DNA from: an uncultured Oscillospiraceae bacterium
GTDB taxonomy: Bacteria > Bacillota > Clostridia > Oscillospirales > Oscillospiraceae
Direction of reading: 5' to 3'
Assembly: GCA_964515275.1 (NCBI GenBank)
Contig: CAZESU010000002.1
Span: 1-52,643 of the forward strand
DNA: 52,643 nt
Under the pieces are notes generated by a model. The model searched no databases. It worked only from the letters and a program-made list of their open reading frames with translations, and had not been told where the DNA came from. Made by a program: the position numbers and the translations under genes. Below are positions 1 through 52,643 of the stretch, one piece after another; the stretch's first letter is position 1, and every line of letters starts with the position of its first letter.

Positions 1-473
1 TTCTCAAAATACTTCTTGCCGACTTCCATGACAACGTCGGAGAACATCTGGATGAAACGACGGTAGGAGTCATATACGAAACGCTCAAAATTGGGATCGG
101 GGTTGCCCTTGATCATAGCGGCGACAACGTCGTCGTTCAGACCCAGGTTCAGGATGGTGTCCATCATGCCGGGCATGGAAGCGCGTGCGCCGGAGCGAAC
201 AGAAACCAGCAGAGGATTGGTCAGGTCGCCGAACTTCTTGCCGTTGATCTGCTCCATGATCTCGACATTCTTCATGATCTCAGCCATGATCTCGTCGTTG
301 ATCTGGCGGCCATCTTCATAGTACTGGGTGCAGGCCTCGGTGGTGATGGTGAAGCCCTGGGGAACGGGGAGACCTATATTGGACATCTCTGCCAGGTTTG
401 CGCCCTTGCCGCCAAGGAGCTCACGCATGGAAGCGTTGCCTTCGGAAAACAGATAGACATACTTTTTGCTCAT
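1..473 (-). CDS. ppdK: Pyruvate, phosphate dikinase, N-terminal part (gene continues past the left window edge)
   Basis: Absent from the ORF track because it is open to the edge. Reverse translation from the ATG at 471-473 gives [48 protein letters not shown]..., the conserved PPDK N-terminus. A GAAAGGA RBS lies just upstream. Confidence 0.9.
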
Positions 474-599
474 TGTTTGCGTCCTTTCTATAAAGAATTA
501 AATTTAAGCGATTGGTTGGGCAAAGCTGCTCTTTGCCACTGATTAGATTATCACAAAAACGGCAGGATAATCAATGCATTTTCCTTACAAATCCATGTT

Positions 600-1451
600 T
601 CATACCTTGCCGATTTCATCCGTAATTTTTGCAAAACTACCAATATCCAGGGTTTCTCCCCGGATTCTGGTATCAAAGCCGCAATTTTCCAGCGCCCGCT
701 CCACATCCGCCTTTTCCAGCCCCAGGCCGGAGGACAGGGCGTTGACCAGCGTCTTTCTCCGCTGGTTGAAAGCGGCGCGGATGATTTTGAATAGAAGAGC
801 CTCATCGGACACGGGCACAGGCCTTGTCTTACGGCGCCGGAGCCGGATGACACTGGAGGTCACCTTGGGCTGAGGGATGAAGCAGGATGGAGGCACATCA
901 AACAGAAGCTCCGGCTCCGTGTGCCACTGCACAAAGATGCCGAAGGCGCCGTAATCCCCGCTGCCGGGGGCGGCACAGATACGGCGGGCCACCTCCCGCT
1001 GGATCATGACCGTGATGCTGTCAAAGCACTCCGCCTCGATAAAGGCGGTGAGCAGGGGGCTGGTCACATTATAGGGCAGATTTGCGCACACCGCAGGGCG
1101 GAGCCCTTCAAAATGCTCCCGCACCAGACCTTTCAGATCCTGCTTCCGCACATCGCCGAAGATCAGCTCCACATTGTCAAGGCTCTTCAGTGTCTCCGCC
1201 AACACCGGCTTCAAAGCCTTGTCCAGCTCCACAGAGACCACCTTTCCCGCTCTTTTTGCCAGCTGCTCCGTCAGACAGCCGATGCCCGGGCCCACTTCCA
1301 GAACGCCGCTGTCCTTATCCAGACCCGCACCCTCCGCGATGCTCTCCGGCACCCAGGCGGCAGTCAGAAAATTCTGACCCATGGATTTGGAAAAGCGGAA
1401 ACCGTGGCGGCCCAACAGCTCGCGGATCTCGTTAATATTGGTCAGCTCCAT
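600..1451 (-). CDS. rsmA: 16S rRNA (adenine1518/1519-N6)-dimethyltransferase
   Basis: 283 aa. N-terminus RHGFRFSKSMGQNFL plus the SAM motif VLEVGPGIGCLT are typical of KsgA/RsmA. Confidence 0.93.
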   Translation of the reverse strand: MELTNINEIRELLGRHGFRFSKSMGQNFLTAAWVPESIAEGAGLDKDSGVLEVGPGIGCLTEQLAKRAGKVVSVELDKALKPVLAETLKSLDNVELIFGDVRKQDLKGLVREHFEGLRPAVCANLPYNVTSPLLTAFIEAECFDSITVMIQREVARRICAAPGSGDYGAFGIFVQWHTEPELLFDVPPSCFIPQPKVTSSVIRLRRRKTRPVPVSDEALLFKIIRAAFNQRRKTLVNALSSGLGLEKADVERALENCGFDTRIRGETLDIGSFAKITDEIGKV

Positions 1452-1639
1452 TATTTTTTCTTCCCGCGGGAATTTTTAAAGCGCATCCACTGCATGCAGG
1501 TGCAGGCCACAGCCAGAGCCAGGATCAGCACAGACCAGGCGTTCATCACGCCCATTGCGATGACGGTATAGACCGCAGCGGCAGCCACAATCGTCCAGAA
1601 TATAGCCATTATAAGGCAAAATACGGATTGTTTATTCAT
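1451..1639 (-). CDS. Small two-TM membrane protein, function unknown
   Basis: 62 aa with two hydrophobic helices and a KNSRGKKK tail. GGGGAG RBS upstream. Its stop overlaps the rsmA start, suggesting translational coupling. Confidence 0.55.
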   Translation of the reverse strand: MNKQSVFCLIMAIFWTIVAAAAVYTVIAMGVMNAWSVLILALAVACTCMQWMRFKNSRGKKK

Positions 1640-1656
1640 TTTCAGCTCCCCTTTTT

Positions 1657-2943
1657 TTATTTTTTCAGCAGTTTTTCAAAGGCCTGCCGGGCGGTATCGT
1701 GTCCCGGCTCGACGATCACCTGCACATTTCCCCTGTAACGGTAGCCGCTGTCCCGCAAAAGCCGCTGCATGGCCTTGTTTTTCCGGTGGGTATCCACGCG
1801 GATGCAGCGCAGGCCGTAGTTCCGGGTCTGCTCGTCCACGCATTTCATCAGATACTCCGCCATGCCGCTGCCCCGGTATCCGGCAGCCACCGCCGCCCGG
1901 TGCAGCACGCAGCAGGGCATGTCCGCCGTCCACTTGCCGTCGGTAATATTGGCATAGCTCTTTTCCTCACGGGTGGACAGGGTGAAAAATCCCGCCGTCT
2001 CCCCGCCGTGGCAGAGGACAAAGCACTCCCCTCTCTCCATGTCGAAAAGGAAGGCCTTCTCGTCGGGATAAAGCCCCTGCCACTGGTCCACATGGTGTTT
2101 TTTCAGGGAGACTCTGGCATCGCCCACAATACGGAGGATATCCTCCATGTCCTCTCCCGTCGCCGTCCGGAAGCTCAGAGGCTCGGTGAGCTTTACCCTG
2201 TGGGCATCCTTTCTGATCTCTTCAAGGAGCTTTACATCCTCCTTGTCCTTGATCTCCAGCTTTTCAAACATGTCCGGGCGCTTTGCCATGGTGCGTTCAA
2301 ACTGCTTTTTCCGCCGCCACTGCTCCACTCTGGCATGGTCGCCCCGGAGGAGCACCTCCGGCACGGCGCGACCCTCCCACACCTCGGGTCTGGTATACTG
2401 GGGATATTCCAGCAGGCCGTCCCAGTGGCTCTCGCCGGTGTAGCACTGCTCGTCCGCAAGGACGCCCGGCACCAGACGGCAGACCGAATCCGCCACCGCC
2501 ATGGCGGCAATCTCTCCGCCGGTCAGCACAAAGTCGCCCAGAGAGATCTCCTCATCCACACACTGCTCAATAAACCGCTCGTCCACACCCTCGTAATGGC
2601 CGCAGACCAGCACCAGATGGTCATAGTCCCGCTTCAGCCGCTTGGCCGTCTCCTGGGTATAGGGCTGCCCCTGCGGGGACATGTAGATCACCCGGCTGCG
2701 CAGGCCTTTTGCGGTTGACATAATATCATCCAGACAGGACTTCAGCGGCTGGGCCATCATCACGCAGCCGAAGCCGCCGCCGTAGGGATAATCGTCCACC
2801 TGATTCTGCTTGTTTTCCGTATAGTCTCTGATCTGTACGCAATTGATCTCCACAATGCCCTTTTTTGCCGCTCTTCCGATGATACTCTCATGCAAAACCG
2901 CGTTCACCGTGTCGGGAAAAAGGGTCATGATATCTATTCGCAT
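1657..2943 (-). CDS. trmD: tRNA (guanine37-N1)-methyltransferase fused to a C-terminal GNAT N-acetyltransferase domain
   Basis: 428 aa. Residues 1 to about 245 are canonical TrmD (MRIDIMTLFP..., DDYPYGGGFG, LVCGHYEGVDERF, SLGDFVLTGGE). Residues about 260-428 look like a GNAT fold (...VLHRAAVAAGYRGSGMAEYLM..., RLLRDSGYRYRG). One uninterrupted ORF. Confidence 0.88.
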   Translation of the reverse strand: MRIDIMTLFPDTVNAVLHESIIGRAAKKGIVEINCVQIRDYTENKQNQVDDYPYGGGFGCVMMAQPLKSCLDDIMSTAKGLRSRVIYMSPQGQPYTQETAKRLKRDYDHLVLVCGHYEGVDERFIEQCVDEEISLGDFVLTGGEIAAMAVADSVCRLVPGVLADEQCYTGESHWDGLLEYPQYTRPEVWEGRAVPEVLLRGDHARVEQWRRKKQFERTMAKRPDMFEKLEIKDKEDVKLLEEIRKDAHRVKLTEPLSFRTATGEDMEDILRIVGDARVSLKKHHVDQWQGLYPDEKAFLFDMERGECFVLCHGGETAGFFTLSTREEKSYANITDGKWTADMPCCVLHRAAVAAGYRGSGMAEYLMKCVDEQTRNYGLRCIRVDTHRKNKAMQRLLRDSGYRYRGNVQVIVEPGHDTARQAFEKLLKK

Positions 2944-2949
2944 GGCGCT

Positions 2950-3438
2950 TCACATTCCTTCTATCAGCCGGACGGTGATAACGCCGGCCTCTGCATCGGT
3001 TGACAGTATAAATTCAGGCACAGCCGGGATCAGGTGTTCCGTCCCGCCTTTTACCACATACACATTGGAAGCGGGAGTCTCCATCACATCCGTGAGCTTT
3101 CCGATCTCCGTGCCGCTCTCGTCCACCACGGAGGCGCCGATGATATCCTGCAGGAAAAAGGCTCCCTCGGGAAGTTTTGCATCTTGCCGGTGGATAGAGA
3201 CGGCCCTGCCCTTCAGGCGCATGGCGGCGTTCACGTCCTCCACGCCCACCAGCTTTGCAATGACAAAGCTCTTGTGTACCCGGGCGGACAGCACCTTAAC
3301 TTCCTTCTCCTCTATAAAATATCGCTTGAAGCCCTTCATGAACTGGGGGCTGTCCAGCCAGACCTCAATCTTCACCTCGCCGGCAATACCATGGGTGTTC
3401 ACGATGCGCCCGGCCTCAATATACGGTTTCTTTTCCAT
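2950..3438 (-). CDS. rimM: 16S rRNA processing protein RimM
   Basis: The track ORF runs to 3552, but the internal start MEKKPYIEAGRIVNTHGIAGEVKIE (ATG 3436-3438) has a GGAGGTG RBS and gives a typical ~162-aa RimM with a PRC barrel. Confidence 0.9.
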   Translation of the reverse strand: MEKKPYIEAGRIVNTHGIAGEVKIEVWLDSPQFMKGFKRYFIEEKEVKVLSARVHKSFVIAKLVGVEDVNAAMRLKGRAVSIHRQDAKLPEGAFFLQDIIGASVVDESGTEIGKLTDVMETPASNVYVVKGGTEHLIPAVPEFILSTDAEAGVITVRLIEGM

Positions 3439-3508
3439 AGGACACCTCCAATAACGATTCAGTATAACATAGAATTCCCCTTTTGCCAACCAGAACTCCT
3501 CTCCGACC

Positions 3509-4291
3509 TTGAACGGCGCTTCCATGAGCATGGACGGCTCCTGTGCAGGCAATGCCCATGCGATCTACTTCAGCAGCAACGATAAGCTGGTGCTCAACGG
3601 CTCCTATCTCGCCATCACCAACTACGCCCAGGACGCTTTGGAGTGGAACGGCGGCGGATACAATATCCTGCTCAACAGCTCCACCTTCTATTCCGACCAC
3701 AACCGCTCCGGCTTTACCGGCACCCTGGTGGTCAAGGCTGACAACAGCAGAATTGATGTTGTGAACAGCACCGGCAACGGCTCCAACGGCAAGCCTGTCC
3801 TTGTAAACGGTGAGGTGGCTCTTGAAACCCTCCACGCCTTCGGCGAATTCCGGGTGGTAAGTCAGGAGGATAACCTTATAACTCTCGAGGATTGCACCAT
3901 TGCCATCACCAACGATCCTGAAATAAACGCCGTAATCAAGAAGGTCTGGGTAGACAGCGGCGACACCACCAAGCGTACCGACAGCGTGAAGGTCAATCTG
4001 CTTGCCAACGGCAAGGTGCTCAAGGCGTACGAGCTGTCCGCAAAGAACGGCTGGTCCGTATCCGTCACGCTGCCCAAGTATGATGAAAACGGCAAGGAGA
4101 TCAAGTACATCCCGGTGGAGACCACCAGGGTGGAGGGCTATTTCGTCTCCTACGGTGACGGAGGCTTTACCGTGTATAACACGCTCGCGTCTCTCAAACC
4201 TCAGACCGGCGATGATTCCGATGTCGCCTTCTGGGCTCTGCTGATGGGCTTCGGAGCCGTAACCGTTCTCCGCAAACGCAGCAAAGCATAA
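3509..4291 (+). pseudogene. 5'-truncated remnant of a sortase-anchored (xPxTG) surface protein with a Cna-B-type domain
   Basis: C-terminus reads SLKPQTGDD, then the hydrophobic AFWALLMGFGAVTVL, then RKRSKA, a cell-wall sorting signal. The Cna-B-like repeat is VIKKVWVDSGDTTKRTDSVKVNLLANGK...GYFVSYGDGGFTVYNT. The frame is closed by TAG at 3470-3472, only ~30 nt from the rimM start, so there is no signal peptide, no RBS and no room for a promoter. Confidence 0.6.
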
Positions 4292-4307
4292 CCCAATTGC
4301 ATAAACA

Positions 4308-4336
4308 AAAAACGCCGGGGAGTAATCCCCGGCGTG
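4308..4336 (-). terminator. Rho-independent terminator, minus-strand polarity
   Basis: Hairpin ACGCCGGGG-AGTAA-TCCCCGGCGT. The T-run is present only on the minus strand (reverse complement continues TTTTTTGTTT). Confidence 0.6.
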
Positions 4337-4423
4337 ATTGAACGTGAAGAGGGGACTCCCATCCCCTCTTCACAATCTCCCCATGTAAGAATATTCATCG
4401 CCGATGGCTTTGTCTGCGGTCTG

Positions 4424-4457
4424 AAACGCCGGGAATTACTTCCCGGCGTTTTTATTG
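4424..4457 (+). terminator. Rho-independent terminator, plus-strand polarity
   Basis: Hairpin AACGCCGGGAA-TTAC-TTCCCGGCGTT followed by TTTTATT on the plus strand. Confidence 0.6.
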
Positions 4458-4506
4458 CTATATATCCTTTTTTGCCGGAACGGATGCCCCGGCTTCCCGG
4501 AAGAAT

Positions 4507-5361
4507 TTACGCCGCTTTTGCCTCGTCGGGGATTACAATCTCCCCAACCTGATCAAACTGGGACATCACGGCGCTGACAGTGACCTGCGCAATATCCAGC
4601 TCCACCTCTATGCCGTCGGCTCCTATGGAGGCCAGGGTCTGGCTGATCATCTCCTCCGCCATGGACTGCATGATCTCCGTCATGTCCATGTCGTAGCGGA
4701 CCACCATGCCGCTCTTGTCATCAATCCAGATGGAGCAGGGAATGCTGCCCAGATCGGAAAAGGCGGATTCATCGATCTCCGTGCCCATGCTCTGGCTGAG
4801 AATCTCCCAGGTGCCGGATATATCCATGGCAGCCTGAACGCTTTCGCCGGATATCTCGCCGTCATAGCGGGTAGCAGCGGAGCCGTTTATCTCCTCCTTG
4901 CCCACTTCCTGGAAGCTCTCGGCGCACTCGATGAAGATCTGTATATTCTCTCCCATTTTTTCACTCTGGACAGGCAGATCCTCGGCGGTCACGGTTTTCT
5001 TCTCCCAGGTGGTTCCGCCGTCAGCCGAAGCATAGGATATATACTCCTCCCCGTCTTTCTCGAAATAGCCCAGAACCTGCTGGTTCATGCCCATTGCATT
5101 CAGGGTCATGTCCATTTTGCAGCGCATAGGATCGCTTTGGGCATCCATCGCGCTCTGCATCGCTATATCCATGTCAACGCTCTGTCCCAGCAGGGCCATG
5201 GACATGGAGATCTGCATGTCAAGATCCACATGGTAGGTCTGCAGGCTGCTCATCTTTTTGGCGGCCTTTGCCATTCTGGTCTCAAAGGAGCCGCAGCCGA
5301 CCAGGCACAGGACCAGAGCCGCCAGCAGGGCAATGGCCAGAATTCTTTTTCCTTTCTTCAT
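4507..5361 (-). CDS. Putative lipoprotein, function unknown
   Basis: 284 aa. Signal peptide with lipobox MKKGKRILAIALLAALVLCLVGC|GS. GGGAGGA RBS. Confidence 0.8.
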   Translation of the reverse strand: MKKGKRILAIALLAALVLCLVGCGSFETRMAKAAKKMSSLQTYHVDLDMQISMSMALLGQSVDMDIAMQSAMDAQSDPMRCKMDMTLNAMGMNQQVLGYFEKDGEEYISYASADGGTTWEKKTVTAEDLPVQSEKMGENIQIFIECAESFQEVGKEEINGSAATRYDGEISGESVQAAMDISGTWEILSQSMGTEIDESAFSDLGSIPCSIWIDDKSGMVVRYDMDMTEIMQSMAEEMISQTLASIGADGIEVELDIAQVTVSAVMSQFDQVGEIVIPDEAKAA

Positions 5362-5435
5362 GTTGTTCCTCCCTTTTCCTGTTATCTGTATTTTACCCTA
5401 TCCCTTTATATTATACAATATTTTTTCTCAGAACG

Positions 5436-5467
5436 AAAAAAGCAGAGGCATTTGCCTCTGCTTTTTT
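5436..5467. terminator. Bidirectional rho-independent terminator
   Basis: AAAAAAGCAGAGGCA-TT-TGCCTCTGCTTTTTT, a perfect stem with A-run and T-run on either side. It lies directly after the KH-domain gene. Confidence 0.8.
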
Positions 5468-5475
5468 ATGGAATT

Positions 5476-5706
5476 TCAGTCAAGGATCTCAACCGAAACC
5501 TTCTTGCCCTTCCTCTGGGCGACGGCCCGCATGAGTATACGGATCTGCTTTACGATCCTGCCCTGCCGGCCAATGACCTTGCCCATATCGCCGTCGGCAA
5601 CGCGGACCTCAAAAACGGTCTCGCCGTCGGCTTTGCGCTCGGTCACAGAAACCTCGTTGGGATGATCCACGAGACTCTGCACAATATAGGTCAAAAGTTC
5701 TTTCAT
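5476..5706 (-). CDS. KH-domain RNA-binding protein (YlqC/UPF0109 family)
   Basis: 76 aa with the KH signature GKVIGRQGRIVKQIR. Conserved position downstream of rpsP. Confidence 0.87.
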   Translation of the reverse strand: MKELLTYIVQSLVDHPNEVSVTERKADGETVFEVRVADGDMGKVIGRQGRIVKQIRILMRAVAQRKGKKVSVEILD

Positions 5707-5724
5707 GCCGGTAGATACTCCTTA

Positions 5725-5961
5725 TCAGGCCTCAATTTTCTTGAGCAGGCCACGTACGGTATCGGTGGGCTGAGCGCCGTTTGCAATCCAGTACTTTGCG
5801 CGCTCCATATTCACCTTGATCTTGTTGCTCTCAGCCATGGGATCGTAGGTTCCCAGTTCCTCGATGAAGCGTCCATCGCGGGGGCTGCGGGAGTCAGCAA
5901 CCACGATGCGGTAATAGGGGGCCTTCTTTGCACCCATTCTGCGAAGTCTGATTTTTACCAT
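5725..5961 (-). CDS. rpsP: 30S ribosomal protein S16
   Basis: [41 protein letters not shown]. Start moved to the ATG at 5959-5961, which is preceded by GGAGGTG. The track's upstream extension is not S16-like. Confidence 0.96.
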
Positions 5962-6026
5962 TGTATATTCACCTCCATGTAAAATCTGATATATTACAAT
6001 GCGCATGCGGCGCGTTGCAAACCTTT

Positions 6027-7391
6027 TCAGAAGCCGAAGCCGCCGGGGAGACCGGGGAAACCGCCCATCCTGCCCATTTTCTTCTGCTTTTTCTTCATGC
6101 TCTTGCTGTTGAGCTGCTTTACCATCTGCTGCATGGTCTCATACTGCTTCAAAACCCGGTTCACATCCACCACCGCAGTACCGGAGCCTGCGGCGATGCG
6201 TTTTTTGCGGCTGCTGTTGAGCTTGCCCGGGTTCTCCCTCTCGTCCGGGGTCATGGACAGAATGATGGCCTCCTGACGGGCGAGGACCTTTTCATCCACC
6301 TGGGCTCCGCTGAGGGCACTGGCGTCCATGCCAGGCACCATGCCTGCGATATCCTGCAGGCTGCCCATGTTCCTGATCTGGGCCATCTGATCCAGATAAT
6401 CGGTCAGAGTGAACTTGTTTGCTCGGAGTCTCTCCGCCGTCTCAAGGGCCTTCTTCTCGTCAAAGCTCTGTTCTGCCTTTTCGATCAGAGTCAGCACATC
6501 GCCCATGCCCAGAATGCGGGAGGCCATACGGTCGGGATGGAAGGGCTCAATCATATCCAGCTTCTCGCCCACGCCGATGAACTTGATGGGCTTGCCGGTG
6601 GCGGCCCGGATAGACAATGCCGCGCCGCCTCTTGCGTCGCCGTCCAGCTTGGAGAGCATCACGCCGGTGACGCCCAAAGCCTCGTCAAAGGCAGTGGCGG
6701 CATTTACCGCGTCCTGACCGGTCATGGCGTCCACAACCAGCAGATTCTCCGCAGGCTGTACCGCGTCACGGATGTTCTTCAGCTCCTCCATCAGCGCCTC
6801 GTCGATATGGAGGCGTCCGGCGGTATCCAGAAAGACCAGATCGTTGCCGTGCTTTTTGGCGTGCTCCACGGCGGCTCTGGCAATATCCACAGGGTCGGTC
6901 TGCCCCATCTGGAAAACGGGGATGTTCAGCTGGGCACCTACGGTCTCCAGCTGCTTGATGGCGGCGGGACGGTAGATGTCGCAGGCGGCAAGCAAGGGGC
7001 GTTTGCCCTGCTTGCGCATGTAGCCCGCCAGCTTTGCCCCATTGGTGGTCTTGCCTGCGCCCTGCAGGCCCACCAGCATCACAACGCTGGGGGATTTGGA
7101 ACTGATGTTCAGCTTCTGGTTCTCTCCGCCCATCAGGGCGCAGAGTTCCTCGTTGACGATCTTGATGACCATCTGCGCCGGAGACAGGGCCTCCAGCACA
7201 TCTCTACCGCTGGCCCGCTCGGTGACGGTCTTGGTAAAATCCTTTACCACTTTATAGCTGACGTCCGCCTCCAGCAGAGCCATGCGCACCTCGCGCATGG
7301 CCTCCTTCACGTCGGCGGGAGAGAGTCTGCCCTTGCCGCGCATTTTCTTGAAAGCGGCATTCAGTTTTTCGGATAAGCTTTCAAATGCCAT
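6027..7391 (-). CDS. ffh: Signal recognition particle protein Ffh
   Basis: 454 aa. N domain, G domain ([21 protein letters not shown]) and a Met-rich M domain with a basic tail. Confidence 0.97.
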
Positions 7392-7397
7392 GGTCGG

Positions 7398-7754
7398 TCA
7401 TCCTTTTGTCCGTAGCTCTTTTATGCCTTCGGCCACCTGCCGGGCCAGGTCGTTGGCCTCCCCTTCGGTGAGAGCTGTGAGCCTGTCCACCTGGGCGCTG
7501 AGCTTCTCCAGCGCCTGCATGGTCTCGGCGAAGCGGCGGATCAGCCCGGTCTTGTTCTCGATATCCTGCAGCGCAGCCTCGGCACGGCGGATATTGTCCC
7601 ACACGCCCTGACGGGATATGCCGCTCTGCTCTGCAATCTCCGCCAGAGACAGATCCTCGTTATAGTGCAGATCGTAGCACTCGCGCTGCTTTTCGGTGAG
7701 CAGTTCGCCGTAAAAGTCCAGCAGCATCGCCTGCATCATCCTGCTGTATGCCAC
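7398..7754 (-). CDS. ylxM: YlxM/UPF0122 helix-turn-helix protein (SRP-operon partner)
   Basis: 118 aa. LLDFYGELLTEKQRECYDLHYNEDLSLAEIAEQSGISRQGV. Immediately upstream of ffh, as in other Firmicutes. Confidence 0.87.
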   Translation of the reverse strand: MAYSRMMQAMLLDFYGELLTEKQRECYDLHYNEDLSLAEIAEQSGISRQGVWDNIRRAEAALQDIENKTGLIRRFAETMQALEKLSAQVDRLTALTEGEANDLARQVAEGIKELRTKG

Positions 7755-8016
7755 GGTTCCGCCCTCCTGTCAAGTGATTTACCTTTGCAGAGTATACAAC
7801 CATATGCCGCCGCTGTCAAGTATTTTTTCTTGTCAGCACAGATTATTTTGCATCAAACGGTTTCCGCATATAAATGCAAAGCATGGGAAAAATGTAAATA
7901 CCATCATTGGACAGTGGGAAATATGCCTGACAGCGGCTCACTCAGGCGCTTTGCCGACCGCCGAAAACCGTGTTTCCCCTTGTCCACGGATGGTAAACCT
8001 CAAACAGGAGGAAAGC

Positions 8017-11000
8017 ATGGATAACCACAGTTTGTCATATATAAGCGATGAAAAATTAGCCGCCTTTGCGGCCTCGGAGGCAAGGCTTCTGCGCCCGGAC
8101 GGTACTGGCTCTGCCCGGCACTGCACGGAGCTGATGAAACGGAGCTTTTCCCTGATACAGCGTACCCACGAGGTCATATCCCGCCGCTACGGTGGCCAGC
8201 CCTCCGTGCCTGCCGCCTGTGAATGGCTGCTGGACAACTGGTACATGGTGCAGCGGGAATACCGTTTTGCCCGCTCGGGGCTGGCTTGTGCGCGGTGCCT
8301 CCGGCTCTGCGGTGACCTGCCCCTGATTTTCGAGCTGTGCCGCGCTCTGCTGCATGCCGGACAGGGAGCCGTGGACGAGGAGCGCTGCGCGCTGTTTCTT
8401 CAGGGCTTTCAGACCGTGACGGTGCTGCGGCGAAGTGAGCTGCTGCTGTTCCCTGCCGCCCTGCGCGCCGCCATAACGGAGGGCATTGCCCAGGTATGCA
8501 GCAATATGCAGTACGCCTCCGACACCGGAGAGTACGCAAAGGAGCTGGAGGCTCTTTTCGGCACTCTTCGGCTCTTCTCCGTGCTGGACACAGAAAAGCT
8601 GATCTCCCAGTCGGATGTGACCGAGGCCATTCTCTCCAAAGACCCCACCGGCGACTATCCCAACATGGACAGCGGCACCAAGCAGGACTATCTGGCCCGG
8701 CTTGAGAAGCTGGCCCGGTCTCAGGGGCTGGAGGAGCATGTGCTGGCCCGCCGTTTTATCAAGCAGGCGGAAGAGGATCGGCGGCATGTGGGCTTTTATC
8801 TCTTTGACCGGAGCAAAGGCCGGGGTGCCGGGCTTTACATCGGCGCGAATATCCTCCTCACCCTGTTTCTGAGTCTGCTGCTGTCCTTTGCCGTGGGCAG
8901 TCCCGCAGCGGCACTGCTTTTGCTGCTGCCGGTATCGGAGCTGGTAAAGAGCCTGCTGGATTTTCTTCTGCTCCAGTTTGTTCCGTCAAGACGCCTGCCC
9001 AGAATGGACACGGAAAAGGGCGTGCCCCCGGAGGGCAGAACCATCTGCGTTCTCTCCGCCCTGCTGACCTGCCCGGACAGTGGCACACGCCTTGCCTCCC
9101 GGCTGGAGGAATTTCGCCTTTCCAACCGCAGTGCCGGGAAAAACCTGTGCTTCGGTATTCTGGCGGATCTGCCCGCCGCGGATGCGCCCGAGGTCGAGGG
9201 AGACGAAAGAATCCTCCGCGCTGCCCGCACAGCCATCAATGAGCTGAATATCAAATACGGCGGCGGCTTTTACCTTTTCACCAGAGAGCGCAGCTTTGAC
9301 GGAGAGCGCTACACCGGAAACGAGCGAAAGCGCGGCGCACTGCTGGAGTTGAGCAAGCTGCTGTGCGACAGAGAATCCGCCCTTCAGGTCACCGGAGACA
9401 GGGACGCGCTGGTGGGGGTGCGGTATATCATCACGCTGGACAGCGACACCCGCATGTATCCCGGCGCGGCCTCAGAGCTGATCGGTGCCATGCTCCATCC
9501 CCTGTGCACCCCCAAAGTGGACCCCCAGCGCCATATCGTGACCGAGGGCCATGCCCTGATCCACCCCAGAATGAGCACCGAGCTTCAAAGCGCGACCTAC
9601 ACCGATTTTGCCCTGATTTTCGCCGGTGCCGGGGGCAGCGATCCCTACGGCGCATTGTGTGGCGAGCTGTATATGGACGCCTTCAAAAGCGGCGGCTTTG
9701 CCGGCAAGGGGATTTTGGACGCAAAGGTGCTGCTCCAGTGCAGCGAGGCCCACTTCCCTGCCGGCTGCATCTTGTCCCACGATGCGCTGGAGGGAGCCTA
9801 TCTCCACGGAGCCTTTATGGGCGATACGGAATTTTCCGATAGCTTCCCCTCAAAGCCCCTGTCCTACTACAAGCGCCTCCACCGCTGGGTTCGGGGCGAC
9901 TGGCAGAATGCCCCCTGGATTTTCCGCAGCGGCAAAGACCTGACGGATATCGACCGCTGGCGGCTGCTGGACAGCCTTCGCCGCAGTCTGATCCCGCCTG
10001 CCACTCTTCTTGCCATACTGGCGGGCTTCTTTCTGCCGGTAACGGGGCTCACTCTTGCGGCCTGGGCGGCGCTGCTGGCCCTTTTGAGCAGGCTCTTCCT
10101 CTCCTTTGCAGAGGGCGGGCGCAGGAAACACGAGCGTGTGCCCCTGCGCCGCTACACCAGACTGCTGACCGGCGTGGGCGGCGCCATCGTACAGACCTTT
10201 ATGCGTCTGTGGCTGCTGCCTTTTGAGGCGTGGATCTGTCTCTCTGCCGCCGTTACCGCCCTGTGGCGGATGCTGAAAAGCCGCAAGAAGCTGCTGGAAT
10301 GGGAGACTGCCGCCCAGAGCGACAGCAAGACCGGCGGGCTGACCGCCTATGGAAAGGCCATGTGGTTCCCCATGCTGATCGGCGCGCTGTGCCTGCTGCT
10401 CTCCCCGGTCATCATCGGCAGATCCTCGGGACTCATGTGGCTTTTGTCCCCGGCGGCAGCGGCGGCGCTGGCTTTGCCCGCTCACCGGGAATACGCCCTC
10501 AGCCGGGCGGACAGGGATTACCTGAAAAACCGGGTGCTAAAGACTTGGCGCTATCTGCGGGAGTTCTCGGGGAAAGAGGACAACTACCTGCCCCCGGATA
10601 ATTTTCAGGAGCAGCCGCCCATAGGAGCTGCCCACCGCACTTCGCCCACCAATATTGGCCTTGCGACAGCCTCTGCCGTGGCGGCGATGGACATGGAGCT
10701 GATTCCGGCTCGGGAGGCCGTGGAATATATCGACCGCATGGCGGACACATTGCTGCGCATGCCCCGATGTCTGGGCCACTACTACAACTGGTATGACACC
10801 CGTACCCTCCTGCCCCTGCACCCGGCCTTTGTCTCCACTGTGGACAGCGGCAACCTGTATGCGGGGCTTCTGGTGGCGGCAGATGCCATGGAAGAGCTGG
10901 GGCAGCGGGAGCTTTCCGCAAAGCTTCAAAATATCATGGAGCCCATGGACTTTTCGCCCCTGTACGATGCGGGCAGGGGGCTTTTCTATATCTGCTACGA

Positions 11001-14000
11001 TGCCGCCAAAGAGCGGGGTGCCGGCGGCTGGTACGACCTGATGGCGAGCGAGGCCATGCTGACAAGCTACATCGCCATTGCCAAGGGGGATGTGCCCAAA
11101 AAGCACTGGCGCAGGCTGAGCCGGGCTCAGCTCCAGAAGGACGGCTACCGGGGCCTTGCCAGCTGGACGGGCACCATGTTTGAATACCTGATGCCGGAGC
11201 TGTTTCTGCCCCTGTACCGGGGCAGTCTTCTGTACGAGAGCAGCCGTTTCTGCCTTTACGCCCAGAAGCGCCGGGTTTTTGCGGGCAAGCCCTGGGGCAT
11301 TTCGGAGAGCGCCTTTTTCTCTCTGGACAACAGCCTCAACTACCGCTACAAGGCTCACGGCTGCCCCGCCCTGGCTCTGAAACGGGGGCAGGAGGACGAC
11401 ATGGTGGTCTCTCCGTACAGCAGCTTTCTGGCCCTGTGCGTGGAGCCCGAAAGCGCCGTCAGAAATCTGCATCGGCTGGAGCGTTTCGGCGCTCTGGGCC
11501 GCTACGGCTTTATTGAGGCGCTGGACTTTACGCCGGGCCGCTGCCGCAGTGACAGCGGAGAACCGGTGCGCTGCTATATGGCCCACCACGCGGGCATGAG
11601 TATTCTGGCAGCGGCAAACGCGGTAAATGAGGGCTGTGTTCAGCGGCGGTTTATGTCCAACCCTGCCATGTCCGCCCACTGCGCCATGCTGCAGGAGCGG
11701 CTGCCGGAGAACGGCATCGTCATCCGCCGGGACCTGTCCCCTGTGCCGGAAAAGCCGGATCGGGCTGCGCCCTGCCGCTGGCAGAAGCGGGGCGGGCAGG
11801 AGAACAGCGGCAGCTGTGTCCTGTCAAACGGAGCCTACGAGATGCTTCTTGACTCGCAGGCTCAGGGCCGGGCCAAATTCGGAGGCCGCCTTATCTATAT
11901 GGAAGCCCCCGAATTCCGGCTGGACCGGCAGAAGCTCTTCCCCTCAAAGGCAGAGCAGTGGGAGTTTTCCGAGGACAAGTGCAGCTATCGGCAGAGCCTT
12001 GAAGGGCTGGAATGTGAGCTGACGGTGTCCGCCGCCTCAGGAGACTGCGGGGAACTCCGCAGTCTGCAGCTTCGCTCCATGGGCGACAGAAGCCTGCGTC
12101 TGCGCTTTTCCTTTGTGCCGCTGCTGGCGGCTTATAAAGATTATGTAAACCATCCCGCCTTCTGGCGACTGGGCATTTGGGCGGTGGCGGAGGAGAGCTG
12201 CCTGTATCTGCGCCGGGTACGCCGGGGCGGCAGAGGTGAGATGTGGCTTTGTCTTGCCTGCGACAGGCGGGCGGCGTTTTCCGCCGATAAAAGGGGTAGT
12301 CTCGGCTGGCTTTCTCAGCCGGAGGTAACGGCGTCCGTTGCTCTGACCCTTGAGGGCGGAGAGCTGACTGCCGTGCGCTTTGCCCTCTGCGCCGCCTTTA
12401 CCCGAAAGGAGGCCCGAGACGGCGCAGCCAGGATACTGGCCGCCTCGGAGCTGGAGTGTGGCAGCATGGTCAGCGCCTCCGCCACGCTGCTGGGGCTCAG
12501 CGCCGGAGAGATCGGCGCCGCCATGGACATGCTGCCCTACCTGCAAAGGCCTCAGCTTTATCAGGCGGAGCCTGCAAGGGATTTGTGGCAGTACGGCATC
12601 TCCGGCGACCTGCCCATTATCTGCTGTGAAAGCGGGGCAAAGGAGGCGGAGAGCCTGCTCATGCGCTTCTGCCTGCTGAAAAGCTGCGGCGTGTCCGCAG
12701 ATCTTGTGTATCTCAGCGACGAGCAGGGCGAATATCAGCGGCCCTTTTTCCGCCGCATCAGCCAGATGCTGACCCGCTATTCCCTTGAGGCGCTGATCGA
12801 CAGCCTCGGCGGCGTACACTTCGTGCCGCTGAACGCAAAAGACCTGATTCTCAGCCGCTCCGCTTACGCCGTAGGCCACGAGCGCGAGACATGCCCGGAG
12901 GCTCCCGCGCCGGTATTCGGCGGTCCCAGAGAGCAGGGCGCCGTCCCCGAATACCAGCATACAGGCAGAGCTTTTGAATATGATGTAGACCAAAATCTCC
13001 CTGCAAAGCCCTGGCAGCTTATCCTGACCAACGGACGCTTCGGCTATATTGCCGCAGACTGCGGCAGCGGCAGCATGTGGTTTGAAAACGCACGGGAGAT
13101 GCGCATCAACGCCCCTGCCCCGCTGCCGGAGGAGATTGCCGGCAGCGAGGCGCTGTGGCTTGAGACGGAGTGGGGCCGCATCAGCCTCTTTGCCGCAAAC
13201 GACGGTCATCCCTGCACCGTCAGCTTCTCGCCTGGCCTTGCGGTCTGGGAAAAGGAAGTGGTCGGCAGGCGCATCAAGACCAGCGCCTTTATTCCCAGCG
13301 GCATGGATGCCAGAGTGTTGATTATCGAGGGCGCCGATGACATGAATCTTTACTGGTCGCTCCGACTGGTGCTGGGAGCGGCAGACGGCAGCGCGGTGCT
13401 GTGCCGCAGTGAAAATGAACTGTTTCGGGCAGAGAACCCGGAGAGCTATCTGCCCGGCACGGTATTCCGCGCCGGCTGCTCCTCCTCCGCGCTGATCCGA
13501 TGCGACTATGCTCCCGCCGCCATGTTCATGCGCTGCACCTGCCAGCACATTACGGTACTGGTCTGCGGCTGCTGCGATGAGGCGGAGATGAAGGAGCTTT
13601 GCCGCCCCAGCCTTGCCCTTGCGGCGCTGGGCGCTGCCACCTCCCGTTGGGCAGCCTTGCTGGACAGGCTGGAGGTGCACACAGACCAGCGGGCCCTGGA
13701 CGCCTATATGAACGGCTGGGCGGCTTATCAGACCATCGCCTGCCGTCTGGAGGGCCGGTGCAGCCTGTACCAGAGCGGCGGCGCACTGGGCTTCCGGGAT
13801 CAGCTGCAGGACGCGCTGAACGTGCTGCTGCTGACGCCGGATTACGCCCGGGTGCAGATTCTCGCCTGCTGCCGCCACCAGTATGTAGAGGGGGATGTGA
13901 TGCACTGGTGGCATCCTCACCCGAACGGCGACAAGGGCGTGCGTACCCGCTGCTCCGACGATCTGCTTTGGCTCACCTGGGCGCTGTGCCGCTATGTGGA

Positions 14001-15054
14001 GGCCACCGGAGACGAAGACATCTGCTTCCGGGAAGAAAATTATGTAAACTCACCTGTCCTGTCCGCCGTGGAGCGTGACCGCTACGAGTGCCCGGAGAGA
14101 TCCGATATGAGCGCCTCGGTGCTGGACCACGCCAAGGCCTCACTGGAGCGATGCATTGCCAGAGGCTTCGGCAGTCACGGTCTGCCATACTTCGGCAGCG
14201 GCGACTGGAACGACGGTCTGGACGAGGTGGAGGGCGAGAGTGTGTGGCTGGGCTGGTTTTTCTCCTGTTGTGCAGCCATGTTTGCCGGGCTGCTTGAGCG
14301 CCTGGGCCGCCCCGGTGCGGAGCGCTACCGGACCTTTTCTCAGCAGGCGGCAGCCGCGGCGGAGGCCAGCTTCAACGGGCGCTGGTATCAGCGGGGAATG
14401 GCGGAAAGCGGCGAGCCCTTGGGCGGCGGGGAACGGATCGACTCCATTGCCCAGAGCTGGGCCGCCCTGTGCGAAAGCAGTGAAAACGAGCATGTGGATA
14501 CCGCCCTTGAAAATGTATTATGTAAACTTGTTGACCGTAAGAACCGACTGGTCAGGCTCTTTGATCCGCCCTTCTCGCCGGATGAACCCTATCAGGGCTA
14601 TATCTCCAGCTACGGGGAGGGCTTCCGGGAAAACGGCGGACAGTACACCCACGGGGCCATCTGGCTGGCCATGGCCTGTTTTCGCCGGGGGCGAAGCGAT
14701 GCGGGCTTTGAGATATTGAACCTGCTGCTGCCGGAGAATCACGATCTGAGCGTATACGGCGGCGAGCCCTTTGTACTCTCGGCGGACGTATACGCCGCCC
14801 CGGGACATGAGGGAGAGGCGGGCTGGACCTGGTACACCGGCTCCTCCGGCTGGTACTTCCGGGTAGTGGCCGAGGAGATGCTGGGTCTGAGACTCCGGGA
14901 TGGGAAGCTGTATATCAGTCCCAACCTGCCTGCTGCCATTGACGGCTACACCGCCCTTTGGACGGATTTCTCCGAAACGCCTCACCGCATTGAGGTGAAA
15001 GGGGAAGAAATCACCGTGGACGGGGAGAAATATTTCGGTCAGGGTCTTGGTTAA
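8017..15054 (+). CDS. Cyclic beta-1,2-glucan synthase-like multidomain protein (GT84-like glycosyltransferase, TM segments, glucoamylase-like barrel, C-terminal GH94 phosphorylase-like domain)
   Basis: 2345 aa from the ATG at 8017 (AGGAGGAAAGC RBS; the track start 7774 runs through the promoter region). GT motifs IITLDSDTRMYPG, ILSHDALEGAYL and RWVRGDWQN. Hydrophobic blocks before and after the GT domain. Central TSPTNIGL, YNWYDTRTL, VSTVDSGNL and FEYLMPELFLP. C-terminal GH94-like FRDQLQDALN, HWWHP...GVRTRCSDDLLWL and GSGDWNDGL. Confidence 0.85.
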   Translation: MDNHSLSYISDEKLAAFAASEARLLRPDGTGSARHCTELMKRSFSLIQRTHEVISRRYGGQPSVPAACEWLLDNWYMVQREYRFARSGLACARCLRLCGDLPLIFELCRALLHAGQGAVDEERCALFLQGFQTVTVLRRSELLLFPAALRAAITEGIAQVCSNMQYASDTGEYAKELEALFGTLRLFSVLDTEKLISQSDVTEAILSKDPTGDYPNMDSGTKQDYLARLEKLARSQGLEEHVLARRFIKQAEEDRRHVGFYLFDRSKGRGAGLYIGANILLTLFLSLLLSFAVGSPAAALLLLLPVSELVKSLLDFLLLQFVPSRRLPRMDTEKGVPPEGRTICVLSALLTCPDSGTRLASRLEEFRLSNRSAGKNLCFGILADLPAADAPEVEGDERILRAARTAINELNIKYGGGFYLFTRERSFDGERYTGNERKRGALLELSKLLCDRESALQVTGDRDALVGVRYIITLDSDTRMYPGAASELIGAMLHPLCTPKVDPQRHIVTEGHALIHPRMSTELQSATYTDFALIFAGAGGSDPYGALCGELYMDAFKSGGFAGKGILDAKVLLQCSEAHFPAGCILSHDALEGAYLHGAFMGDTEFSDSFPSKPLSYYKRLHRWVRGDWQNAPWIFRSGKDLTDIDRWRLLDSLRRSLIPPATLLAILAGFFLPVTGLTLAAWAALLALLSRLFLSFAEGGRRKHERVPLRRYTRLLTGVGGAIVQTFMRLWLLPFEAWICLSAAVTALWRMLKSRKKLLEWETAAQSDSKTGGLTAYGKAMWFPMLIGALCLLLSPVIIGRSSGLMWLLSPAAAAALALPAHREYALSRADRDYLKNRVLKTWRYLREFSGKEDNYLPPDNFQEQPPIGAAHRTSPTNIGLATASAVAAMDMELIPAREAVEYIDRMADTLLRMPRCLGHYYNWYDTRTLLPLHPAFVSTVDSGNLYAGLLVAADAMEELGQRELSAKLQNIMEPMDFSPLYDAGRGLFYICYDAAKERGAGGWYDLMASEAMLTSYIAIAKGDVPKKHWRRLSRAQLQKDGYRGLASWTGTMFEYLMPELFLPLYRGSLLYESSRFCLYAQKRRVFAGKPWGISESAFFSLDNSLNYRYKAHGCPALALKRGQEDDMVVSPYSSFLALCVEPESAVRNLHRLERFGALGRYGFIEALDFTPGRCRSDSGEPVRCYMAHHAGMSILAAANAVNEGCVQRRFMSNPAMSAHCAMLQERLPENGIVIRRDLSPVPEKPDRAAPCRWQKRGGQENSGSCVLSNGAYEMLLDSQAQGRAKFGGRLIYMEAPEFRLDRQKLFPSKAEQWEFSEDKCSYRQSLEGLECELTVSAASGDCGELRSLQLRSMGDRSLRLRFSFVPLLAAYKDYVNHPAFWRLGIWAVAEESCLYLRRVRRGGRGEMWLCLACDRRAAFSADKRGSLGWLSQPEVTASVALTLEGGELTAVRFALCAAFTRKEARDGAARILAASELECGSMVSASATLLGLSAGEIGAAMDMLPYLQRPQLYQAEPARDLWQYGISGDLPIICCESGAKEAESLLMRFCLLKSCGVSADLVYLSDEQGEYQRPFFRRISQMLTRYSLEALIDSLGGVHFVPLNAKDLILSRSAYAVGHERETCPEAPAPVFGGPREQGAVPEYQHTGRAFEYDVDQNLPAKPWQLILTNGRFGYIAADCGSGSMWFENAREMRINAPAPLPEEIAGSEALWLETEWGRISLFAANDGHPCTVSFSPGLAVWEKEVVGRRIKTSAFIPSGMDARVLIIEGADDMNLYWSLRLVLGAADGSAVLCRSENELFRAENPESYLPGTVFRAGCSSSALIRCDYAPAAMFMRCTCQHITVLVCGCCDEAEMKELCRPSLALAALGAATSRWAALLDRLEVHTDQRALDAYMNGWAAYQTIACRLEGRCSLYQSGGALGFRDQLQDALNVLLLTPDYARVQILACCRHQYVEGDVMHWWHPHPNGDKGVRTRCSDDLLWLTWALCRYVEATGDEDICFREENYVNSPVLSAVERDRYECPERSDMSASVLDHAKASLERCIARGFGSHGLPYFGSGDWNDGLDEVEGESVWLGWFFSCCAAMFAGLLERLGRPGAERYRTFSQQAAAAAEASFNGRWYQRGMAESGEPLGGGERIDSIAQSWAALCESSENEHVDTALENVLCKLVDRKNRLVRLFDPPFSPDEPYQGYISSYGEGFRENGGQYTHGAIWLAMACFRRGRSDAGFEILNLLLPENHDLSVYGGEPFVLSADVYAAPGHEGEAGWTWYTGSSGWYFRVVAEEMLGLRLRDGKLYISPNLPAAIDGYTALWTDFSETPHRIEVKGEEITVDGEKYFGQGLG

Positions 15055-15121
15055 GGGCTACCCAAAAGTAGAAAACGGTGGTATAATTATATATTAGAAA
15101 AAATTTAATCGGAGGTGCCCC

Positions 15122-16441
15122 ATGGAGATCACAAGGACAGAGATCATGCCCGGCGTATGGCTCAGCCATCTGCGAACCGACAAGTTCAAATCCGCCTGTC
15201 TCAGTTTAAATCTGCTGACGCAACTGAAAAGAGAGACGGCCTCCATGAATGCCCTGATCCCCTTTGTTCTGCGCCGGGGCACCACCCGATACGGGGACAT
15301 GGAAAAGCTCTCTGCCCGCATGGACGAGCTGTACGGCGCCGCCATCGAGCCGGTGGTCCGGCGCATCGGCGAGATCCAGTGCGTGGGTCTGTTCGCCAGC
15401 GTCCCGGAGGGGGATTTTCTCCCGGGCAAGGTGAACGTACTGCGCCCCGCCTGCGAGCTTCTGGGCCAGATCCTGCTGTTCCCCGCCACCCGGGGCGGTC
15501 TACTGCTGCCCCAGTATGTGGACAGTGAGAAGGAAAAGATGCTGGACATCATCCGAAGCCGCATCAACAACAAGCGCAGCTATTCCGTGGATCGCTGCAT
15601 TGAAGAAATGTGCTGCTGTGAGGACTTCGCCGTAAGCCGCTTCGGCACCGAGGACGAGGCCGAGAGCATCAACTATAAAAAGCTGACCAGGCAGTACCGC
15701 AGTCTGCTGCAGAGCTGCCCCATTGAAATTTTCTACTGTGGCAGAGCGCCGGAGAAGGAGCTGGTCTCCTACCTGAAAGACGCCCTGTCCACGCTGCCCC
15801 GGGGCGAAATCGATTATGACATCGGAACCGACGTGCGCATGAACGCGCTGGAGGATCAGCCCCGCACCGTGGAGGAGGAGCTGGACGTGACCCAGGGCAA
15901 GCTTGTCATGGGCTTTCGCCTGGGCGAGTGCATGGACGACCCGGAGCCCGCTGTCATCTATGTTTTCAACAGTGTCTATGGCAGCGGCACCACCTCCAAG
16001 CTGTTTATGAACGTGCGGGAACGGCTCCAGCTGTGCTATTATGCAAGCTCCATTGTCAGCATCCAGAAGGGTCTGCTGCTGGTGGCCTCGGGCATCGAGT
16101 TTGACAAGTTTGAGATTGCCCGGGACGAAATACTGCGCCAGCTGGACGCCATCCGGCAGGGCGATATTACCGACGAGGAGCTGCGTTCGGCAAAGTCCTG
16201 CGTGGCCTCCGACCTGCGCTCCTATATGGACAGTCAGGGCGAGCTGGAGGGCTTCTACCTGTCTCAGGCTCTCAACGGGCTGGACTATGGCCCCATGGAG
16301 CTGGCCGAGCTGGTGGAGGACGTGACGAAAGAGGATCTGGTACGCATCGCAAAGGGCGTTGAACTGGACCTGATCTATTTTCTCAAAGGCAGCGGCGAGG
16401 GCGAAGAGCAGGAGGATGAAGATGCAGCTGAATCAATATAA
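15122..16441 (+). CDS. M16 (pitrilysin) family peptidase, probably the non-catalytic partner
   Basis: 439 aa with an M16 fold but no HxxEH motif. Overlaps the next M16 gene by 26 nt. Confidence 0.8.
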   Translation: MEITRTEIMPGVWLSHLRTDKFKSACLSLNLLTQLKRETASMNALIPFVLRRGTTRYGDMEKLSARMDELYGAAIEPVVRRIGEIQCVGLFASVPEGDFLPGKVNVLRPACELLGQILLFPATRGGLLLPQYVDSEKEKMLDIIRSRINNKRSYSVDRCIEEMCCCEDFAVSRFGTEDEAESINYKKLTRQYRSLLQSCPIEIFYCGRAPEKELVSYLKDALSTLPRGEIDYDIGTDVRMNALEDQPRTVEEELDVTQGKLVMGFRLGECMDDPEPAVIYVFNSVYGSGTTSKLFMNVRERLQLCYYASSIVSIQKGLLLVASGIEFDKFEIARDEILRQLDAIRQGDITDEELRSAKSCVASDLRSYMDSQGELEGFYLSQALNGLDYGPMELAELVEDVTKEDLVRIAKGVELDLIYFLKGSGEGEEQEDEDAAESI

Positions 16442-17699
16442 AAATATAGGCGAAAGTCTTTACTCCGCCACCCTGCCCAACGGCCTGCGCCTGCGGGTGA
16501 TCCCGAAGCCCGGCTTCAGCACTTTTTACGCGGTCTTTGCCACCAATTACGGTGGAGCCCACCGGCGCTTCACCGTGGACGGGCAGACCATCGACACCCC
16601 GGCCGGCGTGGCTCATTTTCTGGAGCACAAGATGTTTGATCTGCCGGACGGTGAAAATGCTTTGAACATTCTGTCCGCCAACGGTGCGGACCCCAACGCC
16701 TTCACATCCAGCGGCATCACCTGCTATTACTTCCAGTGTACGGAAGGCTTTGAAGAGAACCTGCGCATGCTGCTGCATTTCGTCTCCACCCCCTATTTCA
16801 CGGCGGAGACGGTACACAAAGAGCAGGGCATCATCGCCCAGGAGATCCGTATGGGTGAGGATGACCCGGGCGCGGGCATCTATTATAATCTTCTCCGCAT
16901 GCTGTATGCCCATCACCCCATCCGCGACCGGGTGGCCGGTACAGTGGAGAGCATCGCGGAGATTACGGACAAGACTCTGTACGACTGCCACCGGGTGTTT
17001 TATGCCCCCTGCAACATGACCCTCTGTGTGGAGGGCGATGTGGAGCCGGAAAGGGTGCTTGCCATAGCACAGGAGGTACTGCCCGGGGAGCTGGGCAGCG
17101 TCCCGGAGGCGGATTTCGGTCCGGAGGAGGGTCTCCTTCCGCTGGAGAGCTTCCGCAGCGAGGAGATGGCGGTGTCCGCGCCCCAGTTTCTCATCGGCGC
17201 CAAATTCCGCCCGGCGGAAAACGGAACCGCTCTTCTGCGCCAGAAGCTGGTGGCTCAGCTTGCGCTGAGGTTGCTGGTGGGCGCTTCCTCCCCCTTCTAC
17301 ACAAGGCTCTATTCCCAGGGGCTGATCAGCCACGATTTCGGCTATGAAGCGGACTACTCCGCCGGCACCGCCACCGTCATCCTCGGCGGGGAGAGCCGGG
17401 AGCCGGAAAAGGTGCTGGCCGAGCTTCAGGCGGAGGTGGCCTCCGTCAGAGAAAATGGCTTTGACCCCGGGAGCTTCGAACGGGCAAAGAGGGCCTCTCT
17501 GGGTGCAAGACTCCGGGGACTGGAGGACTTTGAAAATGTCTGCGTCTCCACGGCGGAGGGCATTTTCAGCGGCTACTGTGCCTTTGATTCCATTTCCCTG
17601 CTGGGAGAGGTGAGCCGCGCCGAGTGTGAGCGGTTCATCACCGAGACGCTGGCGCCGGAACGCCTTGCCATATCCATCATCACCCCGAAGAGGACTTAA
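16416..17699 (+). CDS. M16 family zinc peptidase (catalytic subunit)
   Basis: 427 aa. Inverted zincin motif HFLEHKMF near the N-terminus, and a downstream glutamate in GIIAQEIRMGEDD. Confidence 0.85.
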   Translation: MKMQLNQYKNIGESLYSATLPNGLRLRVIPKPGFSTFYAVFATNYGGAHRRFTVDGQTIDTPAGVAHFLEHKMFDLPDGENALNILSANGADPNAFTSSGITCYYFQCTEGFEENLRMLLHFVSTPYFTAETVHKEQGIIAQEIRMGEDDPGAGIYYNLLRMLYAHHPIRDRVAGTVESIAEITDKTLYDCHRVFYAPCNMTLCVEGDVEPERVLAIAQEVLPGELGSVPEADFGPEEGLLPLESFRSEEMAVSAPQFLIGAKFRPAENGTALLRQKLVAQLALRLLVGASSPFYTRLYSQGLISHDFGYEADYSAGTATVILGGESREPEKVLAELQAEVASVRENGFDPGSFERAKRASLGARLRGLEDFENVCVSTAEGIFSGYCAFDSISLLGEVSRAECERFITETLAPERLAISIITPKRT

Positions 17700-17702
17700 A
17701 CC

Positions 17703-18605
17703 ATGATTATCTTCCTTTTGCAGACCATACAGAGAGACTCTGTCATCAGCTTCCCCATGTTCGGGGATTTCAGCATAAACCCGCCCAGCAGTTTCAGCCT
17801 TTTCGGTCTGAACATATACTATTACGGGGTGCTCATCGCACTGGGCTTCATTCTTGCCATTGTGTACTGCTCCCATGTTTCCAAAGATTTCGGCATCAAG
17901 TCCGACGACTTTTTTGACCTGATGCTGTGGATTATCCCCTGCTGCATCGTGGGGGCAAGGCTCTATTACGTTCTCTTCCGGCTGGAGTACTATATCCACA
18001 ACCCGGCAGAGATCCTCGCCATCCGGGACGGGGGTCTTGCCATCTACGGCGGCGTGATCGTGGGTGTGATCGTCATCATCTTCGTCTGCCGCCACAAGAA
18101 GATTCCCATCCCCGCCATGATGGATTTGGCGGTGTTCGGCCTGCTCATCGGGCAGATTCTGGGCCGCTGGGGCAACTTTATAAACCGGGAGGCCTTCGGC
18201 GCGGAGACGGACATTTTCTGCCGCATGGGGCTCACCGCCCCCGACGGGACCACCATCTTCGTCCACCCCACCTTCCTGTACGAGAGTCTGTGGAATCTGG
18301 CAGGGCTGATATTTCTGATTGTATTTAGCAAAAAAGGCCGCCGCAAATACGACGGTCAATGCGCGCTGATATACTTTTTCTGGTACGGTCTGGGCCGTGC
18401 CTGGATTGAGGGGCTTCGCACCGACAGCCTGTATATCGGCAGCAGCGGAATTCGCGTATCACAGGCGCTCTCCATTGCGCTTGCTTTGATATCTTTCATT
18501 ATACTGATCGTCCAGAGCCGCCGGCCCCACCCGCCCGAAAAGCTGTATGTCAATCAGGTACAGGCGGCAAAAGAAGAACTAAAACAAATGAGCCAAGGAG
18601 GATAA
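17703..18605 (+). CDS. lgt: Prolipoprotein diacylglyceryl transferase
   Basis: 300 aa. YGVLIALGF, GARLYYV, GGLAIYGG and the Lgt signature GRWGNFINREAFG. Confidence 0.93.
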   Translation: MIIFLLQTIQRDSVISFPMFGDFSINPPSSFSLFGLNIYYYGVLIALGFILAIVYCSHVSKDFGIKSDDFFDLMLWIIPCCIVGARLYYVLFRLEYYIHNPAEILAIRDGGLAIYGGVIVGVIVIIFVCRHKKIPIPAMMDLAVFGLLIGQILGRWGNFINREAFGAETDIFCRMGLTAPDGTTIFVHPTFLYESLWNLAGLIFLIVFSKKGRRKYDGQCALIYFFWYGLGRAWIEGLRTDSLYIGSSGIRVSQALSIALALISFIILIVQSRRPHPPEKLYVNQVQAAKEELKQMSQGG

Positions 18606-18609
18606 CAAA

Positions 18610-19047
18610 ATGGCAGACTACAAAGACATTATCGCAGGAACCATCGGCAACATCGTGGGCAAGGTCAAGGAAGTGGCCGAGTCCGGCACCGTCCGGGACA
18701 TCTACGACAAAGGCGCAAGCCGCGCCAAGTCCTACACCCGTATTGCAAAACTGACTCTGGAGATGAACGGCGAGAGCGAGGAGCTGAAGCGGGTCTATAC
18801 CGAGATCGGCAAGCTGTATTATGAGCAGGCCAAGGATGCCCCCGAGGGCTTCTTCGCCCCCCTGTTCAGCCAGGTGAAGGAGATCAGCGACAGCATCGTC
18901 GCCAAAGAGGAAGAGATCAACACCATGAAGGCTGAGTTTGAGGCCGAGTGTGCCGCTGCCGACATCGACGTGGAGATCGGCGAGTTTGACGACATCGTGG
19001 ACGCCACCGAGTCTGACGGAACCAGCGAAGACAAGACCGAAGAGTAA
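18610..19047 (+). CDS. Conserved hypothetical soluble protein with an acidic C-terminus
   Basis: 145 aa. Strong AAGGAGG RBS. Coiled-coil-like middle and a D/E-rich tail. No family recognised. Confidence 0.6.
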   Translation: MADYKDIIAGTIGNIVGKVKEVAESGTVRDIYDKGASRAKSYTRIAKLTLEMNGESEELKRVYTEIGKLYYEQAKDAPEGFFAPLFSQVKEISDSIVAKEEEINTMKAEFEAECAAADIDVEIGEFDDIVDATESDGTSEDKTEE

Positions 19048-19056
19048 ATCCAATCC

Positions 19057-19093
19057 AAACGAGGCCGCAGGCAAAAACCTGCGGCCTCGTTTC
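19057..19093. terminator. Bidirectional rho-independent terminator
   Basis: AAACGAGGCCGCAGG-CAAAAA-CCTGCGGCCTCGTTT, between convergent genes. Confidence 0.8.
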
Positions 19094-19099
19094 TTATGT

Positions 19100-19804
19100 T
19101 CAGGCGCCGTAGAAGGAGAGCTGGCTCTCCGCGTCAGCAATCACCTTGTGGGTCCGGTCCAGCGCGGTCTCCAGGTTCCGGTTCAGAATATCCCGATACA
19201 GATCCAGCTTCAGTTCGTACATTTTCTGGATACCGTTGCGTTTGCAATAGAGGCACCACAGATAAATCCCCTGCTCATGGAAGGAATAATAAAGCAGCGG
19301 AAGCAGGTTGTTCCCGGAGAGCACGGCGATCTCGTGATAAAACAGAAATACCCGGTCGGCCGCCTCCTCGTTGTCCCTTGCCGTTCGGATGGATTCCAGA
19401 ATCGGTGCAAGCCTCTCCAACTCTTCCTCCGTACATTTTTCGATCACCAGCTTCAGCGCCAGCCGCTCGCAGGCCTCCCGGACCTCCAGCAGAGAGCGGA
19501 CTTCATTTTTTCGCAGGGCGCCCCGGTTGTAGCGCATGATGGCCACCAGTGTCTCCATGGAACCCTTGCGGCGGTAATCGCAGATATATACCCCCTGCCG
19601 GGGCCGGATCTCCACAAAGCCAAGCTTTTCCAGCTCCGCAAGCCCCGCATTGATCACCGGGCGCGAAACCCCCATTTTGGCGGACAGCTCCCGTTCAGGG
19701 GGCAGCTTCTCCCCGACGGAAAGCTCCCCGGACAAAATCATGTTCTCAATCTGCTGCACAAACATATCCTGAAGAGAAAGCGCCTTGATTTTCGTGTACC
19801 CCAT
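19100..19804 (-). CDS. GntR/FadR-family transcriptional regulator
   Basis: 234 aa. N-terminal winged HTH (GEKLPPERELSAKMGVSRPVINAGLAELEKLGFVEIRPRQG) and a helical FCD-type C-terminal domain. Confidence 0.88.
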   Translation of the reverse strand: MGYTKIKALSLQDMFVQQIENMILSGELSVGEKLPPERELSAKMGVSRPVINAGLAELEKLGFVEIRPRQGVYICDYRRKGSMETLVAIMRYNRGALRKNEVRSLLEVREACERLALKLVIEKCTEEELERLAPILESIRTARDNEEAADRVFLFYHEIAVLSGNNLLPLLYYSFHEQGIYLWCLYCKRNGIQKMYELKLDLYRDILNRNLETALDRTHKVIADAESQLSFYGA

Positions 19805-19972
19805 ATCACACCTCCCTGTCTGTGGCTATCTGGCTATGCCAATAACCACAGTTTTTATATTACCGTCAGCATGAAAAAAAGTAAAGCCTTTTTTTCAGCA
19901 ATTCTCCGATTTATTTTTTTGGCAGTGCTGAAAACTTGACAAAAGAATAACTTGAGGTGCATCATAGAAAAA

Positions 19973-19989
19973 ACGTGGCATATCCACGT
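19973..19989. promoter_or_regulatory. Candidate operator: perfect palindrome ACGTGG-N5-CCACGT
   Basis: Seen directly. It lies between a TTGACA box (19936-19941) and the RBS of the CrtI-like gene, in the region divergent from the GntR gene. Confidence 0.45.
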
Positions 19990-20023
19990 AACGAAGCACA
20001 AAAAAATAAAGGAGGACGCAAGT

Positions 20024-21565
20024 ATGAGCAAATACGATGCCGTCGTTATCGGCGCCGGAAACGGCGGATTGGCGGCGGCCTGCCGGCTGGCAAAGGCCGG
20101 GAAGAAAACCCTGCTGGTAGAGCAGCACAACCTGCCGGGCGGCGTTGCTTCCAGCTTCAAAAGAGGACGCTTTGAATTTGAGACCGCCCTGCACGAGCTT
20201 TGTGAATTTGGCTCGGCGGAAAACCCCGGCAATACCCGGAAGACCATCGTCAACGACTTCGGCCTGGATATCAACTGGTGCTTGGTTCCGGACAATTTCC
20301 GGGTGATCACCACGGCCAGCGACGGGAAGACCCCCATCGACGCAACGCTCCCCTGCGGCAGAGAGAACTTTATCAACAAGATGGAGGAACTGGTCCCCGG
20401 CTGCCGGCCGTCGGTGGAGGCCTTCTTCGACCTGGGTGCGGAGACTCTGGCTGCGGGCAATTACCAGCTGTCCTGCAACGGCCACCCTGACAGCAAATAC
20501 ATGCAGAAGCACTTCCCCAACTATCTGCGCACCGGGGCCTACCCGGTCAACAAGGTCTTCAAAGCTCTGAAAATGCCGCCTCTGGCCCAGGACATCATGA
20601 ACACCTATTGGGGCTATCTGGGCGTGGACGCGGACCATCTCAACTTCGTGCAGTATGTGAACATGGTGTGTCTGTACGTCAATTTCGGGGCGTGGATTCC
20701 GGAGAAGACCAGCAACCAGCTCACCACCGGTCTGGCGGAATGCTTCCGGAAAATGGGCGGCACCCTCTGGTATAACTGCCGGGCCGAGCAGATCCTCTTT
20801 GACGAAAAGGATCATGTGTGCGGTCTGCTGCTCCATAACGGGGAAAAAATCGAGACACGCTACATTCTCTGCAATGCCAATCCCTCCATGGTCTATGCGA
20901 ACATGGTTCCGGCCCGCCTGATTCCGGAAAAGGATAAAAAGCTTCTGTCCGCGCGCCGCTTTTCTGCCCGCATGTTCGTGGTCTACATGGGGCTGAACAA
21001 GTCGGCGGAGGAACTGGGAATCCATGATTACAGCATCTTCCTCCCCCAGTCCGCAGACTCCGTGAAAGAATATGAGTCGCTGAAAAGCATGGATACCAAC
21101 CAGTACGATATCTTCCTGTGCTACAACGTGGTCAACCCCAAGGCCAGCCCCGAGGGGACCTGCATCGTCTCTCTGACCACCTGCTACATGGAGGACTGCT
21201 GGAGCAAGGTAGAGCCCCGGGATTATGTTGCGACCAAGAACCGCATCGCCCGGCAGATGATTGAGCGGACGGAGCGGCGGCTCGGCCTCTCTCTGATCCC
21301 CTACATTGAGGAGTTTGAGGTCGCCACCCCCTGGACCGTGTGCCGCTATGCCCAGACGCCCCAGGGCGCTGCCTACGGCTATGAGTTGCGGGACTGGGAC
21401 AGCATGATGCCCAGAATGATGATGATGCGGGAGGAATACCCGCTGGAGGGACTGCGCTTTGTAGGTGCCTCCAGTATCCGGGGCGACGGGTACAATTCCG
21501 CCATCTTCAGCGGGGACACCATGGCCAAACTCACCATAGGGGATTTAGACAGGGAGGGCAACTGA
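20024..21565 (+). CDS. FAD-dependent oxidoreductase of the phytoene-desaturase (CrtI)/amine-oxidase superfamily
   Basis: 513 aa from MSKYDAVVIGAGNGGLAAACRLAKAGKKTLLVEQHNLPGG (Rossmann GxGxxG; AGGAGG RBS at 20010-20016). C-terminal FVGASSIRGDGYNSAIFSG is typical of the family. Confidence 0.8.
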   Translation: MSKYDAVVIGAGNGGLAAACRLAKAGKKTLLVEQHNLPGGVASSFKRGRFEFETALHELCEFGSAENPGNTRKTIVNDFGLDINWCLVPDNFRVITTASDGKTPIDATLPCGRENFINKMEELVPGCRPSVEAFFDLGAETLAAGNYQLSCNGHPDSKYMQKHFPNYLRTGAYPVNKVFKALKMPPLAQDIMNTYWGYLGVDADHLNFVQYVNMVCLYVNFGAWIPEKTSNQLTTGLAECFRKMGGTLWYNCRAEQILFDEKDHVCGLLLHNGEKIETRYILCNANPSMVYANMVPARLIPEKDKKLLSARRFSARMFVVYMGLNKSAEELGIHDYSIFLPQSADSVKEYESLKSMDTNQYDIFLCYNVVNPKASPEGTCIVSLTTCYMEDCWSKVEPRDYVATKNRIARQMIERTERRLGLSLIPYIEEFEVATPWTVCRYAQTPQGAAYGYELRDWDSMMPRMMMMREEYPLEGLRFVGASSIRGDGYNSAIFSGDTMAKLTIGDLDREGN

Positions 21566-21566
21566 T

Positions 21567-22781
21567 ATGTCACTGCATGTTAAAATCAGTCTCTTCGGCT
21601 TTATGGATATGCTCAAGTTCAAGAACCTTGCCAAAGTCAGAAGAGCAAAAATTGAATCTCTGGAAGCAAAAGAACTGCCGAAGACGCTGGAAACTAATGA
21701 AAAGGCCAAATTCATGCACCCTTGCCGTCAGGAGGTGCTTGTAAAGGAAAAGCGGAAAAACGGTTCTGATGCCGTGACTGTGGTTCTGGCCTCGCCGAAT
21801 GGAAAGCCTCTGGCGCCCTTCCGGGCCGGCCAGTATATCAGCGTCACCGTAAATGCCGGAAAAAGCAAGACTACCCGCTCCTATTCCCTGTGCAGCAGCC
21901 CTGAGGAAGCCTGGAACGGCATCTATAATATCACTGTGAAACGGGTGGAGGACGACGGCTTCGTCTCCCAATTCATTCAGGACGAGTGGCAGGAGGGCCA
22001 GATCATTTCCATCTCCGCACCTCAGGGTCATCTCTATTATGAACCCATCCGGGACGAGCGAAAGGTGCTTGCGCTGGCAGGCGGATCCGGAATCACCCCC
22101 TTTATGGGGATGGCCAAGGCGATCCGGGACGGCTGGGAGGACTTTGACCTGACGGTAATGTACGGCTCCCGCACGGAAGCGGACATCCTCTATAAAAAGG
22201 AGCTGGATGAGATTTCGGCCGCCTGCAGCAAGGTCCATGTGGTCTATGTGCTCTCCGACGAGGAGAGGGCGGGCTATGAAAAAGGCTTCCTCACAGCCGA
22301 GCTGATTCAAAAATACGCCGCCGGTCAGAAGGTCAGCATCTTTATGTGCGGCCCCCAGGCCATGTATAACTTCCTGGACGGCGAGACCGCCAAATTGGGT
22401 CTTGACCAAAAGCATGTGCGGAGAGAACTGTTCGGTATGATCAAAGACCCCTGGAACCAGCCGGACTATCCCCCGCAGATCAGGAACCGGAGCTTTCGGG
22501 TGAAGGTTCTGCAATTGGGAAAGGAATACGAACTCACGGCCTCCTCCGATGAGCCGCTGCTGACCGCCTTTGACCGGGCGGGACTTGCCGCGCCGTCCCG
22601 CTGCCGCTCCGGCGAGTGCGGCTGGTGCCGCTCCCGCCTGCTCTCCGGGCAGGTGTATGTGCCGGAGATCACTGACGGTCGCCGCGCCGCCGATATAGAC
22701 TTCGGTTATATTCACCCCTGCTCCTCTTTTGCCATGTCCGACCTGGTGGTGGACGTCCCCGGTCAGTACCAGAGCAAATAA
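21567..22781 (+). CDS. Ferredoxin-NAD(P) reductase-like flavoprotein with a C-terminal plant-type 2Fe-2S ferredoxin domain
   Basis: 404 aa. FAD motif RSYSLCSSP, NAD motif LAGGSGITPF and cluster cysteines CRSGECGWCRSRLLSG. The start is 1 nt after the upstream stop. The exact start is uncertain, since internal Met codons are also possible. Confidence 0.8.
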   Translation: MSLHVKISLFGFMDMLKFKNLAKVRRAKIESLEAKELPKTLETNEKAKFMHPCRQEVLVKEKRKNGSDAVTVVLASPNGKPLAPFRAGQYISVTVNAGKSKTTRSYSLCSSPEEAWNGIYNITVKRVEDDGFVSQFIQDEWQEGQIISISAPQGHLYYEPIRDERKVLALAGGSGITPFMGMAKAIRDGWEDFDLTVMYGSRTEADILYKKELDEISAACSKVHVVYVLSDEERAGYEKGFLTAELIQKYAAGQKVSIFMCGPQAMYNFLDGETAKLGLDQKHVRRELFGMIKDPWNQPDYPPQIRNRSFRVKVLQLGKEYELTASSDEPLLTAFDRAGLAAPSRCRSGECGWCRSRLLSGQVYVPEITDGRRAADIDFGYIHPCSSFAMSDLVVDVPGQYQSK

Positions 22782-22796
22782 GTCCATAAAAGCCAA

Positions 22797-22836
22797 AACC
22801 GCCCGAAGGGATTTCCTTTCGGGCGGTCTGCTTTCT
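22797..22836. terminator. Rho-independent terminator between convergent genes
   Basis: ACCGCCCGAAGGGA-TT-TCCTTTCGGGCGGT (one G-T pair) followed by a T-rich tract. Confidence 0.7.
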
Positions 22837-22858
22837 TGTAACGGAAGGAAACAACGGC

Positions 22859-23501
22859 CTATCCCGCCACCGGCGGGCGGCCGGCGGCGGCGAATACCTC
22901 ATCTACGTTGAAAAACAACTCGTTCAAGATGTCCCTGTAATAGGTCATGGAGTAGCCGCCGATCTCCATGCGGGACAAGAGGGCATAGTCCGGGTTGATC
23001 TCGTTATACACCCTTCTGTCCACAGTGCAGTAGATCTCATACTAAAACTTATTAAAATGGTTAAAAACCGTTTTATAGTGCGAAGCGCGTTAAGTTTTTA
23101 TGAGACGTAAATTGTGCCTACGGCACAATTTGAGCGTGCACAGCACGTGGGATTTTTGATTAAACTTTTTAATCAAAAATCAGTATCAAAGCCCGCGTCG
23201 GGAATACACTGCAGGGTGGGCTGCTGCACCCGGTAGCCAAGGGGAGCAATGAAGAGTCTGATCTTCCCGATACAGGGCTTCACATGATCCACCCATTTAT
23301 TGATGTCATAGCTGATCTTCTCTACCGTACAGCCGGAATTATAACCGCCCATGGGGGTAAGCTTATCCGTGAAGATCCGCTCCGGCTAGACAATCAGGCT
23401 GTGGAAAAAGATGTGGCGCACATCCCCCGTATAGCCCAAGGCTGTCCATCTCCGCATGGATGGTGGCACACGCCGCCATGCGCAAGACGCAGCTTTTTCA
23501 T
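22859..23501 (-). pseudogene. Disrupted ORF (possibly polysaccharide-deacetylase-like): in-frame TAG plus a MITE insertion
   Basis: Reverse frame reads ...GYTGDVRHIFFHSLIV*PERIFTDKLTPMGGYNSGCTVEKISYDINKWVDHVKPCIGKIRLFIAPLGYRVQQPTLQCIPDAGF [146-bp repeat] EIYCTVDRRVYNEINPDYALLSRMEIGGYSMTYYRDILNELFFNVDEVFAAAGRPPVAG*. The function call rests only on the HIFFHSLIV.PE..F motif. Confidence 0.6.
23040..23185 (+). mobile_element. MITE-like repeat, copy A (146 bp), flanked by TCA/TCA
   Basis: TACTAAAACTTATTAAAATGGTTAAAAACCGTTTTATAGTGCGAAGCGCGTTAAG...GATTTTTGATTAAACTTTTTAATCAAAAATCAGTA. Flanking TCA at 23037-23039 and 23186-23188. AT-rich against GC-rich surroundings. Confidence 0.85.
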
Positions 23502-23503
23502 GT

Positions 23504-23788
23504 TCATTTATCCTTTTGCGCTGCAAATTGAAAGGTGAAAAATATGGTTGTCACGGACAGAGTCGCTGCTGTGGCCACAATGGCCGCCACGAAGTGGATC
23601 GGCAACACATTTCTGACCAGAAAAACGATTGCCAGAGCCGCAATATCCACAACACTGTGGATGAGATTTGCTGCCAGCATGGCGTTGGCGCTGTTTTTTG
23701 CAAGGCATTTTTTACTGACCCAGGCATTCAGCAGAGCGGCAAGAAAGCCCCACACAGCGCCAAGTAGTATACCGAATACGATATCCAT
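23504..23788 (-). CDS. Small integral membrane protein (about 3 TM), function unknown
   Basis: 94 aa from MDIVFGILLGAVWGFLAALLNAW (ATG 23786-23788, AGGAAA RBS). The longer track ORF extends into non-coding sequence. Confidence 0.55.
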   Translation of the reverse strand: MDIVFGILLGAVWGFLAALLNAWVSKKCLAKNSANAMLAANLIHSVVDIAALAIVFLVRNVLPIHFVAAIVATAATLSVTTIFFTFQFAAQKDK

Positions 23789-23986
23789 ATGTCCCGTTTC
23801 CTTTCTCTTTTTCGGGACGATGGATGGCACCGTCCCCTGCACATGTTTTTTTGTTATTTTACCATATAAGCCGTGCTGTGCCAATCATTCAAAATAAAAA
23901 AATATTTTTTCCCAATTTTCCCCATGCAGCATTTGCCACGTTTATCGCTTCTACTTTTGCAGACAATAACAGCGAGGTGATAAAAA

Positions 23987-24160
23987 ATGAGTCCTAAAGA
24001 ACTTCTTTATATTGAGGACGCTCTTGCGCACACTCAGTTTCTTATGAACCAGTGCCGCAACGCGGCAAATCAACTCTCCGACCCTGTTCTGCGCCAGCAG
24101 GCACAGCAGCTTGTGAATTCCAATCAGAAGCTGTTCACTCAGTTTTACAACCTGATATAA
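23987..24160 (+). CDS. Small helical protein paired with the CotF-like gene (57 aa, below the ORF-track cut-off)
   Basis: My translation: MSPKELLYIEDALAHTQFLMNQCRNAANQLSDPVLRQQAQQLVNSNQKLFTQFYNLI*. GAGGTGA RBS. The stop is 12 nt before the next gene's ATG. Confidence 0.6.
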   Translation: MSPKELLYIEDALAHTQFLMNQCRNAANQLSDPVLRQQAQQLVNSNQKLFTQFYNLI

Positions 24161-24172
24161 GGAGGAAGACCC

Positions 24173-24421
24173 ATGAACGACAAAGACATTATGGAAGGCA
24201 TGCTGCTCACCACCAAAGGCGTATGCGATCTGTATATGCACGGCTCCATCGAGTCCGGCACACCCAATGTTCACCAGGCTTTCAGCACCGCGCTCAACGA
24301 CGCACTGTGCATGCAGAGCAGTATTTACAAGCAGATGTCCGACCGCGGCTGGTACACCAATGAGCAGGCCCAGCCTCAGCGCATCCAGCAGGTCAAGCAG
24401 AAGTTTTCCGCTGTCGGTTAA
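24173..24421 (+). CDS. Spore coat protein F (Coat_F)-like protein
   Basis: 82 aa. DKDIMEGMLLTTKGVCDLYMHGSIESGTPNVHQAFSTALNDALCMQSSIYKQM is typical of Coat_F domains. AGGAGGA RBS. Confidence 0.75.
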   Translation: MNDKDIMEGMLLTTKGVCDLYMHGSIESGTPNVHQAFSTALNDALCMQSSIYKQMSDRGWYTNEQAQPQRIQQVKQKFSAVG

Positions 24422-24433
24422 CATCTGAAAGCC

Positions 24434-24470
24434 AAAACAGACCGGAAAAACTCCGGTCTGTTTCATTTTT
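24434..24470. terminator. Bidirectional rho-independent terminator
   Basis: AAAACAGACCGGA-AAAACT-CCGGTCTGTTT followed by CATTTTT. Confidence 0.75.
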
Positions 24471-24482
24471 ATCTTTTCTATA

Positions 24483-25736
24483 TTATCCGATTACCACGAT
24501 GTTCGGGTCTTCCACCGGCGTTGAGGGTTCTGCAGGTTCCGGTTCAGCGGTCTCCGCAGGCGTTTCCGGCTCCACTGGCACAGGCTCTTCTGAGGGTTCG
24601 GGCTCTGCGGAAGGTTCCGGAGACGGCTCCTCCGGCGTCACGATGGTCTCATTTCCCGATTCGGTGGAGGTAGTCGGAACAGCACTGTAATACCAGGCTC
24701 CTTTCAGATTGCCGCTGGTACACAGCACGGTGCCGCCGGACTTATATACCACATCCAGATTTGCCTCCGTCACCAGGGCATTATAGGGGTTGAGGCACTG
24801 GTTGATCATCTCCAGCCAGGGCTGCAGCTCCACAAAGGTATAGCTGAGACCGTATACCATGTCGGGAGTATTGGGCATGGTATGGAAGTTGATGTCCTCG
24901 CTCTTGCACATAAGCGCCTGACGAATAAAAAACGCAATATTGGCAGCCGACAGATCCGTGTTCATATTTTTTGCAAGTAGGTTTACGACTTCAGAGATGT
25001 TGGGAATATTGCCCAGACTGATAAACTGGTCGGCGGCGGCCTTCAAAAATTTCTGCTGAGTCTCCACGCGGCCCAGATCACCGTTGGCATAGCCGCTGCG
25101 GTAGCGGACAACACCCATGGCCTGTTCGCCGTTCAGGCACTGGTAGCCGGCGTCGATGTGGATGTACAGGTTCTGAGCCGGATCCTCATAGTGCATGGCC
25201 TGGGGCACGTCAAAGTAAATGCCGCCCAGCAGATCCACCGTGTCCACGAACACGTCCAGATCGATCACCGCATAGCAGTCCACATTGAAGCCGATCAGGT
25301 TCCGGATCTGGGTTTTCAACCCGTCGATAGCCACGCCGCCGGAGTTTGCGGTGCCGGCATAGACGGCGTTGATCTTTCTCACCTTCCAGTCCAGATTCAC
25401 CAGCGTATCGCGGGGAATGCTGACAAAGTCCATGGTATGGTTCACAGTGTCCAGCTTGCCCACGATAATGGTGTCGGTATTGCCGTTGCCGTCGTCATTG
25501 CCCACCAGAAGGAAGGTGTATACATCCTGCTGCCTGCCGGGACTGACAGCTTCAATTTCGTCATTGCTGCTGCCGCTCTCGGTGGACACAGCCGTGGGAG
25601 CTTCCGGCTCCACATCGGGAGCTTTCTCCCACAGCATATAAACGCTGTACGCCGCGATCAAAACGATGGCGAAAACGCCCAGCAGAGTCAAAAACGCGCT
25701 GACAAACATGCGCTTATTGTTTTTTTCCTTATGCAT
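24483..25736 (-). CDS. LytR-CpsA-Psr (LCP) family cell-envelope phosphotransferase with a Pro/Glu-rich C-terminal tail
   Basis: 417 aa. N-terminal TM anchor, LCP core FLLVGNDDGNGNTDTIIVGKLDTVNHTMDFVSIPRDTLV, and tail PEEPSPEPSAEPEPSEEPVPVEPETPAETAEPEPAEP. Confidence 0.88.
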   Translation of the reverse strand: MHKEKNNKRMFVSAFLTLLGVFAIVLIAAYSVYMLWEKAPDVEPEAPTAVSTESGSSNDEIEAVSPGRQQDVYTFLLVGNDDGNGNTDTIIVGKLDTVNHTMDFVSIPRDTLVNLDWKVRKINAVYAGTANSGGVAIDGLKTQIRNLIGFNVDCYAVIDLDVFVDTVDLLGGIYFDVPQAMHYEDPAQNLYIHIDAGYQCLNGEQAMGVVRYRSGYANGDLGRVETQQKFLKAAADQFISLGNIPNISEVVNLLAKNMNTDLSAANIAFFIRQALMCKSEDINFHTMPNTPDMVYGLSYTFVELQPWLEMINQCLNPYNALVTEANLDVVYKSGGTVLCTSGNLKGAWYYSAVPTTSTESGNETIVTPEEPSPEPSAEPEPSEEPVPVEPETPAETAEPEPAEPSTPVEDPNIVVIG

Positions 25737-26014
25737 AGTATATGCCTTTCTTTGATTGATACGGGAATATTATAATACGTATTTTTGAATAATCCATAAA
25801 CAGGCGGACAAAATTGCCTTAATATTTCTGAAGAAACATCTTTTGGATGATTATAACCGAAGCCAGGGTATTTTATATCTCTTCCCGAGGGCAAAAAGCG
25901 TTTTATGTTCCCATATAACAAAGCGAAAAGCAACTCTGATTTACATCAGCGTTGCTCTGTTGTTATATCGGGCGCCCTAAAAGCAGCCTTTTTCGTTTAA
26001 CCAATATCAACTCT

Positions 26015-27892
26015 CTATTCGTTTATCATACCCAGCTCCCGCATTTTCCGCCACAAGGTTGTCCGGCTGATACCCAGAATGGCAGCTGCGGCGCTGCGAT
26101 TTCCGCCGGAGAGTCTCAAAGCGTTTTCGATCTCCTGTACATCCGGCTCTGCGGTGGTATCGCCGGGCCTTTCTTTTGCCGTTTCATATGTCAAAACAGC
26201 CCGGGCGCTCTCCTCAATATCGGCTCCCGGCACATAATAGACGCAGAAACGTTCAATGATGTTGCGCAATTCCCGCACATTGCCGGGCCAGTCATAGTCC
26301 TGAAAATGGGGCGTATGACAGATGTCCTCCAGCTCTTTTCTGGTCAGGTCGTTTCTGTTCTCCTCAAGGAATTCCTTGATCAACAGCGGAATATCGCACT
26401 TGCGGTCTTTCAGGCTGGGCAGATGCACTTCCAGCACGTTGATCCGGAAATACAGATCCTCCCGGAAGCTTCCCTCCTCTACCATGGCCCGAAGATCCTT
26501 GTTGGTTGCAGCAATGATCCGAATATCCACCGGCACAGGCTTATCGCCGCCCACACGGAAAAACTGCTTTTCCTCAATGGCACTGAGAAGCCTTGCCTGG
26601 AGCTTCAAAGGAATCTCCCCCACCTCGTCAAGAAACAGGGTTCCCAGATGGGCAATCTCAAGCAGGCCGGGCTTTCCGGCCTTTCTTGCGCCTGGATATA
26701 TTCCTTCCTCATAGCCGAACAGTTCACCCTCCAGCATGGAGGCGGGGATCGCCGCACAGTTCACCCGGACAAAGGGCTCGTTTTTTCTCTGGCTGGCATT
26801 GTGCAGACTCTGGGCAAAGGCCTCTTTGCCGGTTCCGGTATCGCCGAAGATGAGAATGGTGGAATTGCTGCGGGCAAAGCGTTTTGCTTTTTGCTTCATG
26901 GCCTCAAACTCAGGGCTTAGAGTCTTTATATCTTCAAAGGTCGATTTGGCAATAAAGCCGCTGAAATTCTGGCTGCGCCTTATATTTTCTCCGGCCTGCC
27001 TTATGGTGCTGGTGCTGAAAAATGTAGCCAGAGAGCCTATGACCTCTTTATCGCAAACGATGGGGCTCCTGTTGGTGACAATTTTTACGTTTCCCAGGTC
27101 CTGTATTCTGTTGAACTGGGCTCGCTTCTCCCGCATCACCGTATGGAGCTGAGTATTGGGCAATACCTCGGCACACTGGCGGCCTATGATACTTTTTCTG
27201 CTGCGGTTCAAGATTCTCTCGGCGCTGTTGTTGAACTGGGTTATGACGCCGTTTCTATCGGTGACGATAATTCCCTCCGCAGCATAGTCCAGCAGATAAT
27301 CAAGTGTTCTAGCCTTCTCGGCCAGTGCCTTTTTGGTTCTGGCCATGCTGATGGCTGTCTCCATGGCGGTTCGTACGCCGTCCAGCGACCAGATAAAATG
27401 GCCGCGGATATCAAACATTTTGGCCTGTTCCAGAACAAGAGCCGTGCCGATCACATCTCGTATTCCCTCCGCATACAGTGACTGGAGAATCACGCTCAGG
27501 TCCTCTGGTGTCTGGTATACGATAGGCCTGAGCTTTACGTTCAATATGCTTTTTATATCTTCGATCTGCGCAATGGGGCTGTGGGTAATGAGGGCAACAT
27601 TGTCACTGAACTCCTTTGCATTTTTCACGGCGTTCATGATATCAAACCCGGTTATCTTGACCTTTACAAGCGGGATACTTTTCAGGTATCTCTGCATATA
27701 TTCCGCATTTCCGCCGGATGCCACGAAGATATCCACACTTCCCTCCGCCTCGATGCGCTTTACGCTGCTCTCAAGTTCGGAGAAAAGATCGTTCAATATC
27801 ACCAGCTCAACATCCGGCGGCAGTTCCGGTCTCAGCTTTTCCACGAACTGAAAAAAGCCCGCATAATTTGCCACGCCGATTGTAATACTCAT
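26015..27892 (-). CDS. Sigma-54-dependent transcriptional activator, PrpR-type (PrpR_N sensor, PAS, AAA+, Fis-type HTH)
   Basis: 625 aa from MSITIGVANYAGF (ATG 27890-27892, GAGGTGG RBS). Walker A GDTGTGKEAFAQSLH. The GAFTGA-position loop reads GYEEGIYPGA. Also EVGEIPLKLQARLL and a C-terminal HTH AAAILGISRTTLWRKMRELG. Confidence 0.88.
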   Translation of the reverse strand: MSITIGVANYAGFFQFVEKLRPELPPDVELVILNDLFSELESSVKRIEAEGSVDIFVASGGNAEYMQRYLKSIPLVKVKITGFDIMNAVKNAKEFSDNVALITHSPIAQIEDIKSILNVKLRPIVYQTPEDLSVILQSLYAEGIRDVIGTALVLEQAKMFDIRGHFIWSLDGVRTAMETAISMARTKKALAEKARTLDYLLDYAAEGIIVTDRNGVITQFNNSAERILNRSRKSIIGRQCAEVLPNTQLHTVMREKRAQFNRIQDLGNVKIVTNRSPIVCDKEVIGSLATFFSTSTIRQAGENIRRSQNFSGFIAKSTFEDIKTLSPEFEAMKQKAKRFARSNSTILIFGDTGTGKEAFAQSLHNASQRKNEPFVRVNCAAIPASMLEGELFGYEEGIYPGARKAGKPGLLEIAHLGTLFLDEVGEIPLKLQARLLSAIEEKQFFRVGGDKPVPVDIRIIAATNKDLRAMVEEGSFREDLYFRINVLEVHLPSLKDRKCDIPLLIKEFLEENRNDLTRKELEDICHTPHFQDYDWPGNVRELRNIIERFCVYYVPGADIEESARAVLTYETAKERPGDTTAEPDVQEIENALRLSGGNRSAAAAILGISRTTLWRKMRELGMINE

Positions 27893-28078
27893 TTTTCCAC
27901 CTCGTTCCTTGCGTTTTACACTATCAGATTCCGATCTATCTGTCCACAGTCTATTAGCATCCATATAATGGCGGATCAGTTTGTAAAAAAAGTCCTTCAG
28001 ACTTTTTGGATAGACTCAGTCTCAGCAGTCATATAATGGCTGCTGAGACTGTCTGCGAATATAAGGAGTGATAGTTTC

Positions 28079-29368
28079 TCAGGAAATGACGCCGATGACG
28101 GTCAGGATAGAGGCAAAAACGATGGAGCACACAGACAGAACCATAAGAGATATGAAGAGCTTGTTCTTCTTTCCTTCGTCCGTCTCGCCAGCCATTGTCA
28201 TTGCACCGCCGGTGGAGAAAGGAGATACGCCGGCGAAGTGGCCGCCAACCATGATAGCAGAAATAAGGGCTGTCGCTTGAACGCCGGTAGCTGCAGAGAT
28301 ACCGGAAATAAAGGGGATGAGGGTGGGACCCACAACACCCAGGGTGCTGGAGAAGAAGCTCATTGCACCTGCGACAAGGGCTATGACGGTCTTTGCCACC
28401 AGCGGGCTCATGTTGCTGCTGATCCAGCCGGAAAGGTAATCGATGGCACCTGCGCTTTTTGCTACGGAGACCAGCATGCCGGTACCGCAGACCAGGATGA
28501 TCGTACCCCAGGGCACAAAATTCAGGGCCTTCTTTTCATCGCCCAGCTTCATAAGCAGGGAGACAACCAGCAGGACACAGAACAGCAGACTGGGTTCGGT
28601 AGCGCTCTTTATGGTGCCGAAAATTGCCACGCTGGGGAACAGGCTCTTGAGCAGGGGGAATATAACGGCAAATACCAGACCAAAAAGGATAACGCCTGCG
28701 GTCTTTTTCTGGTTGCTGGTAAGAGGTGCGGGCTTCTCCTCGTAAACCGGGCTCTCCACTTTCCAAGAACGGCACACGATGTATATCACGATGAAGATAA
28801 GCACCTGGGCCAGAATGTTGTTGAATGCGATTTTGGGAAGCATTGCGGCGATTTCCACATCGGTGTAGCCTGCGTTGACAAGGCAGGTCTTTACCGTGGC
28901 GTAGCAAAGGCTTATGGGGGTGTAGCCGCCGGCCACGCCGCCGCCGACAATACATACAGCTGCCACCAGTTTATTGAGCTTGATGCGATCGCACATACCA
29001 AGGATGATTGCGGGCATGAAAGCGAAGATCGTAGTGGGGCCAGGGCCAAGGCCTGACAGCACGAAGCAGGACAGCCACATCATCACGGGGATGAGGAAGG
29101 GCCGGTTACGGAATGCGTAGATGGCATGCTCGCTAATCAGTCCCAGCGTTCCGTTGGTGACGGCAATTCCATAGAAGAAGGATGCCATCATGATAAAGAA
29201 GAACAGGCTGGTAGGCCACAGGGCTATGATCTCAGAGGTTTTTATCCCCAGAACAAAGCTACCGAAAATATAGGAGAACGCAATGGCAATAAGGCCTACG
29301 TTTATCTTTGTCTTATATCCGATCGCCACCGCGACGAATATGGACAACACAATCAATAAGCTGACCAT
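28079..29368 (-). CDS. Polytopic permease of the ion-transporter (CitMHS/DcuC/NhaD-like) superfamily, substrate unknown
   Basis: 429 aa, hydrophobic throughout (about 11-12 TM). AGGAGG RBS. Sits between the lyase gene and the activator gene. Confidence 0.7.
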   Translation of the reverse strand: MVSLLIVLSIFVAVAIGYKTKINVGLIAIAFSYIFGSFVLGIKTSEIIALWPTSLFFFIMMASFFYGIAVTNGTLGLISEHAIYAFRNRPFLIPVMMWLSCFVLSGLGPGPTTIFAFMPAIILGMCDRIKLNKLVAAVCIVGGGVAGGYTPISLCYATVKTCLVNAGYTDVEIAAMLPKIAFNNILAQVLIFIVIYIVCRSWKVESPVYEEKPAPLTSNQKKTAGVILFGLVFAVIFPLLKSLFPSVAIFGTIKSATEPSLLFCVLLVVSLLMKLGDEKKALNFVPWGTIILVCGTGMLVSVAKSAGAIDYLSGWISSNMSPLVAKTVIALVAGAMSFFSSTLGVVGPTLIPFISGISAATGVQATALISAIMVGGHFAGVSPFSTGGAMTMAGETDEGKKNKLFISLMVLSVCSIVFASILTVIGVIS

Positions 29369-29387
29369 TTATAATGTAACCTCCTTC

Positions 29388-30263
29388 TTATTTACAGTCG
29401 GTGCAGGAAAAGGATTTTTCCAGTGCGCGCAGATCATGCAGGCCTATCAGCTCGTTGAAGGTGGGGAAGTCCACTTCAAACTCCATGCAGGGGCGCAGAT
29501 CCTCTTTTTCTTTCAGTACTGCCAGCATCTCAGATACTGCTTTTGTGGCCGCATAGAGCGGAGCCACTGGATAGATTGCAATGCGGAAGCCCATCTTGAA
29601 AAGATTATCCGCGGTATCCAGCGGTGTTTTACCGTGCTCAACCATGTTGGCAAACAACGGTGCCTGCACCAGTCTTGCCACATTTTCCACCTGCTGCTGA
29701 TTCTGCATGGCTTCCACAAAAATCACGTCCGCACCGGCCTCCCTATATGCGATGGCTCTGTCGATGGCGTCATCATAGCCGTTGACGGCGATGGCGTCCG
29801 TGCGTGCGATAATCACAGTATCGGGATTTTTGCGTGCATAGACTGCGGCGCGGATTTTTGCCACCATCTCCTCTTTGGGGATGACCTGTTTGCCTTCCAT
29901 GTGTCCGCAGCGTTTCGGCATAACCTGGTCCTCCAGCTGAATACCGGCGACCCCCGCCATCTCGTACTCTGTGACGGTACGGATAACATTGAGCGTATTG
30001 CCGTAGCCATTGTCAGCATCTGCAATCACGGGAACACTTGTACAGTTGCAGATATTCTTTGCTGCTTCAGCCATTTCCTGCATGGAGATCAGACCGATAT
30101 CCGGGCGTCCCAGCACACTGGCCGAAACACCATATCCGGTCATATACACCACAGGAAATCCGGCTTTTTCGATCAGTCTGGCAGACCAGGCGTCATAGGC
30201 GCCGGGCGCCATCAGGATTTTGTTTTCCGAGAGCAATTCTCTCAGTTTTTTTGCTTTGCCCAT
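29388..30263 (-). CDS. Isocitrate lyase/PEP mutase superfamily enzyme (2-methylisocitrate-lyase / oxaloacetate-decarboxylase-like)
   Basis: 291 aa. PGAYDAWSARL, ADADNGYG and the catalytic loop EDQVMPKRCGHMEGK are typical of PrpB-like members. Confidence 0.82.
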   Translation of the reverse strand: MGKAKKLRELLSENKILMAPGAYDAWSARLIEKAGFPVVYMTGYGVSASVLGRPDIGLISMQEMAEAAKNICNCTSVPVIADADNGYGNTLNVIRTVTEYEMAGVAGIQLEDQVMPKRCGHMEGKQVIPKEEMVAKIRAAVYARKNPDTVIIARTDAIAVNGYDDAIDRAIAYREAGADVIFVEAMQNQQQVENVARLVQAPLFANMVEHGKTPLDTADNLFKMGFRIAIYPVAPLYAATKAVSEMLAVLKEKEDLRPCMEFEVDFPTFNELIGLHDLRALEKSFSCTDCK

Positions 30264-30448
30264 TTTTCTCCTCCTGTTTGCTTTTATGCCGTGCGGATTT
30301 CTCCGCCCGTCTTTTACAGTTTCATTCTATCAGGCACCCGAACTCCACTGCAAGCCCATGCCCGGCTTCTCAGAAAATTTTGGCCTATTTCATCATTTTT
30401 TCGACCGTTTTTCTATGGCAAAGTCACAAAAAATGTTTCAAAACTGCC

Positions 30449-30480
30449 AGCCGGCGTTGCAACACGTTGCAACGCCGGCT
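30449..30480. promoter_or_regulatory. Perfect 15-bp inverted repeat AGCCGGCGTTGCAAC-AC-GTTGCAACGCCGGCT: candidate activator site, or an orphan hairpin
   Basis: Seen directly, about 185 nt upstream of the lyase start codon. No ORF ends next to it on either strand. Confidence 0.4.
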
Positions 30481-30681
30481 GTGAATTTTTTAATTTATTT
30501 TTTTCATTGAGCAACAGCTTGAAACAAAACGTTTCCGGAATCGAAGTCATTTTCGGCTGCACAGTTTGGGAAAATTGTGCGATTTTAATGTTTCGCAAAC
30601 ATTTCCTGAAAGATTCAAAAACAATTTCCCGGTAAAGTGTGCCCGTAAGATAAAATGCAAGAACTGATCGGAGGAGCAAAA

Positions 30682-30990
30682 ATGTCTAAGGCAACCTTGT
30701 AGCACTTGTTCCCGGCATCATCGGAAAGACGGTTCTGGGTGTCGCCGGTGCTGTTGTGCTGAGCGTCGGCATGGGCATCGTTCTGCTGAGTCTGATCCCT
30801 GTTATCAAGGGTCTGAAATTACAATTCTAAGGCGGTAAAAAAGGCTGATAACAAATTCATAGAGACCAATGAAAAGATGACCGACAAGTTTGTGGAGCAG
30901 TTTCTGATAAGAAACGGCGAAACCGTAGAGGAGGCCAAGGCCCGTCTGGCACAGGAGCAGACCGAACGGGAGGCTGCAGCAAAAAAATGA
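30682..30990 (+). pseudogene. Frameshifted small membrane-anchored protein gene
   Basis: GGAGGAG RBS then MSKATL*. The reading continues in two other frames as VALVPGIIGKTVLGVAGAVVLSVGMGIVLLSLIPVIKGL and NYNSKAVKKADNKFIETNEKMTDKFVEQFLIRNGETVEEAKARLAQEQTEREAAAKK*. A terminator hairpin follows at 30997-31032. Confidence 0.5.
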
Positions 30991-31114
30991 TGAAAATGCG
31001 GAGGCAGCGACCCGGTTGTCCTCCGTATTTTTTGCAAAATCTGCAAATGCAAACAAAACTTTAACATTTCCATGTTATAATATCGTTGATATTCCTGTAC
31101 GGAGCTAATCTCCC

Positions 31115-32134
31115 ATGAGAGCAGCAATCTATAATGGTCAGAAAAATGTTCCTATCTGTCAGTTGGCAGACCCTGTCTGCGGAGACAACGATATTATTGT
31201 AAAAAATCTGTATGCCAGCATCTGCGGTACAGATGTGGCCGTTTATAACCACGGACCTAATACCGGGCAAAAGATCACCGTCGGCGGCGAATTCGGGCAC
31301 GAGGTGGTGTCTCAGGTGGTGGAAGCCGGCAAAAATGTGAAAGATATCACCGTTGGGGATATTGTCTATCCCTATCACTGCTGGCAAAAGGCGATCCCGG
31401 CCGTGCCGGGACGATCGGCGGTTTTTCCGAATATATTCTGTTTCCGACTGTGTACTGAACCGCCAGGTCTACAAGATCAGTGAGCGGATTCCCACCAAAA
31501 TGGCCGCGTTGATTGAACCCTTTACTGTCGGCACCCGGGCCGCCCGCAGAGGTATGCCTGTGCCCGGTGAAAACGCTGTGGTATTTGGGGCGGGCACCAT
31601 CGGGGTTGCCGCCGCGCTGGCGCTGAAGCATATCTTCGGCTGCAGGCAGGTACTGATCTCCGACCTGTCCGAATTTCGGCTGGAAAAAGCCCGGGCTTTG
31701 GGTCTTGAGACCTGCAGTGCCGCTGAGCCGGATCTGCGCGGCAGGCTGACGCAGATATTTGGAGCGGCCCACGGGCTGGACGGAATGACTGCGGATGTGG
31801 ACATCTTTGTGGATGCCGCAGGTGCCGCCAGTATTCTGGACACCTTTATGAAAGTGGGCAAGATCGGCAGCCGTTTTGTGGCAGTGGCGGTAAACAAGGC
31901 GCTGAAGGAAGTGGACATTCTGCACCTGACCTATGCGCAAAAAGTATTGTCGTCTCCGGCGGCTACATGCCGGAGGTTGTGTGGGATGTACTGGCTCTTA
32001 TGGAGAGCGGCAAAGCGGACATTGGCTCCATCATTACCCACGAATTCCCCCTGGCAGAGCCGGGTAAGGCCATTGAAATGGCCACTGATACGGAACATTC
32101 GCTGAATATTGTGATCAACCACAGCATCGGCTGA
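31115..32134 (+). pseudogene. Zinc-dependent medium-chain alcohol/polyol dehydrogenase with three frameshifts
   Basis: Frame 1: MRAAIYNG...CGTDVAVYNHGP...GGEFGHEVVSQVVEAGKNV...GDIVYPY. Then LLAKGDPGRAGTIGGFSEYILFP in a second frame. Then DCVLNRQVYKISERIPTKMAALIEPFTVG...VVFGAGTIGVAAAL...LTYAQK in a third. Then SIVVSGGYMPEVVWDVLALMESGKADIGSIITHEFPLAEPGKAIEMA...NHSIG* after a further shift at the A5 run near 31937. Confidence 0.85.
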
Positions 32135-32151
32135 GCCGGAGGAGGACCGTT

Positions 32152-33190
32152 ATGTTTAAGCTGTTGATTCTGGAAGATGACCGGGATCTGAACCGCGCCG
32201 TCTGTACCTACCTGAACCAGAACGGCTACGAGGCCATCGGCTGTCTGAGTGCAAGCGAGGCATACAACGCCATGTATGGCAATCTGTTTGATCTGATCAT
32301 CTCCGATATTATGATGCCCGGCGTGGACGGCTTTGACTTTGCCAGAACCGTGCGGGAGCAGAATCAGGATATTCCCATCCTGTTCATGTCCTCCCGGGAC
32401 GATTTTGCTGCAAAGCAGCAGGGCTTTCGCATTGGGATCGACGACTATATGGTAAAGCCCATCGATCTGGATGAGCTGTTCGGAACAGAGACCCTGCGCA
32501 CAGACTTCATTGCCAACGTGTCCCACGAGCTGAAAACGCCCCCTCGCCGTCATGCGAAATTACGGCACCATGCTCCGGCAGCCGGATCTGCCGGAAGAAA
32601 AGCGTATCGAATATGCGAAGGCCATTACGGACGCCTCCCACCGTCTGGCTGATTTGATCTCCAACATTTTAAAGCTCAGCAAGCTGGAAAATCAGCAGAT
32701 CTTTCCGGCAGCCGAGAGCTACGATCTTGTGGCGCAGCTTTGTGAATGTCTGCTGGGCTTTGAGGAGCTGTGGGAGAAGAAGGAGCTGGAGATTGAGACG
32801 GATATTGCCGACGGTGTCATGGTCAAGTCCGATTCGGAAATGATGAGCCTTGTATGGAGCAATCTCTTCTCCAATGCCATCAAATTCACCGAGCCAGGCG
32901 GCAGGATCGGGCTGACGCTCCAGGCAGAAGAGGATATGGCTGTTGTCCGCATCTCCGACACGGGCTGCGGTATTTCCCGGGAAGTGGGCGCCCATATGTT
33001 TGACAAGTTTTATCAGGGAGACACCTCCCACGCCGCCCAGGGTAACGGCCTTGGGCTTGCTCTGGTTAAGCGCGTTATCGACATTACAGGAAGTGCGCTC
33101 GATGTGGAGAGCGAAGTGGGGAAAGGCTCTGTCTTTACCATAAAAATGCGGAGGATTCCCGATGGAGAAGCTCAAAAGACTGCTGATTGA
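32152..33190 (+). pseudogene. Response-regulator receiver domain fused in frame to a histidine-kinase core (HisKA + HATPase_c), then broken by a frameshift
   Basis: REC: MFKLLILEDDRDLN...LIISDIMMPGVDGF...DDYMVKPIDLDELF, joined directly to the H-box TLRTDFIANVSHELKTP. The frame is lost at the C5 run near 32545. It resumes as AVMRNYGTMLRQPDLPEEKRIEY...NAIKFTEPGG...DTGCGIS...GNGLGLALVKR...GKGSVFT. Confidence 0.75.
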
Positions 33191-34055
33191 AATTCTGTTC
33201 CCCCCTGTCGCTTTTACGGCAATACTGGTGCCGACAGCAGCGGCGCTGCTGATTTACACCTTTGTCAAGGAAGACCCTGCTTCCACCCTCACCTATGTTT
33301 CCTACTTTCTCTCGGCATACGCGCTCACCCTGGTCTGTGTGAGAGTGCCCGCTGTCTGGAGAAAGGCCAAGGCAATCCAGCGGAAAAATAAATATATCAG
33401 CTGGTATACCTCCGACGCAAGGTTACGGGTAAAACTCTCTCTGTACGGCTCGCTGGCCATGAACTGCGTCTATGCGCTGATGCAGCTGTGGCTGGGCTTT
33501 GTAAACCACTCTGTCTGGTTTTACGCCCTCTCCGGGTATTATGTGTTGCTTAGCATCATGCGGTATTTTCTGCTCCGGGAGGCTCGGAAAAACCGGTTTG
33601 GGAAAGACAAGTACCATGAGTATCTGCTGTACCGTCTGTGCGGTGTGCTGCTGGCTGCCATGAACCTTGTCCTTGGGGCCATCGTTTTTTACATTGTGGT
33701 GCAGAACAGAGGATTTCAGTATCACTACATCATGACCATCGCCATGGCGGCCTACACCTTTTTTACTTTTACCATGGCAATTGTCAATCTCGTCCGTTAC
33801 CGAAAATATGAAAGTCCGGTCATGTCCGCCTCCAAGGCCATCAGCTTTGCGGCGGCGCTTGTATCCATGCTGTCTCTTGAAACGGCCATGCTGACCGCTT
33901 TTGGGGAGGAAGACAACGCCTTCTTTCGGCAGGTCATGACCGCCTGCACCGGTGTGGCGGTGTGTCTGACCGTACTGGCAACGGCAGTTTTTATGACTGT
34001 CCGGTCAACAAAGGAAATCAGAAAAATCGAAGGAGCATCTCTCCGTGGAGAATAA
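33162..34055 (+). CDS. Polytopic membrane protein, function unknown
   Basis: 297 aa with about 6-7 hydrophobic helices. GGAGGA RBS. Overlaps the end of the kinase remnant. Confidence 0.65.
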   Translation: MEKLKRLLIEILFPPVAFTAILVPTAAALLIYTFVKEDPASTLTYVSYFLSAYALTLVCVRVPAVWRKAKAIQRKNKYISWYTSDARLRVKLSLYGSLAMNCVYALMQLWLGFVNHSVWFYALSGYYVLLSIMRYFLLREARKNRFGKDKYHEYLLYRLCGVLLAAMNLVLGAIVFYIVVQNRGFQYHYIMTIAMAAYTFFTFTMAIVNLVRYRKYESPVMSASKAISFAAALVSMLSLETAMLTAFGEEDNAFFRQVMTACTGVAVCLTVLATAVFMTVRSTKEIRKIEGASLRGE

Positions 34056-34236
34056 ACAGAACGAAACTTTTCAGTATTCCTACTCAGCCAGACAGCAGGA
34101 AGAGATCAAAAACATCCGCCAGAAATATCAGCTGAAAGAAGAAGATAAGCTGGAGCAGCTTTGCCGTCTGGATGCCGGAGCATCCAGGAAGGGCACTAGG
34201 GTGAAAGAGCTTTCCCTGGGTAGAATTATATGGTAA
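34045..34236 (+). pseudogene. 3'-truncated small gene, cut by the IS remnant
   Basis: GTG start after AAGGAG. MENKQNETFQYSYSARQQEEIKNIRQKYQLKEEDKLEQLCRLDAGASRKGT, after which the sequence changes character at about 34197, where the IS-like DNA begins. Confidence 0.45.
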
Positions 34237-34261
34237 AATAGACCCATGGGCGAGAGAAAAG

Positions 34262-34906
34262 ATGACACGGGGCGGAGGCCGAAACCGGGATCAGGTGGAA
34301 TTCACAAGTTTGGATGAATTGGTGCCGGAAGATCATTTGGTGAGGAAACTGGAGAACGCCATAGATTGGAGCTTTCTCTATGAAATGGTGGAGGAGAGCT
34401 ATTGCGAAGATAACGGACGCCCGAGCCTCGACCCGGTGATCCTGATCAAATTGCCGGTGGTGCAGTATATGTTTGGGATTCGAAGCATACGGCAGACGAT
34501 TCAGGAAATTAAGGTGAACAATGCATAGCGATGGTTTCTGGGCATAGGGCTGCGTGATCCCGTGCCGCATTTCAGCACCTTTGGGAAGAATTACAGCAGG
34601 AGATTCAAGGATACAGATTTGTTTGAACGAATCTTTCAGAAGATATTAAGCGAGTGCATGAAGGCAGGCCTGGTGGATGGATCCGTAGTATTTGTGGATT
34701 CGACTCACGTAAAGGCACGAGCCAACAGCAGGAAGTATACAGACGAACTGGCCGAGGAACAGAGCCTGTGGTATGAGAAAGAACTACGGGCAGAGATCGA
34801 CCGGGATCGGGAAGCGCAAGGGAAGAAGCCGCTGAAGGATAAGGAAAGCTCCGTTAGGCAATTCCTTTTTCATAAAACCAAACGGTTTTATAAAAAACAG
34901 TATTAA
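34262..34906 (+). pseudogene. IS1182-family transposase, N-terminal ~195 codons only, with an in-frame TAG
   Basis: LVPEDHLVRKLENAIDWSFLYEMVEESYCEDNGRPSLDPVILIKLPVVQYMFGIRSIRQTIQEIKVNNA*RWFLGIGLRDPVPHFSTFGKNYSRRF...VFVDSTHVKARAN matches the conserved DUF772/IS1182 N-terminus. The TAG at 34526-34528 replaces the conserved Tyr of AYRWFLG. The catalytic DDE half is missing. Confidence 0.85.
34841..34902 (+). repeat. Partial repeat (module M of the MITE family), copy F
   Basis: AAGGAAAGCTCCGTTAGGCAATTCCTTTTTCATAAAACCAAACGGTTTTATAAAAAACAGTA followed by TTA. Near-identical to 46116-46176 and 43340-43389. Confidence 0.75.
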
Positions 34907-35015
34907 AATCTTGAAATGCTTTGCGGGAGCTTTATTTCATCCCCCCTGGGGGCTTGTGAAGACGCCGCAAATATTATAAAATGAAATCAGCGATAAAAAA
35001 AGAACGGGAGCCGCC

Positions 35016-35846
35016 ATGGACGCCATAGCCGCTGAAAATCTGATCCATTCCTACGCTTTTGAGGGCAGCAAGCACCGCTCGCTAAACGGCGTTTCTCTTA
35101 CCGTAAGGCAGGGAGAGATGGTTGCCGTATTGGGCCATAACGGTTGCGGTAAGACCACCCTTGCCCGGCATTTTAATGCCCTGATTCCTGTGCAGAGCGG
35201 TGAACTCTCCGTTGCCGGGCTGAATGCAAAAGCGGAGGCAAACTTGTGGCGCATACGCCGCGCCTGCGGAATGGTCTTTCAGAACCCGGACAATCAGTTC
35301 GTCTCCTCCATTGTTGAGGAGGATATCGCCTTCGGCCTCAGGAATTTTGGGGTAGAAGAGAACGAAATCCCTGAAAAGGTATGCCGCGCCCTTGAGATTG
35401 TGGGTATGAGCGGCTTTGAAAAGCGCTCACCGCAGCTTCTCTCCGGCGGTCAGAAGCAGCGTCTCGCCATTGCAGGCGTTCTGGCCGTTGACCCGGACAT
35501 CATGATCTTCGATGAAGTCACCTCCATGCTGGATCCGGAAGGCCGCAGGGAGGTGCTGGACACCATAAAAAAGCTCCACGAGCATGGCAAGACCATCGTT
35601 ATGATCTCCCATTATATAGAGGAAGCAGTGTTTTCCGACCGGGTAGTGCTGATCCACGATGGCCAGATTCTGGCAGAGGGTACTCCCCAAAAAATGCTTA
35701 CAGACCTTGCTCTTTTAAAACAGGCAGGGCTTACCCCGCCCATACCGGTCAAAGTCTATTATGACCTTCAGGCCGCAGGAATACAGCTCTCCCGCTGCCC
35801 GCTGACGGTTTCGGAGCTGGTGGAGGAACTATGCCGATCAGATTAA
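35016..35846 (+). CDS. ecfA1: ECF transporter ATPase subunit A
   Basis: 276 aa. Walker A GHNGCGKTT, signature LSGGQKQR, Walker B IMIFDE. Confidence 0.9.
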   Translation: MDAIAAENLIHSYAFEGSKHRSLNGVSLTVRQGEMVAVLGHNGCGKTTLARHFNALIPVQSGELSVAGLNAKAEANLWRIRRACGMVFQNPDNQFVSSIVEEDIAFGLRNFGVEENEIPEKVCRALEIVGMSGFEKRSPQLLSGGQKQRLAIAGVLAVDPDIMIFDEVTSMLDPEGRREVLDTIKKLHEHGKTIVMISHYIEEAVFSDRVVLIHDGQILAEGTPQKMLTDLALLKQAGLTPPIPVKVYYDLQAAGIQLSRCPLTVSELVEELCRSD

Positions 35847-36688
35847 ATTCCGTTTCATACACCTATGCTCCCGGTACCGCCTTTCAAAGCCATGCGCTGA
35901 CAGACCTTTCCCTGAATATAGAAGACGGAGAATTTGTCGGTATCATGGGTCCCACCGGCTGCGGCAAATCCACGCTCATTCAGCTCATGGCCGGTTTGCT
36001 CACGCCCTCGTCGGGGCAGGTGCTGCTGGACGGAGAGGACATCAATGCCGGAAAGTACGACAGAACCAGGCTGCGCCGCCGTGTAGGGCTGGTGTTTCAG
36101 TACCCGGAGTATCAGCTTTTTGAGCAAACGGTGGAGAAGGATGTGGGCTTTGCCCTGCGTCATCTGGATTATACGGCAGAGGAGTCAGAGAAAGCCGTAC
36201 GCCGGGCGCTGGAGACCGTGGGCTTCGACTTTGAAAAAGTCCGCAGTCAATCCCCTCTGGGTTTTTCCGGCGGAGAAAAGCGGCGCATTGCCATCGCAGG
36301 TGTCCTGGCCTCCTCCCCGGGTATTCTCATTTTGGATGAGCCTATGGCTGGCCTTGACCCGCTGGGGCGGGAGGCTTTTCTGGAAATGGTGGACGGACTC
36401 AACGAAAAAGGCATCACCATCATCATGGTCTCCCACAATGCGGATGCTCTGGCAGAGCATGCAAAACGGATCATCGCCCTGAAGGACGGGCAGCTTTTTC
36501 GGGATGGTCCTGTCCATAAAGTATTTGCAGAATATGACGCGCTCCGGGAAAACGGAGTGGGCGCAGGCCAGGTACGGCTTGCAACAGAGCTGCTACGCCA
36601 AAAAGGCTTTGACCTTTCGGAGGACACCATAAAGTATGGGGAGCTTCTGCCCAGGCTCATCTCCATATTGGGAGGTGAGAAGAAATGA
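35831..36688 (+). CDS. ecfA2: ECF transporter ATPase subunit A'
   Basis: 285 aa. GPTGCGKST, FSGGEKRR, ILILDEP. Overlaps ecfA1 by 16 nt. Confidence 0.9.
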   Translation: MPIRLNSVSYTYAPGTAFQSHALTDLSLNIEDGEFVGIMGPTGCGKSTLIQLMAGLLTPSSGQVLLDGEDINAGKYDRTRLRRRVGLVFQYPEYQLFEQTVEKDVGFALRHLDYTAEESEKAVRRALETVGFDFEKVRSQSPLGFSGGEKRRIAIAGVLASSPGILILDEPMAGLDPLGREAFLEMVDGLNEKGITIIMVSHNADALAEHAKRIIALKDGQLFRDGPVHKVFAEYDALRENGVGAGQVRLATELLRQKGFDLSEDTIKYGELLPRLISILGGEKK

Positions 36689-37476
36689 ACGCTCTGCCCA
36701 CCGGCATGTACCAGCCGGGCAGCTCCTGTATCCACCGGCTCAGCGCCTTTGTGAAGCTCTTATGCCTGATTGTACTGCTGGCAGCGGTCATCGGTACAGA
36801 GACTGTCCGGGGCTACGGTGTGCTGCTTCTGTTTACGGCCCTGCTGGTGCTTTTATCCCGCACGCCGCTCTCCTCCGCGTTGAACTCCGTATGGCGGCTT
36901 CGATGGTTTTTCCTTGTCATTCTGCTGATGAACCTGTGCTTTTTCGGCCCGGAGGAGCCCTGGTTCAAGCTGTGGATATTCACTCCCTCCCCCGCAGGAC
37001 TTCAGCAGGGGCTGAACGTGGTACTTCGGGTGTTGTTCATTCTCATTTTCAGCAACATTTTGACCCTCACCACCGCTCCGCTGGAGCTTACTGAGGGAAT
37101 AGAGCTCCTGCTCATGCCCCTTAAGCTGTTCGGCATCCCTATCGGGCAGGTGGCTATGATATTGTCCGTAGCCATTCAGTTTATCCCTACTCTGTTCGAA
37201 GAGGCGGATATGATCCGAAAGGCCCAGACTGCCCGGGGAGCGAAATTTGACAGTCCCCGACTTCTGGACAAGGCGAGGGCTGTGGTTCCGTTGGTCGTTC
37301 CTATTTTCCTTGCCGCTTTCAAGCGGGCGGATGAGCTGTCCCTCGCCATGGAGGCAAGAGGCTACCGTACCGATCGAAAAAGTAAAAACAGGCTCTGTCT
37401 CCATCTCACATGGCGGGACGGTGCTGCTTTTCTTTGTGTTTGTCTGCTCTGTGCAGTGCAAATATTATATTTATAA
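36685..37476 (+). CDS. ecfT: ECF transporter transmembrane (T) component
   Basis: 263 aa. CbiQ/EcfT-type membrane protein with the coupling-helix motifs ARGAKF and ARGYR. Confidence 0.88.
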   Translation: MNALPTGMYQPGSSCIHRLSAFVKLLCLIVLLAAVIGTETVRGYGVLLLFTALLVLLSRTPLSSALNSVWRLRWFFLVILLMNLCFFGPEEPWFKLWIFTPSPAGLQQGLNVVLRVLFILIFSNILTLTTAPLELTEGIELLLMPLKLFGIPIGQVAMILSVAIQFIPTLFEEADMIRKAQTARGAKFDSPRLLDKARAVVPLVVPIFLAAFKRADELSLAMEARGYRTDRKSKNRLCLHLTWRDGAAFLCVCLLCAVQILYL

Positions 37477-37491
37477 AAGGAGAAACAAAAC

Positions 37492-38043
37492 ATGCAAAAA
37501 ATGTCTGCTGTAAAGAAATCCATACTCACGGCAGTCTGCATTGCCCTCTGCGTAGTGCTGCCCCAAGCTTTCCACGCTGTTCCCAATGCCGGCTCCATCT
37601 ATCTGCCCATGCATATTCCCGTGCTGCTCTGCGGCCTGATCTGCGGCTGGCCCTACGGTCTGCTCTGCGGTCTGGCAGGCCCTGCCCTGTCTGCTCTTAT
37701 AACTGGCATGCCCCCTGCCGCCGTTCTGCCCGGAATGATGGTGGAATGCGGTGTCTATGGCCTTGCAGCCGGGCTGATCATGCAGTTTGTCCACACACAA
37801 AAGGTCTATGCTGACCTGTATATAAGTCTTATTGGTGCCATGCTGCTGGGCCGCGTGGCCTCCGGTATCGCAAAGGCTCTCATCTTCTCCGCCGGAAGCT
37901 ACTCTATGGCCTCCTGGGTGGCTGGTTCTTTTGTCACCGCCCTGCCCGGCATCATCATCCAGCTGGTTCTGCTACCCAGCATCGTATTCGCTCTTATGCG
38001 CGCCCACCTTATCCCTGAGCGTTATCCCAAGGATGAGGACTGA
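37492..38043 (+). CDS. ECF transporter substrate-binding (S) component, substrate unknown
   Basis: 183 aa, six hydrophobic helices, ECF_trnsprt-like. Directly follows ecfT. Confidence 0.72.
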   Translation: MQKMSAVKKSILTAVCIALCVVLPQAFHAVPNAGSIYLPMHIPVLLCGLICGWPYGLLCGLAGPALSALITGMPPAAVLPGMMVECGVYGLAAGLIMQFVHTQKVYADLYISLIGAMLLGRVASGIAKALIFSAGSYSMASWVAGSFVTALPGIIIQLVLLPSIVFALMRAHLIPERYPKDED

Positions 38044-38044
38044 C

Positions 38045-38629
38045 ATGGACAAGAGGGAGATCAGAGAGTTTTTTGACCGCTGTGCCCCGGATTGGGACGC
38101 GGGAATGATACGCAACGATGAAAAGATATCCTTCATCCTCAATCATGCAGGCGTCAGCGAAGGGAAAGACATTCTGGACGTGGCGTGCGGTACCGGGGTT
38201 TTAATCCCCGATTATCTTGAGCGCAGAGTGAAATCCGTCACAGCCATAGATCTCTCCCCGGAAATGGTCAGGCTCGCAAAAGAGAAATTTTCACAGGACA
38301 ATGTAAGTATCCTCTGCGGCGATGCGGATGAGCTTCAGTCTGAAAAATTCTTCGACTGCATCATGATCTACAACGCCTTTCCCCACTTTTCCGACCCGGA
38401 AGGGCTTATATGCAGGCTAAGCTCCCTGCTGAATCCCGGCGGAACTCTGACAGTGGCCCACGGCATGAGCCGCGCCATGATCGACCGGCATCACTCCTGC
38501 TACGCCCACAGTGTGTCCATGGGACTTATGCATGAGGATGCGCTTGCTGCCATCTTCTCAAAATATCTTACCGTCACTGTAAAAATAGCCAATGACCAGA
38601 TATATCAGGTCACAGGAACAAAGAAATAA
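38045..38629 (+). CDS. Class I SAM-dependent methyltransferase
   Basis: 194 aa from MDKREIREFFDRCAPDWD (ATG 38045, 1 nt after the S-component stop). SAM motif ILDVACGTGVL. Confidence 0.82.
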   Translation: MDKREIREFFDRCAPDWDAGMIRNDEKISFILNHAGVSEGKDILDVACGTGVLIPDYLERRVKSVTAIDLSPEMVRLAKEKFSQDNVSILCGDADELQSEKFFDCIMIYNAFPHFSDPEGLICRLSSLLNPGGTLTVAHGMSRAMIDRHHSCYAHSVSMGLMHEDALAAIFSKYLTVTVKIANDQIYQVTGTKK

Positions 38630-38630
38630 T

Positions 38631-38660
38631 AAATGCGCCGTCCAAAACACGGCGCATTTT
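38631..38660. terminator. Bidirectional rho-independent terminator
   Basis: AAATGCGCCG-TCCAAAACA-CGGCGCATTTT, between convergent genes. Confidence 0.75.
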
Positions 38661-38663
38661 ATG

Positions 38664-39131
38664 TTATTCGGCACTTTTCTCTTCAGGTTTTCTCATGCTG
38701 TGCTGGAGCATCTGGTAGAGGCCCTCATGGTCATCGTAAAATTTCTGGAGTTTCTCGGATATGCTGTTCCAATAGGCATCCGCCTCCTGCTCTCTGGCGC
38801 GGCAGCGCTCCTCTGTCTTCAGCAGCATGGCTCTGGCTTTCTTTTTGCTCTCCGCCTCCATGCGGGCGCAGACCTGCTCCTGCTCGCCACTGAGCCGCTG
38901 GATATTTTCAAGGTACTGCTTCGCAGCCTCCTCCGCTGCTTCAAACACCCCGCTGAGACGGAGTGAGGCCTCCGCAATGGAACCCGCCTTGTCTATCAAT
39001 ATCTGTCGATCGGCCAGCTTGGCATTTGCCTCGTCAAGCAGGGATTGCAGCTCGTCTATCTTTTTGCTCTGCTCAACGAGCAGCTCCAGAAGTTCGACCC
39101 GATTCAGTTTTTTCAGCTCATTGTCCGTCAA
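38664..39131 (-). CDS. Coiled-coil protein, function unknown
   Basis: 155 aa. Heptad-rich and charged (LKKLNRVELLELLVEQSKKIDELQSLLDEANAKL...). No catalytic motif recognised. Confidence 0.6.
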   Translation of the reverse strand: MTDNELKKLNRVELLELLVEQSKKIDELQSLLDEANAKLADRQILIDKAGSIAEASLRLSGVFEAAEEAAKQYLENIQRLSGEQEQVCARMEAESKKKARAMLLKTEERCRAREQEADAYWNSISEKLQKFYDDHEGLYQMLQHSMRKPEEKSAE

Positions 39132-39247
39132 TTTGATCAGCTCCGCATCTTTTCGGTATATGTTGGAATTATATCACATTCTATCCTGTCTGTGCAAGAC
39201 TCTTAACATTATTGTTGCAGTGAACGAAACTTTTTCTGCTGTTTTTA

Positions 39248-39393
39248 TACTAAAACTTATGAAAACGGTTAAAAACCGTTTTATAGCGCGAAGCGCGTTA
39301 AGTTTTTATGAGACGTAAATTGTGCCTACGGCACAATTTGAGCGTGCACAGCACGCGGGATTCCTGATTAAACTTTTTAATCAGGAATCAGTA
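39248..39393 (+). mobile_element. MITE-like repeat, copy B (146 bp), flanked by TTA/TTA
   Basis: TACTAAAACTTATGAAAACGGTTAAAAACCGTTTTATAGCGCGAAGCGCGTTAAGTTTTTATGAGACGTAAATTGTGCCTACGGCACAATTTGAGCGTGCACAGCACGCGGGATTCCTGATTAAACTTTTTAATCAGGAATCAGTA. TTA at 39245-39247 and 39394-39396. Confidence 0.85.
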
Positions 39394-39410
39394 TTAACAG
39401 AGAGAGCAAA

Positions 39411-39745
39411 ATGAAGAACGATTACCTTATTGAAAAACCTCCCCCTGCCGGCTCTGCTGGTATTTTCGCTGCCTATAATCATGGCAACCTGTTCCAGCAG
39501 CTGTATACCACGGCGGATTCCGCTATCATAGGTCGCTATGTGGGTGAGCAGACTCTTGCCGCCGTGGGCGCGTCAAACGCGCTCACCATGGCGTTTATCT
39601 GCGTTGCCATCGGAGGCGGTACCGGCGCATCGTGATGGTGATCCGTCACTTCGGTGCAAAGGAATACGGCAAAATGCGTCTTGCGGCAACCGCCGCAGCA
39701 AGTGGCTCGATATGCTTGCCGGATCAAGCCGCAAAAAACGAATAA
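39411..39745 (+). pseudogene. MATE-family efflux transporter remnant (first ~100 codons, multiply frameshifted, then truncated)
   Basis: GNLFQQLYTTADSAIIGRYVGEQTLAAVGASNALTMAF...GGGTGAS is the MATE N-terminal signature. The preceding TITLLKNLPLPALLVFSLPIIM and following VMVIRHFGAKEYGKMRLA segments lie in other frames. No further MATE sequence before the terminator. Confidence 0.75.
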
Positions 39746-39780
39746 CGCCCTGCTGTCTGAAGACAGCAGGGCGTTATTTT
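39741..39780. terminator. Bidirectional rho-independent terminator
   Basis: AATAACGCCCTGCTGTCT-GAAG-ACAGCAGGGCGTTATTTT. Confidence 0.75.
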
Positions 39781-40198
39781 AACTCATCAGTTCACGGAGT
39801 TTTGCCTTTACAGCATCAAGGGCTTTGTCGGGCTCATCAATATTCCATACGGAACCCTCCATCGGGCAAAGGCCGGTGTTGGTGCGGTTCTGGATAGCAG
39901 CTACCTTTTCATCCCATCCCGCTGCAATGCCGAAGTTCCGAAATACTTCCGCCGCCGGTACGCTGATGACCCCGGCGTGTACCTCTTTCACCCCAAGCAG
40001 CACATACAAAAATGCTGCAGCTTTGCCCACAACTCTGTCCGCCGCGCTGAAGCCCTTGACATTTTCGCCCCGGTTCAAAAGCTCCAACAAGGGCTTTACT
40101 CCTCTGTCATTGCTTGAATATACCTGTTCTCCGCCGCAGATCACACAGGTGTATCCGCCCTCGGAAAGGAGCCTTTTCGCTTTTTCCAAATCATTCAT
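39779..40198 (-). CDS. DUF1893-family protein (TM1506-like)
   Basis: 139 aa. LLSEGGYTCVICGGEQVYSSNDRGVKPLLELL...DRVVGKAAAFLYVLLGVKEVHAGVIS...CPME matches the DUF1893 pattern as I recall it. Confidence 0.65.
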   Translation of the reverse strand: MNDLEKAKRLLSEGGYTCVICGGEQVYSSNDRGVKPLLELLNRGENVKGFSAADRVVGKAAAFLYVLLGVKEVHAGVISVPAAEVFRNFGIAAGWDEKVAAIQNRTNTGLCPMEGSVWNIDEPDKALDAVKAKLRELMS

Positions 40199-40330
40199 CT
40201 GTCTATTCCTCCATACGGACAGGATACAATATTGCCAGTTCCTTTGTCAACACAGCCTGAAAATTTTCAAAAAAAGAGCTTGACAAATTAATTGCATCTG
40301 CACGCAAATTTCTTGTCATGCCATGATGAC

Positions 40331-40375
40331 GAAAAAGACAGCACACAGCCCGCTTTCGCCTTGCCGTGTGCTGCC
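40331..40375 (-). terminator. Rho-independent terminator of the metal-efflux operon
   Basis: The minus strand reads GGCAGCACACGG-...-CTGTGTGCTGTC followed by TTTTTCGTC. Confidence 0.65.
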
Positions 40376-40447
40376 TTTACTGCGGTATGCCCTGTCGCCT
40401 GGTCGTTAACTAAGTGACGTTGTGCAATGCAGGTTTTTTTGTCCCTT

Positions 40448-40810
40448 TTATTCTTCTATATGCTCCATGCCCTGGCTTACGATAGTCCGTACATGGTCGT
40501 CGGCCAGGGAGTAGAACACGGATTTTCCCTCCCGGCGGCTCTTTACCAGTTTATTGCGCTTGAGGATATTGAGCTGATGGGATATGGCTGACTGGGTCAT
40601 ATTCAGTGCCGCCGCCAGATCACATACGCAGACCTCCGCCTCAAACAGAACAAAAAGAATTCTTATCCTTGTGGAGTCGCCGAACACCTTGAAAAGCTCT
40701 GCCAGATCCAGAAGACTCTCCTCCGCAGGCAGCTTTTCCCGCACAATCTTCAGCAGATCTTCGTGTACCTCCACCGCTTCGCAGCACTCGCTGTCGTGTT
40801 CGTGTATCAT
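40448..40810 (-). CDS. ArsR/SmtB-family metalloregulator (CadC/CzrA-like)
   Basis: 120 aa. N-terminal cysteines SECCEA, the alpha3 site EVCVCDLAAAL and the HTH MTQSAISHQLNILK. Confidence 0.88.
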   Translation of the reverse strand: MIHEHDSECCEAVEVHEDLLKIVREKLPAEESLLDLAELFKVFGDSTRIRILFVLFEAEVCVCDLAAALNMTQSAISHQLNILKRNKLVKSRREGKSVFYSLADDHVRTIVSQGMEHIEE

Positions 40811-40825
40811 CGGTTTTCTTTCCTC

Positions 40826-42694
40826 TCACAAATTTTTCACTCTCAGGGCACGAATGGCGTTCAGCACCGCCAATACCATAACGCCCACATCCGCAAAGAT
40901 GGCTGCCCACATATTCGCGATGCCCAGGGCGCCCAGTACAAGGCAGATGATCTTGATGCCAATGGCAAAAACGATGTTTTCATACACAATGCGGATGCAC
41001 TTTTTCGAGATTTTTATTGCTTTGGCGATCTTTATGGGATCGTCGTCCATGAGCACCACATCCGCCGCCTCAATAGCGGCATCGGATCCCAGGGCGCCCA
41101 TTGCGATACCCACATCCGCCCGGGACAGCACCGGCGCATCGTTGATGCCATCGCCCACAAAGGCCAGCTTTTCATTGCCCTGATTTGCCCTCAGAAGCTC
41201 TTCCACCCGGTCGACCTTGTCTCCCGGCAGAAGCTCCGCATAAAACTCGTCAGCGCCCAGTTCTCCCGCAGTCTCTGCCGCAACAGTGTGGGTATCACCG
41301 GTGAGCATGACGGTCTTTTTTACGCCTGCCTCTTTCATGGCAGAGACAGCATTCTTTGCCGTAGGCTTGAGCCTGTCAGTTATCAGAATATGCCCGGCGT
41401 ACTGGCCGTCCACCGCCACATGGGCAACGGTTCCAACACTATGGCACTCCGCATATTCCACGCCCAGAAGCTCCATCAGCTTCGCGTTTCCAACCGCTAC
41501 GGTCTTTCCGTCTACCTTAGCGGTCAGCCCCTTTCCGCTGAGCTCGGTCACGTCGGTGACGCGGCTTTTATCGGTCTCTCCGCCCCATGCCCGGCGCAGG
41601 CTCTGACTGATAGGGTGAGTTGAATAGCTCTCCGCCAGTGCGGCATATTCAAGGAGCTTTTCCTCCTCCATACTGCTGTGGTGAATGCCGCTGACTTCAA
41701 AAACACCCTGCGTCATGGTGCCGGTCTTGTCAAAGGCCACCGTTTTGACCTGAGCCAAAGTCTCCATGAAGTTGGAGCCCTTTACAAGCACACCTACACT
41801 GCTGGCGCCGCCGATACCGGCAAAGAAGCTGAGCGGTATGCTGATCACCAGTGCGCAGGGGCAGCTGATAACAAGGAAGGTCAGTGCCCGGTAAAGCCAG
41901 TCTCCCCAGCGGGCGGGGCTGCCAGTAAGCAGCAGGAAAAGAGGCGGCAGCACAGCCAGCGCCAGTGCACTGAAACACACGGCAGGGGTGTATACCCTTG
42001 CAAAACGGGAAATGAAGGCTTCCGAACGGGACTTTCTTGAGCTGGCATTCTCCACCAGCTCCAGTATTTTGGACACAGTGGATTCACCGAACTCTCTTGT
42101 GGTCCTGACACGCAGAACACCGGTCAGATTGATGCAGCCGCTTGTGACCTCGTCCCCGGGGGCAGCGTCTCTGGGAACGCTCTCGCCGGTAAGGGCGGCA
42201 GTGTCAAGGGTGCTCTCCCCTCCTTCCACTATGCCGTCTATGGGCACCTTCTCGCCGGGCTGCACCAGAATGATGCTGCCAATCGGTACCTCGTCAGGAT
42301 CGACCTTTTCCAACTGCCCGTTTTCCCCTTCAATATTGGCATAGTCCGGGCGTATGTCCATAAGCTGGCTGATGCTGCGGCGGCTCTTGCCCACGGCGTA
42401 GCTTTGAAACAGCTCTCCGATCTGGTAAAACAGCATAACCGCCACGCCCTCGGTATAATCACCCAGGGCAATGGCACCCACGGTGGCCACCGCCATCAGG
42501 AAATTTTCGTCAAAGGGCTGCAAATTCTTCACGCCCTTTACCGCGTCCCACAAAATATCGTAACCGATGATCCAATAGGGCAGCATGAAAAGCACAAAGC
42601 GCAGCCATCCCTCAACGGGCAGCAGAGCCACAATCATCATCAAAACTGCGGCAATAAGGATGCGCCGCAGTATCTTTTCCTGCTTCTTCGTCAT
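40826..42694 (-). CDS. Heavy-metal (Cd/Zn/Co-type) translocating P1B-type ATPase lacking an N-terminal metal-binding domain
   Basis: 622 aa. Transmembrane CPC motif VISCPCALVIS, phosphorylation site FDKTGTMT, then MLTGD and VGDGINDAP. Confidence 0.92.
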   Translation of the reverse strand: MTKKQEKILRRILIAAVLMMIVALLPVEGWLRFVLFMLPYWIIGYDILWDAVKGVKNLQPFDENFLMAVATVGAIALGDYTEGVAVMLFYQIGELFQSYAVGKSRRSISQLMDIRPDYANIEGENGQLEKVDPDEVPIGSIILVQPGEKVPIDGIVEGGESTLDTAALTGESVPRDAAPGDEVTSGCINLTGVLRVRTTREFGESTVSKILELVENASSRKSRSEAFISRFARVYTPAVCFSALALAVLPPLFLLLTGSPARWGDWLYRALTFLVISCPCALVISIPLSFFAGIGGASSVGVLVKGSNFMETLAQVKTVAFDKTGTMTQGVFEVSGIHHSSMEEEKLLEYAALAESYSTHPISQSLRRAWGGETDKSRVTDVTELSGKGLTAKVDGKTVAVGNAKLMELLGVEYAECHSVGTVAHVAVDGQYAGHILITDRLKPTAKNAVSAMKEAGVKKTVMLTGDTHTVAAETAGELGADEFYAELLPGDKVDRVEELLRANQGNEKLAFVGDGINDAPVLSRADVGIAMGALGSDAAIEAADVVLMDDDPIKIAKAIKISKKCIRIVYENIVFAIGIKIICLVLGALGIANMWAAIFADVGVMVLAVLNAIRALRVKNL

Positions 42695-42696
42695 AA

Positions 42697-42915
42697 TCAG
42701 AAATATATCTCGCAGTCGCTCTCTACCTTTTTGCAGGCCTTAAGTACATTCTGCATAACAGCCTTTATGTCCGCATTCTCGTCAAACTCCACTGCCATCT
42801 TGAGTGCCATGAAATTTACTGCCGCGTCCTTCACGCCGTCGATTTTTTTCGCCGCCTGCTCCATCTTGTCGGCGCAGACAGGGCAATCCACCTCGATCTT
42901 ATAAGTCTTTTTCAT
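42697..42915 (-). CDS. Stand-alone heavy-metal-associated (HMA) domain protein
   Basis: 72 aa. YKIEVDCPVCADKMEQAAKKIDGVKDAAVNF has the CxxC ferredoxin-like HMA fold. Its stop is 2 nt from the ATPase ATG. Confidence 0.8.
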   Translation of the reverse strand: MKKTYKIEVDCPVCADKMEQAAKKIDGVKDAAVNFMALKMAVEFDENADIKAVMQNVLKACKKVESDCEIYF

Positions 42916-42940
42916 GCCATCTTTCCTCCAAATTTTCTTT

Positions 42941-42972
42941 CATATGAACAATCGTTCATTTGTTCAATTGTT
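42941..42972. promoter_or_regulatory. Candidate ArsR/SmtB operator (TGAACA-N-TGTTCA-type inverted repeats)
   Basis: CATATGAACAATCGTTCATTTGTTCAATTGTT lies just upstream of the HMA gene. ATGAACAATCGTTCAT is an imperfect palindrome resembling CzrA/CadC-type operators as I recall them. Confidence 0.45.
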
Positions 42973-43300
42973 ATTATACTACCCTTTCTCTATATGTCAA
43001 GCGTTTTTTATTGCCCATCTCAAATAACCGTAATATAATTTATATATAGCTTTCCGGGTCGGAAGCTTCATACCGGTAAAGGAACAGGGCAGGCTGGGTT
43101 TGAAAAGAATGTCGCTTGCGGGCACCGGCGGTCAGTGCCTGATGTGTCCGCCGGAGCTTCGGGACGGGAAAATGCCCTATGCGCTTTATGCTCCGGGCGG
43201 TTCGCTGATGAACCCGATCGTATGAGCAGCGTTTTAATGAGGCGGATACTTTGATGGTAGAAATTCTCCATGGCAAAAATGCCGTACTTGGATTATATAA

Positions 43301-43389
43301 TACTGATTCTTGATTAAATTTTTTAATCAGGAATCAGTATTAGGCGGTTCCTTTTCTATAAAACCAAACGTTTTTATGAAAAAACAGTA
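43301..43389 (+). repeat. Composite partial repeat, copy E: 39-bp palindromic mini-element plus module M
   Basis: TACTGATTCTTGATTAAATTTTTTAATCAGGAATCAGTA (43301-43339), then TTAGGCGGTTCCTTTTCTATAAAACCAAACGTTTTTATGAAAAAACAGTA, followed by TGAGAG. Confidence 0.75.
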
Positions 43390-43525
43390 TGAGAGGGAAT
43401 TGCTGCAAATTGCAGAAAATGCCTGCTGCAACCGGCGGTTGACAAATAGAACAGCCGGCTTTCTGGCCTGCAACAGCCAATTATGGTAGTCTTTGTTCAG
43501 AATTTGAGGCAAAGGAGACGTTCAA

Positions 43526-44524
43526 ATGATATTGGCAGACAAAATCATCGATCTACGCAAGAAAAACGGCTGGTCGCAGGAGGATCTGGCGGAAAAGCTG
43601 AGAGTATCCCGTCAGGCTGTCTCCAAATGGGAGGGTGCTCAGTCCACCCCCGATATCCAGCGTATACTGGAGATGAGCCGCCTTTTCGGCGTCAGCACCG
43701 ACTTTCTGCTGAAAGATGATCTGGATGACAGCAATGAGGTTTTAACAGAGAGTAAAGAGGAAAAGGATGACCCTATCCGTCGGGTGGATATGGAGACTGC
43801 GAGTCAGTTTATCAGCTTCCGCCGTTGCTGGGCTCCTAAAATCGCTTTCGCCACCTTTCTGTGTATTATCTCTCCTGTGGCACTGATGCTGCTGGGAGCC
43901 TTCAGTGAATATGGCGAACTCGGCATAAGCGAGAACGCGGTCGCAGGCCTCGGCATTATCATTCTGCTGCTTTTCGTGGCAGGAGCTGTCAGCATTTTTA
44001 TTCCTTACGGCATAAAGAATCAGGCCTATGAGTTTCTGGAAAAGGAAAACATTGATACCGCCTATGGGGTCACGGGCATGGCGCGGGAGTGCAGAGACCG
44101 CTATGCCGGGATCTATTCCGGCTATATTATTCTGGGCGTGGTACTGTGTATTCTCAGTGTGGTTCCTCTTTTTGCCAGTCTCTGCGCCACGGAGAGTGGG
44201 CTTGCTCTCATCATCAGTGTCTGCGCACTGCTTGTCATTGTGGGCATTGGCGTAATCTTTCTGATCATCGCAGGAATGAACCGGGGCGCCGCCAACATGC
44301 TTTTGCAGGAGGGCGACTACACCCGCATGGAAAAGCAGAAAAACCGCCTTACCGCCACCGCAGCCACGGTGTACTGGCTTCTGGTGACGGCAGGATATCT
44401 GGCCTGGAGCTTCACCACAACCGGCTGGAATCGGACATGGATTGTCTGGCCCGCAGCTGGTGTGCTGTTCCCGGCAATAATGGCAATTGTCGGCGCGATC
44501 CGAAGCAGAAATGACGATGAATAA
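43526..44524 (+). CDS. Membrane-tethered XRE-family helix-turn-helix protein
   Basis: 332 aa. N-terminal HTH_3 (IIDLRKKNGWSQEDLAEKLRVSRQAVSKWEGAQSTPDIQRILEMSRLFGVSTDFLL), an acidic linker, then at least 5 hydrophobic helices. Confidence 0.8.
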   Translation: MILADKIIDLRKKNGWSQEDLAEKLRVSRQAVSKWEGAQSTPDIQRILEMSRLFGVSTDFLLKDDLDDSNEVLTESKEEKDDPIRRVDMETASQFISFRRCWAPKIAFATFLCIISPVALMLLGAFSEYGELGISENAVAGLGIIILLLFVAGAVSIFIPYGIKNQAYEFLEKENIDTAYGVTGMARECRDRYAGIYSGYIILGVVLCILSVVPLFASLCATESGLALIISVCALLVIVGIGVIFLIIAGMNRGAANMLLQEGDYTRMEKQKNRLTATAATVYWLLVTAGYLAWSFTTTGWNRTWIVWPAAGVLFPAIMAIVGAIRSRNDDE

Positions 44525-44562
44525 GAAAAAAGCCTGTTCTGTTTTTGCAGAACAGGCTTTTT
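44525..44562. terminator. Bidirectional rho-independent terminator
   Basis: AAAAAAGCCTGTTCTG-TTTTTG-CAGAACAGGCTTTTT. Confidence 0.8.
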
Positions 44563-44565
44563 GTT

Positions 44566-46002
44566 TCAACACTGCTTCATCACGCGGATGAAGAATTCCA
44601 CTGAGCTGTGGATGGTCTCAATACGGATATGTTCGTTATTGCCGTGGATGGTGTGGCGCTCTTCGGCAGTCAGATCCATAGCGGAGAAGCGGTACACCCT
44701 GTCAGACAGGTCGCGGTAATGGCGGCTGTCGGAGCACTGCACCATCAGATACGGGGCGACTACGCAGCCTTTCCATGTGCCCGCCACAGCGGAGGACACA
44801 CGCTTCCAGCCCTCGCAGTCGGTGCGGGAGATGGGGCTTGGCTCCATATGGTCGCCAACGGTGAGCTTGATATCCCCGTCATTTATCACGCCGCGGATGT
44901 ACTCCACTGCGGATTCAACAGAGTCCTCCGGATTCAGGCGCATATTGGATACCATGGAGGCAGAGGGTGGAATCACATTGGATGCCTTGCTGCCGCTCAT
45001 CTGCGTAAAGGCAACGGTGGTGCGCACAAGCGCGTTCAGTTCGCCGCCGCTCTTTTTGCATATGGAATCCAACAGCCCGCCAAAGCACCAGAGATTTGCA
45101 AAGATCACCCGGTAAAGGAAACTGGAACGGCGGCCCAGCGTATCAAACATCTCAAGCACAGGCTTTGTAAAGTGGGCCTTGAAGGGGTGGGACTCCACCT
45201 TGACGCAGGCCATGGACAGCTTTCCTACAGGGGTGTGAGGCGCAGGTGCAGAGGCATGACCGCCGCCGCCGGAAATGCTGTATTCCAGGTTCAGCATACC
45301 CTTTTCCGCAATGCCGATCAGTCCACAGGGCTCCTTCACGCCGGGGAATATATCCTGTACAACGGCTCCGCCCTCGTCCAGCACCAGTGACGGGGTAATG
45401 CCTTTTTCGGTAAACCAGTTGACAATATTGACGGCGCCCCTGCCGTTTACTTCCTCACCGCCGGAGAAAGCGAAGTATATGTCGTTTTCCGGGGTGAAGC
45501 CCTGCTTGATCAGGTTCTCCGCCGCAGACAGGATGCCGTTAAAGGTTACCTTGGTATCAAGGGTACCGCGACCCCACATGGCGCCGTCTTTGATGATGGC
45601 CTCGAAGGGGGGCACATCCCAGTTTTCCTCCTCCACAGGAACCACGTCGTAGTGAGCCATCAACACAGCAGGCTCGCCCTCACGCTTACCTTTCCAGGTA
45701 AAGAGCAGAGCCCTGTCCTCAAGGCGCAGCAGGGGGCAGGTTTTTACCACATTGGGATAAAGCTCCGGCAGCAGGGAAATAAGTTTTTCAAACTCCGCAT
45801 CGTCCTCAAGACTCCTGTCCGGGTTGGAGACCGTGCGGCACTTTACAAGCTCGCCCAGAGCCTTTACCGCTCTGTCTTTGTCAAATTCCACGTTTTCAAC
45901 TTCCGTCTCCTCCGTCTGGCGGGGCTTAAAGGCCAACGCCCGGAGCAGAATCACTGCCAAAAAGACGACGATTATCGCAAGGATACCATACAAAACAGCC
46001 AT
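44566..46002 (-). CDS. M20-family metallopeptidase (carboxypeptidase/dipeptidase-like) with an N-terminal membrane anchor
   Basis: 478 aa. TM helix VLYGILAIIVVFLAVILL. M20 motifs LMAHYDVVP, WGRGTLDTK, GGEEV and HGNNEHI. Confidence 0.82.
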   Translation of the reverse strand: MAVLYGILAIIVVFLAVILLRALAFKPRQTEETEVENVEFDKDRAVKALGELVKCRTVSNPDRSLEDDAEFEKLISLLPELYPNVVKTCPLLRLEDRALLFTWKGKREGEPAVLMAHYDVVPVEEENWDVPPFEAIIKDGAMWGRGTLDTKVTFNGILSAAENLIKQGFTPENDIYFAFSGGEEVNGRGAVNIVNWFTEKGITPSLVLDEGGAVVQDIFPGVKEPCGLIGIAEKGMLNLEYSISGGGGHASAPAPHTPVGKLSMACVKVESHPFKAHFTKPVLEMFDTLGRRSSFLYRVIFANLWCFGGLLDSICKKSGGELNALVRTTVAFTQMSGSKASNVIPPSASMVSNMRLNPEDSVESAVEYIRGVINDGDIKLTVGDHMEPSPISRTDCEGWKRVSSAVAGTWKGCVVAPYLMVQCSDSRHYRDLSDRVYRFSAMDLTAEERHTIHGNNEHIRIETIHSSVEFFIRVMKQC

Positions 46003-46019
46003 TTTTCCTACACTCCTTA

Positions 46020-46260
46020 TACTAAAACTTATTAAAACGGTTGAAAACCTTTTTATAGCACCGCAGGTGCGTTATGAACTGTATGAGACGACTTATGCGG
46101 CAATCTTCCGCAAAAGGGAAGCGCCGTTAGGCGATTCCTTTTTCATAAAACCAAACGGTTTTATGAAAAACAGTATGAGACGTAAATTGTGCCTACGGCA
46201 CAATATGAGCATGCACTGCACGCGGGATTCTTGATTAAACTTATTAATCAAGAATCCGTA
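46020..46260 (+). mobile_element. MITE-like repeat, copy C (241-bp long variant with extra module M), flanked by TTA/TTA
   Basis: Same termini as A, B and D (TACTAAAACTTATTAAAACGG...AATCAAGAATCCGTA). A 95-bp additional segment lies between two copies of GTATGAGACG (46081-46090 and 46173-46182). TTA at 46017-46019 and 46261-46263. Confidence 0.85.
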
Positions 46261-46926
46261 TTAAAGCAGATTTTTCTTATACAGGATACGAGACACCGCC
46301 AGAGTAAACAGCACGCCTACAGGAACCATGATACCCACCGTACCCGAGTTCATGGCGGGGACAAAGATGAACAGGAGCAGCATCAGCGTCACGGGGGCAA
46401 TGGCGATCTTCCAGTTCTTTGAGATGAACACCACACCCAGACCGCCGAACAGGGCGGGCACGATCTGTGCGAAAGCCGGGGCCAGCACCGGGGAGTTCAG
46501 CACGGGAGTCAAGGGGGTTATCAGGATAACGCCCAAAATGATGATAACGGTCGTCACAATGCTGGACATGGCGATGGCGATGGTGGATACGATCTCTCCC
46601 TCCTCGGAGTTGATCTTTACGTCCGCCTGCTCAAGGGCGTTGAGCGCTACCGGCAACTTCAGGTTTGAGACATTGCCGGTTACAAAGGACAGATAGGAGC
46701 CGCCGGCGCCCAGCATCGGCACATAGGTAAAGGTTTCGATCACCGCAACTGCCCAGTACATGGGTGCCGTTGCGATGACGCCCATGAGAAAGCCGTGCCA
46801 GTCAGGCGGTGCCTGATATATGATGCCCACGCTTATGGGGTACATGAAAAGGATCACCATTACGGAGAGATTCCAGATTCGTCCCGCTCTGTGGACGGAA
46901 TCCATATAAGTAAGATTGTTTTTCAT
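46261..46926 (-). CDS. Polytopic membrane protein, function unknown
   Basis: 221 aa, about 6 TM. Its stop codon (TAA, reverse of 46261-46263) coincides with the flank triplet of MITE copy C. Confidence 0.65.
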   Translation of the reverse strand: MKNNLTYMDSVHRAGRIWNLSVMVILFMYPISVGIIYQAPPDWHGFLMGVIATAPMYWAVAVIETFTYVPMLGAGGSYLSFVTGNVSNLKLPVALNALEQADVKINSEEGEIVSTIAIAMSSIVTTVIIILGVILITPLTPVLNSPVLAPAFAQIVPALFGGLGVVFISKNWKIAIAPVTLMLLLFIFVPAMNSGTVGIMVPVGVLFTLAVSRILYKKNLL

Positions 46927-46938
46927 ATCCGCACCTCC

Positions 46939-47691
46939 TCAGGACAGCCAGGCCGTGATGGGAATGGCGCTTGCCATGCCCAGAATCAGGCTGATAGGCA
47001 GGGCATAGTCTGAGATCCAACGCCATTTCAGTATCTTTACCAGCACGCCCGCAAGACACATCACCAGCGCCGACACCACCATCACCAGCACTGGAATAAG
47101 CCCGCTCAGATCACCGCTGAAGACATTGGTAACGTCACAGAACACATAGCCCACAAAGGCGGATATCATGCCGATGAACATGGAAGAGGAGAAGATATCG
47201 CTCCACTTTTTGTCCCGGTTTTCCAGGGAAATCATGCCGTTCTGCAGCTTTTTTCCCACCAGCGGCATCAGCCATATACCCACCATGATGCTTATGGTCA
47301 TAACGCTTGCTATGGTCACATACTGGGTGGCCGTGAGAGAGCTCACCTGCCCGAAAGTAAGACCCATGGCGCTTTCGGCGTTGGTGGCAGCAATGGTCTC
47401 ATAAGACAGGGAGCCCACCACACTCAGCCGCAGCCATGGCAGCGGCAGACCCAGATCTTTTGCCAGAGTGATCACGCTGATCACGATGGCGACCGCCGGG
47501 GCAATGGTGAATACGCCCGCCGTCACCGCGATTCTTTTCAGTTTGTCCCCGCTCATGCCAATGGCCTTGCCACGCCGCCACGCCTTCACCAGGAAGAACA
47601 CCGACTGCGCCAGAACCACGGCAATAATAAGCCCCGCAATGAGGAACAATATGGGGCTGTTTACATCGAAGTTCAAATCCATCCCTCCCAT
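46939..47691 (-). CDS. Polytopic membrane protein, function unknown (start uncertain)
   Basis: About 250 aa from MGGMDLNFDVNSPILFLIAGLIIAVVLAQ. The upstream part of the 340-aa track ORF is low-complexity AT-rich promoter sequence. Alternative starts exist at 47682 (ATG) or the following TTG. Confidence 0.6.
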   Translation of the reverse strand: MGGMDLNFDVNSPILFLIAGLIIAVVLAQSVFFLVKAWRRGKAIGMSGDKLKRIAVTAGVFTIAPAVAIVISVITLAKDLGLPLPWLRLSVVGSLSYETIAATNAESAMGLTFGQVSSLTATQYVTIASVMTISIMVGIWLMPLVGKKLQNGMISLENRDKKWSDIFSSSMFIGMISAFVGYVFCDVTNVFSGDLSGLIPVLVMVVSALVMCLAGVLVKILKWRWISDYALPISLILGMASAIPITAWLS

Positions 47692-47823
47692 TTTGTTTAT
47701 ATGTCTTATATAATACTTTAATCCAATAAAGAATTCAATTGATAATATGAATAAATATGTATAATTTATTGAATCGTTTTCTTCACGTGCTATAATGGGA
47801 AAAAACGATACGGGGTGATGTAA

Positions 47824-48180
47824 ATGACGACGCGGGAAGAAGCGATCAGGCTGTGTATGGAGCTGCCGGATGCCTTTGAGGACTATCCCTTCGACGACAT
47901 AAACTGGACTGTCATGCGGCACAGGAGCAACAAAAAAATGTTCGCCGCCATATTCAAACATCAGGGCACTATGTGGATGAATGTGAAAGCGGAGCCCTCA
48001 TGGGGCGATTTCTGGCGGACAACTTTCAGCGCGGTGGTGCCGGCCTACCACATGAACAAGCTCCACTGGGTGAGCATCATTCTGGACGGCAGCATGACCG
48101 ATGAGGAAATCTCACGGCTTGTACTCGACAGCTATAAGCTCACAATGCCCCGGAGCTGCGGCAGGCGCAGGCAGATGTAA
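47824..48180 (+). CDS. MmcQ/YjbR-family protein
   Basis: 118 aa. PFDDINWTVMRH..NKKMFA...W.NVK...PAYHMNKLHWVSIILDG is typical of the YjbR fold family. Confidence 0.75.
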   Translation: MTTREEAIRLCMELPDAFEDYPFDDINWTVMRHRSNKKMFAAIFKHQGTMWMNVKAEPSWGDFWRTTFSAVVPAYHMNKLHWVSIILDGSMTDEEISRLVLDSYKLTMPRSCGRRRQM

Positions 48181-48228
48181 AGAAACGCGGATGGTTTCCC
48201 TTCCGCGTTCAACATATTGAATGCAAAT

Positions 48229-49458
48229 TCACACGACCTGAAAAATATAGAACTTCAGATAATCCGTCTCCGGCACGTTCCAGAGGATGGGGTGATCCGG
48301 AGCCTGCTGCCGGGCCTCGATCTGCCGAAGCTCTACTCCCGCGTCAAGAGCGGCGGAGCGGAGCATCTTTACAAAAAGCTCTGAGGGCATAAAGTGGCTG
48401 CATGAAGCAGTGGCAAAATATCCGCCCCGGGGCAGCAGCTTCAGAGCCCGCAGGTTGATCTCCTTATAACCACGTTCGGCACTGTTCACGGTCTTTCTGG
48501 ACTTGGTGAAGGCAGGCGGGTCGAGAATGATGAAGTCATAAGGCGCTTTGCCCTTTGCGGCAAGCTCCGGCAGCAGGTCGAACACATCTGCCGTGATGAA
48601 ATCCATTCTGTCCTCAAGGCCGTTGCGGTGGGCATTGGCCTTTGCCATCTCAATAGCAGAGGCGGACACATCCACCGCTGTCACATGTTCCGCACCGCCC
48701 TTTGCGGCATTCAGAGCAAAGGAGCCGGTATGGGTGAAGCAGTCCAGCACCCGCCGTCCCTTTGCAAGCCTCGCCACCGCCAGGCGGTTATATTTCTGAT
48801 CCAAAAAGAAGCCGGTCTTCTGCCCGTTTTCCACGTCCACACTGTAATAAATACCGTTTTCGCAGATCTCGGTGATGGTGCTTTCCGGATGGGTCTCCCC
48901 CTCTGTCTCAAACCATCCTTTGTTCTGCTCCATGCCCTCAAGGCCGCGGATAGCCACATCGTTTCGCTCGAATATGCCCTTTATCTCCTGTCCGTCCTCC
49001 CGCAGCACCTGCAAAAGCAGCGGGAAGAGCAGGGGTTTCACTTTTTCCATGCCCACAGAGAGAGTCTGGGTCACAAGAATATCCGAAAACCGATCCACAG
49101 TCAGGCCGGGGAAGCTGTCCGCCTCGCCGAAGATCACCCGGCAGCAGGACAGATCGTCGCCCATGACCGTCTTGCGGTAGTCCCAGGCATATTTGATCCT
49201 GCGCTTCCAGAATGCCTCATCAAAGCGGTCGTTTGCATTGCGGGAGATCAGGCGGATCCGTATCTTGCTTTCTCGGCTGACAAAGCCGGTGCCCAGATAT
49301 TTGCCCTTTTCGCTGACTGCGTCCGCAAGGGCTCCGTTTTCGCAGGTTCCCTCCTCCCGTATTACCTCGTCGGCATAGATCCATGGATGTCCCTGCTCCA
49401 CCCATCTTGTGCCCTTCTGCGTGATGATAAAACGGGGAAATTCTCTCTGAGCTTTCAT
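48229..49458 (-). CDS. PUA-domain class I SAM-dependent rRNA (cytosine-C5) methyltransferase, RlmI-like
   Basis: 409 aa from MKAQREFPRFIITQKG (ATG 49456-49458). GHPWIYADEV PUA region and SAM motifs VLDCFTHTGSFAL and DFIILDPPAF. Confidence 0.82.
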   Translation of the reverse strand: MKAQREFPRFIITQKGTRWVEQGHPWIYADEVIREEGTCENGALADAVSEKGKYLGTGFVSRESKIRIRLISRNANDRFDEAFWKRRIKYAWDYRKTVMGDDLSCCRVIFGEADSFPGLTVDRFSDILVTQTLSVGMEKVKPLLFPLLLQVLREDGQEIKGIFERNDVAIRGLEGMEQNKGWFETEGETHPESTITEICENGIYYSVDVENGQKTGFFLDQKYNRLAVARLAKGRRVLDCFTHTGSFALNAAKGGAEHVTAVDVSASAIEMAKANAHRNGLEDRMDFITADVFDLLPELAAKGKAPYDFIILDPPAFTKSRKTVNSAERGYKEINLRALKLLPRGGYFATASCSHFMPSELFVKMLRSAALDAGVELRQIEARQQAPDHPILWNVPETDYLKFYIFQVV

Positions 49459-49495
49459 AAACCTTCCATCCTTTTTTTCATTGGGCACATTGTAA

Positions 49496-49641
49496 TACTG
49501 ATTCTTGATTAAAAAGTTTCATCAAGAATCCCGCGTGCTGTGCACGCTCAAATTGTGCCGTAGGCACAATTTACGTCTCATAAAAACATCACGCGCTTCG
49601 CGCTATAAAACGGTTTTTAACCGTTTTCATAAGTTTTAGTA
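49496..49641 (-). mobile_element. MITE-like repeat, copy D (146 bp, inverted orientation), flanked by TAA/TAA on the plus strand
   Basis: The reverse complement aligns end to end with copy B. TAA at 49493-49495 and 49642-49644. Confidence 0.85.
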
Positions 49642-49734
49642 TAACACAGCAAAAAGCAAAGCTCAATAAAATTACGTCTATCTTTTATCTCGATAACGTG
49701 TTACAATATGAAATCATTTACCGGAGCGTTTAAT

Positions 49735-50553
49735 ATGTCTGAATTCATCTGCCCCGTGTGCGGCGGGGAACTGACAAGAACTGAAAAAACATATTTCTGC
49801 GGGAAAGGCCACAGCTTCGACATCGCCAAAAGTGGTTATGTAAACCTGTTGCTCCATTCCGGCCGAGGCAGGCGCCACGGGGACGACAAGCTGATGGTCA
49901 GAGCTCGGACCGAGCTTTTCAGCAGGGGCTACTACGATAACTTGTCGGACCTGATCGCAGATCTGGCAGACCACTATTCCGAAAAGGGTGTCCGGGTGCT
50001 GGACGCAGGCTGCGGTGAGGGGAAATATACCTGTGATGTGCTGAATCGGCTCAGTCGTTCCGGGAAAGCCCCCACGGTGGTAGGGATAGACATTTCAAAG
50101 GATGCCCTGATCTGCGCCGCCAAGCGTTCGAAGGAGCTCCGCCTTGCGGCGGCAAGCTCTGCCGCGCTGCCCATTGCAGGCGGCAGCATTGACCTGATGC
50201 TGAACATCTTCTCCCCTTTTATGGGCGGGGAGTTTTGGCGCGTCCTCCGTCCCGGTGGGAAGCTCATCCGGGCCTATCCGCTGGCAAGACACCTATGGGA
50301 GCTGAAAGAGCTGATCTATGACAGGCCCTATGAAAACCCGGTGACAGACATGGAAGAGGATGGCTTTCACATCCTTGAAAAGCGGGAGATACGCTACCGT
50401 ATCCATCTGTCGGGCAATGATGAAATTATGGCTCTTTTTAAAATGACCCCCTATTATTACAAGACCGGTGCCGCCGATCAGGCCAAGGCCCAACAGGCGA
50501 AAAAGCTTGATACCACGCTGGAATTCGGCGTGGTGGTATATCAAAAGATATGA
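49735..50553 (+). CDS. RlmA-like 23S rRNA (guanine-N1) methyltransferase with an N-terminal zinc ribbon
   Basis: 272 aa from MSEFICPVCGGEL...YFCGKGHSFDIAKSGYVNLL. SAM motif VLDAGCGEGKY. TACAAT box at 49702-49707. Confidence 0.78.
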   Translation: MSEFICPVCGGELTRTEKTYFCGKGHSFDIAKSGYVNLLLHSGRGRRHGDDKLMVRARTELFSRGYYDNLSDLIADLADHYSEKGVRVLDAGCGEGKYTCDVLNRLSRSGKAPTVVGIDISKDALICAAKRSKELRLAAASSAALPIAGGSIDLMLNIFSPFMGGEFWRVLRPGGKLIRAYPLARHLWELKELIYDRPYENPVTDMEEDGFHILEKREIRYRIHLSGNDEIMALFKMTPYYYKTGAADQAKAQQAKKLDTTLEFGVVVYQKI

Positions 50554-50554
50554 G

Positions 50555-51460
50555 GTGATACCCACGGACAGACAGGCAGCTGCCAGAACAAAGGTCATCC
50601 TGTCCATGTTCATTTACGGCACGATAGGAATATTCGTACGCTGCATTCCCCTGCCTTCTTCCCTTATTGCCATGGTAAGAGGGCTTTTGGGCGCACCCTT
50701 TCTGTTGCTGGTGATGCTGGCGCAGAAAAAGCGGCTCTCAAAAGAGGCGCTTCGGAGAAATCTGCTGCTTTTATGTATTCTGGGCGTCCTTTTGGGAGCA
50801 AACTGGATTCTTCTCTTTGAATCATACCGTTATACTACCGTGGCAACAGCTACCTTGTGCTACTATACCGCTCCCATATTCATTGTGGCGGTATCCCCCT
50901 TTATTCTGCGGGAGCGGATGACGGTGAGGAAACTGCTCTGTGTGCTGACTGCCCTTGCAGGTATGGTGTTTGTCTCCGGCGTTGCGGAAAACGGCATTCC
51001 CGCCATAGCGGAGATCCAGGGTGTACTGCTGGCTCTGGGCGCTGCGGTACTCTATGCCACCATTGTCATGCTGAACAAAAAGCTGAAAGACATAGCCGCC
51101 TTTGACCGCACCATCATGCAGCTTGCCATATCCGCGCTGGTGCTGCTGCCCTACAACATTTTTGGCGGCTGCTTTCAGGGCATCTCCCTCAGCGGATTTT
51201 CCGCCTTGATGCTGCTGGTAGTGGGTGTAGTGCATACCGGCTTTGCTTATTATCTGTATTTCGGTTCCATGGAGGAGCTCAAATCACAGACCCTTGCCAT
51301 ATTGAGCTATATTGACCCGGTGGTGGCAGTCTTGTTGTCGGCACTGATACTGGGCGAGAAAATGAGCATATATGGACTGATCGGCGCGGTGCTGATTCTG
51401 GGTGCCGCCATTGTCAGTGAACTGCCCGAAAAACAAAGCGCGCAAAGGAGAGAACATTAA
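50555..51460 (+). CDS. EamA/DMT-family transporter (start uncertain)
   Basis: Ten hydrophobic helices with two EamA repeats. Possible GTG start at 50555 or ATG at 50606. The track start at 50468 overlaps the preceding gene. Confidence 0.72.
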   Translation: MIPTDRQAAARTKVILSMFIYGTIGIFVRCIPLPSSLIAMVRGLLGAPFLLLVMLAQKKRLSKEALRRNLLLLCILGVLLGANWILLFESYRYTTVATATLCYYTAPIFIVAVSPFILRERMTVRKLLCVLTALAGMVFVSGVAENGIPAIAEIQGVLLALGAAVLYATIVMLNKKLKDIAAFDRTIMQLAISALVLLPYNIFGGCFQGISLSGFSALMLLVVGVVHTGFAYYLYFGSMEELKSQTLAILSYIDPVVAVLLSALILGEKMSIYGLIGAVLILGAAIVSELPEKQSAQRREH

Positions 51461-51789
51461 TGGCAACCTTCGATGATTTTATGAAGCTGGATATCCGCGT
51501 TGGCACAATCGTCAGCGCGAAGAACTTTGAAAAAGCCAGAAAACCCGCCTACCAGCTTGAGGTTGACCTGGGTGAGGAGCTGGGGATCAAGCGTTCCTCC
51601 GCTCAGATAACCGACCATTACAGTCCGGAGGAGCTTATCGGCCGGCAGGTACTGGCGGTGGTCAATTTTCCGCCCCGGCAGATCGCGAACTTTTTCTCTG
51701 AGATTCTGGTTCTGGGCACGTACAGTGAGGGCGGCGTTGTGCTGATCAAGCCTGACAAGCCCGTAAAAAACGGTGATAAGCTGGGCTGA
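51460..51789 (+). CDS. tRNA-binding-domain protein (CsaA/YtpR-like)
   Basis: 109 aa. FMKLDIRVGTIVSAKNFEKARKPAYQLEVDLGEE...GRQVLAVVNFPPRQI has the OB-fold tRNA_bind signature. Confidence 0.82.
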   Translation: MATFDDFMKLDIRVGTIVSAKNFEKARKPAYQLEVDLGEELGIKRSSAQITDHYSPEELIGRQVLAVVNFPPRQIANFFSEILVLGTYSEGGVVLIKPDKPVKNGDKLG

Positions 51790-51811
51790 GTATATAAAAG
51801 GAGCAGAGAAA

Positions 51812-52309
51812 ATGAACCATGAAATGAGAAGAGCAAACCAGCAGATCTCTGCAGAGGAGAGTATTGAGATACTGGAAAAGGGGACTTCCGGGGTGCTTGC
51901 CCTGTGGGACGGAGAACAGCCCTACGCTGTGCCCCTGAGCTATGTGTATACAGAGGGGAAGATTTATTTCCACTGTGCCAGAACAGGCCACAAGCTGGAT
52001 GCGGCCCGAGCCTGTTCCAGTGCTTCCTTCTGCGTGGTGGCGGCGGACGAGGTATTGCCGGAGAAATACACCACCGCCTACCGCAGCGTAATCGCCTTTG
52101 GAAGCCTCCGTATCCTTGAGAACGAGGAAGAGATGATCCCGGCGATCAAGCTCCTGGGGGAGAAGTATAATCCCGGTCAGGCGGAGATCACCGAGAAGGA
52201 AATTGCCGGCGGCATCGGACATATGTACATGCTGGAACTGAGTATTGATCGTATGACCGGCAAAGAGGGTAAGGAGCTCATGCTCCGCCGTCTGCAAGAC
52301 AAGATATAA
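51812..52309 (+). CDS. Pyridoxamine 5'-phosphate oxidase-family flavoprotein (NimA-like split-barrel)
   Basis: 165 aa from MNHEMRRANQQIS (AAAGGAG RBS). GVLAL..GEQPYAVPLSYVY..GKIYFHCA..GHK is typical. Confidence 0.78.
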   Translation: MNHEMRRANQQISAEESIEILEKGTSGVLALWDGEQPYAVPLSYVYTEGKIYFHCARTGHKLDAARACSSASFCVVAADEVLPEKYTTAYRSVIAFGSLRILENEEEMIPAIKLLGEKYNPGQAEITEKEIAGGIGHMYMLELSIDRMTGKEGKELMLRRLQDKI

Positions 52310-52542
52310 AAGCAAAAAGGGTGAGGCAGAATGTTAACGCCGCATAAGGCAGTTATTTGAGCTTTTCTGAAAAAGAGAATATTAAAAACGGCGAAAACCC
52401 TTGATCTATAAGGATTTTCGCCGTTGCTCTATGCTGATTTGTCGCTTGGTTGTCGCTTAAATCTGCTCTACGATACTACACGATAATAAGCGACAGCGGC
52501 AAAGAAAACGCCTGCCGCTGTTACACGGCAAGCGCAAATCTG

Positions 52543-52643
52543 CTATATGTTGCTCTTGCGGCGGTTGCAGTCCGCACAAAGCATTTGGCAGTTTTCCGGG
52601 GCGGTCTTTCCGCCCTTGCTCCACGGGGTAATATGGTCGGCCT
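52543..52643 (-). CDS. HNH-endonuclease-domain protein, C-terminal end only (gene continues past the right window edge)
   Basis: Reverse translation gives [32 protein letters not shown], the HNH motif tail. Not in the ORF track because it is edge-truncated. Confidence 0.7.

Follow-up and report, generated by a model that had tools for sequence, protein, structure and literature searches.

A probable non-autonomous transposable element with TNA target-site duplications interrupts a decayed gene in an uncultured Oscillospiraceae bacterium

The open reading frame at 22.86-23.47 kb on the minus strand of the window (the whole 52,643-nt stretch of Oscillospiraceae DNA that was analysed) is broken by a 146-bp repeat, copy A, which occupies positions 23040-23185 on the plus strand. 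Copy A starts with TACTAAAAC and finishes with AATCAGTA on its top strand, has a GC content of 33.6% compared to 54.6% across the window, and is flanked by the same triplet on both sides, TCA at 23037-23039 on the left (TGA on the gene strand) and TCA at 23186-23188 on the right. The perfect terminal inverted repeat is only 4 bp long (TACT/AGTA), while an imperfect terminal inverted repeat of ~27 bp matches at ~19-21 of 27 positions with 1-3 gaps allowed. The 146 bp have no coding capacity, with stops in the translations of all six frames. A 19-codon micro-ORF (ATG...TGA) within the element was considered and rejected, as its ATG is missing in four of 21 copies and it has no Shine-Dalgarno sequence or ribosome-binding site.

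On the minus strand, the reading frame upstream of copy A ends in ...MGGYNSGCTVEKISYDINKWVDHVKPCIGKIRLFIAPLGYRVQQPTLQCIPDAGF (...LQCIPDAGF), followed by TGA and then by the element, where the frame reads ...GFDTDF and terminates at a stop codon 7 bases into the insert. Past the second TGA, a different minus-strand frame picks up with EIYCTVDRRVYNEINPDYALLSRMEIGG... and runs as EIYCTVDRRVYNEINPDYALLSRMEIGGYSMTYYRDILNELFFNVDEVFAAAGRPPVAG to a stop codon at 22859-22861. The middle fragment of the gene (23189-23343, minus strand; YNSGCTVEKISYDINKW...LQCIPDAGF) is homologous to residues 134-185 of the protein P0001, and the 3´ fragment (22859-23036, minus strand; EIYCTVDRRVYNE...RPPVAG and then the stop) to residues 186-244. 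Together with the duplicated triplet, copy A adds 149 bases, which is not a multiple of three. As the initial annotation had stated, cutting out the element alone, with one triplet or with both triplets gives an in-frame junction in every case (146, 149 and 152 all leave a remainder of two when divided by three). With copy A and one TCA removed, the joined flanks read ...DAGFEIYCTVD...; this is the only version that aligns without a gap to all seven homologues spanning the site, given that retention of both triplets leaves an extra residue (GFDEIY) and retention of neither leaves the product one residue short (GLIY).

These homologues were found by searching with the joined fragments, which returned eight proteins with a best identity of no more than 82%, seven of them spanning the insertion site. 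All seven are uninterrupted there, with the pattern [AL]GF-x-[IV]YCTVD. The closest, P0001, is encoded on L001, a 7-kb contig in synteny with the window: the CotF, 57-aa ORF and small membrane protein genes lie upstream, and nucleotide identity to the window is 79% on each side of copy A. Its junction sequence is GAC GCG GGC TTT GAA ATT TAC, with one TGA (TCA on the plus strand of the window), while a more distant orthologue (L002) reads TTT CAG, such that the triplet is not conserved at greater distance. The expectations of the initial annotation that intact orthologues would have the two halves contiguous and a single TCA at the junction are thus borne out, the former in every homologue and the latter in the nearest orthologous DNA. 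Within the species, no allele lacking copy A was found: exact-protein look-ups with both neighbouring genes gave only one other sample (SRR10165008), 99.98-100% identical to the window, in which the contig ends 67 bases inside the element and the site is therefore occupied. Copy A is a clean insertion with a 3-bp duplication.

The interrupted gene carries other lesions as well. An N-terminal remnant of the ancestral gene (23332-23469, minus strand) reads ..YTGDVRHIFFHSLIV-stop-PERIFTDKLTPMGGYNSG, and the in-frame TAG at 23386-23388, noted in the initial annotation, is real and replaces a conserved Tyr, with both orthologous contigs reading HIFFHSLIVYPE at this position. These two contigs retain the ancestral layout, in which an N-terminal ORF (...YTGDVAHIFFHSLIVYPEMVF...GGYNAGF...) is followed by the ORF for P0001 or P0002. 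In the window, by comparison, ...YTGDVRHIFFHSLIV-stop-PERIFTDKLTPMGGYNSG is directly fused to CTVEKISYDINKW..., reflecting the in-frame internal loss of ~0.5 kb between two short motifs that resemble each other (junction at 23332-23343). The region deleted is the one in which the homologues have their VDD and HSYTH motifs, and the N-terminal ~80-100 residues are also missing from the window gene. Judging from these sequence differences, the ORF is dead independently of copy A, whichever lesion came first. The earlier description of a dead gene was correct, with the internal deletion and the N-terminal loss now added to the TAG, and pseudogene is the appropriate annotation for the ORF at 22.86-23.47 kb. 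Since the gene is also wrecked by the nonsense codon, the internal deletion and the loss of its N terminus, we infer that the insertion of copy A was selectively neutral. The joined fragment had no match in Pfam or NCBIfam searches. P0001 matched Polysacc_deac_1 below threshold (20.3 bits compared to a cut-off of 23.1), and for this reason the name polysaccharide-deacetylase-like is given to the gene only tentatively.

The window contains four full copies of the repeat (A, B, C and D) plus fragments within 52.6 kb, where none are expected by chance, and copies A, B and D are 93.8-96.6% identical to one another. Copy B (39248-39393, plus strand) has TTA/TTA flanks and lies in a divergent intergenic region. 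The ORF immediately after it (39410-39640) resembles, by eye, the N terminus of a MATE-type efflux protein (MKNDYLIEKPP...LFQQLYTTADSAIIGRYVGEQTLAAVGASNAL...), ends at ~75 residues and may be another gene remnant. Copy C (46020-46260, plus strand), also with TTA/TTA flanks, is a composite with an extra module of ~95 bp joined at GTATGAGACG; its right TTA doubles as the stop codon (TAA) of a 221-aa gene, beyond which lies an M20 peptidase gene. We noted that the duplication at copy C (46017-46263 with the flanks) regenerates this stop together with the ribosome-binding context (TAA-GGAG) of the M20 peptidase gene downstream. Copy D (49496-49641, minus strand), again with TTA/TTA flanks, lies between divergent methyltransferase genes. 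With its flanks (49493-49644) it splits an apparent extended -10 promoter box, for which relatives read TGCTACAAT, and TTACAAT is retained beside the methyltransferase gene after the insertion.

Partial and modular relatives were found at two further positions. At 43301-43389 (plus strand), a solo 39-bp terminal hairpin (TACTGATTC...GAATCAGTA) is followed by a second hairpin module ending in CAGTA-TGA, and at 34841-34899 (plus strand) there is a fragment of this second module ending in CAGTA-TTA. The solo 39-bp unit resembles two terminal repeats placed back to back and is a near-perfect palindrome, TAA/TTA flanks included. The second module, with its CAGTA-TNA end, is also the extra insert of copy C, and the modules meet at GTATGAGACG. 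Comparison of 42695-43525 with positions 10127-10571 of a related contig (L125) indicated that relatives carry a copZ-like HMA gene and a promoter between the HTH regulator and P-type ATPase genes, while in the window the copZ-like gene is absent and the repeat modules occupy its place. Owing to the divergence between the window and its relatives in this region, no clean empty site could be drawn for the 43.3-kb solo hairpin.

Empty sites were also found for two of the other full copies. For copy C, 11 orthologous loci in Candidatus Limivicinus-like relatives (82-84% nucleotide identity) have the 221-aa and M20 peptidase genes separated by 12 bases and read ...TTG TAA GGAGTAAAGGATATG or ...TTG TGA GGAGCGAGGAATATG, to be compared with ...CTT TAA GGAGTGTAGGAAAAATG for the window stripped of copy C and one triplet. 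For copy D, the empty site in two related contigs that are likewise Candidatus Limivicinus-like (L125 and L126) is GCTGTG CTA CAATGTGCCC, corresponding to GCTGTG TTA-element-TTA CAATGTGCCC in the window. For both C and D the flanks match on either side. Copies A, C and D, three of the window's four full copies, thus each have a precise orthologous site with a single triplet.

Using a degenerate pattern of the right-end hairpin, we detected the terminal hairpin at 49 loci in ~20 genomes, comprising Oscillospiraceae MAGs, Oscillibacter, Pseudoflavonifractor and Brotocaccenecus. The loci often lie at contig ends, as is typical of repeats that break assemblies, and the genes neighbouring the copies are unrelated to one another. 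The orientation of the element relative to adjacent genes, assessed with a crude heuristic based on GC3-filtered ORFs, shows no bias (25 compared to 18). Within one MAG (CAMFZO01) the copies differ by only 1-3 bases, and this sequence similarity suggests a recent burst there. An exact 28-mer of the central hairpin had no matches among GTDB representative genomes (which do not include the species of the window), and no family match was found in plasmid and phage collections. Among viral contigs there is one true member, L054, with the other matches being chance hits to AT-rich phages; this IMG/VR contig (4053 bp, 65% GC) apparently holds a copy nested in a copy at an internal GTC-TCA-TAC. Terminal hairpins lying outside a MITE were sought in metagenomes with no matches, and the 40 loci from a scan for the terminal repeat only were MITE variants, short related units or chance matches. 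We also observed, at 3003-3026 of another locus (L013), a 24-bp fragment of the left end of the element that abuts the end of a gene resembling, by eye, one for a HAD-type hydrolase and provides its last codons and stop (...LENYILNRFHKF-stop).

For the copies with both ends available in the window and in Oscillospiraceae genomes, the flanking triplets are identical, and always TNA, in 24 of 26 cases (23 matches scored by script, with L011 added by eye); the other two differ by one or two bases. All four middle bases are represented among the duplicated triplets (TTA 13, TCA 7, TGA 2 and TAA 2). When the right flanks were permuted in 200,000 shuffles, at most 18 matches were obtained compared to the 23 scored (p < 5e-6). 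The initial annotation had proposed a 3-bp TCA duplication, and while the duplication stands, the target is TNA generally, with TCA being just one allele. Because the triplets are direct rather than inverted (TTA...TTA, not TTA...TAA), they do not simply continue the terminal inverted repeat outwards. Reconstruction of the target gave a weak palindrome, YY-TNA-RA, which is only weakly defined beyond the TNA. There is also an asymmetry with respect to orientation, in that the middle base is a pyrimidine on the top strand of the element in 20 of the 24 copies. Five or six copies adjoin a long convergent ORF whose stop codon serves as the right triplet, and regeneration of the stop codon may explain why insertions at such sites are tolerated.

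In the consensus fold obtained from an alignment of 21 copies, 51 pairs are distributed over seven helices. The termini pair with each other in a closing helix of 4 bp, and the remaining six helices are a stem, the two hairpins enclosed by it, two separate hairpins and the terminal hairpin. Of the cells in these helices, 99.1% are paired. Double-sided changes were found at 16 of the 51 pairs, compared to 8.6 +/- 1.3 in shuffles, and at no more than three pairs when the partners were slid by 1-3 columns. Copy A alone takes the consensus fold (z = -8.4 for DNA and -6.2 for RNA). An unpaired ATGAGACG in the centre is invariant, and the composite copies (copy C and the nested viral copy) are joined at ATGAGACG. 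Where pairs are not Watson-Crick, the cells are more often G.T on the top strand (11) than on the bottom strand (2), a skew in favour of the top strand that is only suggestive because several of these cells were inherited together. We also noted three private C to T changes in copy A (23058, 23079 and 23148), all in a top-strand CpG context and each converting a G-C pair of a helix to G.T, as well as two fully compensated pair differences between the terminal hairpins of copies A and B (TT/AA compared to CC/GG). Rfam 15 gave nothing at the gathering score across the whole window, with only chance-level matches to copy B (E of at least 0.48).

Given the fixed 3-bp duplication, the loosely palindromic target, the imperfect terminal repeats, the lack of coding capacity and the many copies, copy A is very probably a non-autonomous transposable element (MITE) of a family spread in Oscillospiraceae-type gut Clostridia. 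A transposase supplied in trans would make 3-base staggered cuts at a TNA target, which for copy A would be the TGA formed by the TTT-GAG codons of the polysaccharide-deacetylase-like gene. The TACT...AGTA ends of the element would then be joined to the target and gap repair would duplicate the triplet, with the resulting 149 additional bases and stop codons breaking the frame. Duplication of TNA or TWA is a hallmark of part of the IS5 superfamily. From the TNA duplication alone, we infer that the mobiliser is one of the DDE transposases that duplicate TNA (IS5 superfamily: IS1031/IS427/ISL2, related to PIF/Harbinger). IS1237/ISLxx6 of the IS5 family duplicate TTA/TAA (PMC2516522), and PIF/Harbinger and NuwaII duplicate TWA and C-TNA-G (PMC4482050). 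No autonomous partner or transposase emerged from searches of genomes, metagenomes, viral contigs, plasmids and phages. Across ~0.8 Mb of collected loci there was no matching pair of ends 0.3-4 kb apart, and an all-against-all BLAST of these loci revealed no long shared repeats. The one candidate examined from the terminal-repeat scan (L059) had no transposase.

The conserved secondary structure, with its covariation, could also be that of a regulatory or structured-RNA motif native to its loci, with the ancestral segment deleted in other genomes, and the frequent position of the element next to gene starts or stop codons would fit such a motif. Copy A, however, interrupts a coding frame that is contiguous in all homologues; the neighbouring genes are unrelated, the orientation is unbiased and there is no Rfam match. 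Above all, three independent orthologous sites lack the element precisely, with one triplet each, and because of these empty sites we consider a non-mobile motif to be effectively excluded. This is in agreement with the initial annotation, which had regarded the repeat as mobile rather than as a conserved regulatory motif, and the dispersal of the family with matching 3-bp flanks points the same way. 

Two other routes of mobility take the TNA to be something different from a duplication. Transposition of a single strand by an HUH/Y1 enzyme (in a palindrome-associated element derived from IS200/IS605, or in the manner of REP/RAYT) would involve recognition of the hairpins and would make TNA the cleavage motif. 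It would account for an element that is essentially a string of hairpins, for the maintenance of six helices through compensatory changes, for non-Watson-Crick cells that favour one strand and for a 39-bp hairpin unit that exists alone. Elements of the IS200/IS605 type, on the other hand, make no target duplication and insert 3´ of a fixed short motif, with a fixed cleavage motif at the right end, whereas here the right triplet varies with the left (TTA, TCA, TGA and TAA), including among near-identical copies in the same genome. Together with the single triplet at three empty sites and the presence of imperfect terminal inverted repeats, this makes single-strand transposition very unlikely. 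Still more improbable is a site-specific or IS110-like recombinase exchanging strands within a 3-bp core, with TNA as the shared crossover core. Such cores also look like short direct repeats flanking an insert, and the structured non-coding body is reminiscent of RNA-guided recombinase elements. Recombination of this kind nevertheless requires identical donor and target cores, while a single genome can hold near-identical copies at TTA, at TCA and at TAA; moreover, no recombinase is associated with any copy and the target beyond TNA is weakly defined.

The reading of copy A as a MITE moved by a DDE transposase does not by itself account for the fold, in that compensatory conservation of the hairpins is not required by plain DDE cut-and-paste. 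Given the near-complete pairing, the 16 doubly changed pairs and the invariant ATGAGACG, selection may conceivably act on the six helices in a folded single strand, preferentially the top one, which would make the family a mobile structured-RNA gene of gut Oscillospiraceae or point to transposition dependent on hairpins or single-stranded DNA despite the TNA duplications, though we regard this as rather doubtful. Alternatively, hairpin-templated repair (template switching in quasi-palindromes) could mimic compensatory changes without selection. If it is due to selection, the compensatory conservation of the hairpins is the sole feature of wider interest.

Among the bacterial MITEs, the Correia/NEMIS, RUP, ERIC and bcr1 families duplicate TA or TTTAT, and a conserved fold with compensatory changes has been reported for bcr1. 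These repeats (Correia/NEMIS of Neisseria, RUP of pneumococcus, ERIC, and bcr1 of the Bacillus cereus group) are dispersed, non-coding and 100-200 bp long, AT-rich, with terminal inverted repeats, a short fixed target duplication and stable folds, and are intergenic or occasionally inside genes (PMC10969869). The window element shares with them its small size, AT-richness, lack of coding capacity, dispersal, duplication and stable fold. It differs in duplicating TNA rather than TA or TTTAT, in its short, imperfect terminal repeat and in a modular body of five local hairpins plus an enclosing stem, compared to one long hairpin. The 3-bp TNA/TWA duplication is shared with the IS1031/IS427/ISL2 groups of IS5 and with PIF/Harbinger and their Tourist-type MITEs, and in some IS5/PIF groups the extended target is likewise palindromic (C-TNA-G). 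In contrast to the IS5 groups, no transposase gene was found with the window family, and its ends, TACTAAAAC and TACTGATTC, are unlike the repeat of IS1237, the sole member compared (GAGGTGGTTTCAGTAGTCG; GAGGTGGTTTCAG...), beginning with TACT... instead of the GAG/GG-type ends of elements such as IS1237. Rickettsia palindromic elements (RPE) preserve the reading frame on insertion and end up as translated segments of a functional protein. Like them, the window element is a small palindromic mobile repeat within an open reading frame, but copy A adds 149 bases and an early stop, and its host gene is dead. With IS200/IS605 or REP/RAYT it has in common the conserved subterminal hairpins, kept here by compensatory changes, while differing in that the left and right triplets co-vary through four middle bases. 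In the searchable literature, neither sequence nor taxon terms led to a matching sequence or description, and the repeat family appears to be undescribed. The insertion of copy A is an ordinary transposon footprint and the element works like known bacterial MITEs.

The repeats at 23.0, 39.2, 46.0 and 49.5 kb are accordingly to be treated as mobile DNA and not as regulatory motifs, and they define a TNA-targeting MITE family in gut Oscillospiraceae, which are abundant but poorly studied. Short-read assemblies are broken up by the family, with many contigs ending within the element. Its insertions often fall exactly on stop codons or promoters, which are regenerated (copies C and D), and constitute a set of dated markers for strain typing. 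Other repeats were seen outside the window. Among contigs encoding an identical 221-aa protein (L095-L103, ~4616-5130), the spacer that separates the M20 peptidase gene from the HTH gene measures 156, 287 or 515 bp. It is occupied by different palindromic repeats of high GC content (e.g. GCTCCCCTTTCAGGGGAGC; GTCATCCTGAGCGCAGCGAAGGATCCC...), which represent further families with presence/absence variation within a species. Finally, a 2426-aa ORF at 7774-15054 of the window has GH94 catalytic, GH94 supersandwich and glucoamylase-like domains, and would correspond to a very large glycan phosphorylase or glucan-synthase-like protein.

Follow-up and report, generated by a model that had tools for sequence, protein, structure and literature searches.

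A hairpin-rich repeat was found in several copies in the window, i.e. the whole analysed stretch of 52,643 nucleotides from an uncultured Oscillospiraceae bacterium. Most probably (roughly 0.8) it is a miniature, non-coding and non-autonomous DNA transposon (MITE). Its small size, the missing coding capacity, the copy number, a 3-bp target-site duplication (TSD) and empty sites in a relative lead to this assignment, with an inverted repeat that is weakly developed. As a MITE the repeat is of an ordinary kind, apart from its strictly conserved six-helix fold and the missing transposase. Judged by sequence comparison, the 146-bp copies of the window represent a diverged subfamily of a 149-bp family which is frequent in metagenome contigs.

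The repeat in the window and in metagenomes

For four full copies the coordinates of the first-pass annotation could be reproduced by direct reading and by repeat detection. Copies A (23040-23185, + strand), B (39248-39393, +) and C (49496-49641, -) have a length of 146 bp each, and copy D (46020-46260, +) comprises 241 bp. The nhmmer E values are 2.7e-30 for A, 1.1e-33 for B and 4.5e-33 for C. Repeat detection yielded pairwise identities of 94-97% between the four copies, and a 28-nt core is exactly present in 4/4 of them, with 0 occurrences expected (100 shuffles). As described before, all four begin with TACTAAAAC and finish with AATC(A/C)GTA. A search with the family HMM added nothing to the known copies and fragments; the inventory of the repeat in the window is thus complete. 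The reported lack of an open reading frame was also observed, with stop codons in all six frames of the elements (146-241 bp). Peptides from the six frames gave no match in a set of 5.8 billion proteins.

Copy D had been described as a 241-bp variant. The length is correct, but it is no simple length variant. It is a composite with the order left module, extra module (M2) and right module. The 92-bp module M2 (46084-46175, +) consists of TGAGACG, three hairpins and CAGTA, and the 10-bp direct repeat GTATGAGACG is found on either side of it. The two reported fragments, 43301-43389 and 34841-34902, are real and more structured than described, as they are made up of a palindrome and pieces of M2. 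Positions 43301-43339 hold a solo palindrome of two right ends (TACTGATTCTTGATTAAA / TTTAATCAGGAATCAGTA; no strand assigned; nhmmer E = 2.6e-06), with TAA to its left and TTA to its right. It is directly followed by a partial M2 (43340-43389, +) which finishes with CAGTA, and then, up to 43421, by a diverged start of a right module with TGAGAGG and a different hairpin. The second fragment (34841-34902, +) is the 3' part of M2, shows 94% identity over 62 nt to M2 of copy D and finishes with CAGTA/TTA.

The exact core of the window copies, GACGTAAATTGTGCCNNNGGCACAA, had no match in the viral, genome-representative and metagenome collections. Thus, the window subfamily appears to be lineage-specific. 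BLAST of the window copies against 1.25 Mb of Oscillospiraceae loci gave no hit. With the right terminal repeat alone one viral contig (L093) was matched, and a related element with TCA/TCA flanks was identified there. Metagenome contigs were scanned with a pattern of the terminal hairpin (GATTCYTGATT-N7-11-AATCARGAATC), and at least 120 metagenome stretches matched. The repeat is therefore not private to the source genome; its 149-bp relatives occur, among the matches listed, mostly in contigs labelled human gut. The median GC content of the fetched loci is 60%, and a few of them share 73-80% nucleotide identity with contigs of Oscillospiraceae metagenome-assembled genomes (both among the matches listed). 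The canonical element of the wider family has 149 bp, and at least 45 distinct sequences are collinear with the window copies. Conserved across the family are the ends, the TTTTTATAG linker, the TATGAGACG linker and the terminal hairpin, while the other stems are different palindromes.

Nested forms were detected in L093 and L130, where a 149-bp copy with a TGA/TGA duplication lies in the internal GTA/TGA/GAC junction of an older copy. The direct repeat GTATGAGACG around M2 is located at this same junction. Copy D appears to be a composite related to these nested-insertion forms.

An origin of the copies from assembly or cloning, such as an adaptor or vector sequence, is practically negligible. 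The copies differ by 3-6%, have unique flanks and possess relatives in dozens of independent assemblies, and no match was found in plasmid and phage records. Nothing in favour of such an artefact was found; the sole oddity is the conserved GAGACG, the complement of a type IIS site. No description of the family was found in the literature, which was searched by topic as well as by sequence string.

Target-site duplication and insertion sites

Every full copy in the window was reported to be flanked by identical triplets, and this applies to 4/4 copies. Copy A is flanked by TCA (23037-23039 and 23186-23188), copy B by TTA (39245-39247 and 39394-39396) and copy D by TTA (46017-46019 and 46261-46263). 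For copy C the + strand shows TAA (49493-49495 and 49642-49644), corresponding to TTA when read on the strand of the element. In an alignment with 10-nt flanks the similarity ends sharply at the triplets.

The same was found outside the window, well above chance. Among the matches listed, the two triplets agree in 47 of 59 unique flank pairs, compared with 19.5 expected from random pairing, and every flank triplet is of the form T-N-A. Of the 12 non-matching pairs, several of those inspected share one flank with another, matching locus of the matches listed. We infer that the 12 mismatched pairs result from chimeric metagenome assembly or from recombination between copies.

For 46 distinct sites with matched triplets (window and L093-L216, among the matches listed), TTA was counted 21 times, TCA 16 times, TGA eight times and TAA once. 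The surrounding bases are T at -2 (27/46), Y at -1 (32/46), R at +1 (38/46) and A at +2 (28/46), which results in the palindromic consensus target TYTNARA. The internal GTA/TGA/GAC junction fits this consensus; hence, the tandem and composite forms are explained. Read on the element strand, 37 of these sites have a pyrimidine as centre base of the TSD and nine have a purine, with 21 TTA facing one TAA. A symmetric DDE synapse would not predict such a bias.

The identical short junctions, together with the absence of a transposase gene inside the element, could also be understood as marks of a site-specific recombination substrate, integron attC-like or IS110-type, with the triplet as shared crossover core. 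This is very improbable, as the 46 distinct targets among the matches listed have nothing in common beyond TYTNARA. Moreover, the copies are dispersed in both orientations and form no cassette arrays, and their perfect hairpins lack the internal guide loops of bridge RNAs.

Precise empty sites, asked for in the first-pass annotation, were found for two copies. L001, a contig of a metagenome-assembled genome from an uncultured Clostridia bacterium, is syntenic with 38.6-52.2 kb of the window at about 82% nucleotide identity (range about 80-85%). It lacks the element at all four element sites of this region. For copies C and D, removal of the element and of one triplet leads to a gapless alignment with L001 across the insertion point. 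The sequences are GGGCACATTGTAACACAGC (window) and GGGCACATTTTAGCACAGC (L001) at site C and CTCCTTAAAGCAGATT (window) and CTCCTCACAACAGATT (L001) at site D. The claimed 3-bp TNA duplication thus held for the window copies, for the wider family among the matches listed and at two empty sites. A 2-bp TA duplication with shifted ends was considered as well and is excluded by the L001 alignments at sites C and D.

The sites of copy B and of the solo palindrome at 43301 are part of larger insertions relative to L001. In the first case the syntenic contig has 67 bp in place of 1.3 kb of the window (39154-40447). This stretch contains copy B as well as a MatE fragment of 74 aa (39411-39635) and, on the - strand, a DUF1893 gene (39779-40198). 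In the second case nothing comparable to 43340-43421 is present in L001.

The window is chromosomal DNA of an uncultured Oscillospiraceae or 'Candidatus Limivicinus'-like Clostridia bacterium, and ffh, trmD, ksgA and lgt are among its genes. No species representative searched has an M20 peptidase with more than 89% identity to that of the window. Searches for exact protein matches yielded a single Logan contig of 1.3 kb. All copies in the window are intergenic. Copies B and C lie in divergent intergenic regions, immediately upstream of gene starts on the same strand. Copy B is located between a divergent gene (38664-39131, -) and the MatE gene fragment (39411-39635, +), and copy C 38 nt upstream of the ATG (49458) of a methyltransferase gene. 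Copy D occupies an operon spacer from the stop of gene 46261-46926 to the start of the M20 peptidase gene, and the element is antisense to the operon. Stop codons are among the insertion sites; for instance, the right TTA of copy D (46261-46263) is the stop codon (TAA, - strand) of gene 46261-46926. The ortholog in L001 has a TGA stop at this position; therefore, the insertion of copy D hit a stop codon.

Some further features of the window were observed. Between 31115 and 33190 several genes are apparently split or truncated, as read from the translations only. One is an alcohol-dehydrogenase-like ORF, broken into 31115-31483 and 31353-32105; the others are pieces of a response regulator and a histidine kinase (32152-32652 and 32552-33190). 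They fit the picture of decaying genes in this half of the window. In an ORF of 2416 aa (7804-15054), GH94 catalytic and GH94 supersandwich domains occur together with a glucoamylase-like domain, similar to a cyclic beta-1,2-glucan synthase or phosphorylase.

Helices, ends and a putative mobilising enzyme

Five consecutive hairpins had been claimed for the interior of the repeat. They are real, near-perfect and have loops of 3-4 nt, but the tally was incomplete, as a sixth helix closes around the first two hairpins. This closing stem and the two hairpins form the left module, and three hairpins form the right module. The minimum free energy as RNA is -58.8 kcal/mol (z = -8.9), and the opposite strand folds nearly as well (z = -8.2). 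Both modules are separated by the nearly invariant unpaired linker TATGAGACG (39307-39315 in copy B). No other single-stranded segment of the family is as well conserved as this linker, which lies next to the hot spot of nested insertion. It contains GAGACG, the complement of the Esp3I/BsmBI type IIS site CGTCTC.

The helices are maintained by compensatory changes. In an alignment of 48 sequences from the matches listed, standard pairs are present in 98% of the helix cells. For 18 of 50 pairs both partners have changed (114 cells). No shuffle out of 500 reached this value, and controls with slid 3' partner gave 1-5 such pairs (matches listed). With RNAalifold 14 of 40 pairs were compensatory, again among the matches listed. 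The terminal hairpin is an example within the window, with TT/AA in copy A, CC/GG in B and CT/AG in C and D at the same two positions. For the third hairpin, window and main family have completely different palindromes. The fold is either under constraint or continually re-symmetrised by a palindrome-specific repair process.

The orientation of the element to its flanking genes was scored by a codon-phase GC test, since ORF-based calling is unreliable in DNA of 60% GC. Over 55 sites (matches listed), 17 right-hand genes are co-oriented and 16 opposed, and 18 left-hand genes are co-oriented and 11 opposed. The compensatory changes together with this random orientation suggest that it is the element itself, as DNA, which requires the hairpins. 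Furthermore, random orientation and the antisense position of copy D in its operon argue against a general strand-specific role as RNA. It is therefore quite unlikely that the repeat is primarily a structured RNA module (a mobile cis-regulatory element or the gene of a small RNA) whose fold is selected in the transcript. Strong covariation would fit such a module, as would the position of copies B and C directly before genes that start on the same strand. The wobble pairs point in the same direction: on the element strand about 37 G-U cells face eight C-A cells (11 and five positions, matches listed), which represent few independent events. A TATACT box at the junction of copy C could also be named in its favour, but the main-family junction reads TATACC, a poor -10 box. 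Near-perfect palindromes with 3-4-nt loops which fold equally well on both strands are not in line with a transcript-level function either. No match to known non-coding RNA families was found in the window at the Rfam gathering threshold (0 matches), in agreement with the first-pass annotation, and permissive Rfam searches of copy D and two canonical copies yielded nothing relevant.

The junction of copy C is part of a promoter-like site (49638-49666, -) which is aimed through the copy at the methyltransferase gene. TTA/TACT makes the -10-like TATACT, preceded by TG, and a -35-like TTGAGC lies 17 nt upstream in the flank.

The TACT/AGTA terminal inverted repeats that had been claimed are present. 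They have only 4 bp, whereas an imperfect repeat reaches further. Perfect inversion at the ends is limited to TAC(T)...(A)GTA, i.e. 3-4 bp, and left and right ends differ clearly. Read from the consensus, the left end is TACCAAAAC-CTG-TTAAAAAG; the right end, after reverse complementation, is TACTGATTCTTGATTAAAAAA. Both agree at about 14 of 22 positions with one gap, which gives an imperfect inverted repeat of about 21 bp starting with TAC. The terminal repeats are TACCAAAACCTGTTAAAAAG and TTTAATCAAGAATCAGTA in the main family and TACTAAAACTTAT and TTTAATCAGGAATCAGTA in the window. Each of them pairs with an internal inverted copy, on the left to form the stem that closes the left module and on the right to form the terminal hairpin.

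With its dense hairpins, compensatory changes in all helices, a very short perfect terminal repeat and unlike ends, the repeat could be taken for one of the single-strand HUH/Y1 elements (IS200/IS605-PATE or REP/BIME type). The hairpins would then be recognition structures and the triplets cleavage sites. The strand asymmetry of the triplet centre base would fit, and the solo palindrome after TACT resembles a REP unit. This explanation is hardly probable, because near-identical copies carry TTA, TCA or TGA with a match on both sides (47/59 against 19.5, matches listed), and a fixed right-end cleavage site would not vary with the target. In addition, the palindromic target context is that of a double-strand staggered cut, and locus clustering among the matches listed revealed no Y1 transposase as recurrent neighbour.

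For the MITE, the 3-bp duplication, the palindromic target and the free centre base point to a staggered double-strand cut of the DDE type. A transposase acting in trans would move the element and cut with a 3-nt stagger. Insertion takes place into T-Y-[T-N-A]-R-A and duplicates the central three bases. New copies also enter the internal GTA/TGA/GAC junction, which gives nested and composite forms. The most likely candidate for the mobilising enzyme would be a DDE enzyme of an IS5/PIF-Harbinger-like or an IS30-like type.

Searches for an autonomous copy covered left and right ends more than 300 bp apart, TNA-TAC...GTA-TNA pairs with similar ends at 0.5-3.5 kb and the clustering of nearby ORFs. 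Neither an autonomous partner nor a recurrent transposase was detected in 0.95 Mb of metagenomic flanks or in all 2.2 Mb of fetched DNA, with a scan pattern that needs both arms of the terminal hairpin and is biased towards MITEs. Also the transposase gene bounded by TACTGATTCYTGATTAA-type repeats, which the first-pass annotation had proposed to look for, was not found in the fetched DNA. The suggested link to IS5 and PIF/Harbinger agrees with the 3-bp TNA duplication; this is the one feature that carries the assignment, as no matching transposase was found.

The window has a single transposase, an IS1182/IS5-like pseudogene with DUF772 domain (34262-34850) which shows an in-frame TAG (34526-34528) and a deleted 3' half. 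It adjoins the M2 fragment at 34841-34902 and is fused to it at a 9-nt microhomology (AAGGAAAGC). The junction looks like a microhomology-mediated deletion. Intact relatives of the pseudogene are 86-88% identical, have the ends CTGTAGACAAAG and insert beside CTCAG hairpins with no TNA duplication. This transposase was rejected as autonomous partner, because the CTGTAGACAAAG ends of its relatives are unrelated to the repeat and no TNA duplication is made. In other metagenomes the intact relative of this transposase gene is interrupted in-frame (L083, 1075-1350; also in L084). The inserted element is unrelated to the repeat and about 270 bp long, has terminal repeats of 14 bp (AGGTAAAGGGAGTC) and a TTA/TTA duplication, and shows TTTTTGAGACG followed by a hairpin. 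It represents a second MITE family of related bacteria that duplicates TTA.

Another explanation is that an unrecognised enzyme or mechanism reads the folded hairpins, as DNA or as an RNA copy, and makes the 3-bp TNA duplication in a strand-asymmetric way, with the fold being essential. We consider this unlikely. If true, it would be a hairpin-reading mode of transposition distinct from classical DDE MITEs and from HUH hairpin elements.

Implications and comparison with known systems

If the MITE family is as widespread in Oscillospiraceae-like bacteria of the gut as the matches listed suggest, it would be an unannotated source of assembly breaks and chimeric contigs in gut metagenomes. It would also cause insertion polymorphisms next to the starts and stop codons of genes. 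Its many near-identical copies, with clear TSDs and strong covariation, would then provide a data set on why some MITEs retain an elaborate fold. Likewise, the identity of the transposase would add a TNA-targeting enzyme for poorly tractable gut anaerobes.

The PIF/Harbinger-IS5 (PHIS) superfamily has mostly 3-bp TSDs, TNA included, and bacterial IS5 elements show ANT rather than TNA (PMC4482050). The repeat resembles PHIS and the Tourist-like MITEs in the 3-bp TSD with free centre base (TNA, mostly TTA). It is also small, non-coding and multicopy and has imperfect terminal inverted repeats. It differs in its weak ends (about 14/22) and in its six conserved helices, which are no PHIS feature, and no IS5/PHIS transposase with matching ends was found.

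Structured bacterial MITEs are known with Correia of Neisseria, RUP and BOX of Streptococcus, ERIC, and bcr1 of the Bacillus cereus group. Like the repeat, they are intergenic sequences of 100-160 bp with short TSDs and extensive predicted folding, located near gene starts or ends. Their TSDs are TA in Correia, RUP and ERIC and TTTAT in bcr1, compared with the 3-bp TNA of the repeat. The repeat is further distinguished from these families by the absence of an Rfam match, by its host, Oscillospiraceae-like gut Clostridia, and by a fold with explicit covariation.

IS30-family elements have TSDs of 2-3 bp and prefer palindromic targets. Neither an IS30-type transposase nor matching ends were found for the repeat, so that this family is a candidate mobiliser only.

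With REP/BIME and the IS200/IS605 PATEs the repeat shares mosaic GC-rich palindromes, short flanking motifs, subterminal hairpins and the gain, loss and swap of modules. Those elements depend on a Y1 HUH enzyme and do not duplicate their target, whereas the repeat is flanked by a variable, matching 3-bp duplication. The IS110/IS1111-type elements with bridge or seek RNA use one RNA-matched target; the repeat, in contrast, occupies 46 unrelated sites among the matches listed.

Follow-up and report, generated by a model that had tools for sequence, protein, structure and literature searches.

Copies of the repeat in the window

The sequence at 39248-39393, from an uncultured gut Oscillospiraceae bacterium, is a complete AT-rich, non-coding repeat of 146 nt with the ends TAC...GTA, and it belongs to a family of which the window, i.e., the whole 52.6-kb stretch of DNA that was analysed, contains four complete copies and three fragments. 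All four copies named in the original prediction (A to D) were recovered, since the 19-mer ATTGTGCCTACGGCACAAT occurs at 23111, 39319 and 46186 on the plus strand and at 49552 on the minus strand, with a chance expectation of 0. The predicted start of the feature at 39280 cuts into copy B, whose true extent is 39248-39393. The elements are 146-241 nt long, within the MITE size of less than about 300-400 bp, contain stops in all six frames and have a GC content of 34-40%, compared with 54.6% for the window. The family members and an adjoining transposase gene are as follows:

23040-23185, plus strand: copy A, type 1, flanked by TCA (23037-23039) and TCA (23186-23188)
34262-34840, plus strand: decayed IS1182/IS5-type transposase gene (DUF772) with an in-frame TAG at 34526-34528, outside the repeat family
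34841-34902, plus strand: type-2 3'-tail fragment ending in CAGTA followed by TTA, adjoining the truncated transposase pseudogene
39245-39247, plus strand: target-site duplication TTA to the left of copy B (right TTA at 39394-39396)
39248-39393, plus strand: copy B, the copy of the original prediction, type 1, ends TAC...GTA, covariance-model score 174.9 bits
43301-43339, plus strand: mini-palindrome consisting of terminal-stem (H5) arms only, both tips TAC...GTA (TACTGATTCTTGATTAAA TTTT TTAATCAGGAATCAGTA)
43340-43389, plus strand: type-2 3'-tail fragment ending in CAGTA, then TGA
46020-46260, plus strand: copy C, 241-nt chimera, flanked by TTA (46017-46019) and TTA (46261-46263)
49496-49641, minus strand: copy D, type 1, with TTA (element orientation) at 49642-49644 and 49493-49495

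Copy C had been taken for a plain copy and turned out to be composite: its 5' module is of another subtype and is followed by an extra 92-nt type-2 module (46087-46178) and then by a type-1 3' half (46179-46260). The TTA on its right flank doubles as the stop codon (TAA) of the gene at 46261-46926 on the minus strand. The mini-palindrome at 43301-43339 looks like a one-sided intermediate, since it has T:G where copy B has C:G.

Predicted fold of the element

The element is predicted to fold into a three-way junction, in which the long-range stem P0 surrounds the hairpins H1 and H2, followed by the hairpins H3, H4 and H5. For copy B, the helices (left arm / right arm) lie as follows:

39252-39259 / 39299-39306, plus strand: P0, AAAACTTA / TAAGTTTT, enclosing H1 and H2
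39262-39270 / 39274-39282, plus strand: H1, AAAACGGTT-AAA-AACCGTTTT
39286-39289 / 39293-39296, plus strand: H2, loop GAA
39317-39326 / 39330-39339, plus strand: H3
39342-39347 / 39351-39356, plus strand: H4, GCGTGC-ACA-GCACGC
39359-39372 / 39376-39389, plus strand: H5, the terminal stem, 14 bp, GATTCCTGATTAAA / TTTAATCAGGAATC

The hairpins reported earlier are part of the fold, but that list was incomplete, lacking the three helices H1, H4 and P0, and the terminal stem, given there as 13 bp, has 14 bp. The build is modular, with a 5' three-way-junction module (P0, H1 and H2), a conserved GTA-TGA-GACG linker and a 3' module (H3-H5), and the loops are mostly 3-4 nt long. The fold z-scores were -7.4 (RNA, plus strand), -9.3 (DNA, plus strand) and -8.4 (RNA, minus strand), and none of 200 shuffled sequences folded as well as the element.

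Paired changes in the stems

Paired mutations keep the six stems complementary. In a set of 11 copies, 13 of the 51 pairs were changed on both sides, whereas shuffles gave 2.4±1.2 such pairs and slid controls 0-2; with the divergent types 2 and 3 added (14 copies, 95% of cells paired), the number rose to 28 of 51, for which shuffles gave 8.1±2.3 and slid controls 5-8. Alignment A5 had been adjusted to the structure; the MAFFT alignment A3 (5' module across subfamilies) was structurally inconsistent for H2 and was left out of the counts. A covariance model built from types 1 and 4 recovered types 2 and 3 at full length with 68-72 bits. Both-sided changes were present in all six helices, including between subfamilies whose stems share hardly any sequence, so the earlier view that the paired changes represent covariation and not merely shared ancestry is supported. 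The sample comprised about 20 instances from four sources, and since most of the both-sided changes separate a few subfamilies, the count of independent events, about 20, is modest.

For P0, the variants AAAACTTA/TAAGTTTT, CAGTTCTTA/TAAGAACTG, CAATCCCTG/CAGGGATTG and CAAAACCTG/CAGGTTTTG were found. The terminal stem H5 occurs as TT:AA in copy A, CC:GG in copy B and CT:AG in copies C and D, with a single G/A mismatch in copy D, exactly as had been described. In copy D, the right strand of P0 also has two changes without compensation, and in copy A three CpG-to-TpG changes have turned pairs of H1, H2 and H4 into T:G or G:T. Of the GCGC-GAA-GCGC ascribed to the H2 of copies A, B and D, the heptamer GCGAAGC is present in all three, but copy A reads GTGC-GAA-GCGC, with a T:G pair in the stem.

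The H2 of copy C is GCACC-GCA-GGTGC in place of the GAA hairpin, as predicted. The retention of G-N-A triloops extends to every H2 variant: with stems of the forms GCGC, GCACC and GCCCCC the loop is C-GNA-G throughout, and the GNA triloop was closed by C:G in 13 of 13 instances covering four stem variants (...GC-GAA-GC... or ...CC-GCA-GG...). The order, position and approximate size of the six helices are conserved despite sequence replacement, and the single-stranded motifs TTTTATAG, GTATGAGACG and CAGTA stay constant while the stem sequences are replaced.

Ends, target-site duplications and nested insertions

The terminal inverted repeats are imperfect and about 20 bp long, with about 13-15 of 21 positions matching per subfamily when the 5' end is compared with the reverse-complemented 3' end. 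Identical 3-nt flanks of the form TNA, mostly TTA, were observed in 11 of 11 complete copies: TCA/TCA in copy A, TTA/TTA in copies B, C, D, L003a, L004 outer, L004 inner, L007 and L029, and TCA/TCA and TGA/TGA in the nested pair of L041. Read in element orientation, nine duplications are TTA and none is TAA. For copy C, five related pig-gut contigs have the exact empty site, where ...TAA GGAG...ATG is uninterrupted and the window has TAA-copy C-TAA GGAG. Two nested insertions were found; in one of them another family member, flanked by a TTA duplication of its own, lies within the loop of H5 in a type-1 copy, and family members insert into the element's own loops and at its internal TGA. Copy C and L041 each carry two 3' modules. 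The repeat is therefore a genuine, demonstrably mobile MITE. A reading as an IS200/IS605, REP or attC-like element was rejected, since the flanks co-vary on both sides and the empty site identifies a true target-site duplication.

The sequence of the ends bears on whether the covariation of P0 and H5 could reflect co-evolving transposase-binding sites, i.e., inverted terminal repeats, instead of pairing. On this view each of the two helices would be two terminal-repeat copies in inverted arrangement, and every copy would have to suit the transposase of its subfamily. The 5' terminal repeat forms the left arm of P0 and the 3' terminal repeat forms the right arm of H5, the end cores are subfamily-specific (type 1, CTT.ATTAAAA; type 2, TTCTT; type 3, TCCCTG), and the internal end of the 5' module likewise finishes in ...GTA, all of which would fit such sites. 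However, H1-H4 covary though they are not end-like, and the type-1 H5 states TT:AA, CC:GG and CT:AG arose without a matching change in the 5' terminal repeat, and we regard this explanation as very unlikely.

Searches for a mobiliser and for further copies

A TNA target with an exclusive 3-bp repeat characterises the IS1031 subgroup of IS5 (PMC12016507), and the same combination was found here, with TTA, TCA and TGA observed. The window, the related loci and a TIR/TSD scan of all collected DNA, covering TAC...GTA pairs at spacings of 30-3000 bp and with matching TNA flanks, yielded no autonomous element with the same ends. The transposase gene at 34262-34840 was tested as the parent IS because a type-2 tail adjoins it, and it was rejected, its intact relatives (L031 and L032) ending in CCTGTAGACAAAG...CTTTGTCTACAG and not in TAC...GTA. 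Ten further ORFs of the window were housekeeping genes in Pfam, with no transposase among them.

With copy B as the query, blastn gave no match in PLSDB plasmids or INPHARED phages. In a genome-collection scan with the H3 19-mer, the Oscillospiraceae source was one MAG only; Pseudanabaena hairpins matching the 19-mer were rejected as a different repeat. A metagenome scan with the palindromic H3 core yielded only two true copies, from sloth gut in both cases, with 18 further loci being unrelated repeats, and three viral-contig scans gave one useful locus (L041), the remaining matches being due to chance. Exact-protein look-ups for the genes flanking copies A-D returned only contigs of the same sample, broken at the repeats, and no polymorphic site. 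In short-read data from the same organism, contigs break off at the copies, and the presence of the repeat at the break sites explains these breaks.

Distribution of changes between stems and loops

Among the type-1 copies, private changes numbered about 21 in 102 paired columns and about 14 in 45 unpaired columns, a difference that is not significant, and the private stem changes are mostly uncompensated. Uncompensated changes common to at least two type-1 copies were found in 0 paired columns and in about 10 unpaired columns, and the lineage-wide stem changes are compensated pairs only. Since private changes hit stems like loops and shared stem changes are compensated, the constraint would lie on transposing lineages and not on resident copies. 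Whole hairpins were lost in some copies (H1 in L013 and L029, H3 in L041 iv). The uncompensated stem changes of single copies and these losses speak against a function selected by the host locus by locus. Copies C and L007, which come from two different genomes and share one 5' module, both have a broken P0; either spread can do without at least one helix, or the two copies originated by recombination. On the whole, the trait most likely serves the element's own spread, not the host.

Complementarity could also be kept without any structural selection, through arm-to-arm template switching or gene conversion (quasipalindrome correction). Such a process would agree with the stems being nearly perfect Watson-Crick palindromes, with the H3 loop, which reads TAC or, as the reverse complement, GTA in copies with identical stems, as a footprint of arm exchange, with the clean hairpin deletions, as for unstable DNA palindromes, and with the mini-palindrome at 43301-43339, which resembles a fold-back copy of the H5 end. 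It is nevertheless unlikely to be the explanation, as it should have erased the purine-purine mismatch in mid-H4B that is conserved in types 2 and 3 (G.A in two subfamilies, A.G in L008b); moreover, the private stem changes stay mostly uncorrected, and the six-helix layout with the constant motifs persists despite replaced sequences.

DNA or RNA as the level of action

The hairpins may instead have been selected as RNA, either acting in cis on neighbouring genes as a terminator, a stabiliser in the 5'-UTR or 3'-UTR or a processing site, or as a small RNA. RNA roles of this kind have been proposed for bcr1, ERIC, Correia, BOX and SPRITE. The copies are placed in untranslated regions directly beside ribosome-binding sites or stop codons, the junction of TTA with TACT creates a -10-like TATACT (in copy D with an upstream TG), and H2 plus a T-run on the plus strand and H1 plus a T-run on the minus strand passed a terminator-like scan. 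The RNA fold z-score of the plus strand points the same way, and transcribed MITEs with compensatory changes provide a precedent (PMC3184786). However, a search of the whole window against Rfam 15 gave no match at the gathering threshold, the best sub-threshold match having E = 0.8, with 16-19 bits compared with cut-offs of at least 50. Of 781 stem pairs, 728 were Watson-Crick, 43 were mismatches and 10 were G:T; G:U would thus account for only 10 of the 53 non-Watson-Crick pairs, with no wobble enrichment and none in any subfamily consensus, and the two strands fold equally well. The signature of a structured RNA, i.e., G:U tolerated on a single strand together with purifying selection acting on all copies, was not seen in this small sample, in which resident copies gain uncompensated stem changes and lose entire hairpins. 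The orientation of the copies relative to genes is accounted for by the oriented use of TTA targets, and C:G-closed GNA triloops are special in DNA. Selection as RNA is thus considered rather unlikely.

GCGNAGC forms an extraordinarily stable DNA mini-hairpin for every N (PMC13037366), and the stability of the motif is also supported elsewhere (PMC3201870). At the level of sequence, H2 has the features of this type, with a G-N-A triloop, a 5'-C:G-3' closing pair and a GC stem. Between the two roles originally proposed, transposase recognition elements and a transcribed structured RNA, the sequence features would favour a DNA-level structure in transposition, with hardly any G:T pairs, both strands folding alike, mostly 3-4-nt loops, the DNA mini-hairpin motif and the flipped H3 loop; together with the lack of an Rfam match, they make the RNA role appear less favoured.

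On balance, we consider it somewhat probable that the fold is required for the element's own propagation, acting in DNA with a transposase provided in trans. Only copies with intact stems would go on yielding daughters, and the fold would act as single-strand hairpins or extruded cruciforms at or beside the transposase-binding ends, not as host-selected RNA. The cutting and joining would be carried out by the transposase supplied in trans, for which the 3-bp TNA duplication suggests an enzyme of the IS5-family IS1031 or PIF/Harbinger type. That the fold is linked to transposition is our inference; a requirement for internal hairpins is not known for DDE cut-and-paste transposases.

A bolder form of a role in transposition, which we hold to be quite unlikely, is that the architecture, i.e., the three-way junction and three hairpins with the constant motifs TTTTATAG, GTATGAGACG and CAGTA, the GNA mini-hairpins and the conserved purine-purine mismatch, is a structure that is an active partner in DDE-type transposition. 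It could be a single-stranded or cruciform DNA intermediate recognised by the transposase or the replication machinery, or an element-encoded structured RNA working with a recombinase. If so, insertion into the element's own hairpin loops and at the junction of GTA and TGA would represent structure-directed targeting.

Significance and comparison with known systems

The analysis adds a well-delimited, recently mobile MITE family, with defined ends, duplication, empty site and subfamilies, to the Oscillospiraceae, a dominant and poorly cultured gut group whose mobile repeats are barely described. The family offers a natural experiment on why MITEs keep internal hairpins, as its lineages are compensated and its resident copies decay, which points to a constraint on propagation. 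DNA structure may matter for an element of the duplication-making kind, a testable idea suggested by the GNA mini-hairpins, the loop flip and the absence of wobble. Where the element has inserted exactly at a stop codon or a ribosome-binding site, the expression of the operon may be altered.

Among known systems, Correia (NEMIS) and ERIC are likewise intergenic MITEs with terminal inverted repeats, stably folding transcripts and insertions that can create promoter- or terminator-like signals, but they form one long end-to-end hairpin compared with six local helices here, their host phyla differ, and Correia has a TA duplication. BOX of Streptococcus pneumoniae and the BIMEs of enterobacteria share the mosaic modules, with end complementarity in the terminal ones, the variable number of internal hairpin modules and the intergenic position, whereas there is no sequence similarity and their mobility and duplications are less clear-cut than the TNA duplication and empty site found here.

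The IS200/IS605 and REP/REPIN-RAYT systems resemble the family in their short GC-closed hairpins at or near the ends, which act as single-stranded DNA, and in the conservation of structure over sequence, but they have no target-site duplication or terminal inverted repeats and insert on the 3' side of a fixed tetra- or pentanucleotide, and REPs carry a GTAG-type head. The family may work partly like these systems without being a member of them. Tourist MITEs are the non-autonomous partners of PIF/Harbinger. The IS1031 subgroup and PIF/Harbinger-Tourist elements have the TNA/TWA target and the exclusive 3-bp duplication in common with the present family (PMC12016507, PMC4482050), but the single IS1031-group end that was compared, ISLrh GAACCTGTCTAGTATCT, differs from the TAC start found here, no such transposase was found beside the copies or with the same ends, and the target here is oriented.

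The bcr1 / group A bcr repeats of the Bacillus cereus group are also non-coding interspersed Firmicute repeats of about 150 nt with short direct-repeat flanks and a variable genomic distribution, and their several independent stem-loops are kept by compensatory changes, single copies being less stable (PMC3184786). They differ in having a 5-bp duplication and documented transcription, whereas the present family makes a 3-bp TNA duplication, has six helices including a three-way junction, and is modular and self-nesting; no sequence relationship is expected. The original suggestion that the structure goes beyond what a passive MITE needs was not upheld, as the repeat is a mobile MITE by its duplications, empty site and nesting, and stem compensation has already been documented, e.g., for bcr1 (PMC3184786). 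The family is new, but its kind, a hairpin-rich MITE with compensated stems, is already known.

Copies of the repeat in the window

The window is ordinary chromosomal DNA, with ksgA, trmD, ffh, peptidases and transporters among its genes. Its GC content is 54.6%, against 34-40% in the repeats, where stop codons occur in all frames. The following copies were found, the three shortest by sensitive blastn and repeat search.

23040-23185, + strand, copy A, full copy
39248-39393, + strand, copy B, full copy of 146 nt, type 1
46020-46260, + strand, copy C, full copy, chimeric
49496-49641, - strand, copy D, full copy
43301-43339, mini-palindrome of 39 nt, the terminal hairpin alone
43340-43389, 3' tail of the second subtype
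34841-34902, 3' tail of the second subtype

The central-hairpin 19-mer occurred four times in the window, with none expected by chance. The interval of the original prediction, 39280-39393, does lie within the repeat, but it covers only the 3' three quarters of copy B. Directly 3' of copy B, an N-terminal piece of 74 aa is all that was observed of a MATE efflux protein (39411-39635, + strand; Pfam MatE, E = 5e-7), and a minus-strand gene comes next, indicating that the MATE gene is truncated beside this copy. A single ORF of 2426 aa occupies 7774-15054 (+ strand).

Secondary structure of the repeat

The stems originally described for copies A to D were correct when all four were read again, but three helices had been overlooked. 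The complete layout is as follows.

P0, AAAACTTA/TAAGTTTT, long-range stem
H1, AAAACGGTT-AAA-AACCGTTTT, inside P0
H2, GCGC-GAA-GCGC, inside P0
single-stranded motif between the 5' helices and H3, TATGAGACG
H3, ATTGTGCC-TAC-GGCACAAT, 10-11 bp
H4, GCGTGC-ACA-GCACGC
H5, 14 bp

H3 was unchanged in all four copies, as had been claimed, and copy C indeed carries GCACC-GCA-GGTGC in place of the GAA hairpin. The sequence GCGC-GAA-GCGC, attributed to copies A, B and D, holds for B and D, but copy A reads GTGC-GAA-GCGC with a T:G pair in the stem. The minimum-energy DNA fold gave the same layout except that H2 lay one register off (GCGCG-AAG-CGCGT); the register GCGC-GAA-GCGC was adopted because the other H2 variants back it. 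Compared with shuffled sequences, the fold reached z = -9.3 as DNA, -7.4 as RNA of the + strand and -8.4 as RNA of the - strand, and RNAalifold recovered H2-H5 independently.

Subfamilies and covariation

One architecture is common to at least four sequence types.

Sequence types of the repeat and their 5' helices
Type 1: P0 AAAACTTA/TAAGTTTT; H1 AAAACGGTT; H2 GCGC-GAA-GCGC
Type 2 (L008 1533-1689): P0 CAGTTCTTA/TAAGAACTG; H1 AAAAAGGTT; H2 GCACC-GCA-GGTGC
Type 3 (L004 5914-6070; partial, L003 1-107): P0 CAATCCCTG/CAGGGATTG; H1 AAAAAGCA; H2 GCCCCC-GCA-GGGGGC
Type 4 (L041 2988-3136): P0 CAAAACCTG/CAGGTTTTG; H1 AAAAAGCTT; H2 GCACC-GAA-GGTGC

Type 2 has a distinct 3' module (H3B, H4B, H5B); in type 3, each of the three 3' helices takes a form specific to that type; and type 4 has a wholly different H3 (CACAGCGTGT/ACACGCTGTG), a shifted H4 and the H5 of type 1. 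The unpaired motifs TTTTATAG and GTATGAGACG and the terminal CAGTA are constant between types, and a covariance model made from type 1/4 sequences only found types 2 and 3 at full length with 68-72 bits.

When 11 type-1/4 copies were aligned with MAFFT and read against a specified structure (94.6% of cells pair), 13 pairs changed on both sides against 2.4±1.2 in 500 shuffles, none of which reached 13, and against 0-2 when partners were slid by ±1-3 columns; these changes came from all six helices. With types 2 and 3 added, 28 of 51 pairs did so (8.1±2.3 shuffled, 5-8 slid; 95.1% of cells paired) in a covariance-model alignment, which leans towards the structure because it was fitted to it. A hand-segmented table of 781 stem pairs was in line with this, holding 728 Watson-Crick pairs, 10 G:T pairs and 43 mismatches. 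Between subfamily consensus sequences, roughly 20 independent compensated changes were counted (P0 about 8, H1 3, H2 2, H5 2, H4B 1, H5B 6), and the TT:AA, CC:GG and CT:AG states first noticed in H5 make up two of them. L041 iv shows the CC:GG state again, and a T:G pair that looks like the one-sided intermediate is present in the mini-palindrome at 43301. The covariation proposed originally thus has statistical support over shuffled and slid controls, with most events setting a few subfamilies apart and only about 20 instances available.

Target duplication, empty site and nested insertions

All complete copies start with TAC, finish with GTA and have identical 3-nt flanks on both sides: TCA/TCA for copy A, TTA/TTA for copies B, C and D and for elements at L003a, L004 (outer and inner), L007 and L029, and, in the viral contig L041, TCA/TCA for the outer and TGA/TGA for the inner element. 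The decisive evidence that the repeat is a mobile element comes from five pig-gut contigs, with a peptidase 89-90% identical, in which the site is empty: there the upstream 221-aa gene ends ...TTTTG TAA GGAGCAAGAATT ATG, while the window reads ...CTT TAA [copy C] TAA GGAGTG...ATG, indicating that the stop codon was the insertion site of copy C and that TAA (TTA in element orientation) was duplicated. Across copies A-D and L003, L004, L007, L029 and L041, the duplication in element orientation was TTA in nine cases, TCA in two, TGA in two to three and TAA in none, which indicates oriented insertion into an asymmetric target. The position of four copies coincides exactly with a TAA stop codon, and these run antisense to the gene concerned, as follows from this oriented target use.

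The family also targets itself, as two nested insertions show. In L004 the H5 loop of a type-1 copy has received, at its TAA, a type-3 element with a duplication of its own; in L041 a short-form element (TCA/TCA) is interrupted at its internal GTA|TGA|GACG junction by a type-4 element (TGA/TGA). Judging from its modules, copy C is a chimera in the order 5' module, type-2 3' module, TGA and type-1 3' module; its 5' module combines a type-1 tip with a type-2 body, so that P0 is broken, and the same chimeric 5' module was found in L007 from a metagenome-assembled genome (MAG). Module joints invariably read ...GTA-TGA-GACG..., and the composites may have arisen when one element nested in another at the internal TGA and direct modules then recombined.

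Distribution of the repeat

Among 185,579 species genomes, the element was found in one MAG, 'uncultured Oscillospiraceae bacterium SRP222994_co1_165', on five contigs. One MAG copy, in L005, has an insertion of about 23 nt (CTATGCGCAGCATGCCTTTGGCA) in the H1 loop (about 60-85, minus strand of the locus), with the H1 stem kept. The JGI metagenome scan gave two occurrences, both in one Hoffmann's two-toed sloth gut assembly, and the IMG/VR contig L041 holds a cluster of copies. Logan contigs of run SRR10165008 were 99.98-100% identical to the window and terminate within repeats, indicating that this sample contains the window's organism and that short-read assemblies break at the repeat. The flanking peptidase is 80% identical to a protein labelled Candidatus Limivicinus sp. 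Rfam, plasmid and phage records gave no match to the repeat.

In four Pseudanabaena-group cyanobacteria (L001, L002, L006, L009), the 19-nt hairpin ATTGTGCCTACGGCACAAT lies within a different, longer palindrome (TTTTCATTGTGCCTACGGCACAATGAAAA); it was rejected as a relative since its surroundings are unrelated, which points to convergence or chance. A separate recurrent family with GTAGAAATTGTGCC-NNN-GGCACAATTTCTAC in metagenome contigs L010, L014, L021, L022 and L025 (spacing about 255 nt in L010) is likewise not related to the Oscillospiraceae element.

Neighbouring transposase

A decayed IS1182/IS5-type transposase gene with a DUF772 domain lies at 34262-34840 (+ strand; upstream remnant from about 34190). 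It has an in-frame TAG at 34526-34528, is without the DDE half and stops exactly where a type-2 repeat tail starts (34841); its closest proteins are gut-metagenome fragments with 84-88% identity. It was rejected as the autonomous partner because its intact relatives end CCTGTAGACAAAG...CTTTGTCTACAG, and the TIR/TSD scan of the window and collected loci gave no candidate for that partner. In the intact relatives (L031, L032), the transposase consists of two ORFs, DUF772 then DDE_Tnp_1/DDE_Tnp_1_6, and GC-rich hairpin-like flanks surround the IS (L031 190-330 and 2110-2160; L032 290-340 and 2215-2250), as if it were inserting into palindromes or terminators.

Level at which the constraint acts

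Type-1 copies departed from consensus in 26 of 876 paired cells and 44 of 380 unpaired cells. Of the changes private to a single copy, about 21 fell in the 102 paired columns and about 14 in the 45 unpaired ones, a difference that is not significant (chi-square about 1.5). Changes common to at least two copies were seen in about 10 unpaired columns; any in paired columns were compensated. This split was made by eye, and the numbers are small. Apart from two H5 pairs, private stem changes were uncompensated. In copy A, CpG-to-TpG transitions at 23058, 23079 and 23149 (ACGG to ATGG, GCGC to GTGC, ACGCGG to ACGTGG) have produced T:G pairs; these three are all of its uncompensated stem changes, which suggests deamination driven by cytosine methylation. 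Copy D has two changes in P0 and one in H5, H1 is gone from L013 and L029, and H3 from L041 iv. The pattern is as expected if a copy needs intact stems to go on giving rise to daughters and inserted copies decay neutrally, and it speaks against selection by the host for a function at the individual loci.

The structural signs, as read from the sequences, favour DNA over RNA. A role of the fold in RNA is doubtful: the junction TTA|TACT gives a -10-like TATACT and H2 or H1 followed by T-runs pass a terminator-like scan, both weak consensus signals, but only 10 of the 53 non-Watson-Crick pairs are G:T, the rest being true mismatches, no subfamily consensus has a wobble, and the two strands do not differ in how well they fold. 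Loops are mostly of 3-4 nt, and H2 is always a G-N-A triloop with a C:G closing pair over four different stems; GCGNAGC forms a DNA mini-hairpin of extraordinary stability for every N (Tm 70-76 °C; PMC13037366), a stability that depends on the closing C:G pair (PMC3201870). In the window and in L005 the loop of H3 reads TAC; five further copies, identical in their stems, have the reverse complement GTA, pointing to a hairpin flip at the DNA level.

Homogenisation of the palindromes without selection is unlikely, since H4B has kept a purine-purine mismatch at its centre (G.A in type 3 and in the type-2 part of copy C; A.G in L008b), which simple arm-to-arm conversion is not expected to keep. 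Over about 20 bp, the two ends of the element form imperfect inverted repeats (13-15 of 21 positions matching) with cores specific to the subfamily; that the paired changes would reflect co-evolving end-binding sites is very unlikely. The best-supported explanation, and on balance a probable one, is that the element would need the fold, as DNA, in order to be propagated by a predicted transposase acting in trans.

Comparison with known systems

The 3-bp duplication of TNA/TWA type is in common with the IS1031 subgroup of IS5, of which TNA is the hallmark (PMC12016507), and with PIF/Harbinger-Tourist elements, where the PIF/Harbinger duplication is TWA, resembling TNA (PMC4482050). The idea of DNA hairpins is in common with IS200/IS605 and REP-RAYT, but membership in either is excluded by the true duplication and inverted ends of the repeat; a modular build is in common with BOX and BIME elements. 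As a precedent, bcr1 from the Bacillus cereus group comes closest, a mobile repeat of about 155 bp flanked by direct repeats, whose independent stem-loops are maintained by compensatory changes and destabilised in some copies (PMC3184786), as in the decayed copies here. The covariation in the repeat is real, yet has a precedent, and the repeat is a new family of hairpin-rich, modular MITE of a kind already known.
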